From assembly GCA_045536565.1 (NCBI GenBank), contig JAZSNU010000003.1:38994-70993 (forward strand): a stretch of DNA of 32,000 nucleotides. Direction: 5' to 3'. Shown here in pieces: positions 1 through 32,000 of the stretch. Each line of letters starts with the position of its first letter. Position 1 is the stretch's first letter. Made by a program: the position numbers and the translations under genes. The notes under the pieces were generated by a model. It was not told where the DNA came from, did no database searches, and was given only the letters and a program-made list of their open reading frames with translations. The stretch comes from Clostridia bacterium. Its GTDB lineage: Bacteria; Bacillota; Clostridia; TANB77; CAG-465.

Positions 1-633
1 CGTGATTTTTCAAATAGTTATAACTATAACAAGTATCAAAAAATGGGGAGAATAGATACTTACCAAAAAGAAAGTATATACAAAAAACCGGGTGTTATTA
101 TGCATTTAGATGGGGACAAGGAATATGCTATAAAATGTAAAGAAACATATAGAAAAATGGGTCTTACAGCACATGCATATCATGTAAAGGAATCAGAACA
201 ACCTAAGTATGTATATAATTTACTAACAAGAATTAGACCGAATATTCTCGTAATGACAGGTCATGATGCGTTTATTCGTAAGAGAAACGATATATATAAT
301 ATAGATAATTACAAAAATTCAAGGTATTTTGTTGAAGCAGTATTAGAGGCAAGAAGATATGAACACAATCTTGATAATTTAGTTATATTTGCTGGAGCAT
401 GTCAGTCATATTATGAAGCAATACTAAGTGCAGGTGCGAACTTTGCAAGTGCTCCTAAAAGAGTACTTATCGACATGCTTGATCCAATAATTGTTGCAGA
501 ATCAGTTGCATATACACCAGTAGATAAATTTGTGCCACTTGCTTCTATTATCTCGAATACCAGAGAAGGATTAAAAGGTATAGGTGGAGTACAAACAAGA
601 GGTCAATATAGAGAGGGAATGCCAGGATTATAA
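1..633 (+). CDS. yabG: Sporulation-specific peptidase YabG (U57 family), C-terminal part; 5' end lies outside the window
   Basis: The frame is open from nt 1, with no stop before the ATG at 43. The translation carries blocks I recognise from Bacillus subtilis YabG: HLDGD, ILVMTGHDAF, LVIFAGACQSYYEAILSAGANFASAP, LDP, GIGGVQTRG. Confidence 0.85.
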   Translation, partial: RDFSNSYNYNKYQKMGRIDTYQKESIYKKPGVIMHLDGDKEYAIKCKETYRKMGLTAHAYHVKESEQPKYVYNLLTRIRPNILVMTGHDAFIRKRNDIYNIDNYKNSRYFVEAVLEARRYEHNLDNLVIFAGACQSYYEAILSAGANFASAPKRVLIDMLDPIIVAESVAYTPVDKFVPLASIISNTREGLKGIGGVQTRGQYREGMPGL

Positions 634-742
634 AAAGTATGGTTGAAAAAATCATATATTTATGTTAATATATATGTATAGGAAGTGTGTAATAATATAT
701 TAATATATCAATTAGTTATCATTATTTTAATAAAGAAGGTGA

Positions 743-1120
743 ATGAATATGGGAAAGATTTATAGTCCTGGCGATATTGTGTTTTTTAAGAATGTGAAAT
801 TAATTCAATATAATGGTTTAAAAGTGCTAGATACTAGAATTAATGGTCATCCATATATAATATTAAATGATGTGGATGATTTTGGTGAAGTAGCATTTTG
901 TTTGATTTGTTCATCAAATGAAAAGAATAAACGGAGAAAGAACCATATTCATATTAAGAAAGCAAAAGTTAGAGGCGATAAAACCAGAGAAACATATGTA
1001 AATATAGAAAATGTATATAAATTTGAAATTGATAAAGTTATTGCGCCAGTAGGACGAGTATCCAATATAGTTTTAAATGAATTAAAAGAGAAGGTAAAAA
1101 AGAAGAATTATTTTAATTAA
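743..1120 (+). CDS. Hypothetical 125-aa protein; possible PemK/MazF-like SH3-barrel toxin fold, no partner gene
   Basis: The ORF has an SD (GAAGGTGA at 735-742); the start may be the ATG at 749. The N-terminus (YSPGDIVFF ... GHPYIILND) resembles the GDIV...RP.VVLS pattern of PemK/MazF toxins. A strong terminator follows. Confidence 0.45.
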   Translation: MNMGKIYSPGDIVFFKNVKLIQYNGLKVLDTRINGHPYIILNDVDDFGEVAFCLICSSNEKNKRRKNHIHIKKAKVRGDKTRETYVNIENVYKFEIDKVIAPVGRVSNIVLNELKEKVKKKNYFN

Positions 1121-1146
1121 TATTAATATTGATATTACACACACCA

Positions 1147-1186
1147 CCACTGAATATTATTTAATATTCGGTGGCTATTTTTTTTA
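1147..1186 (+). terminator. Rho-independent terminator
   Basis: A 12-bp stem (1147-1158 / 1163-1174, one G-U pair) is followed by a T-run ending at 1186. Confidence 0.8.
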
Positions 1187-1213
1187 TATGGTATGAATTA
1201 AAAAATAATAGAT

Positions 1214-1242
1214 TTGACACTAAAATAACAGAATGATATAAT
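1214..1242 (+). promoter_or_regulatory. Consensus sigma-A promoter of the ABC transporter operon
   Basis: TTGACA (1214-1219), 17-nt spacer, TATAAT (1237-1242). Confidence 0.7.
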
Positions 1243-1298
1243 TTGCTATACATTTGCTAAGAAAAAATATATAATAAATAAAAAGAAAGGAAGATAAT

Positions 1299-2132
1299 AT
1301 GCTAGAGGTTAAAAATGTAAGAAAAAAATTTGCAGAAGTTGTAGCGGTAGATGATGTAAGTTTTAATTTGCAAAAGGGAAAAATACTAGGACTTCTTGGG
1401 AAAAATGGAGCAGGTAAGTCAACAATATTTAGAATTATACTTGGAATATTAGAAGCGGATAATGGACAAGTGTTAATAGATGGCAAAAAATACAGCATAA
1501 AAGATAGTAAGAAGATTGGCTTTTTGCCAGAAGAGGGGAGTTTGTCACAAGAGTTAACAGTATATGAACAATTATGCTTTTACGGCAGTCTTAAAGGTAT
1601 GTCAAATGAAGAAGTATTGGAAAGTTTAAGTAAATGGCTTGTAAAATTTGACATAGTAGAATATATGAATAGAAAGATAAAGGAATTAAGTAAAGGAAAT
1701 AGACAGAGAATACAATTTATTGTTTCTATATTGCACAACCCAGACTTAATAATACTAGATGAGCCTTTTTCTGGACTTGATCCGTTAGGTGTTGAAATGT
1801 TTAAAGAAATACTACTTGAATTAAAAAGAGAAGGAAAAGCAATAATATTTTCTTCACATAGAATGGAACATGTTGAGATGTTTTGTGATGATATACTATT
1901 AATAGATAAAGGGAAAACACTTTGTTATGGAGATTTATTAGATATTAAGAAAAACTATTCTAAACAAAAAGTTATATATATGGAAAATGGTATAAAAAAA
2001 GAAGTCGTGATATCAAAAGAAAAGGTAGAAGAGTATATAGCAGGTGTGGATAACAAAGATAGTATAAAAGTAGAAACATTATCTTTAAATGATATATTCA
2101 TAGATAAGGTAGGTGCACATGATGATAAATAA
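1299..2132 (+). CDS. ABC transporter ATP-binding protein (ABC-2/NatA-YhaQ type)
   Basis: Walker A GKNGAGKST, signature LSKGNRQR, Walker B LIILDEPFSGLD, H-loop SSHRM. The ORF overlaps the start of the downstream permease. Confidence 0.9.
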   Translation: MLEVKNVRKKFAEVVAVDDVSFNLQKGKILGLLGKNGAGKSTIFRIILGILEADNGQVLIDGKKYSIKDSKKIGFLPEEGSLSQELTVYEQLCFYGSLKGMSNEEVLESLSKWLVKFDIVEYMNRKIKELSKGNRQRIQFIVSILHNPDLIILDEPFSGLDPLGVEMFKEILLELKREGKAIIFSSHRMEHVEMFCDDILLIDKGKTLCYGDLLDIKKNYSKQKVIYMENGIKKEVVISKEKVEEYIAGVDNKDSIKVETLSLNDIFIDKVGAHDDK

Positions 2133-4302
2133 AAATAGTATGAACATAGCAAAATTTAGTTTCATAAATGCTATTAAGAGCAAAGGTTTCATAATATACA
2201 ACGCAATACTGTTAGTAGTTATACTTATTGCAACAAACTTCACGACTGTAAAAGATATTTTCCAAAGCCATGACATGTTTAAAGGTACAATATATAATGT
2301 AAAGGTGATAGATGAACAAGGATATATTTATGAAACATTAGAAGAATCTCTTAATGTGGAAAATGTGGACAAGGTAGAAAAAATTTCTAATATTAACGAA
2401 TATTCAGAAGAAGATATTAAAAAAGATGAAATAGTTGTTAAGGTGTTAGAAAAAGATTCGGAAAAATACTTGCAAATAGTATCAAAAGAATCATTAGATG
2501 GGAAAATGTATACACTTATTTCATCTGCATTAAAAGAAGTAAGAAATCATGAGATAGAAACCAAATATGGTATTTCAGCAGAAGACATTGAAAAATACAA
2601 TTCGGATGTGTATATAGAAAAGAAAATATTAGATACAGATAGTGTTGTAAATAGCGACTATTATCTAATAAAAACTATAATGATTATGATTATATATAGT
2701 TTGATTGTTTTTGGAACGTCAGCGGTTGCATCACAAATTGCAAATGAGAAAACTTCAAAAAGTGCAGAGTATATATTTACATCAGTATCAGCAAAAGATT
2801 ATTTAAACGGAAAAGTAATAGGTGCTAATTTAAAGACAATAGCAAATATGGCTTTTATGGTTCTATATCTATTATTAGGACTTTTAGTAAACTCTGCTAT
2901 TATACAAATATTTGGAGTAAATCCAGTGCAGAATGTAAGTCCAGAAACAACTCAAATGGCTAGTATGATATTTAATATAGATCCACTTGTAATAAAATAT
3001 GTGGTGTTATCATTTGTATATATATTACTTACATCAACACTGCTTTCATATATACAAGCTGCAATGACAGCTAAGGTAAAAAGCATAAATGAAATGGATA
3101 ATTCTCAATCTATTACCCTTACTCTTATTATAATTGCATATGTTGTATCATTTACAACATCAGAGTTTAATAACATATTTACTAAAATAATAGGTAATAT
3201 ACCTGTGTTTTCGATGTTTGCAATGCCGTCTAATTATATAAATGGTGTAACAAGTATTTGGGAAGTAGTATTATCAATTGCAATATTAGTAATATCTATC
3301 GTTATAGCAATGAAAGTAGTAAGTAAAAACTTCAAACAAGATATTCTTGATTTAGGACCAAGAAAAGAAGAAAAAAGAGATGAAAATCTTGAAATAATGG
3401 AAGAAGAATTAAATAAAGTTAAAAAGAACAATACTAAAAGCTTTGCAACTGGCGTGTCGCTTGCACTACTTATGGTTATATTAATACAATCTGTTTTAGG
3501 AGTAGCTATATCATTTTTAATGCCAAATTTAAGACCAAATCAAAATACAGTAGCTATGTCCATAATATTTATATTATCATTCTTAATACCAATTGTAACA
3601 TTAAAAGGTATACTTAATATATCATATAACAAAAAGAATAAAGAAGAAAAGAAGGATATTAAAAAAATATTACTATGGACGATAATGGCAATTCCTGTTA
3701 TGTACTTATCTACATATATTGTTGAACTTGTAATATCAAAGATGGATATGAATCCAACAATGTTAGAAAACGCATTAGTTTTTGATAAGAGTTTATTAGG
3801 AGCTATATTATTCTTTATAGAAATTGCAATATTACCCGCGATATTTGAAGAACTATTATTTAGAAAAGTAATGTTAGATGGTGCTAAAAAGTATGGCACG
3901 GTATTTGGGATTATATTTACAGCTGTTATGTTTGGCTTAATACATATGAATGTGCCACAAGCAATAAATGCTTTTCTTATAGGGTTAATATTTGCGTATT
4001 TAACAATAAAAACAGGTAGTATAATTCCTGCGATGATATTACATTTATTAAATAATGGCACACAAGCGTTATTTATGATAAATGAAGGTAATATACTAGC
4101 ATGTAATATAATATCATATGTAGATATATCACTTGTTGTTATAGGGGGATTACTTCTTGTATATAACATATTAAAAAATAAGAAAGTATTTAATATTGAG
4201 AATATAACAAAATCAGATATAACAATAAAAGGAATACTATCAAACTATTATATGATTGTATTTATAATATTTGTAATGGTTATGTTTAAAGTTCAAATGT
4301 AG
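2113..4302 (+). CDS. Fusion membrane protein: N-terminal ABC-2 type permease plus C-terminal CPBP (CAAX/Abi) intramembrane glutamic protease domain
   Basis: The 729-aa polytopic protein has a hydrophobic N-terminal half typical of an ABC-2 permease. A charged linker (KEEKRDENLEIMEEELNK) joins it to a C-terminal half with the three CPBP motifs: FEELLFRKV (EExxxR), MFGLIHMN (FxxxH) and ILHLLNNG (HxxxN). The ORF begins at GTG 2113; ATG 2119 or 2122 after AAGGTAGG is the more likely start. Confidence 0.8.
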   Translation: MHMMINKNSMNIAKFSFINAIKSKGFIIYNAILLVVILIATNFTTVKDIFQSHDMFKGTIYNVKVIDEQGYIYETLEESLNVENVDKVEKISNINEYSEEDIKKDEIVVKVLEKDSEKYLQIVSKESLDGKMYTLISSALKEVRNHEIETKYGISAEDIEKYNSDVYIEKKILDTDSVVNSDYYLIKTIMIMIIYSLIVFGTSAVASQIANEKTSKSAEYIFTSVSAKDYLNGKVIGANLKTIANMAFMVLYLLLGLLVNSAIIQIFGVNPVQNVSPETTQMASMIFNIDPLVIKYVVLSFVYILLTSTLLSYIQAAMTAKVKSINEMDNSQSITLTLIIIAYVVSFTTSEFNNIFTKIIGNIPVFSMFAMPSNYINGVTSIWEVVLSIAILVISIVIAMKVVSKNFKQDILDLGPRKEEKRDENLEIMEEELNKVKKNNTKSFATGVSLALLMVILIQSVLGVAISFLMPNLRPNQNTVAMSIIFILSFLIPIVTLKGILNISYNKKNKEEKKDIKKILLWTIMAIPVMYLSTYIVELVISKMDMNPTMLENALVFDKSLLGAILFFIEIAILPAIFEELLFRKVMLDGAKKYGTVFGIIFTAVMFGLIHMNVPQAINAFLIGLIFAYLTIKTGSIIPAMILHLLNNGTQALFMINEGNILACNIISYVDISLVVIGGLLLVYNILKNKKVFNIENITKSDITIKGILSNYYMIVFIIFVMVMFKVQM

Positions 4303-4308
4303 AATACA

Positions 4309-4343
4309 AAAAGAGATTAAACTGTAATAAGTTTAATCTCTTT
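4309..4343. terminator. Shared hairpin terminator between convergent genes (better U-run on the minus strand, i.e. for rpsT)
   Basis: 13-bp perfect stem aaagagattaaac / gtttaatctcttt. The minus-strand reading is followed by TTTTTGTATT. Confidence 0.7.
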
Positions 4344-4347
4344 AAAA

Positions 4348-4602
4348 TTATTTGCTTAATTTTTTAGCCATATTAGCGATCTTTCTAGATGCAGTATTTC
4401 TTTTTAATACACCTTTTGACCATGCTTTATCAACGGCACTAGATGCAGCTGTAAATAATTCATTAGCTTTTTTGTCACCGCTTTCAATAGCAGCTTCAAA
4501 TGCTTTAACAGCTTCTCTATATTCTCTTTTTATTTTTCTGTTTTCAAGAGCTTTTGTATCGTTAACTTTTACTCTTTTCTTTGCTGATTTAATGTTAGGC
4601 AA
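4348..4602 (-). CDS. rpsT: 30S ribosomal protein S20
   Basis: The translation (M)PNIKSAKKRVKV... matches the canonical S20 N-terminus. The likely start is TTG at 4602, 8 nt after AAGGAGG. The ORF track extends to GTG 4611, which overlaps the SD. Confidence 0.9.
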   Translation of the reverse strand: MPNIKSAKKRVKVNDTKALENRKIKREYREAVKAFEAAIESGDKKANELFTAASSAVDKAWSKGVLKRNTASRKIANMAKKLSK

Positions 4603-4848
4603 TGTTTGCACCTCCTTAAGTAATCATAAAGTCATTTTTTACATCCGTTATTTTAACACATGTTTTTTTGAAAATCAAGTAATATTACATAATTTGTTGT
4701 TACTTGGGGTGAAATAATTACAAAAACCACAATTTTTTACAAAATTATTTACTTTTAAATGGTGCCGTGATATTATTGGGTAGAAGTAAAAATAGATAAG
4801 GGCAATAATAAATTTAAGCTACAATAAACTAATTAGGAGGTAAATAAT

Positions 4849-5550
4849 ATGAAAGATAGCAAAATAATTGTTATTGAAGGTACAGATGGTAGCGGAAAAC
4901 AAACTCAAACAAAACTACTCATGGAAAGACTTAAAAAAGAAGGCTATGATGTATACACTACTTCTTTTCCAAATTATGATGGTGATTCATCAGCGCTTGT
5001 AAAAATGTATTTGGCGGGTAATATAACTCCTGATGCAAATGGAGTAAGCGCAAAGGCTGCATCTATATTTTATGCAGCAGATAGATATATAACATACAAG
5101 CAGCAAATCGAGAAAGAATATCATGAAGGAAAGACAATGGTATTTGATAGATATGTCGGATCAAATATTATTCATCAAGGCTCAAAAATCATATCTGAGT
5201 TATCTGACGAGGATGAGAAAAAAGAAAAATTACAGCAGTTCATATCTTGGCTTGATAATTTAGAACATAATGATTTTGGAATTCCAAGAGCAGATGTTAC
5301 TATTTATCTAAGAGTACCAGTCGAATACACAATAAAACTAAGAGAAGGCAGAAATAACAAATTTACCGGAGGTGAAAAACAAGATATACATGAAGCAGAT
5401 ACAAATCATTTAAAGAATGCGGGAATGTCAGGCATGATGGCAGCAGATATGCTAGGTTGGAATGTTGTAGAATGTGTAAAAGACGATTCTATGAGAACAA
5501 TCGAAGATATTGCAGAGGAAGTATATACTATTGTAAAAAATAAAATATAA
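4849..5550 (+). CDS. tmk: Thymidylate kinase-family P-loop kinase (dTMP kinase-like, long form)
   Basis: P-loop IEGTDGSGKQTQ, a DRY-type motif FDRYVGSNIIHQG, and AGGAGG 7 nt upstream of the ATG. The gene heads a cluster with thyA and folA. Confidence 0.6.
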   Translation: MKDSKIIVIEGTDGSGKQTQTKLLMERLKKEGYDVYTTSFPNYDGDSSALVKMYLAGNITPDANGVSAKAASIFYAADRYITYKQQIEKEYHEGKTMVFDRYVGSNIIHQGSKIISELSDEDEKKEKLQQFISWLDNLEHNDFGIPRADVTIYLRVPVEYTIKLREGRNNKFTGGEKQDIHEADTNHLKNAGMSGMMAADMLGWNVVECVKDDSMRTIEDIAEEVYTIVKNKI

Positions 5551-5566
5551 ACAGGAGGAATTAAAA

Positions 5567-6424
5567 ATGGCAAAATGGGATAACATGTATTTAGATTTGT
5601 GCGAAAAGATTTTAAATGAAGGAGAACTTCATCATAATCGTACAGGAGATGACACATTAAGAATTCTTGGACATACTTTTGAGTTTGATTTATCAGAGGA
5701 ATTTCCTATTCTTACTGTAAAACAGGTTGGTATTAAAGGCCCTGTTATTGAACTTCTTTGGATTTATCAAGCACATAGTAATGATGTATCATGGCTTCGT
5801 GATAGAGGCGTTACTATATGGGATGAATGGGAAGTAGATAGTGACGGTGTGTATAGACAGGATGGCTCAAATAGAATGATAGGAAAAGAATTTGCAGGAA
5901 CAATAGGTACAGCATATGGTTATGTGACTGGTAAGTTCGGTTGGCCTGAAAAGAATATTGAGGAGATAAAAAATAATCCAAATAGCAGAAGAAATATAAT
6001 TGATCTTTGGCAACCTCAATATTTTGATACGGCGGTGCTTCCACCATGTGTATATGGTAGCCAGTTTATAGTAAGCGGTGATACTCTTCATATAAGAGTA
6101 ACACAAAGATCTTGTGATGTAGGCTTGGGCCTTCCATATAATGTTACGCAGTATGCGGCGTTATGCTGTATGATTGCGCAAGTAACAGGTTTAAAACCTG
6201 GTAAGATGCTTTATCAGATTACAGATACTCATATTTACTGTAAGCATATTCCTGCAATTAAAGAACTTATATCAAGAAGAGATAAAGCAATGCTTGCACC
6301 TAAACTTTGGCTTAATCCTGAAATTGATGATTTCTTTAAATTTGATAATTCAAAAGAACTTAAAGATATTAAGCTTATAGGATATGAACATTTAGGTAAA
6401 GTACCTATGGAAGTATCTATCTAA
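5567..6424 (+). CDS. thyA: Thymidylate synthase (ThyA type)
   Basis: NRTGDDTL, ELLWIYQ, catalytic-Cys region LPPCVYGSQF, and RSCDVGLGLPYNV are classic ThyA blocks. Confidence 0.93.
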   Translation: MAKWDNMYLDLCEKILNEGELHHNRTGDDTLRILGHTFEFDLSEEFPILTVKQVGIKGPVIELLWIYQAHSNDVSWLRDRGVTIWDEWEVDSDGVYRQDGSNRMIGKEFAGTIGTAYGYVTGKFGWPEKNIEEIKNNPNSRRNIIDLWQPQYFDTAVLPPCVYGSQFIVSGDTLHIRVTQRSCDVGLGLPYNVTQYAALCCMIAQVTGLKPGKMLYQITDTHIYCKHIPAIKELISRRDKAMLAPKLWLNPEIDDFFKFDNSKELKDIKLIGYEHLGKVPMEVSI

Positions 6425-6436
6425 GGAGGTAATAAT

Positions 6437-6937
6437 ATGGCTATAACAATTATAGCGGCTATTGGTAAAAACAGAGAACTTGGTAAAAAAGGCGACCTTA
6501 TTTGGCATATTCCGGAAGATTTAAAATATTTTAAGGAAAAGACCATGGGGAAAACAATAATAATGGGTAAAAATACTTTTAACTCATTACCTAAACTTTT
6601 GCCAGGTAGAAAACATGTGATTCTTTCAGAAGATGACGACTTTAATAAAGACATTTGTGATTCTATAGTTTTCTATAACAAAGATGATCTTATGGAATAT
6701 ATAAACACAGAACTTAAAGATGAAGATGCATTTATTGTAGGTGGCGCAAGCATGTATACAATGTTTGTTGATATATGTGATAAAATGTACCTTACAAGAA
6801 TAGATGCAGAAGATAAAGAGGCTGATGTGTATTTTCCAAAGTTTAATCCGGGTGATTGGTATGCTGATATGGAAAAAGAATATATATCTAGTGGAATTAG
6901 AGTAAGTCATACCCGTTGGGAAAGAAAGAATAAGTAA
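6437..6937 (+). CDS. folA: Dihydrofolate reductase
   Basis: IIAAIGKNRELGKKGDLIWHIPEDLKYFKEKT, GKNTFNSLP, LPGRKHVILS, VGGASMY. It sits 12 nt after thyA with a GGAGG SD. Confidence 0.9.
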   Translation: MAITIIAAIGKNRELGKKGDLIWHIPEDLKYFKEKTMGKTIIMGKNTFNSLPKLLPGRKHVILSEDDDFNKDICDSIVFYNKDDLMEYINTELKDEDAFIVGGASMYTMFVDICDKMYLTRIDAEDKEADVYFPKFNPGDWYADMEKEYISSGIRVSHTRWERKNK

Positions 6938-6941
6938 TACA

Positions 6942-6983
6942 AAAAGAGATGCTTTAAGTGAAACAAAAGCATCTCTTTTCTTA
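6942..6983. terminator. Bidirectional hairpin terminator after folA
   Basis: 14-bp perfect stem (6942-6955 / 6966-6979). T-rich tracts follow on both strands. Confidence 0.75.
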
Positions 6984-7228
6984 TACAAGTCGTATGTATT
7001 CTGTTTAAAACATACCATCTTAGGTTTAATCTATTAAGATTAAGTTACTCAAAGACTTACTTAAAAGAAGAACGATTTAACAAGGGCGGTTAAACATATT
7101 TGCGGGAAAGGAATAAATCCGCAAATGTCCTTCTTACACTTAGATAGTATACTTATTTTATAACAAAATCAACTACATTTGTGTTAAATGTATATTACAT
7201 AAGTGTTACAAAAACGCTTGGCATATAA

Positions 7229-7254
7229 AAAGTGGTCAAATTCATGACCACTTT
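7229..7254 (-). terminator. Rho-independent terminator closing the RT transcription unit
   Basis: 10-bp perfect stem aaagtggtca / tgaccacttt. On the minus strand the hairpin runs into TTTTTATAT; on the plus strand it is followed by CGAAGG, so it is strand-specific. Confidence 0.7.
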
Positions 7255-7527
7255 CGAAGGCCTAAAATACCTTCTTTTAAATTCTTAAATAGCAATCCGC
7301 CCTGATGAAAAGTTGAGAAGTTTGAGAAGCAAACTTGAAACTTTGAATCAAGGGTAGATTTGGTGTCTTTGCGATAAGAGGTTTTAATTTTTCGCTAACA
7401 AAACTAAAAATATAATTATTCTGGGTGCGAAAAATTACGGACACCAAATTAAAAATAAGTTTTAATAACATTAAAACTAGACATGTTAAAAAATCAAACT
7501 ATAACATGAATAAAATTCGATTGGTAT
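7255..7527 (-). ncRNA. Structured non-coding region 3' of the RT gene; candidate RT-associated template/scaffold RNA (strand inferred)
   Basis: It spans the 273 nt between the RT stop and the terminator. No SD-preceded ORF is present. The region is dense with perfect helices: 9 bp (7458-7466 / 7470-7478), 10 bp (7358-7367 / 7440-7449), an enclosed 11 bp (7385-7395 / 7427-7437), and 7 bp (7318-7324 / 7330-7336). Confidence 0.5.
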
Positions 7528-8631
7528 TTAAGAATGGATTATATCGTTGATACTTTGTTTAAACCTAACACCTGTTTTCTCTTCGTATTTTGCTATAATC
7601 ATTTTTACATATTCAGGTTCGATATACTCATAGTGTGCAACTTTACCTTGCATTTTTTGTGTTTCTTTTTTATTCCATGTTTTACCGTTTTTGTAATCCA
7701 TAAGAAAACTAAAAATTGTAGCTTTTAAAATTTGTTTGTTATTATGACCTATTGTTATATCGCCATTGCTGTTTAGCATAATTCCCGTAATCCAACAACC
7801 ATTTGAATAATATAAATCATAATATTTACACTTTTTGTTATTGAGTTTTTGAGAAGGTAAACACATATTAAGTCTAGTTATTAGTGTTTTCTTTGTATTA
7901 GTAAAATCTCTTTTTGCTTTATACGGATTATCAAACGAAACAAATATATCATCTGCATATCTTGTGTAATGATATCTTCCCATATCGTTTGTCACATAGT
8001 AATCAAAAGGTATCATTAAAACATTACTTAGAAATGGAGAAGATGGTGCACCTTGGGCTAGACCTACTTTTCCTCCAAAATCATACATGCAAACTCTAAC
8101 GATAGGTTCTAAATATGTTGTGTCTAGTACACAAAAAGGATAAACTTTTTCCATTGCAGTCATTATGCTTTCAAAAGAACAATTTCTAAAGAAATCTTTT
8201 AAGTCGTAATGTAAGATAAGTTTATTTCCTTTATGCACTTTAACAAGTTCTTTCGTATTTTTACCTGGAACATACGCATAAGAAGAACATGGGAATAGTA
8301 AATTGAAATCATTAACAAACAAATTTACAAATCTTTTCATAAAATCCTTTAAGAATTCACAAGGCTCATCCATTCGCCGAAGACCACCAGATGATTTTCT
8401 TTTATAATGCGTTTTATATAATTTTTCTATCGTATAGTTTTCCAGAATATGAGAAGCTTCAATTGATAAAGAATAAAATTGTTGTAATAAATATGCATTT
8501 ACCTTTTCAATGTTTTTATCGCTTAATTTACTTACTATTCTGGTTTTGACAACACCGTCTGTGTCTTTTGCTGAATAAAAAAATTCTGGCCTTGGTGGAG
8601 ATAATGTAATTCCCCATTCACTCGTATCCAT
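7528..8631 (-). CDS. Reverse transcriptase, retron/UG(DRT)-like, stand-alone RT plus thumb (367 aa)
   Basis: YKRKSSGGLRRMDEPCEFLK (fingers), AYVPGKNTKELVKVH, LHYDLKDFF, LAQGAPSSPFLSNVLM, YTRYADDIFVSF (YADD at nt 7948-7959), WITGIMLN (VTG-like), then a C-terminal MQGKVAHYEYIEPEY thumb-like region. There is no maturase, endonuclease or effector domain. The SD is AGGAAG, 7 nt upstream of the ATG. Confidence 0.88.
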   Translation of the reverse strand: MDTSEWGITLSPPRPEFFYSAKDTDGVVKTRIVSKLSDKNIEKVNAYLLQQFYSLSIEASHILENYTIEKLYKTHYKRKSSGGLRRMDEPCEFLKDFMKRFVNLFVNDFNLLFPCSSYAYVPGKNTKELVKVHKGNKLILHYDLKDFFRNCSFESIMTAMEKVYPFCVLDTTYLEPIVRVCMYDFGGKVGLAQGAPSSPFLSNVLMIPFDYYVTNDMGRYHYTRYADDIFVSFDNPYKAKRDFTNTKKTLITRLNMCLPSQKLNNKKCKYYDLYYSNGCWITGIMLNSNGDITIGHNNKQILKATIFSFLMDYKNGKTWNKKETQKMQGKVAHYEYIEPEYVKMIIAKYEEKTGVRFKQSINDIIHS

Positions 8632-8688
8632 AAAATCACTTCCTTCTATAATAAATTTATTAAGAAATTTTATATATCTTACAAAATG

Positions 8689-8717
8689 ATTATACTATTA
8701 CAAGGTACAAAAATCAA
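8689..8717 (-). promoter_or_regulatory. Sigma-A promoter of the RT unit
   Basis: Minus strand TTGATT (8712-8717), 17-nt spacer, TATAAT (8689-8694). This leaves only a ~50 nt leader before the RT ATG. Confidence 0.65.
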
Positions 8718-8740
8718 GTTTATTAAAATGATATATACAA

Positions 8741-8768
8741 AAAGGAATGATTTTTAAACCATTCCTTT
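8741..8768 (-). terminator. Terminator of the upstream two-gene small-protein operon (overlaps its stop codon)
   Basis: 9-bp stem aaaggaatg / cattccttt. The minus-strand reading is followed by TTTTGTATAT. Confidence 0.6.
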
Positions 8769-8951
8769 AAGTTCGCTACACTCATCTGCTATTTCTTCTA
8801 CGGGTTTGTATCTCCATGCATAGTCCCAGTCCCAATCGTTGTTTTTGTATAACAGAAACTTAGGTGAACAACCATCTGTGGTTACAGCATATACTTTGTA
8901 TACAGTGGTATGTTTGCTAGTATCGTATTTTGATATAACTTTAAATAACAT
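8754..8951 (-). CDS. Small protein, paralog family member P1 (65 aa, one module)
   Basis: It shares the module M(F/L)xV...(I/V)YxVYxV...FL(L/I)Y...W.W(I/V)D...P with three neighbouring ORFs: MLFKVISKYDTSKHTTVYKVYAV...KFLLYKNNDWDWDYAWRYKP. Confidence 0.65.
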   Translation of the reverse strand: MLFKVISKYDTSKHTTVYKVYAVTTDGCSPKFLLYKNNDWDWDYAWRYKPVEEIADECSELKGMV

Positions 8952-8976
8952 GTTTAAAAATTCCTTTCTTTAAGTT

Positions 8977-9144
8977 TTAGTTGACTATATCGCCTAATTC
9001 AGCAGTATCATCTACATACTCGCAATGGTCCGAATCAATCCATGAAAATGTAAAGTCCCTCCATATCAAAAAGTATGTATACCCATCATCATACCGGGTT
9101 GAAAGCACTTTATAAATATTGTCATGATATTTAATTTTAAACAT
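8977..9144 (-). CDS. Small protein, paralog family member P2 (55 aa, one module)
   Basis: I chose the internal ATG at 9144 because AAGGGAG lies 7 nt upstream. The product MFKIKYHDNIYKVLSTRYDDGYTYFLIWRDFTFSWIDSD aligns with P1, P3 and P4. The ORF track's longer 79-aa version lacks an SD. Confidence 0.6.
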   Translation of the reverse strand: MFKIKYHDNIYKVLSTRYDDGYTYFLIWRDFTFSWIDSDHCEYVDDTAELGDIVN

Positions 9145-9195
9145 AAATCTGCTCCCTTCAAAATTATTTGTTAGATTTACATAAAATCTTAATAT

Positions 9196-9224
9196 ATTAT
9201 ATATTTTGTAGTGCAAAAAGTCAA
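9196..9224 (-). promoter_or_regulatory. Sigma-A promoter of the P2-P1 operon
   Basis: Minus strand TTGACT (9219-9224), 17-nt spacer, TATAAT (9196-9201). Confidence 0.65.
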
Positions 9225-9303
9225 GATTAAATGAATTAAAAGTACGGTATTTAAGTATGTTTTATGGTATACTATATAGGTATAAAAGAGGGGTAATGTT
9301 TGT

Positions 9304-10033
9304 ATGAGTATAGTTTTAGATATTTTAAGAGAACAAAAAGGAATAAAATTAAAAGGAAATATATATTATATAACACAAATTAATTTTGCATATAACAATA
9401 ATAAAATTGAAGGAGGTACTTTAACGAAAGAACAAACTAGATATATATATGAAACTAACACATTGATGTTAGAAGATGGAGAAAAGATAGCGAATGTTGA
9501 TGATATAATTGAAATGTCAAATCATTTTAAATTAGTTGATTATATGTTAGATGTCGCAGATAAAGAATTAACGGAAGATATGATTAAAGAATTCCATAGA
9601 ATATTAAAATCACGGTACATCTGATGAGAGAAAAGATTGGTTTAATGTTGGAGATTACAAAAAGTTAGCTAATGAGGTGGGAGGAAATCCAACAGCAAAC
9701 CCAAAAGATGTATCTAATATGATGAAAAAAATAATAGAAGAATTTAATGCTTTGGAAAAAGTTACCGTTGTAGATATAATAAAATTTCATAATGATTTTG
9801 AAAAAATACATCCATTCCAAGATGGAAATGGTAGGGTAGGTCGTATTATAATGTTTAAAGAGTGTTTAAAAAATAATATAGTACCATTTATAATTCTAGA
9901 CAAGGATAAGATGTTTTATTATAGAGGACTAAAAGAATATGAAAAAGAAAAAGGATATTTAATAGATACTTGTTTAAATGCGCAAGATCAGTATCAAAAA
10001 TTGTTAGATAAGTATATAAAAGAGTTATTATAA
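9304..10033 (+). pseudogene. Fic/DOC family (AMPylase-type) gene disrupted by a +1 frameshift
   Basis: ORF 9304-9624 encodes the N-terminal part (NNNKIEGGTLT). ORF 9677-10033 carries the Fic motif HPFQDGNGRVGR. The second frame is open back to about 9614 (GTSDEREKDWFNVGDYKKLANEVGGNP), so removing one nt near 9612-9616 joins them into a single ~240-aa Fic protein. Confidence 0.8.
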
Positions 10034-10040
10034 GTAAAAA

Positions 10041-10067
10041 AGTATACGCCAATTAATAGCGTATACT
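10041..10067. terminator. Bidirectional terminator between Fic (+) and the P4-P3 operon (-)
   Basis: 9-bp stem agtatacgc / gcgtatact, flanked by A6 on the left (a T-run on the minus strand) and ATTTGCTTTT on the right. Confidence 0.7.
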
Positions 10068-10076
10068 ATTTGCTTT

Positions 10077-10418
10077 TCATTCATCTAAAATGATGCATTT
10101 ATCATGTGGTACACTATACCATTTTCCGTTTTTAGAAAAATAAATCACATTGAAGTTTGTTGAGTCCATAGCCGTGGAATAGTGATTATGAATGAGTTCG
10201 ATTGCTTGGAAAAAAACGACTTGGTTTGTATCAATGAACCTGCATCTTCTTTGAAGTAGTTCGTCATTCGAGTATGGTATAACCTGTGCAGAATCGATCC
10301 ATTTTAATTTATTATTGACAATTGTTAAAAAGAAAATTCTTCCAAACCTTGACTCTACTGAATAAACATCATAAATTGAATTATCATCCTTCTTGTCTAT
10401 TCGCTTAACTTTAAACAT
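10077..10418 (-). CDS. Small protein, paralog family member P3 (113 aa, two modules)
   Basis: The N-terminal half MFKVKRIDKKDDNSIYDVYSVESRFGRIFFLTIVNNKLKWIDSAQVIP matches the family module. The C-terminal half (IELIHNHYSTAMDSTNFNVIYFSKNGKWYSVPHDKC) is a second, more degenerate copy. Confidence 0.65.
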   Translation of the reverse strand: MFKVKRIDKKDDNSIYDVYSVESRFGRIFFLTIVNNKLKWIDSAQVIPYSNDELLQRRCRFIDTNQVVFFQAIELIHNHYSTAMDSTNFNVIYFSKNGKWYSVPHDKCIILDE

Positions 10419-10446
10419 AAAATTTCTCCTTTTGATATAAAATAAT

Positions 10447-10767
10447 CTAGTTTGTTTCGTTTGGTGAAATTATTTCATAGATATTTGCATATACCAAATT
10501 CCACATTTTATTTTCATATATCAAATATTTTGTGGGATCGAAACTTGTTTCTTGATGAACAGCGTAAACTTTATTTATGATTTTTTTATCATCTTTTTTG
10601 GTTATCTCGAATAATTCTTTACATTGTGGTTTGAAATTATTGGCATCGACCCAACAAAAAATTTTATCATTTTTATTGTATACCAAGAATAAAGGACAAG
10701 TGTGACTAGGTCTTATCTCATAAACAGTATAGATTTCTTTGTTATTGATTCGCTGAACAGTTAACAT
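10447..10767 (-). CDS. Small protein, paralog family member P4 (106 aa, two modules)
   Basis: I chose the ATG at 10767 because AGGAG lies 8 nt upstream; the ORF track starts 6 codons earlier at 10785. The product is MLTVQRINNKEIYTVYEIRPSHTCPLFLVYNKNDKIFCWVDANNFKP plus a second copy, INKVYAVHQETSFDPTKYLIYENKMWNLVYANIYEI. Confidence 0.65.
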   Translation of the reverse strand: MLTVQRINNKEIYTVYEIRPSHTCPLFLVYNKNDKIFCWVDANNFKPQCKELFEITKKDDKKIINKVYAVHQETSFDPTKYLIYENKMWNLVYANIYEIISPNETN

Positions 10768-10821
10768 TTTATTTTCTCCTTTCAAAATTATTTTTTAGAC
10801 TAAATGTTCAAATTTAGCTAT

Positions 10822-10850
10822 ATTATATCATATGTTTAGATAATTGTAAA
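10822..10850 (-). promoter_or_regulatory. Sigma-A promoter of the P4-P3 operon
   Basis: Minus strand TTTACA (10845-10850), 17-nt spacer, TATAAT (10822-10827). Confidence 0.6.
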
Positions 10851-10912
10851 TGACAAATGTTACAAAAATATTACAAAGTATAAAAATATGCTAATTTTTT
10901 GGGCAAAAACAC

Positions 10913-10941
10913 TTGATTTTTTACTTTTTATAGTTTATAAT
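10913..10941 (+). promoter_or_regulatory. Sigma-A promoter of the S10 ribosomal protein operon, followed by a ~215 nt leader
   Basis: TTGATT (10913-10918), 17-nt spacer, TATAAT (10936-10941). Confidence 0.7.
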
Positions 10942-11163
10942 ATGAGTATTGATTTGCGTAGAAGTGGGATGTGGCTATCCTGAGAGATAGGGAACTTCCA
11001 TGGAGCATGTCTGATTTAAAATCGGGCGGCAAGTATATAATTTGTATTTGCCAAATTTAAAAACTGTTATTTAGATTTGGCTTTCTTTACGGATTAGTTA
11101 CGAAACACACGGGGTAGTGTAAAACTTGCGAGTCCTTGAAATCATAGTAAAGGAGAGATAAAA

Positions 11164-11481
11164 ATGGCAAAAACAAATGTATCTAAAATGAGAATAAGAT
11201 TAAAAGCTTATGATCACGTAGTGCTAGAGCAAACAGCATCTAAGATAGTTGACGTGGCTAAAAATTCTGGAGCAGCAGTTTCTGGTCCAATTCCACTACC
11301 AACTAAAAAGGAAATCATAACAATCTTACGTAGTCCTCACAAACACAAAGATTCAAGAGAACAATTTGAAATGAGAACTCACAAAAGAGTTATCGATGTT
11401 GTAGCACCAAACCAAGCAACAGTTGATGCGTTAATGGCAATAGATATGCCAGCTGGTGTTGAAATCGAAGTTAAACTTTAA
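11164..11481 (+). CDS. rpsJ: 30S ribosomal protein S10
   Basis: [41 protein letters not shown]; first gene of the S10 operon. Confidence 0.97.
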
Positions 11482-11591
11482 TAATATTTAGTAGTCATCC
11501 TGAATAGTTCAGGCAAGTGACATACCCTATACTAAATATGGCATAAAAGAATAACTTAAAAGTTTAGAGTATTTAAAAGGGAGGAAAAAAC

Positions 11592-12221
11592 ATGAAAGAG
11601 ATTTACGGTAAAAAATTAGGAATGACTCAAATCTTTGATCAAGATGGTGTAGCTATTCCAGTAACTGTAATCGAAGTTGAACCTATGACAGTTGTAGCTA
11701 AAAAAACAGTTGAAAAAGAAGGTTACAATGCAATAGTAGTAAGCTTTGGAGAAATCAAAGAAAAGAATGTAAATAAACCACAAAAAGGAATATTTGCAAA
11801 AGCAGGAGTACCTGTAAAAAGAAATCTAAAAGAAATTAAATTAGATAACGTTGATGAATACGAAATAGGTGCAGAAATTGACCTAACAGTATTTGAAGAT
11901 GGTGACATGGTTGATGTTAGAGGTGTTTCAAAAGGTAAAGGATTCCAAGGAAACATTAAAAGACATGGTCAACATAGAGGACCTTCATCACATGGTTCTA
12001 ACTATCATAGAAGACCAGGTTCTATGGGAGCAACTTCTACTCCAGGTAGAGTATTTAAAGGTAAAAAACTTCCAGGACATATGGGTAACGTAAACAGAGC
12101 AGTGCTTAACTTAAAAGTAGTTAAAGTAGATACTGACAAAAAAGCAATTTTAGTTAAAGGTTCAGTACCTGGTGCTAAAGGAGCAACATTAAATATTAAG
12201 AAAAGTGTAAAATCAAACTAA
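11592..12221 (+). CDS. rplC: 50S ribosomal protein L3
   Basis: [27 protein letters not shown]; conserved operon position. Confidence 0.97.
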
Positions 12222-12239
12222 TAGGGAGGAGGAAATATA

Positions 12240-12860
12240 ATGCTTAAAACAGACGTATTAGATATGAAGGGTAAAAAAGTATCAGACATCGAACTAAGTG
12301 ATGCAGTTTTTGGTGTAGAAGTAAATGAAATTGCAGTTCATGAAGCATTAGTTAATTTCTTAGCTAATCAAAGACAAGGAACTCAAAGCACAAAAACAAG
12401 AGCAGAAGTTCGTGGTGGTGGTAAAAAACCATGGAGACAAAAAGGAACTGGTAGAGCAAGACAAGGAAGCATAAGAGCTCCACAATGGATAAAAGGTGGT
12501 ATCGCACTTGGACCAAAACCAAGATCATACAGATACTCAATTCCAAAGAAAGTAAGAATGCTTGCTATAAAATCAATACTTACTTCAAAATTATCTGAAG
12601 GTAATTTAGTAGTAGTAGATAAAATAGAATTAAAAGAAATTAAAACAGCGGCTATGGTAAAAGCGCTTAAAGCTTTAAAAGCTGAAAAAGCTTTAGTAAT
12701 GTTAAATGAAAAGAACTTAAATGTTCAAGCATCTAGCAGAAACATAGAAAACGTTAAAACTACATTAGTAAATACAATAAATGTTTATGATTTATTAAAA
12801 TACGAAAAATTAGTTATTGACGTTCAAGCTGTAAAGAGCCTAGAGGAGGTGTACGCATAA
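12240..12860 (+). CDS. rplD: 50S ribosomal protein L4
   Basis: [33 protein letters not shown]; conserved operon position. Confidence 0.97.
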
Positions 12861-12861
12861 G

Positions 12862-13221
12862 ATGAAATACGCAGAAGATATAATCGTAAGACCAATAATA
12901 ACTGAAAAAAGTTATGAAGCAATGGCAGATGGTAAATATACTTTTGAAGTAGCAGTAAACGCTACTAAGTTAGAAATAAAAAATGCAGTTGAAAAATTAT
13001 TTTCTGTTAAAGTTAAAAAAGTTAACACTCTTAGATACGATGGTAAAATGAAAAGAGTTGGAGCACACCTAGGAAAAACAAAAGCTTGGAAAAAAGCAAT
13101 AGTACAAATTGATACTAACCCATCTGAAGAAAAATATATGACTAAAGGTGGAAAAGTAGTAACAAGTAATAAAAAATATAAAACAGAAATAGAAGAAATC
13201 AGCTCAGCATTTGCTAAGTAG
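12862..13221 (+). CDS. rplW: 50S ribosomal protein L23 (with a ~20-aa C-terminal extension)
   Basis: [21 protein letters not shown]; conserved operon position. Confidence 0.93.
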
Positions 13222-13239
13222 TAAAAGGAGGAAATCAAA

Positions 13240-14073
13240 GTGGGAATAAAATCATTTAAACCAGTTACTCCATCTAGAAGACAAATGACAGTTTTAACTT
13301 ATGATGAAATAACAAAACATGAACCAGAAAAAGCTTTACTTTCAAAAGTTAAGAAAAATGCTGGTAGAAACTCATCAGGAAGAATAACTGTTAGACATCA
13401 AGGTGGCGGTGCTAGAAGAAAATATAGAATAATTGATTTTAAAAGAAACAAAGTTGATATGGAAGCTACTGTAATTGGTATCGAATATGATCCAAACAGA
13501 AGTGCAAATATTGCTTTAATAGAATATGAAGATAAAACAAGAGCATATATAATTGCTCCAATTGGTTTAACAGATGGTGATAAAGTTATATCTGCAGAAA
13601 CAGCTGATATAAAACCAGGTAACTGTATGCCAATAAAATCAATCCCTGTTGGTACAATGATACACAACATTGAAATGCACAAAGGTAAAGGTGCACAACT
13701 TGTAAGAAGTGCAGGAGATGCAGCACAACTTATGGCAAAAGAAGGAAAATACGCACATGTAAGAATGCCTTCTGGCGAAATGAGATTAATACCTGTTGAT
13801 TGTAAAGCAACAATCGGAACAGTAGGAAACACTGATCACTCAAATGTTGTTTTAGGTAAAGCAGGAAGAACAAGACATATGGGAATAAGACCTACTGTAA
13901 GAGGTAGCGTAATGAACCCTTGCGATCACCCTCATGGTGGTGGTGAAGGTAAAGCACCAGTAGGAAGACCAGGACCAGTTACTCCTTGGGGTAAACCAGC
14001 ACTTGGTTATAAAACGCGTAAGAAAAACCATAGAACAGATAAATATATCGTTAAGAGAAGAAATAGTAAATAA
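13240..14073 (+). CDS. rplB: 50S ribosomal protein L2
   Basis: GTG start after [38 protein letters not shown]. Confidence 0.97.
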
Positions 14074-14093
14074 TAGATTGGGAGGTAAAGTCT

Positions 14094-14375
14094 ATGTCAA
14101 GATCGCTTAAAAAAGGACCTTATGTTGACGCTAAGTTACTTGCAAGAATCGAAAAAATGAACGAAGAAGATAAAAAAGTAGCTTTAAAAACATGGTCAAG
14201 ATCTTCTACAATTTATCCTCAAATGATTGGTCACACAATCGCAGTACATGATGGAAGAAAACATGTTCCAGTATATGTAACTGAGGAAATGGTAGGACAC
14301 AAATTAGGAGAATTTGCTCCAACAAGATTTTTCAGAGGTCATGCGGGAGATAAAAAAAGCAAATTAAAGAAATAA
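14094..14375 (+). CDS. rpsS: 30S ribosomal protein S19
   Basis: [30 protein letters not shown]. Confidence 0.97.
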
Positions 14376-14400
14376 GAAATTAAGTAAGGAGGAGCCTTAA

Positions 14401-14736
14401 ATGGAAGCAAGAGCAGAACTTAAATATGCTAGAATAAGTAGCAGAAAAGTTAAGATAGTAATTGACCTTATAAAAGGTAAACCTGCTAAAGAAGCAGCTA
14501 CAATATTAAAATATACTAATAAAGCTGCAGCACCAATAGTAGGAAAATTATTAAAATCAGCTATTGCAAATGCAACAAACAACCATAACATGGATGAAAC
14601 TAAATTAGTTGTTGCAGAAGCATATGCTAATCAAGGACCTACATTAAAGAGAATTATGCCAAGAGCTCAAGGTAGAGCTTATCAAATAAGAAAAAGAACT
14701 AGCCATATAACAATCGTATTAAAAGAGGCTAACTAA
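14401..14736 (+). CDS. rplV: 50S ribosomal protein L22
   Basis: [47 protein letters not shown]. Confidence 0.97.
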
Positions 14737-14754
14737 TAAAAGGAGGAACTATTT

Positions 14755-15411
14755 ATGGGTCAAAAAGTAAGTCCACATGGTTTAAGAGTTGGAATTATAA
14801 AAGATTGGTCTTCTAAATGGTATGCAAACAAACAAGATTTTGCAGACAACTTAGTAGAAGATAACAAAATCCGTGTATACTTAAAGAAACTTTTAAAGCC
14901 AGCTGGAATATCTCAAATAGATATTGAAAGAAAAAATGAAGAAGTAAAAGTTAATCTATACACAGCAAAACCTGGAATGATAATCGGAAAAGGTGGAGCA
15001 GCAATAGAAGAATTAAAAACTAAATTAGACAAAATGACAGGTAAAAACGTATCAATAAATATAGTAGAAATCAAAAACATTGATATGGACGCTACACTTG
15101 TTGCAGAAAACATAGCATTACAACTTGAAAAGAGAATATCTTTCAGAAGAGCTATGAAACAATGCATGTCAAGAACAATGAAAGCAGGAGCTTTAGGTAT
15201 TAAAACTCAAGTTTCTGGAAGACTTGGCGGTGCTGAAATCGCAAGAAGCGAACATTATAGTGAAGGAACAATTCCTCTTCAAACTTTAAGAGCAGATATT
15301 GATTATGGATTTGCGGAAGCAAAAACAACATATGGAATAATCGGTGTTAAAGTTTGGATATACAAAGGTGAAGTTTTACCTGCTAAAAAAGAAGTAAAAG
15401 GAGGTAAATAA
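14755..15411 (+). CDS. rpsC: 30S ribosomal protein S3
   Basis: [16 protein letters not shown]-domain [20 protein letters not shown]. Confidence 0.97.
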
Positions 15412-15413
15412 TC

Positions 15414-15845
15414 ATGTTATCACCAAAAAGAGTAAAACATAGAAAAGTTCAAAAGGGAGTTGGAAAAGGAAAAGCTACTCGTGGAACTAAATTAGCATTT
15501 GGAGATTATGGTATTCAAGCATTAGAACCAGCATGGATAACAGCTAACCAAATCGAATCAGCCAGAATAACACTTTCAAGATATACTAAAAAAGTTGGTA
15601 AAACATACATCAAGATTTTCCCAGATAAACCAATAACTAAGAAAGCTGCTGAAACTCGTATGGGATCTGGTAAAGGTAACCCAGAATACTTCGTAGCACC
15701 AGTTAAAGCTGGAAGAATATTATTCGAAGTAGCAGGTCTTCCAGAAGCAGATGCTAGAGAAGCGTTAAGAAAAGCTATTCACAAACTTCCTATTAGATGT
15801 AAAATAGTATCTAAAGAAGACGTGGGAGGTATAGCTCATGAATAA
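15414..15845 (+). CDS. rplP: 50S ribosomal protein L16
   Basis: [23 protein letters not shown]. Confidence 0.97.
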
Positions 15846-16044
15846 AAATATGGAAAAATACAATAAAATGAGTAAAGAAGATTTACTAAAAGAATTAAAA
15901 GAATTAAAACAAGAGTTGTTCAAATTAAGATTTGGTCTTGCAATGAATGGATTAGACAACCCAAATAAAATAAAGGAAACTAAGAAAAACATAGCAAGAG
16001 TAAATACAGTATTAACAACATTAGAAAAAGGAAGTAAAGAATAG
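15838..16044 (+). CDS. rpmC: 50S ribosomal protein L29
   Basis: [17 protein letters not shown]. It overlaps the rplP stop by 8 nt, and GGGAGG lies 6 nt upstream. Confidence 0.9.
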
Positions 16045-16056
16045 GAGGTAAGTTTA

Positions 16057-16311
16057 GTGGAAAGAAATGCTAGAAAAACAAAAATTGGTAAAGTAGTATC
16101 AAATAAAATGGATAAGACAATAGTTGTAAGAATAGACACTAAGTTTAAACATCCGCTTTATAACAAAATTCAAAATGAGACATTAAAAATAAAAGCTCAT
16201 GATGAAAATAACGAATGTGGCATCGGTGATATTGTAGAAGTAATGGAAACAAGACCACTTAGCCGTGATAAAAGATATAGACTTGTTAGAATAGTTGAAA
16301 AGGCTAAGTAA
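16057..16311 (+). CDS. rpsQ: 30S ribosomal protein S17
   Basis: GTG start. [33 protein letters not shown]. Confidence 0.95.
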
Positions 16312-16334
16312 TAGAAAAGGAGGTAAAACGCGCT

Positions 16335-16703
16335 ATGATACAACAACAATCATTATTAAAGGTAGCTGATAATACTGGGGCAAAAGAATTAATGTGTATT
16401 AGAGTTTTAGGTGGACACCACAGAAAATGGGGTAACATCGGAGACGTAGTAGTGGCTTCAGTTAAAAAAGCAATACCAGGAGGCGTTGTAAAAAAAGGTG
16501 ACGTAGTTAAAGCTGTTATAGTAAGATCTAAAAGAGGTCTTAGAAGAGAAGACGGATCATATATCAGATTCGACGAAAATGCAGCAGTTATAATAAAAGA
16601 TGACAAGACTCCAAGAGGTACACGTATCTTTGGGCCTGTTGCAAGAGAATTAAGAGATGATGATTACATGAAAATCATATCTCTAGCACCAGAAGTACTA
16701 TAA
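16335..16703 (+). CDS. rplN: 50S ribosomal protein L14
   Basis: [27 protein letters not shown]. Confidence 0.97.
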
Positions 16704-16720
16704 TATGGAGGTGACGAAAG

Positions 16721-17062
16721 GTGAAGAAAAACGTAGTTAACACATCAAAAGTAAAATTAAGAGTTGGAGACACTGTAATACTTGATGTTAAAAATAAAGA
16801 AGAAAGAAAAAAAGGTAAAGTGCTTTCAGTTTTAAGAAAAGAAAACAAAGTTCTTGTTGAAGGTATAAACGTAAGAACAAGACATGTTAAACCAAGAAGA
16901 CAAGGCGAAGAATCTGGAATTATAAAAAGAGAAGCACCTGTAAACATATCAAAAGTTAGCTATTTTTGTCCAAAATGTGAAAGAGGAGCAAAATTAGGAA
17001 TTAAGATTGTTGACGGAAAAAGAATAAGATTTTGCAGAAAATGTAAAGAAGAAATAAAATAA
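16721..17062 (+). CDS. rplX: 50S ribosomal protein L24 (Cys4 C-terminal variant)
   Basis: GTG start. KOW region VGDTVILDVKNKEERKKGKVL, VEGINV. The C-terminus carries CPKC...CRKC. Confidence 0.93.
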   Translation: MKKNVVNTSKVKLRVGDTVILDVKNKEERKKGKVLSVLRKENKVLVEGINVRTRHVKPRRQGEESGIIKREAPVNISKVSYFCPKCERGAKLGIKIVDGKRIRFCRKCKEEIK

Positions 17063-17085
17063 GTTAGTAAGGGGGGAAAACCTAA

Positions 17086-17625
17086 ATGAATCTTCAAGAA
17101 AGATACAAAAAAGAAGTTGTACCTGCATTAAAAGAAAAATTTGGATACAAATCAATAATGCAAGTGCCAAAATTAGAAAAAATAGTTATCAACATGGGAG
17201 TATCTGATGTAAAAGAAAGCTCTAAAGCATTAGAAATTGCTATGAGAGATTTAGAAACTATATCAGGTCAAAAACCAGTTGCAACTAGAGCTAAAAAATC
17301 AATAGCTGCATTTAAATTAAGAGAAGGAATGAATATCGGTTGTAAAGTAACTTTAAGAAGTGAAAAAATGTATGAATTCGCTACAAGATTATTCAACGTT
17401 GCACTTCCAAGAGTTAGAGATTTCAAAGGCGTATCTCCAAAATCATTTGATGGAAGAGGAAACTATGCTTTAGGAATTAAAGAGCAAATGATATTCCCTG
17501 AAATAGAATATGATAAAGTTGATAAAGCAAGAGGTATGGACGTTATATTCGTAACTACTGCTAAAAGTAACGAAGAGGCTATGGCATTACTTGAAATGCT
17601 TGGATTGCCTTTCGCAAAACACTAG
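17086..17625 (+). CDS. rplE: 50S ribosomal protein L5
   Basis: [44 protein letters not shown]. Confidence 0.97.
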
Positions 17626-17637
17626 GAGGTATTGAGC

Positions 17638-17823
17638 ATGGCAAAAAAATCAATGATTGCTAAGCAACAACGTGAACCAAAGTTCAGCACAAGATACTAT
17701 AATAGATGTAAATTATGTGGAAGACCACATTCATATATGAGAAAATATGGTATCTGTCGTCTTTGCTTTAGAAAATTAGCATATAACGGAGAAATACCAG
17801 GCGTTAAAAAAGCAAGCTGGTAA
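17638..17823 (+). CDS. rpsN: 30S ribosomal protein S14 type Z (zinc-binding, 61 aa)
   Basis: [16 protein letters not shown], CxxC...CxxC (CKLCGRP ... CRLCFR), C-terminal KKASW. ATG 17638 lies 8 nt after AGGAGG; the ORF track begins at an upstream TTG. Confidence 0.95.
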
Positions 17824-17849
17824 TAATAAGGAAAAGGAGGTAACAGAGA

Positions 17850-18251
17850 ATGAACGTAAACGTAACAGACTCTATTGCAGATATGTTAACTAGAATAAGA
17901 AACGCTAACAAACAAAAACATCAAACTGTTGATGTTCCTTATTCAAAAGTTAAAAATGAAATAGCAAAAATACTTCTAGAAGAAGGTTATGTTTCAAATT
18001 TTGAAGTAGCTGAAAATGGAAGTCATAAAACATTAAGAATAGAACTTAAATACGATTCAAACAAACCTGTAATTCAAGGTTTAAAAAGAATATCTAAACC
18101 AGGATTAAGAATATACGCAGAAGCACAAGAACTTCCAAGAGTATTAAATGGTTTAGGAATAGCAATTATTTCTACATCAAAAGGTATCATGACTGATAGA
18201 AAAGCAAGAAACCTTAACGTAGGTGGAGAAGTAATGGCATATGTATGGTAA
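17850..18251 (+). CDS. rpsH: 30S ribosomal protein S8
   Basis: [36 protein letters not shown]. Confidence 0.97.
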
Positions 18252-18265
18252 GGAGGAAATGAAAA

Positions 18266-18802
18266 GTGTCTAGAATAGGAAAGAAACCAATCGAAGTTCC
18301 TCAAGGTGTTGAAGTAACAATTAATGGATCTGATATAACAGTTAAAGGTCCAAAAGGAACTTTATCAAGAACAATAGATAATCACATTACAGCAAGTTTA
18401 GAAAACAACATTCTTACTGTAAACAGAGAATCTGATGATTACAAAGCACTTCATGGTCTTACTAGAACATTAATTTCTAATATGATAACAGGTGTAACAG
18501 CTGGTTATGAAAAGAAATTAGAAATTGCTGGTGTTGGATATAGAGCAGCTAAACAAGGAAATAAATTAGTACTTACTTTAGGATTCTCTCATCCAGTAGA
18601 ATTTGAAGATAGTGAAGATGTTAAAATCGAAGTACCAGACCAAACTACAATTCTTGTAAAAGGTATTGATAATCAAAAAGTTGGTCAAATGGCAGCTAAT
18701 ATAAGAGCTAAGAAACCACCTGAACCATATAAAGGTAAAGGTATAAAATACGCTGGTGAAAGAATAATCAGAAAAGAAGGTAAAGCTGGCGGTAAAAAAT
18801 AA
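18266..18802 (+). CDS. rplF: 50S ribosomal protein L6
   Basis: GTG start. [33 protein letters not shown]. Confidence 0.97.
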
Positions 18803-18832
18803 TAAACCCAAAATGTAAAGGAGGGAAAAACT

Positions 18833-19192
18833 GTGATAAGTAAAAGAGATAAAACAGCTAAAAGAGTAGCTAGACAAAAAAGAGTAAGAGCTAAAGTTAA
18901 AGGTACAGAAGCAAGACCAAGACTTTGCGTATTCAGAAGTTTGAACAATATATATGCTCAAATTATCGATGATACAAAAGGTGTAACACTTGCAGAAGCA
19001 TCTACTTTAGATAAAGAAGTAAATACAAAAGCTTCAAACATAGCAGCAGCAACAGAAGTTGGAACATTAATTGCTAAAAGAGCTATTGAGAAGAAAATAG
19101 ATACTGTAGTATTCGATAGAAACGGATATTTATATCATGGTAAAGTAAAAGCCCTTGCAGAAGCTGCAAGAGAGGCAGGACTTAAATTCTAA
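18833..19192 (+). CDS. rplR: 50S ribosomal protein L18
   Basis: GTG start. [46 protein letters not shown]. Confidence 0.96.
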
Positions 19193-19208
19193 GTAAAGGA
19201 GAAAAAGT

Positions 19209-19700
19209 ATGGTAGAATCAAAACAAGAATTCAAAGAAAAAGTTGTTTATGTAGGCCGTGTAGCAAAAGTTGTTAAAGGTGGAAGAACTTTTAGATTCAG
19301 CGTACTAGTAGTTGTTGGTGACGAAAAAGGTAGAGTTGGAGTAGGTTCTGGAAAAGCATCTGAAGTACCAGAAGCAATAAAGAAAGCTACAGAAGAAGCT
19401 AAAAGAAATATCATAAATGTTCCAATCGTTAATGGCACATTACCACATGAATATACAACTAACTTTGGTTCATCAAAAGTAATAATTAAACCAGCTGTTG
19501 AAGGTACAGGTGTTATCGCTGGTGGAGCAGTAAGACCAGTATTAGAACTTGCTGGAGTAAAAAATGTTACAGCTAAAACATTAGGTTCTCGTAATAGCAG
19601 AAACATAGTTCTAGCAACTATGAAAGCTTTAAAAGAAATGAGAACTCCAGAAGAAATAGCTAGACTTAGAGGAAAAACAGTAGCAGAATTATATAATTAA
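19209..19700 (+). CDS. rpsE: 30S ribosomal protein S5
   Basis: [42 protein letters not shown]. Confidence 0.97.
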
Positions 19701-19732
19701 TAAGAAATGTTTTAGAGAGGAGGAAAAACCAA

Positions 19733-20173
19733 ATGAAAATACACGAATTGGGACCTGGTGCAGGAGCAAAAACAACTGTTAAAAGAGTTGGTAGAGGTAT
19801 TGGTTCTGGACTTGGTAAAACAGCAGGAAAAGGTCATAAAGGACAAAAAGCAAGAACTGGTGGAACAATCAGAAGAGGATTCGAAGGAGGACAAACTCCA
19901 TTAATGAGAAGAATTCCTAAAAGAGGATTTAACAACATTTTTGCAAAAGAATATGCAACAATTAATGTTTCAGATTTAGAAAGATTTGAAGATGGAACAG
20001 TTGTAAATATTGAATTATTATTAAACGAAGGAATAATAAGAAAAGAATTAGATGGCCTTAAAGTATTAGGAAATGGAAATTTAACTAAGAAATTAACAGT
20101 TGAGGCAACTAAGTTCTCTGCATCAGCTATAGAAAAAATAGAAGCTGCAGGTGGAAAGACAGAGGTGAAGTAA
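19733..20173 (+). CDS. rplO: 50S ribosomal protein L15
   Basis: [40 protein letters not shown]. Confidence 0.96.
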
Positions 20174-20174
20174 T

Positions 20175-21485
20175 ATGTTTCAAACATTGAAAGATTTATT
20201 CTCACTTAAAGATTTAAGAAAGAAAATCTTATACACTTTGTTAATAGTAATCCTATTTAGAGTAGGATCATACATAGTTGTTCCAGGAATAAATAAAATT
20301 GCATTTAATGAAGCAGTTACAGCATCATCAAATGGTATATTTAGTACAATAAATATAATTGCTGGTGGTGCATTCCAAAGATTTTCAATATTTGCAATGA
20401 CTATTTCTCCTTATATTACAGCATCAATCGTTTTAAACTTGCTTCAAGTTGTAATTCCAAGTTTAGAAAGATTAGCAAAAGAAGGAGAAACTGGTAAACA
20501 ACAATTAATGAAATATACTAAATATTTAACAATAGCTTTTGCTGTTGTTCAATCAGTAGGATTATATTTCACATATAAAGATTATTTATTAGCACCACTT
20601 AAAACTGGTATTGGTAAACCATTTGGTATGATACTATTTGTAGTATCACTTACTGCTGGTACTTCAATACTTATGTGGCTAGCAGATAAGATTACTGAAT
20701 ATGGAATTGGTAATGGTGTATCTGTAATAATCTTTACAGGTATAGTAGCAAGTGCACCAGATGCATTCTTAGCACTTGTTAGATATGCAAGTCTATCAGT
20801 TACAAAAGCTATAATCGTATCAGCTTTGGTAATTGCTATGGTAATTGTAGTAGGTGGAGTTGTACTTGTACAACAAGCTGAAAGAAGAATTCCTGTAAAC
20901 TATGCAAAAAGAGTAGTAGGAAGAAAAATGATGGGTGGTCAAAATACTCATATTCCTATTAAAGTTGCAATGGCAGGAGTTATGCCAATAATCTTTGCTA
21001 TGTCATTTATGGTACTTCCAAGTACAATAATTGGAATAGCTACAAAAGGTCAAGCAACAGGATTTTGGAAGGTTGTAGCAGAAATTTGTTCTGGTCAATC
21101 TGAAAATATCTGGTTTGTACTTATATATGTTGTAATATATACAGCATTAATTATAATGTTCACATTTGTATACACAATGTTTATGGTAAATCCAGTAGAA
21201 ATGTCAAACCAATTAAAGAAAAATGGTGGCTTTATACCTGGTATAAGAGCTGGAAAAAATACAGCAGACTATATTTCAAAGGTATTAAAAAGCGTTACAT
21301 GGGCTGGAGGAATATTCTTAGCAGCAGTTGCAATATTACCTGCACTTATCCAATTTGGAATGAAAGGTCTAACAATTGGATTTGGTGGTACATCAGTACT
21401 TATCGTAGTATCTGTTGCACTTGAAATGCTTAAAAATGTTGAAGGTCAAATGGTTAGCAGACATTATAAAGGATTCTTGGAATAA
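20175..21485 (+). CDS. secY: Preprotein translocase subunit SecY
   Basis: 436-aa polytopic protein with LRKKILYTLLI, VPGIN, FAMTISPYITASI, ITEYGIGNGVS, GGFIPGIRAG. It sits in the conserved position after rplO. Confidence 0.96.
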   Translation: MFQTLKDLFSLKDLRKKILYTLLIVILFRVGSYIVVPGINKIAFNEAVTASSNGIFSTINIIAGGAFQRFSIFAMTISPYITASIVLNLLQVVIPSLERLAKEGETGKQQLMKYTKYLTIAFAVVQSVGLYFTYKDYLLAPLKTGIGKPFGMILFVVSLTAGTSILMWLADKITEYGIGNGVSVIIFTGIVASAPDAFLALVRYASLSVTKAIIVSALVIAMVIVVGGVVLVQQAERRIPVNYAKRVVGRKMMGGQNTHIPIKVAMAGVMPIIFAMSFMVLPSTIIGIATKGQATGFWKVVAEICSGQSENIWFVLIYVVIYTALIIMFTFVYTMFMVNPVEMSNQLKKNGGFIPGIRAGKNTADYISKVLKSVTWAGGIFLAAVAILPALIQFGMKGLTIGFGGTSVLIVVSVALEMLKNVEGQMVSRHYKGFLE

Positions 21486-21504
21486 GAATAAAATATATAA
21501 AAAA

Positions 21505-21540
21505 GATTGCTTAGAGTTTAAAACTTTAAGCGATTTTTTT
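21505..21540 (+). terminator. Terminator immediately after secY
   Basis: 13-bp stem with two G-U pairs (21506-21518 / 21522-21534), followed by T7. Confidence 0.6.
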
Positions 21541-21564
21541 ACGGCAAATACGATATTTGCTAAG

Positions 21565-21593
21565 TTGACATAATGCGGATGACGTGATATAAT
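21565..21593 (+). promoter_or_regulatory. Perfect-consensus sigma-A promoter of the WG-repeat gene
   Basis: TTGACA (21565-21570), 17-nt spacer, TATAAT (21588-21593). Confidence 0.75.
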
Positions 21594-21647
21594 ATTAACG
21601 CAGTATTTTAAAAACTATTATTATAATTAATAAAGGAGAAATAGAGT

Positions 21648-22496
21648 ATGAAATTAGTAAAAAGTAAATTTAGCAAATGGCATTGGCTAGTAGATGATAA
21701 TGGAAAGAGAATAACCAAAAAGTTTGTAAAGCATTTGGATTATGAGTATGGCCCAATTAAATGTTTAATGATGGCATATAAGAATGATAGCCAAATTGGT
21801 TATCTTGTTATAACACCTGATCGCTATTTTTATTCGGAAGAAAGACCTTTTATTAACGATGTTAACAAAAAATATTATAGTGTTTCAACAGGCGTTGACG
21901 ATAAGCAAATTAACTTAACTTATAATAAAGAAGGGAAGTTAATTGGTGATGATATGTATATTTACCTTTATTTAGAGCAAGAAGGAATGTGTGCGGTTCA
22001 AATTAATGATAAAAGTGGTTTTACAGATGAAAATTTAAATTGGATAATTGAGCCCAAATTTTTAAGTATAAAAACTTTCTTCCTTCATAATAGAGCTATT
22101 GTAGAAATAGATAAAGATAAATGTGTTATTATAGACAAAAAAGGTAATTATATAGGAGAGCCTTTTGAATGTCATGAAACAGCATATATTCCCGATATAG
22201 AAATGCTATTTAAGGTAGGAATCATAACTTCTAAATCAACTAATGGCTATTCATCGAAAGACGAAGATTTATCTGAATATTGGGGTATTATGGACTTAGA
22301 TGGCAATGTAATAATCCCAACCAAATATCATGAAATTGAAAAAACAGGTAATTATTATGTGTTAAAAAGGAACGGAAAATATGGATTAGCTGACAGCGAG
22401 GGAAAAACTATTTTGGAATGTATATATCCTGAAATTGTAGAGTTGGATGATAAATTCGTTGTATCTGAGATGAAAGTAGTTGAAAAACAAAAATAA
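21648..22496 (+). CDS. WG-repeat (KWG/WG_beta_rep-like) protein, cytoplasmic, 282 aa
   Basis: Repeated units of the type (K/Y)(W/Y)G(I/L).D..G..I(I/E)P.Y..I, for example YWGIMDLDGNVIIPTKYHEIE and GKYGLADSEGKTILECIYPEI. An AGGAG SD is present. Confidence 0.6.
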   Translation: MKLVKSKFSKWHWLVDDNGKRITKKFVKHLDYEYGPIKCLMMAYKNDSQIGYLVITPDRYFYSEERPFINDVNKKYYSVSTGVDDKQINLTYNKEGKLIGDDMYIYLYLEQEGMCAVQINDKSGFTDENLNWIIEPKFLSIKTFFLHNRAIVEIDKDKCVIIDKKGNYIGEPFECHETAYIPDIEMLFKVGIITSKSTNGYSSKDEDLSEYWGIMDLDGNVIIPTKYHEIEKTGNYYVLKRNGKYGLADSEGKTILECIYPEIVELDDKFVVSEMKVVEKQK

Positions 22497-22527
22497 TAAC
22501 TATCATTATAAAGGAGATTTTATAAAA

Positions 22528-23124
22528 ATGAAGAAACGCGTTATTGTTATTATGGCATGTATAGTAATTGTCTGTTTGTTGTCTGTAATGTTATTTTCTT
22601 TAGGTTCAAAAGGAGATATTGGTCCATGCACAGAATATAAATGTGATGTGAAAAATTTTCGGTTAGCAACGACAATAGAAATTAGTAAGGATGGTAAATA
22701 TTTTTCAGAAGTTGCAGGGAATTTGTTTAAATTTGTTACTGACCCCCTTACAATGACTGATTATGAAGGAAACAAAATGGCTTATGCTGGTGATACATAT
22801 CACCTTATAGCACAAGATTCTCATGCTATTTTTGTGAATGATAAAGTCAGTGTAGAAATGGTAGGTAAAGTTGAGGTTTTCGGAGAAGAATACGATATTT
22901 ACAACAGAGATGGCAAAAAAGTAGCAAATGTTAAATTCAACGCTTTAAATACTGATGGTGAAATGTACGATAGTGACGGAAAGTTGATAGCAGATTTTAA
23001 TTCGAGAGTAGGCTTTAATGATTTTAATGTTAGAATAACAGAAAATTGTAATTTGGATGAAAAAACTGTTTTGATGATATTCAGTTCGTATTACAGCGAC
23101 CAAAAGTATGATTCTAATAATTAA
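22528..23124 (+). CDS. Membrane-anchored hypothetical protein (198 aa); possible LURP-one/tubby-like (DUF567) beta-barrel
   Basis: ATG 22528 follows AAGGAG. The N-terminal MKKRVIVIMACIVIVCLLSVMLF is a signal anchor. The remainder is beta-rich, with repeated h.h.D..G+.hA motifs. The family call is weak. Confidence 0.5.
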   Translation: MKKRVIVIMACIVIVCLLSVMLFSLGSKGDIGPCTEYKCDVKNFRLATTIEISKDGKYFSEVAGNLFKFVTDPLTMTDYEGNKMAYAGDTYHLIAQDSHAIFVNDKVSVEMVGKVEVFGEEYDIYNRDGKKVANVKFNALNTDGEMYDSDGKLIADFNSRVGFNDFNVRITENCNLDEKTVLMIFSSYYSDQKYDSNN

Positions 23125-23147
23125 GTGATTATAACAAAAATGTAGAG

Positions 23148-23173
23148 AAAGAGGCTTAAATAGCCTCTTTTTT
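23148..23173 (+). terminator. Rho-independent terminator
   Basis: 9-bp stem aaagaggct / agcctcttt, followed by TTT after the T-rich arm. Confidence 0.7.
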
Positions 23174-23220
23174 CTGTATATAATACTGTTATTATATATG
23201 CCTTGGGATGTTAACATAAC

Positions 23221-23249
23221 TTTACAAGGTTGCATATGTATGATATAAT
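23221..23249 (+). promoter_or_regulatory. Sigma-A promoter of the DUF488 operon
   Basis: TTTACA (23221-23226), 17-nt spacer, TATAAT (23244-23249). Confidence 0.65.
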
Positions 23250-23308
23250 TTATGCATAAATTAATAAATACATATTATTTAATAATATATATGAAAGGAG
23301 AGAATATT

Positions 23309-24376
23309 ATGACTAAAAAGGGATTCATGACAATAGGCTATGGAAACATGGGAGCAAAAGATTTAGTAAGCAGAATAAAAAAGCTTCGGGTAAATTGCAT
23401 AATTGATGTAAGAACACGGCCATATAGCAAATACAATATATCGTTTAACAAAGAAGAATTAAGAGAAAGGTTAAGCGATGCAGGAATATCATACTTTTGG
23501 TTCGGCAACAAACTTGGTGCAAAATATGATAAGATAAAATATTGTGATGAAAAAGGAAGAGTTGATTATGACAAGGTGGCACAGTCTGAGACATTTATTG
23601 AAGGTGTAAAAGAACTTGAAAAAATGATAACGAGATATAATGTGTGTGTGTTAGATTCACGGCAAGATCCTCTTAAAAGTCATCGCTTTTTACTTATATC
23701 TCGTTATATGAAAAAATATAACATATATCATATAATGCCAGATGGTTCTCTTGTTAAAAACGAGGAACTTGAAAGACAAATGTTAGATTTGTATGGTAAT
23801 TTAAATCAAATAACTATGCTAGATAATCAAAGTCTGGAAAGTATATTAGACAAAGTATATAGGGAACAAAGTATCAAATCTGCATATGTAAGTGAAAAAG
23901 TAATAACTTTGTTATCACAAGGTATTAAAGAAGATGCTGTTCCTAAGGCAAAGGTATATTGTATTGGCACTAAAAGTAAATCTGCTGAAACATTTTTTGA
24001 ACTACTTAAAAAGCACAAGGTTAAAAAAGTGGTTGATGTAAGAGACCATATGGTTATGAAAAAAGTGGCTTTTGCAAAACCAGAAGATATATCATACTAC
24101 TTAAAACTTAATGGTATAGAATATGAGAAATATAAAGACCTTATACCTTCATCGCGAGCTTTGTGTGTAAGGGAGTTTCACTCTTTTGCTAGATATCTCA
24201 GAATATATGAAGAAGAAATATCGGGAAGCAATTCCATACTTTCCTTGATATCTGATGGACTTGAAGGGGTATGTTTATTAGGATATGAGGAAGATTACAA
24301 AAAATGCCATAGAAACACATTAATAAACCAGTTAAAGAAAATTAATCCAAATATTACAGTAAGACATTTAAAGTGA
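23309..24376 (+). CDS. Tandem DUF488 domain protein (355 aa)
   Basis: ATG 23309 follows AAAGGAGAG. Domain 1: FMTIGYGN...LRVNCIIDVRTRPYSKYN..F.......AGISYFWFGNKLG...DPLKSHRFLL. Domain 2: VYCIGTKSKSAETFFELLKKHKVKKVVDVRD....LNGIEY...EEDYKKCHRNTLI. These match the DUF488 pattern (TIGHS..DVR..P.S...F...GI.Y..LG...C.E....CHR). Confidence 0.65.
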   Translation: MTKKGFMTIGYGNMGAKDLVSRIKKLRVNCIIDVRTRPYSKYNISFNKEELRERLSDAGISYFWFGNKLGAKYDKIKYCDEKGRVDYDKVAQSETFIEGVKELEKMITRYNVCVLDSRQDPLKSHRFLLISRYMKKYNIYHIMPDGSLVKNEELERQMLDLYGNLNQITMLDNQSLESILDKVYREQSIKSAYVSEKVITLLSQGIKEDAVPKAKVYCIGTKSKSAETFFELLKKHKVKKVVDVRDHMVMKKVAFAKPEDISYYLKLNGIEYEKYKDLIPSSRALCVREFHSFARYLRIYEEEISGSNSILSLISDGLEGVCLLGYEEDYKKCHRNTLINQLKKINPNITVRHLK

Positions 24377-24386
24377 GGAGATTGTT

Positions 24387-24953
24387 ATGATAAAAAGTAT
24401 AAGCATATTGTTAGAGGTGATTCCGAAGTATGGTGAGATACTAATTGGTGTTGGGTGTGTTTTGTTACAAGAAAATAGTGATATTCTTCAAAACATAGAA
24501 GCAAGAAGAGAACTTAAAGACTTTTTGATAGAAGACGCACCTAAATATAAAACGCTGATGGGACTATCCATGTCTTCTGAATTTCAACGGATTATGTATA
24601 AGTATACCCGGAAAATGGTAGGAATTGGTGCAGTAACAGGAGATATGTATAAAGATAAAACTGTAAACATATTACTATTGGATTTATTCATTACTACTTT
24701 ATGGCCAACAATTGTGGAAAGATATATTGATAATATTTGTCAGGGAGTAGATACAGTTATAATACCAATTAAAATTAAAAAGAGTGAATATGAAGCAATA
24801 TATGGCAATGATACTAACTTAGTTTTTTCAGAACTCAAAGAGTTTTTTCTGTGCAATGCTATGGTCATTTCAAAATCTGTTATTGAAGCAAACAAAGATA
24901 TGTCACTTGATTTAATGATTCCAATGTCACCACACCGTAAGGTTAGTTTTTAA
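24387..24953 (+). CDS. Hypothetical protein (188 aa), translationally linked to the DUF488 gene
   Basis: It starts 10 nt after the DUF488 stop with a GAGGAG SD. I recognise no motif. Confidence 0.55.
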   Translation: MIKSISILLEVIPKYGEILIGVGCVLLQENSDILQNIEARRELKDFLIEDAPKYKTLMGLSMSSEFQRIMYKYTRKMVGIGAVTGDMYKDKTVNILLLDLFITTLWPTIVERYIDNICQGVDTVIIPIKIKKSEYEAIYGNDTNLVFSELKEFFLCNAMVISKSVIEANKDMSLDLMIPMSPHRKVSF

Positions 24954-24960
24954 AACTACA

Positions 24961-24997
24961 AAGTAAAGATGATAAAAATATCATCTTTACTTTTTTT
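24961..24997 (+). terminator. Rho-independent terminator
   Basis: 14-bp perfect stem aagtaaagatgata / tatcatctttactt, followed by a T-run. Confidence 0.85.
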
Positions 24998-25040
24998 GCC
25001 ATTTATGTAATAATATATATGTGTATAAGGAGATTTTATA

Positions 25041-25655
25041 ATGGTATTTGTTATATTAGGAGCACCAGGTTCCGGGAAAGGAACAAGGTCAAAAATTTTA
25101 GAAGAAAAATTAGGAATAATTCATATTTCTACTGGTAGCCTTATAAGAGAAGATGCTGAGATGTATGAAAAATATAAAGAGGAATTAGAAAAAGGACATC
25201 TGCTTTCTGATGAGGTAATTAGTGATATATTAAAAAGAAAACTAGAAAGAGATTGTGCAGGTAAAACCTGTATAATTGATGGATATCCAAGGACTTTAAA
25301 ACAAGCATATATACTAGATAAAATGCTAACAGAGATAGGTAGAAAAATAGAGAGAGTTTTCTTGCTAGAAGCGGATATTGATACTATATATTCAAGAATA
25401 TTAAGTAGAACAGTTTGCAGCTCTTGTGGAAATATATATAACGAAAAGTATGCAAAAGAAAACAATAATAAATGTGGAAAATGTGGAAAAGAACTAACTT
25501 TAAGATTAGATGATAATGTTGCAACACTAAAAAACAGAATTAATTTATATCATGAAAATATAGATGAGATAAAAGAATACTATTCTGAGAAAAAAATATT
25601 AGAAATAGTTGATGCAAATGAAGATCCAAATAAAATAATAGAAAGGGTAAAATAA
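25041..25655 (+). CDS. adk: Adenylate kinase (zinc-lid type)
   Basis: P-loop GAPGSGKGT, DGYPRT, lid CSSCGNIY...CGKCG. Confidence 0.93.
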   Translation: MVFVILGAPGSGKGTRSKILEEKLGIIHISTGSLIREDAEMYEKYKEELEKGHLLSDEVISDILKRKLERDCAGKTCIIDGYPRTLKQAYILDKMLTEIGRKIERVFLLEADIDTIYSRILSRTVCSSCGNIYNEKYAKENNNKCGKCGKELTLRLDDNVATLKNRINLYHENIDEIKEYYSEKKILEIVDANEDPNKIIERVK

Positions 25656-25656
25656 A

Positions 25657-26421
25657 ATGATACATATAAAATCGGAAAAAGAAATTGAACTAATGAGACA
25701 AAGTGCAGAAGTTATGAAAAAAGTTTTAAAAGCAATAAAAGAAGAAATTAAAGAAGGAGTAACCACTTCATATCTAGATTTTGTTGCTGAAAAGGTAATG
25801 AAAGAAAATGGTGCTACTCCATCGTTTAGAGGAGTAGAGTGTCCATATAGAGGAGGCAAAACATACACACATGCAATATGCGTATCAGTAAATGATGAAA
25901 TAATACATGGAATACCATCAGGAAGAGTACTAAAAAACGGAGATGTGGTATCGGTTGATGTTGGTGTATACAAAAATGGTTTTCACTCTGATGCCGGAAG
26001 AACATTTATTGTAGGTGAAGGAAGTAAAATTGCTAAGAAATTAGTACAGGTAACAGAAGCAGCATTTTTTGAAGGAGTAGCACAGGCAGTACCTGGAAAT
26101 AGAATAGGTGATATATCAAACGCTATTCAAACATATGTAGAAAAAGCAGGATTTAATCTTCTTCGTGAGTTCCAAGGTCATGGTATAGGAAGAGAAATGC
26201 ATGAGGATCCTGGTGTGCCAAATATAGGTAAAAAAGGAAGAGGTGAAAGACTACAAAAAGGCATGGCTCTTGCCATTGAACCTATGGTTACAGAGGGAAG
26301 TGCAGATGTATATGTTGCAAAAGATAAATGGACTATAAAAACACAAGATGGTAAACTTACAGCATATTATGAAAATACGATAGTTATAACAGATGGTGAG
26401 CCGGAAATACTAACACTATAA
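25657..26421 (+). CDS. map: Methionine aminopeptidase type I
   Basis: IHIKSEKEIELMRQS, HGIPS, DVGVYKNGFHSDAGRTF, GHGIGREMHE, LAIEPM, YENTIVIT. Confidence 0.95.
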   Translation: MIHIKSEKEIELMRQSAEVMKKVLKAIKEEIKEGVTTSYLDFVAEKVMKENGATPSFRGVECPYRGGKTYTHAICVSVNDEIIHGIPSGRVLKNGDVVSVDVGVYKNGFHSDAGRTFIVGEGSKIAKKLVQVTEAAFFEGVAQAVPGNRIGDISNAIQTYVEKAGFNLLREFQGHGIGREMHEDPGVPNIGKKGRGERLQKGMALAIEPMVTEGSADVYVAKDKWTIKTQDGKLTAYYENTIVITDGEPEILTL

Positions 26422-26498
26422 CATAAATAATACACAAATTATTAATAGATGAGTTAATAATTTGGTTGTTTTTCATAGCAATATCAAAATAACAAGTG

Positions 26499-26528
26499 TT
26501 GACAATTTTTGCCTTTTTAGTGTAACAT
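26499..26528 (+). promoter_or_regulatory. Sigma-A promoter of the inserted membrane-protein gene
   Basis: TTGACA (26499-26504), 18-nt spacer, TAACAT (26523-26528). Confidence 0.55.
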
Positions 26529-26552
26529 ATATACGGAAAAGAGGTGAAAAAT

Positions 26553-27242
26553 ATGGAAAATGAAAATGTTGGTGGAGAAGTAAATAACATATCAGTAGAA
26601 GAAAAATCAAAAAGCTCTGATAAAAAAATGATTGTTAAAATAGTAGTAGGAGTATTAATATTTTTAGCATTAATTGGTATAGCAGGTTTCTTGTTTGTGC
26701 GTTCTATGATGTCAAATGCAGTAGACTCAATAGTTGGCTTAGGAACATCACTTGTAGATGATGCTATGGATAATTCATCTGATATAGCAAATCAAGTACA
26801 AAGCAATATAAAAGATACTGCAACATCAATTAAAAATTCTGCTAATACCAAAACTGCTATAACAGCAGATACATTCGCTGAAATAATGCAACAAAAAGGT
26901 TATGAAGTTGGTGATGTTACTATTCAATTTGCTCAATATGGTGATTATATGAAAAAAGCATATGGTGCTAGAACAAGTACTCACCAAATAGAATTTTACG
27001 AATTATCTACTGTGGCAAATGCAATGGATATGTATAATACTAATAAAAACATATTTGAAAGTCAAAAAGGTGGTACATCATCGTATTCTACTGTAAGCAA
27101 AGGTAATTACAATACATATACTTTAACAACAAATGGAAAATATAAATATATATGTAGAGTAGATAATACATTTATATATATGGATGTTGCAGAGGAATAC
27201 AAAGATGTAGTAAAAAATATTGTAAGTGAATTAGGATATTAA
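26553..27242 (+). CDS. Membrane-anchored hypothetical protein (229 aa)
   Basis: ATG 26553 lies 8 nt after AAGAGG; the ORF track starts at GTG 26544. One TM helix (IVKIVVGVLIFLALIGIAGFLFV) is followed by a Ser/Asn/Thr-rich linker and a ~130-aa globular C-terminal domain. I could not assign a family. Confidence 0.6.
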   Translation: MENENVGGEVNNISVEEKSKSSDKKMIVKIVVGVLIFLALIGIAGFLFVRSMMSNAVDSIVGLGTSLVDDAMDNSSDIANQVQSNIKDTATSIKNSANTKTAITADTFAEIMQQKGYEVGDVTIQFAQYGDYMKKAYGARTSTHQIEFYELSTVANAMDMYNTNKNIFESQKGGTSSYSTVSKGNYNTYTLTTNGKYKYICRVDNTFIYMDVAEEYKDVVKNIVSELGY

Positions 27243-27345
27243 TGATAGAATAATATAAAAATAGTATATAATTTTATATTTATAAAAACAAAATAATATG
27301 TAGTCTAAAAATTACATAAAATAGCCCAAAAGTTAACAAAAACAG

Positions 27346-27374
27346 TTGACTTTGGGCTGTTTTTGTTTTATAAT
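27346..27374 (+). promoter_or_regulatory. Sigma-A promoter upstream of infA, overlapping the terminator hairpin of the preceding gene
   Basis: TTGACT (27346-27351), 17-nt spacer, TATAAT (27369-27374). A hairpin agcccaa / ttgggct (27323-27358) followed by GTTTTTGTTTT overlaps it. Confidence 0.65.
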
Positions 27375-27448
27375 AAACATGTTAGACTGTGGTATTTTGC
27401 CTGCGTGGTAAAATACATTGTACTATATAGTTATATTGGGAGGAAAAT

Positions 27449-27667
27449 ATGGCAAAAGATGATGTTATAGAAGTTGATGGAGTAGTAACAGAAGCACTAC
27501 CTAATGCTACATTTAAAGTAGAATTAGAAAACGGACATCAAGTATTAGCTCATATATCTGGTAAATTAAGAATGCATTATATTAAAATATTACCAGGTGA
27601 TAAAGTAAAACTAGAATTATCAACTTATGATTTACAAAAAGGTAGAATCATTTGGAGAGATAAATAA
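27449..27667 (+). CDS. infA: Translation initiation factor IF-1
   Basis: [53 protein letters not shown]. Confidence 0.97.
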
Positions 27668-27794
27668 TTAATTTGCTTAAAACAAAAAACGGGAGCGGCT
27701 GTTGAGATAAATGTGTACAATCTCAATTTCTTAGTTTTTGTTTTATATATATAATCATACGCAAAGTAGATAGGAATTTTTAAGGAGGATAACT

Positions 27795-27908
27795 ATGAAA
27801 GTAAGACCATCTGTAAAAAAGATTTGCGAAAAATGTAAAGTTATTAAAAGAGCAGGTGTGGTTAGGGTAATATGCGAAAATCCTAAACACAAGCAAAGAC
27901 AAGGTTAA
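27795..27908 (+). CDS. rpmJ: 50S ribosomal protein L36 (zinc type, 37 aa)
   Basis: Not in the ORF track because it is shorter than 60 aa. The ATG follows AAGGAGG. It translates to [37 protein letters not shown]. Confidence 0.95.
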
Positions 27909-27922
27909 GGGGGTAATTTAAA

Positions 27923-28294
27923 GTGGCAAGAATAGCAGGAATAGACTTACCTAAAAACAAAAAAGTAGAAATAGGTTTAACTTATATCTACGGTATTGGT
28001 AGAACTTCTTCATTAAAAATATTAGAAGAAGCTAAAATTGATTTATCAAAAAGAATCAAAGATTTAACTGATGATGAAGTAGCTAAAATAAGAGCTATAA
28101 TCGATAGAGATTATACAGTTGAAGGCGACCTTAAAAGAGAAGTTTCTTTAAATATTAAGAGACTTATGGAAATAAACTGTTTTAGAGGACAAAGACATAA
28201 GAGAAAATTACCAGTCAGAGGTCAAAGAACAAAAACTAACGCAAGAACAAGAAAAGGCCCAAGAAAAGTTGTGGCTGGAAAGAAGGGGGTATAG
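27923..28294 (+). CDS. rpsM: 30S ribosomal protein S13
   Basis: GTG start. [39 protein letters not shown]. Confidence 0.97.
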
Positions 28295-28297
28295 TAA

Positions 28298-28690
28298 ATG
28301 GCACCTAGAAAGAAAACAACAACAAAAAGAAAAGTTAAAAAGAATGTACCAAATGGTGTTGCTCACATACACTCATCTTTTAACAATACTATTGTTACAA
28401 TGAGTGATGAAAACGGAAATGTTTTATCATGGGCAAGTGCTGGAGGACTTGGATTTAAAGGTTCAAGAAAAAATACTCCATTCGCTGCATCAGAAGCAGC
28501 AACAGTTGCAGCAAATGCAGCTAAAGAACATGGTTTAAAATCAGTTCAAGTATATATAAAAGGGCCTGGAGCAGGTAGAGAAGCAGCTATAAGAGCACTT
28601 CAAACTGCTGGACTTGAAATCAGTATGATTAAAGATGTAAGTCCAATACCACACAATGGTTGCAGACCACCAAAGAGAAGAAGAGTTTAA
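28298..28690 (+). CDS. rpsK: 30S ribosomal protein S11
   Basis: [50 protein letters not shown]. Confidence 0.97.
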
Positions 28691-28706
28691 TCGGGGGTGA
28701 AGATAA

Positions 28707-29336
28707 ATGGCAAGATATACTGACGCACTATGCAAAAAATGCAGAAGAGAAGGTGCTAAATTATTCCTTAAGGGGGAAAGATGTAATACAGGTAAATGTG
28801 CTATCGAAAGAAGAGCTTATGCACCTGGACAACATGGAAAAAACAAATCTAAATTATCTGAATATGGTCTTCAACTTCGTGCAAAACAAAAAACAAAGAC
28901 ATATTACAGAGTATCAGAATCACAATTTAGAAAATATTATGAAAAAGCATTCGCAAGTAAAGGAGTTACTTCTGAAGTATTATTCCAATACTTAGAAACA
29001 AGATTAGATAATGTAGCATACAGAATGGGACTTGGAGCTTCAAGAGCAGAAGCAAGACAATTAGTTAGCTATGGAATGCTTGAAGTAAATGGTAAAAAAG
29101 TTAATATCCCATCATACATCGTAAGAGTTGGGGATGTTATAAAAATAAGAGACGCTAAAAAAGACAATAACGCTGTTAAGGTAGCTTTAGAAAAAACAGC
29201 TTCTAGAAATATCCCAGCATGGATGGAAGCAAATAAAGAAAGAACAGAAGTTAAAATCTTAAGATTACCTGCAAGAGAAGAAGTAGATTTAGATGTACAA
29301 GAAAACTTAATTATTGAGTTATACTCTAAGAACTAA
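28707..29336 (+). CDS. rpsD: 30S ribosomal protein S4
   Basis: MARYTDALCKKCRREGAKLFLKGERC, YGLQLRAKQK, S4 domain LDNVAYRMGLGASRAEARQLV. Confidence 0.97.
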   Translation: MARYTDALCKKCRREGAKLFLKGERCNTGKCAIERRAYAPGQHGKNKSKLSEYGLQLRAKQKTKTYYRVSESQFRKYYEKAFASKGVTSEVLFQYLETRLDNVAYRMGLGASRAEARQLVSYGMLEVNGKKVNIPSYIVRVGDVIKIRDAKKDNNAVKVALEKTASRNIPAWMEANKERTEVKILRLPAREEVDLDVQENLIIELYSKN

Positions 29337-29392
29337 TAAAAATCATTTGTTTATAATACGTGTAATCAGAGCGTATTAGAAGGAGGATAAAA

Positions 29393-30340
29393 ATGGTTGA
29401 AATGAAGAGACCAAATATTAATTGTGTTGAAATTGATGTTGACACATATTATGCGAGGTTTGAGGTAGAGCCTTTAGAAAGAGGGTTCGGAATTACTTTA
29501 GGAAACTCATTAAGGAGAATACTACTATCATCTTTACCAGGTTATGCAATTAACACTGTAAAAATAGCAAATGTAGCTCATGAGTTTTCAACTATCACAG
29601 GAGTTACAGAAGATGTTACAGATTTAATGCTTAACTTAAAACAAGTTTGTATCAAAGCAGAAGGCGAAGATATGAAAGAACTTAAAATTGATGTTAAGGG
29701 GCCTTGTGAAGTTACAGCAGCTGACATCATCGGTGATTCAACAGTTGAAATCATCAATAAAGATTTACATATTGCATATGTTGATGAAGGCGGAGAACTT
29801 AAAGCAGATATGACTGCTATAAGAGGTAGAGGTTATACACCAGGAAATGTTAATAAAGCAGAAAGTGGTGTTGTAAATACTCTTCCAATAGATTCAATAT
29901 TTACACCAGTTAAAAAAGCAAACTTTACTGTTGAAAAAACAAGAGTTGGTCAAGATATAGATTACGACAAATTAACATTAGAGATTTGGACAAATGGTGT
30001 AATCGAGCCATATGAAGCATTATCTATGGCAGCAAGAATATTAGACGAACATTTAGAACTATTTATAGATTTATCTGAAATAGCTAAAAACATGTCTATA
30101 ATGTCTCAAAAAGAATTATCTGAAAGAGATAAAATGTTAGAAACAGCAATTGAAGAATTAGAATTTTCAGTAAGATCATATAACTGTTTAAAAAGAGCAG
30201 GTATACACACTGTTGGTGATATAGTTGCTAGAACAGAACATGATATGATGAAAGTTAGAAATTTAGGAAAGAAATCATTAGATGAAGTTATAAACAAAGT
30301 AAAATCACTTGGTTTACAATTTAAAACTATTGAAGAGTAG
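29393..30340 (+). CDS. rpoA: DNA-directed RNA polymerase subunit alpha
   Basis: FEVEPLERGFGITLGNSLRRILLSSLPG, and C-terminal domain LEFSVRSYNCLKRAGIHTVGDIV. Confidence 0.97.
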   Translation: MVEMKRPNINCVEIDVDTYYARFEVEPLERGFGITLGNSLRRILLSSLPGYAINTVKIANVAHEFSTITGVTEDVTDLMLNLKQVCIKAEGEDMKELKIDVKGPCEVTAADIIGDSTVEIINKDLHIAYVDEGGELKADMTAIRGRGYTPGNVNKAESGVVNTLPIDSIFTPVKKANFTVEKTRVGQDIDYDKLTLEIWTNGVIEPYEALSMAARILDEHLELFIDLSEIAKNMSIMSQKELSERDKMLETAIEELEFSVRSYNCLKRAGIHTVGDIVARTEHDMMKVRNLGKKSLDEVINKVKSLGLQFKTIEE

Positions 30341-30352
30341 GAGGAATTTAAA

Positions 30353-30877
30353 ATGCCTAAAACAAATAGACTATCAAGAACAGAATCACAAAGAAATGCA
30401 CTATTAAAAGGGCTAGTTACAAGTCTTATCTTAAATGGTAGAGTTGAAACTACTCTTGCTAAAGCTAAAGCTCTTAAACCTTTAGCAGATAGCATAGTTA
30501 GTCTTGCAATAGCAGAAAAAGATAACGTTGTTGAAAAAGAAAAAACAATTTCAAGTGCAAAACTTGATAAAAACGGTAAAAAAGTTAAAGTTGAAAAAAC
30601 ATCTAAAAACGGTAAAAAATATGAAGTTATAGAGAGAGAAATTAAGAAAGTAACTGTTAAAGTTGACGCTCCATCTAAACTTGCAGCTAGAAAGAAAATG
30701 TTTAAATTAATCAACAAAATAAAAGACAATAATGGAAAAACTATTGATTTAACAGATAAATTATTCGATGAAATCGCACCAAAATATGAAGCAAACAAAG
30801 GTGGTTATACTAGAATAACTAAATTAGTTGCTAGAAAAGGTGACGGTGCTGAAATGGCAGTTGTTGAATTAATATAA
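30353..30877 (+). CDS. rplQ: 50S ribosomal protein L17 (174 aa, with a ~45-aa Lys-rich internal insertion)
   Basis: [29 protein letters not shown] at the N-terminus and [25 protein letters not shown] at the C-terminus. Confidence 0.93.
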
Positions 30878-30896
30878 TTAACATTGTAAAACAAAG

Positions 30897-30927
30897 AAAC
30901 GGAATCAATTAAGATTCCGTTTTTTTT
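30897..30927 (+). terminator. Terminator of the alpha operon
   Basis: 10-bp stem aaacggaatc / gattccgttt, followed by a T-run. Confidence 0.85.
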
Positions 30928-30930
30928 GTA

Positions 30931-31098
30931 TTAAAATAATGTGTTGGCAATTTTTGTTACAATCACCATAATGGCGAAGCCTATAACACTTGCAATTGTA
31001 GCAAATCCCCAATTCTCTTTCTTAGATGCTAGCCAAGTTGCAAGACATATCAAGGTTACAAGGGCAAGTATAATTGCTATAATTTTAGCTAAAATCAT
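30931..31098 (-). CDS. Unannotated 55-aa two-TM membrane peptide
   Basis: Below the ORF-track size cutoff. On the minus strand AAGGAG is followed by 9 nt and then ATG (31098). It translates to MILAKIIAIILALVTLICLATWLASKKENWGFATIASVIGFAIMVIVTKIANTLF. The + strand ORF 30941-31126 is its shadow. Confidence 0.6.
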   Translation of the reverse strand: MILAKIIAIILALVTLICLATWLASKKENWGFATIASVIGFAIMVIVTKIANTLF

Positions 31099-31122
31099 GT
31101 TACATCACTCCTTAAATTTTTA

Positions 31123-31290
31123 TTAGAAACTTGAAATTATAGTACATATAGTTCCTATGGCTAAAAATATCAGTGGCCATGGGTGCTTGGAATTGATTTT
31201 AATGGTATCTGTGTTTTTGTCTAAATTGATAAATAAAGATATCCATACTAGAATTAAAGTGACAACACCAATAGTTTTTACTACAATCAT
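31123..31290 (-). CDS. Unannotated 55-aa two-TM membrane peptide
   Basis: On the minus strand TAGGAGG is followed by 7 nt and then ATG (31290). It translates to MIVVKTIGVVTLILVWISLFINLDKNTDTIKINSKHPWPLIFLAIGTICTIISSF. It lies directly upstream of the other 55-aa ORF. Confidence 0.6.
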   Translation of the reverse strand: MIVVKTIGVVTLILVWISLFINLDKNTDTIKINSKHPWPLIFLAIGTICTIISSF

Positions 31291-31394
31291 AAAAAAACCT
31301 CCTAAAAAAGTATAATTATATATTTTATTTTTTACATTAATACATTACTATTATACCATAGTTAACATAAAATATCAAGCATACACTAGTATAC

Positions 31395-31422
31395 TTGATA
31401 TTTTAGTAAAAAAGAGTATAAT
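31395..31422 (+). promoter_or_regulatory. Sigma-A promoter of trmL
   Basis: TTGATA (31395-31400), 16-nt spacer, TATAAT (31417-31422). Confidence 0.55.
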
Positions 31423-31457
31423 AATTAATATAATTTAAATATTATGGAGATGTTAAA

Positions 31458-31955
31458 ATGAAACTTAATATAGTATTGGTGGAACCTGAAATACCACAAA
31501 ACACAGGAAATATAGCAAGAACTTGTGCGGCGATAGGAGCGAAACTGCATTTAGTGCATCCGCTTGGTTTTGATATATCTGAAAAACAAGTTAAAAGAGC
31601 GGGACTAGATTACTGGGATAAATTAGATATAGAAGAACATGAAAGTTTAGATAAGTTTTTGGAAAAGTATGATATAAATAAACAAGATATGTATTTAGTA
31701 TCAACAAAAGCAACACATGTATATAGTGATGTGAATTATTCAAATAAGGATGAAATATTTTTGCTTTTTGGAAAAGAAACAAAGGGACTACCAGAAAGTC
31801 TTTTAAAATCGAATTTGGAAAAAACAATTCGTATTCCTATGGGATATAATATTCGTTCTTTAAATCTTTCTAATTCTGTTGCGATAGTAGCATATGAAGT
31901 AATGAAACAATGTAATTTTGATGGTTTACAAGAAACAAGTGAATATTTATTATAA
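31458..31955 (+). CDS. trmL: tRNA (cytidine/uridine-34 2'-O)-methyltransferase, SpoU/TrmL family
   Basis: LNIVLVEPEIPQNTGNIARTCAAIGAKLHLVHPLGF, FGKETKGLPE, IRIPM...RSLNLSNSVAIVAYE. Confidence 0.88.
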   Translation: MKLNIVLVEPEIPQNTGNIARTCAAIGAKLHLVHPLGFDISEKQVKRAGLDYWDKLDIEEHESLDKFLEKYDINKQDMYLVSTKATHVYSDVNYSNKDEIFLLFGKETKGLPESLLKSNLEKTIRIPMGYNIRSLNLSNSVAIVAYEVMKQCNFDGLQETSEYLL

Positions 31956-31956
31956 C

Positions 31957-31993
31957 AAAACAAACATGCTAAATATTACAGCATGTTTGTTTT
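31957..31993 (+). terminator. Rho-independent terminator after trmL
   Basis: 14-bp perfect stem aaaacaaacatgct / agcatgtttgtttt ending in a T-run. Confidence 0.85.
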
Positions 31994-32000
31994 ATCATTA

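Follow-up and report, generated by a model that had tools for sequence, protein, structure and literature searches.

Results

Layout of the reverse transcriptase unit

The window, that is, the whole 32,000-nt stretch of DNA analysed, carries on its minus strand a unit in the order promoter (8717-8689), reverse transcriptase (RT) gene (8631-7528), non-coding RNA of about 300 nt and terminator (7254-7229). The predicted promoter (8689-8717, minus strand) is of the sigma-70 type; as originally reported, it consists of TTGATT and TATAAT separated by a 17-nt spacer (10/12 matches), and it leaves a leader of about 50 nt. Promoter-like matches were frequent in the AT-rich DNA here (46 found versus 33 expected). 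The −35 and −10 elements and the RBS were conserved in two related loci, L093 and L094, and the sequence farther upstream was not. L093 is the closest relative of the window unit, with an RT coding sequence (CDS) 77% identical. We infer the promoter and the one-transcript model from the consensus matches and from conservation with one relative.

A terminator of 12 pairs (8768-8741) lies upstream of the unit, as had been claimed for the end of the upstream gene. The 3' end of the unit is an intrinsic terminator (7227-7254, minus strand; AAAGTGGTCA-TGAATT-TGACCACTTT plus a T run), whose arms occupy 7229-7238 and 7245-7254 and are followed by the T run. Located 273 nt past the RT stop, where it was expected, it is conserved in L093, and homology to L093 stops immediately beyond it. 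Our terminator scan did not list it, probably because an extension of the stem absorbs the T run. Every element of the original prediction (promoter, RT, structured RNA and terminator) was found where it had been placed.

The RT belongs to the retron lineage

The 367-aa ORF (7528-8631, minus strand) was identified as a retron-type RT with a predicted catalytic YADD, as judged by motifs, HMM and fold. It contained all the RT motifs read from the sequence earlier (GGLRRMDEP, LHYDLKDFF, LAQGAPSSPFLSN, YTRYADD and WITG). Pfam yielded RVT_1 only, in agreement with the claim that no module is fused to the RT, and beyond fingers, palm and thumb the AlphaFold model (pLDDT 91) had a short N-terminal beta-hairpin/helix and no other domain. 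The RT is under purifying selection, with a dN/dS of 0.12 against L093 at near-saturated synonymous sites.

The best PADLOC match was the retron model RT_II-A (1.5e-47, ~160 bits, 304-position model), followed by RT_I-A. All top PADLOC matches were retron RT models, with many retron types scoring close behind RT_II-A, and DRT models were absent from these top matches. In a PDB profile search, Ec83 and Ec78, which are type I-A retron RTs, ranked first together with their relatives (E 2e-39 to 1e-35); group II (~1e-14) and DRT2 (~1e-10) entries were far weaker. The top Foldseek matches of the RT model were the retron Eco7, I-A, Ec78 and Ec83 RTs (TM 0.66/0.78), and a DGR RT was a weak fold match. 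These results indicated that the RT belongs to the retron lineage, the type I-A/II-A RTs being its nearest relatives by HMM and structure. By score it is not a member of the type I-A/II-A family, since NCBIfam retron_St85_RT scored it at 166 bits where 235 are required, and it fell below every curated family cut-off. Aligned to Ec83-type RTs, the retron NAXXH motif reads LVKVH; across the family this position is [LMF][AVG]xxH, where no member has the N but most retain the H. The VTG triplet is ITG in this RT and [IVLM][TL]G across the family.

The RT had been described as 'retron/UG-like'; PADLOC, PDB profiles, Foldseek and NCBIfam bore out the retron half of this description and not the UG/Abi half. 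A UG/Abi-DRT identity was rejected on the scores of NCBIfam Drt2 (39 bits, cut-off 390) and Drt3a (51 bits, cut-off 200). We also rejected a group II intron: TIGR04416 gave 54 bits against a cut-off of 300, Rfam produced no intron match, and the protein had no extra domain. A DGR was rejected because template and variable repeats were lacking; no direct repeat of at least 30 nt involved the RT region.

The RNA 3' of the RT has a retron-like anatomy

The minus-strand segment 7220-7530 folded at −81 kcal/mol, versus −48.8 ± 4.6 kcal/mol in shuffles (z = −7.0; 0/100 shuffles as good). The original prediction of a stretch packed with helices and devoid of genes therefore held. Its single ORF (64 aa, 7277-7471) shrank to 22 aa in L093 and to 4-38 aa elsewhere, and a small protein gene was rejected on this lack of conservation. 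A Neo-like repeat gene is also unlikely, since no conserved stop-free frame was present on either strand of the RNA. The antisense strand was rejected as the functional RNA because the G-U pairs fall on the RT-sense strand. In Rfam searches in gathering and permissive modes, including the msr model, no family matched the 3' region. The only Rfam match in the window was an S10 leader. No tRNA or tmRNA genes were found.

The RNA is bounded by a terminal inverted repeat on the minus strand, which encloses 221 nt. The a1 arm (7519-7535; ATTCTTAAATACCAATC, 17 nt) spans the last two RT codons and the TAA stop (7530-7528) and is 94% complementary to the a2 arm (7281-7297; GATTGCTATTTAAGAAT). Directly after a1 lies a G (7518) that is unpaired in predicted folds, a candidate branching (priming) guanosine. 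The further elements, all on the same strand, begin with msr stem-loop 1 (SL1; 7482-7508, CATGTTA...TAACATG), which is predicted by folding and varies in size in the family, and msr stem-loop 2 (SL2; 7458-7478, AGUUUUAAU-GUU-AUUAAAACU), a hairpin conserved with covariation. A compound hairpin, the presumed msd (7358-7449), has an outer stem ATTTGGTGTC/GACACCAAAT and an inner stem (7437-7385) TAATTTTTCGC/GCGAAAAATTA, both 100% complementary. A second long hairpin (7300-7354) is predicted directly 5' of a2, and its structure is maintained in L093 despite substitutions. A small hairpin between a2 and the terminator (7256-7274, GAAGG...CCTTC) is also conserved in L093.

In predicted folds, SL1 and SL2 precede the long hairpins, which matches the msr-then-msd order of retrons. 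The msd stems rest on folding and pairwise comparison with L093, and SL2 on covariation. With a1/a2, the adjacent G, msr hairpins and msd hairpins, the 3' RNA thus shows what looks like a canonical msr-msd anatomy at the level of sequence and predicted fold. It had been argued that an upstream msr/msd does not fit this locus. The short leader of about 50 nt bears this out; a retron RNA does fit, however, because the msr-msd with its a1/a2 and G has moved 3' of the RT.

The RNA is conserved with the RT across a family of loci

A family of related RT loci occurs in gut Clostridia/Bacilli; related RT clusters number roughly 750 in all. The RNA was present in 14 of 15 family loci, lying 3' of the RT in 13 and 5' in L002 only. 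In the 13 downstream loci, a1 spanned the RT stop codon and a2 lay 150-370 nt farther, with locus-specific sequences. The region preceding SL2 ranges from 54 to 282 nt among loci, and with inserts of such unequal length full-length MAFFT alignment with RNAalifold alone picked up SL2 and no other helix. For a1/a2 we therefore turned to a comparison with the ends of control genes and to an alignment anchored on the stop codon. The a1/a2 helix scores had a median of 14, whereas the median at 76 control gene ends was 8.5 (Mann-Whitney p = 9e-8). In the anchored alignment, in which the a2 register was fitted sequence by sequence, both sides changed in 16 of 20 pairs (0/500 shuffles as good). RNAduplex-style searches were too permissive to inform.

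For SL2, 98.3% of cells were paired and both sides changed in 6 of 9 pairs, a result matched by 0/500 shuffles; RNAalifold on an unguided alignment recovered it too. Its apex, AAU-GUY-AUU, was invariant and its lower stem covaried, among RTs that were 35-77% identical. The invariant apex suggests that SL2 is likely the RT recognition element. An unpaired or bulged G was predicted at the inner end of a1 in most family loci, and a TTTTGC/GCAAAA stem motif related to the compound msd hairpin was found in 9 of 14. Compared with L093, the RNA was 88% identical and the RT CDS 77%. In L002, the RNA lies upstream of the RT as a separate unit with its own promoter and terminator and retains a1/a2 with compensatory changes, indicating that the RNA accompanies the RT and is not simply a gene end. 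The check proposed originally, covariation of the 3' RNA with the RT, thus returned a conserved partner with compensatory changes in 14/15 loci. Cultured-phage genomes contained no close relative of the RT, the best reaching 26% identity.

No effector is linked to the RT

The neighbouring genes differ at every locus, and thus no effector is linked; as originally proposed, none was fused to the RT or consistently adjacent to it across family loci. Neither a PtuA-like ATPase with HNH nor an NDT-DNA-binding effector adjoined the RT in the window or at any family locus, and PADLOC found no retron effector among the neighbours. The argument that the unit sits in a defence island proved weak: the nearby Fic gene is frameshifted, and among the relatives only the closest has the small paralogous proteins beside its RT. 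Other family members were located among housekeeping genes.

Discussion

Retrons are usually described as an ncRNA, an RT and an effector, with the RNA ahead of the RT. The unit described here is an architectural variant of this design, with the RNA 3' of the RT and no adjacent toxin gene, in a small family of gut Clostridia/Bacilli. We put the probability at roughly 70% that the locus is a stand-alone retron of a distinct Firmicutes lineage near types I-A/II-A, with its msr-msd in the RT 3' UTR and no effector attached, as the sequence comparisons and predicted structures suggest.

Three other explanations were weighed against this one. The 3' RNA could be the template or partner of an RT with non-retron chemistry (DRT2-type rolling-circle, protein-primed or 3'-end-primed synthesis), whose product, and not an msDNA-antitoxin complex, would be the effector. 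An RT plus an ncRNA without another gene is the DRT2 layout, DRT3 has its ncRNA downstream, NAXXH is degenerate in this RT, and an effector gene is absent. However, DRT/UG models scored far below retron models in NCBIfam and PDB profiles, the RNA bears the retron signature of a terminal a1/a2 with an adjacent G, and a conserved stop-free frame is absent from both RNA strands; we consider this explanation unlikely. The locus could also be an ordinary tripartite retron, since an effector is present in most known retrons (PMC7736814). Its effector would then be the small paralogues (8754-9216, 10077-10785), the Fic protein (9304-10033) or a protein encoded elsewhere in the genome. Orthologues of the 112- and 113-aa small proteins lie directly upstream of the RT in L093/L094, and the Fic gene has a PADLOC match to PDC-S04, a candidate defence family. 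Yet the small proteins were absent from all other family loci by tblastn, and in the window their own terminator stands between them and the RT; the Fic gene, besides its frameshift, is on the opposite strand and absent from other loci, and PADLOC identified no neighbouring retron effector. An ordinary tripartite retron is, in our judgement, unlikely, although an unlinked effector may lie beyond the 32-kb window.

That the 3' structures are mRNA-stabilising or terminator elements, or that the whole unit is a decaying remnant, with no partner function for the RNA, is highly improbable. The 3' region does end in a terminator, and hairpins form easily in AT-rich intergenic DNA, but the cross-locus comparison largely refutes this explanation: in L002 the RNA forms a unit of its own ahead of the RT, the hairpin apex stays invariant on covarying stems among RTs 35-77% identical, and conservation is higher in the RNA than in the RT CDS, with the RT itself under purifying selection.

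Under the stand-alone retron model, a single transcript would run from the promoter (8717-8689) to the terminator (7254-7229). After translation, a1 (7535-7519, with the RT stop codon) would pair with a2 (7297-7281) into a closed 221-nt domain, a structure supported by covariation. The RT would recognise SL2 (7478-7458), as the invariance of its apex suggests, and, by analogy with characterised retrons, DNA synthesis would start from the 2'-OH of G7518, with the RNA immediately 5' of a2 as template. If priming is retron-like, the hairpin at 7354-7300 would be the first stretch copied; this hairpin, perhaps together with that at 7449-7358, would give rise to a multicopy ssDNA of roughly 60-150 nt. 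Because ribosomes finishing the RT ORF unwind a1, RNA folding and translation of the same mRNA end should be mutually exclusive, which would bias a newly made RT towards its own message, in cis. The likeliest role of the RT-msDNA complex is a putative phage-related function exerted via an unlinked host or phage partner. A broader proposal, which we regard as speculative and rather doubtful, is that the 3'-UTR msr-msd, its use in cis and the lack of an effector are lineage-wide, extending over ~20 gut Clostridia/Bacilli chromosomal clusters and a far larger sister clade carried by phages; the functional output would be the RT-msDNA complex itself, for example a phage-encoded counter-defence or replication aid later domesticated by bacteria.

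This family shows the reversed order in nature too, with the final part of the RT frame contributing to the closing helix of the RNA, and keeps it under selection without a neighbouring toxin. It predicts a testable cis coupling of RT translation with RNA folding. Surveys that seek the msr-msd mainly upstream of the RT probably overlook a lineage that carries it 3'. At ~1.5 kb, the compact Gram-positive gut unit lends itself to studying retron function without an effector, and its kind may provide genome editing with small retron scaffolds in which the RT naturally comes first. The role of effector-less retrons was flagged as an open question by Mestre et al. (2020; PMC7736814).

Comparison with known systems

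The original prediction overstated the novelty of the arrangement, which is preceded by stand-alone cassettes (PMC7736814), by the downstream ncRNA of DRT3 (PMC8632793) and by the engineered operons of Khan et al. (2024); with stand-alone retrons and RT-then-ncRNA cassettes already published, the claim has to be tempered. Our literature search, with most subscription journals outside its range, found no natural retron with a 3' ncRNA overlapping the RT stop.

RT clade 1 of Mestre et al. (2020; PMC7736814) comprises Retron-Eco7/Ec78, Eco4/Ec83, Vch1/Vc95 and Sen2/St85; the tree of that study also has sub-branches for which an upstream msr-msd was not found. The type I-A/II-A1 retrons come closest in their RTs, whether judged by HMM, PDB profile or fold, and share an RNA with a terminal a1/a2, msr hairpins and long msd hairpins. 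In these retrons, however, the msr-msd is upstream of the RT and a PtuA/PtuB or NDT-type effector is present, whereas here the RNA follows the RT, a1 lies over the stop codon of the RT gene and there is no linked effector. At its N terminus the RT described here is also ~40 aa longer, [LMF][AVG]xxH takes the place of NAXXH in its family, and its scores fall under the family cut-offs.

DRT2 (UG2), like the present unit, combines an RT with a structured ncRNA and has no separate protein effector, and DRT3 (UG3/UG8) places its ncRNA downstream of an RT gene (PMC8632793). Both fall in the UG/Abi lineage of RTs, to which this RT is a weak match, and their RNAs are without the retron a1/a2 architecture, whereas the RNA here has a1/a2 and no Neo-like open frame.

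Stand-alone (msr-msd)-RT cassettes have been published in the Retron-Eco5/Ec107 branch of clade 2 and in clade 11 of Actinobacteria (Mestre et al., 2020; PMC7736814). They resemble the present unit in pairing an RT and an ncRNA with no associated effector, but their RT clades and host phyla are different (this RT reaches only 92 bits with the Ec107-like model of PADLOC), and they carry the RNA ahead of the RT. Engineered promoter-RBS-RT-ncRNA retron operons, which yield RT-DNA, likewise place the RT first and the ncRNA second (Khan et al., 2024; bioRxiv 10.1101/2024.01.25.577267). Those operons are artificial, with no overlap between ncRNA and RT ORF, whereas the unit here is natural and overlapping. 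An ncRNA upstream of the RT is thus a usual feature of retrons and not a mechanistic requirement.

Boundaries of the unit

The window has a low GC content (26–35%). Outside one block, its plus strand carries housekeeping genes: tmk, thyA and folA, up to 6937, and ribosomal protein genes following an S10 leader at 10951. This S10-Clostridia ribosomal protein leader (RF03136; 10951–11032, plus strand) scored 38.9 bits, exceeding the gathering score, and precedes the S10 operon, which places the host among Clostridia-like Firmicutes. The accessory block (7227–10850) is an insertion between folA and this leader, with a slightly lower GC content (26–30% versus 32–35%). Elsewhere, a 729-aa ORF (2113–4302, plus strand) contains many hydrophobic segments, and its C-terminal part resembles a CPBP-type membrane protease (EELLFR...HLLNN); it had no PADLOC match.

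The original prediction described a self-contained minus-strand reverse transcriptase (RT) unit with a non-coding RNA 3' of the RT, and as a whole this observation was confirmed. The 367-aa RT ORF (8631–7528, minus strand) contains all the predicted motifs. The proposed promoter-like site (8717–8689) and upstream terminator (8768–8741), both on the minus strand, were recovered by a scan, and the downstream terminator (7254–7229, minus strand) proved to consist of a 10-bp inverted repeat without mismatches and a T run behind it. Homology with L093, the locus of the closest relative, starts just upstream of the −35 element, with −35, −10 and RBS all kept, and stops right after the downstream terminator; thus, the unit spans about 1.5 kb (~8735–7227). 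Against L093, the RT coding sequence showed 77.3% nucleotide identity and a dN/dS of 0.12, with synonymous sites near saturation; identity rose to 88% over the 3' RNA region and to about 95% over its msr part. The element is real and selectively maintained.

The stretch between the folA terminator (6941–6979) and the downstream terminator of the unit (6938–7228) contains a strong hairpin at 7094–7128 and, on the minus strand, a promoter-like TTGATT-17-TATACT. No Rfam family matched this stretch, and L093 does not share it.

The RT is a separate branch of the retron lineage

The RT had been predicted to be retron/UG-like. The retron assignment held by PADLOC, profile and fold, while no DRT model appeared near the top of the PADLOC ranking. 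RVT_1 was the sole Pfam match. Retron RT models ranked first in PADLOC (RT_II-A, 1.5e-47, 160 bits; RT_I-A, 4e-38), with only a few tens of bits separating many of the retron types. A profile of 15 family members, searched against PDB, matched type I-A retron RTs (9n69, Ec83, Ec78) at E values of 2e-39 to 1e-35, followed by Ec86 (1e-22), a group II RT (4e-14) and DRT2 (7e-10). The AlphaFold model (pLDDT 91) superposed best on the RTs of retrons Eco7, I-A, Ec78 and Ec83 (TM 0.66/0.78); apart from a short hairpin and helix at the N terminus, it had no extra domain. The RT falls outside the curated families: with NCBIfam retron_St85_RT it scored 166 bits, below the cut-off of 235. In alignments, the NAXXH position of Ec83-type RTs reads LVKVH in the window RT and [LMF][AVG]xxH family-wide, and the VTG position reads ITG. 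Taken together, the matches, the sub-cut-off scores and these motif variants indicated that the RT is of the retron lineage, nearest to clade 1, yet a separate branch.

The 3' RNA has a retron-type layout and covaries with the RT end

The predicted structured stretch was borne out: 7220–7530 folded at −81 kcal/mol, versus −48.8 ± 4.6 in dinucleotide shuffles (z = −7.0). The region carries a 17-nt inverted repeat, a1/a2 (7535–7519 and 7297–7281, minus strand; 94% complementary, 221 nt enclosed), whose a1 arm contains the RT stop codon (7530–7528). In the predicted fold, an unpaired G at 7518 directly follows a1, and four minus-strand elements lie inside: a small hairpin (7508–7482), the 9-bp hairpin SL2 with a GUU triloop (7478–7458), a compound hairpin (7449–7358) and a 55-nt hairpin abutting a2 (7354–7300). 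As described for retrons (PMC7736814), msr-msd transcripts have terminal a1/a2 repeats, a junctional branching G and short msr hairpins ahead of a long msd stem; the window RNA has this layout, with G7518 as the candidate branching G. Judged by sequence and predicted fold, this RNA is an msr-msd of the retron type.

An RT protein search returned a small family, with one member 77% identical and about 14 members 33–49% identical, and we compared 15 loci, taken from MAGs of Clostridia and Bacilli and from metagenome contigs. In thirteen, the RT stop codon is covered by the 5' arm of an inverted repeat, the 3' arm of which lies 150–370 nt downstream; the a1/a2 sequences differ locus by locus. The median helix score was 14 at RT ends versus 8.5 at 76 control gene ends drawn from the same DNA (Mann–Whitney p = 9e-8). 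The proposed linkage of the 3' RNA to the RT across homologous loci was upheld, as both a1/a2 and SL2 covary. In a stop-codon-anchored alignment, 16 of 20 a1/a2 pairs changed on both sides, and 0/500 shuffles reached the observed covariation (a2 register fitted per sequence). Even stop-codon variants covary with a2: TAG with CTA, and TGA with TCA or, via G-U, TTA. SL2 has an invariant apex (AAU-GUY-AUU) and a lower stem that differs yet is complementary in nearly every locus; 98.3% of cells were paired, 6/9 pairs showed double changes, 0/500 shuffles were as good, and RNAalifold recovered SL2 from an unguided alignment. The apex 9-mer by itself is not rare (2.7 expected per window); chance falls far short of explaining its presence on the sense strand, no more than 300 nt from the RT stop, in 12 loci and, as a variant, in one more. 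G-U pairs sit on the RT-sense strand. The stretch had been predicted to hold no SD-preceded gene; its ORF lacks conservation, and the loci share no stop-free frame. L104 had no recognisable RNA copy within its short available flank.

About 30 nt 3' of SL2 (window 7385–7437), a hairpin with recurrent arms TTT(T)GC/GCAAA(A) was found in 9/14 loci versus 1.4 expected from shuffles, among them the window, L001, L003, L004, L005, L093, L101 and L103. Conserved sequence in a presumed msd stem is unusual.

Order of RNA and RT across the lineage

In one family locus, L002, no RNA follows the RT (5757–7062 of that locus). The same RNA, with a1/a2 and SL2, lies about 170 nt upstream with its own promoter and terminator (5298–5726), indicating that it is the RT, and not a gene end, to which the RNA belongs. 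RNA and RT can swap order. In this copy, the a1 arm and leader retain similarity to an RT ORF 3' end; this relic suggests rearrangement from an RT-first order, which looks ancestral in the family.

An exhaustive profile search gave about 20 clusters (50% identity) above 300 bits; below these came several hundred second-tier proteins, 340–400 aa long. In total, 750 clusters had E values below 1e-30. Second-tier members inspected were phage-borne, on IMG/VR contigs of 26–54 kb. RTs of a sister clade (L006, L014–L018, L106–L123) are 30–35% identical and 370–400 aa long. At L006 and L014–L018, whose neighbours were examined, a ThiF/E1-like gene precedes each RT, and a 200–340 nt non-coding gap, small genes, an SNF2-type helicase (phrog_62) and phrog_1366 follow. 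Many phage-borne sister RTs have a 9–12-bp inverted repeat, with one arm at the RT stop and the other 100–270 nt downstream (p = 7e-4 versus controls); thus, the RT-first layout may be general to a large lineage.

Neighbouring genes

Genes beside the unit differ at every locus and include an aminotransferase with UDP-galactopyranose mutase, ksgA with lemA, nrdDG with marR, whiA, tsaD, gatB and purB. PADLOC found no retron effector near the RT in the window. No effector is linked to the unit at the loci compared; one could still be encoded, unlinked, elsewhere. Four small paralogous proteins (112, 113, 79 and 65 aa; 10447–10785, 10077–10418, 8977–9216 and 8754–8951, minus strand) share the N-terminal motif FKV...IY.VY...FL...W, had no match in Pfam, PHROG or PADLOC, and are closed off by a terminator of their own. 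Of the other family loci, only L093 and a second one, L094, have orthologues, placed immediately 5' of the RT. The Fic gene (PADLOC candidate defence family PDC-S04) is on the strand opposite to the RT and is split by a frame change into two ORFs (9304–9624 and 9677–10033, plus strand) covering profile positions 5–104 and 126–238 of 244; either this gene is a pseudogene or the sequence contains an error.

Comparison with known systems

The best explanation, to which we give a probability of about 70%, is a stand-alone retron with its msr-msd in the 3'-UTR. The architecture and the partnership of RNA and RT are shown at the level of comparative sequence evidence. In the proposed mechanism, RT and 3' RNA would share a single transcript, the RT would act in cis on its own message, G7518 would be the priming site and the 3' RNA would yield an msDNA product; the unit may have a defence role.

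The architecture had been predicted to differ from published ones. In support, we found no natural retron with an msr-msd 3' of the RT overlapping the stop codon, in a literature coverage that was incomplete and is not proof of absence. The lack of a linked effector and the downstream RNA were, by themselves, already published. Retrons are described as ncRNA, RT and effector, with both sides of the RT searched, and stand-alone msr-msd-RT cassettes occur in clades 2 and 11, with some sub-branches lacking detectable RNA (Mestre et al., 2020; PMC7736814). The ncRNAs are frequently immediately upstream, and built RT-then-ncRNA operons function (Khan et al., 2024; bioRxiv 10.1101/2024.01.25.577267). 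In DRT3, the ncRNA lies downstream, as in the window unit.
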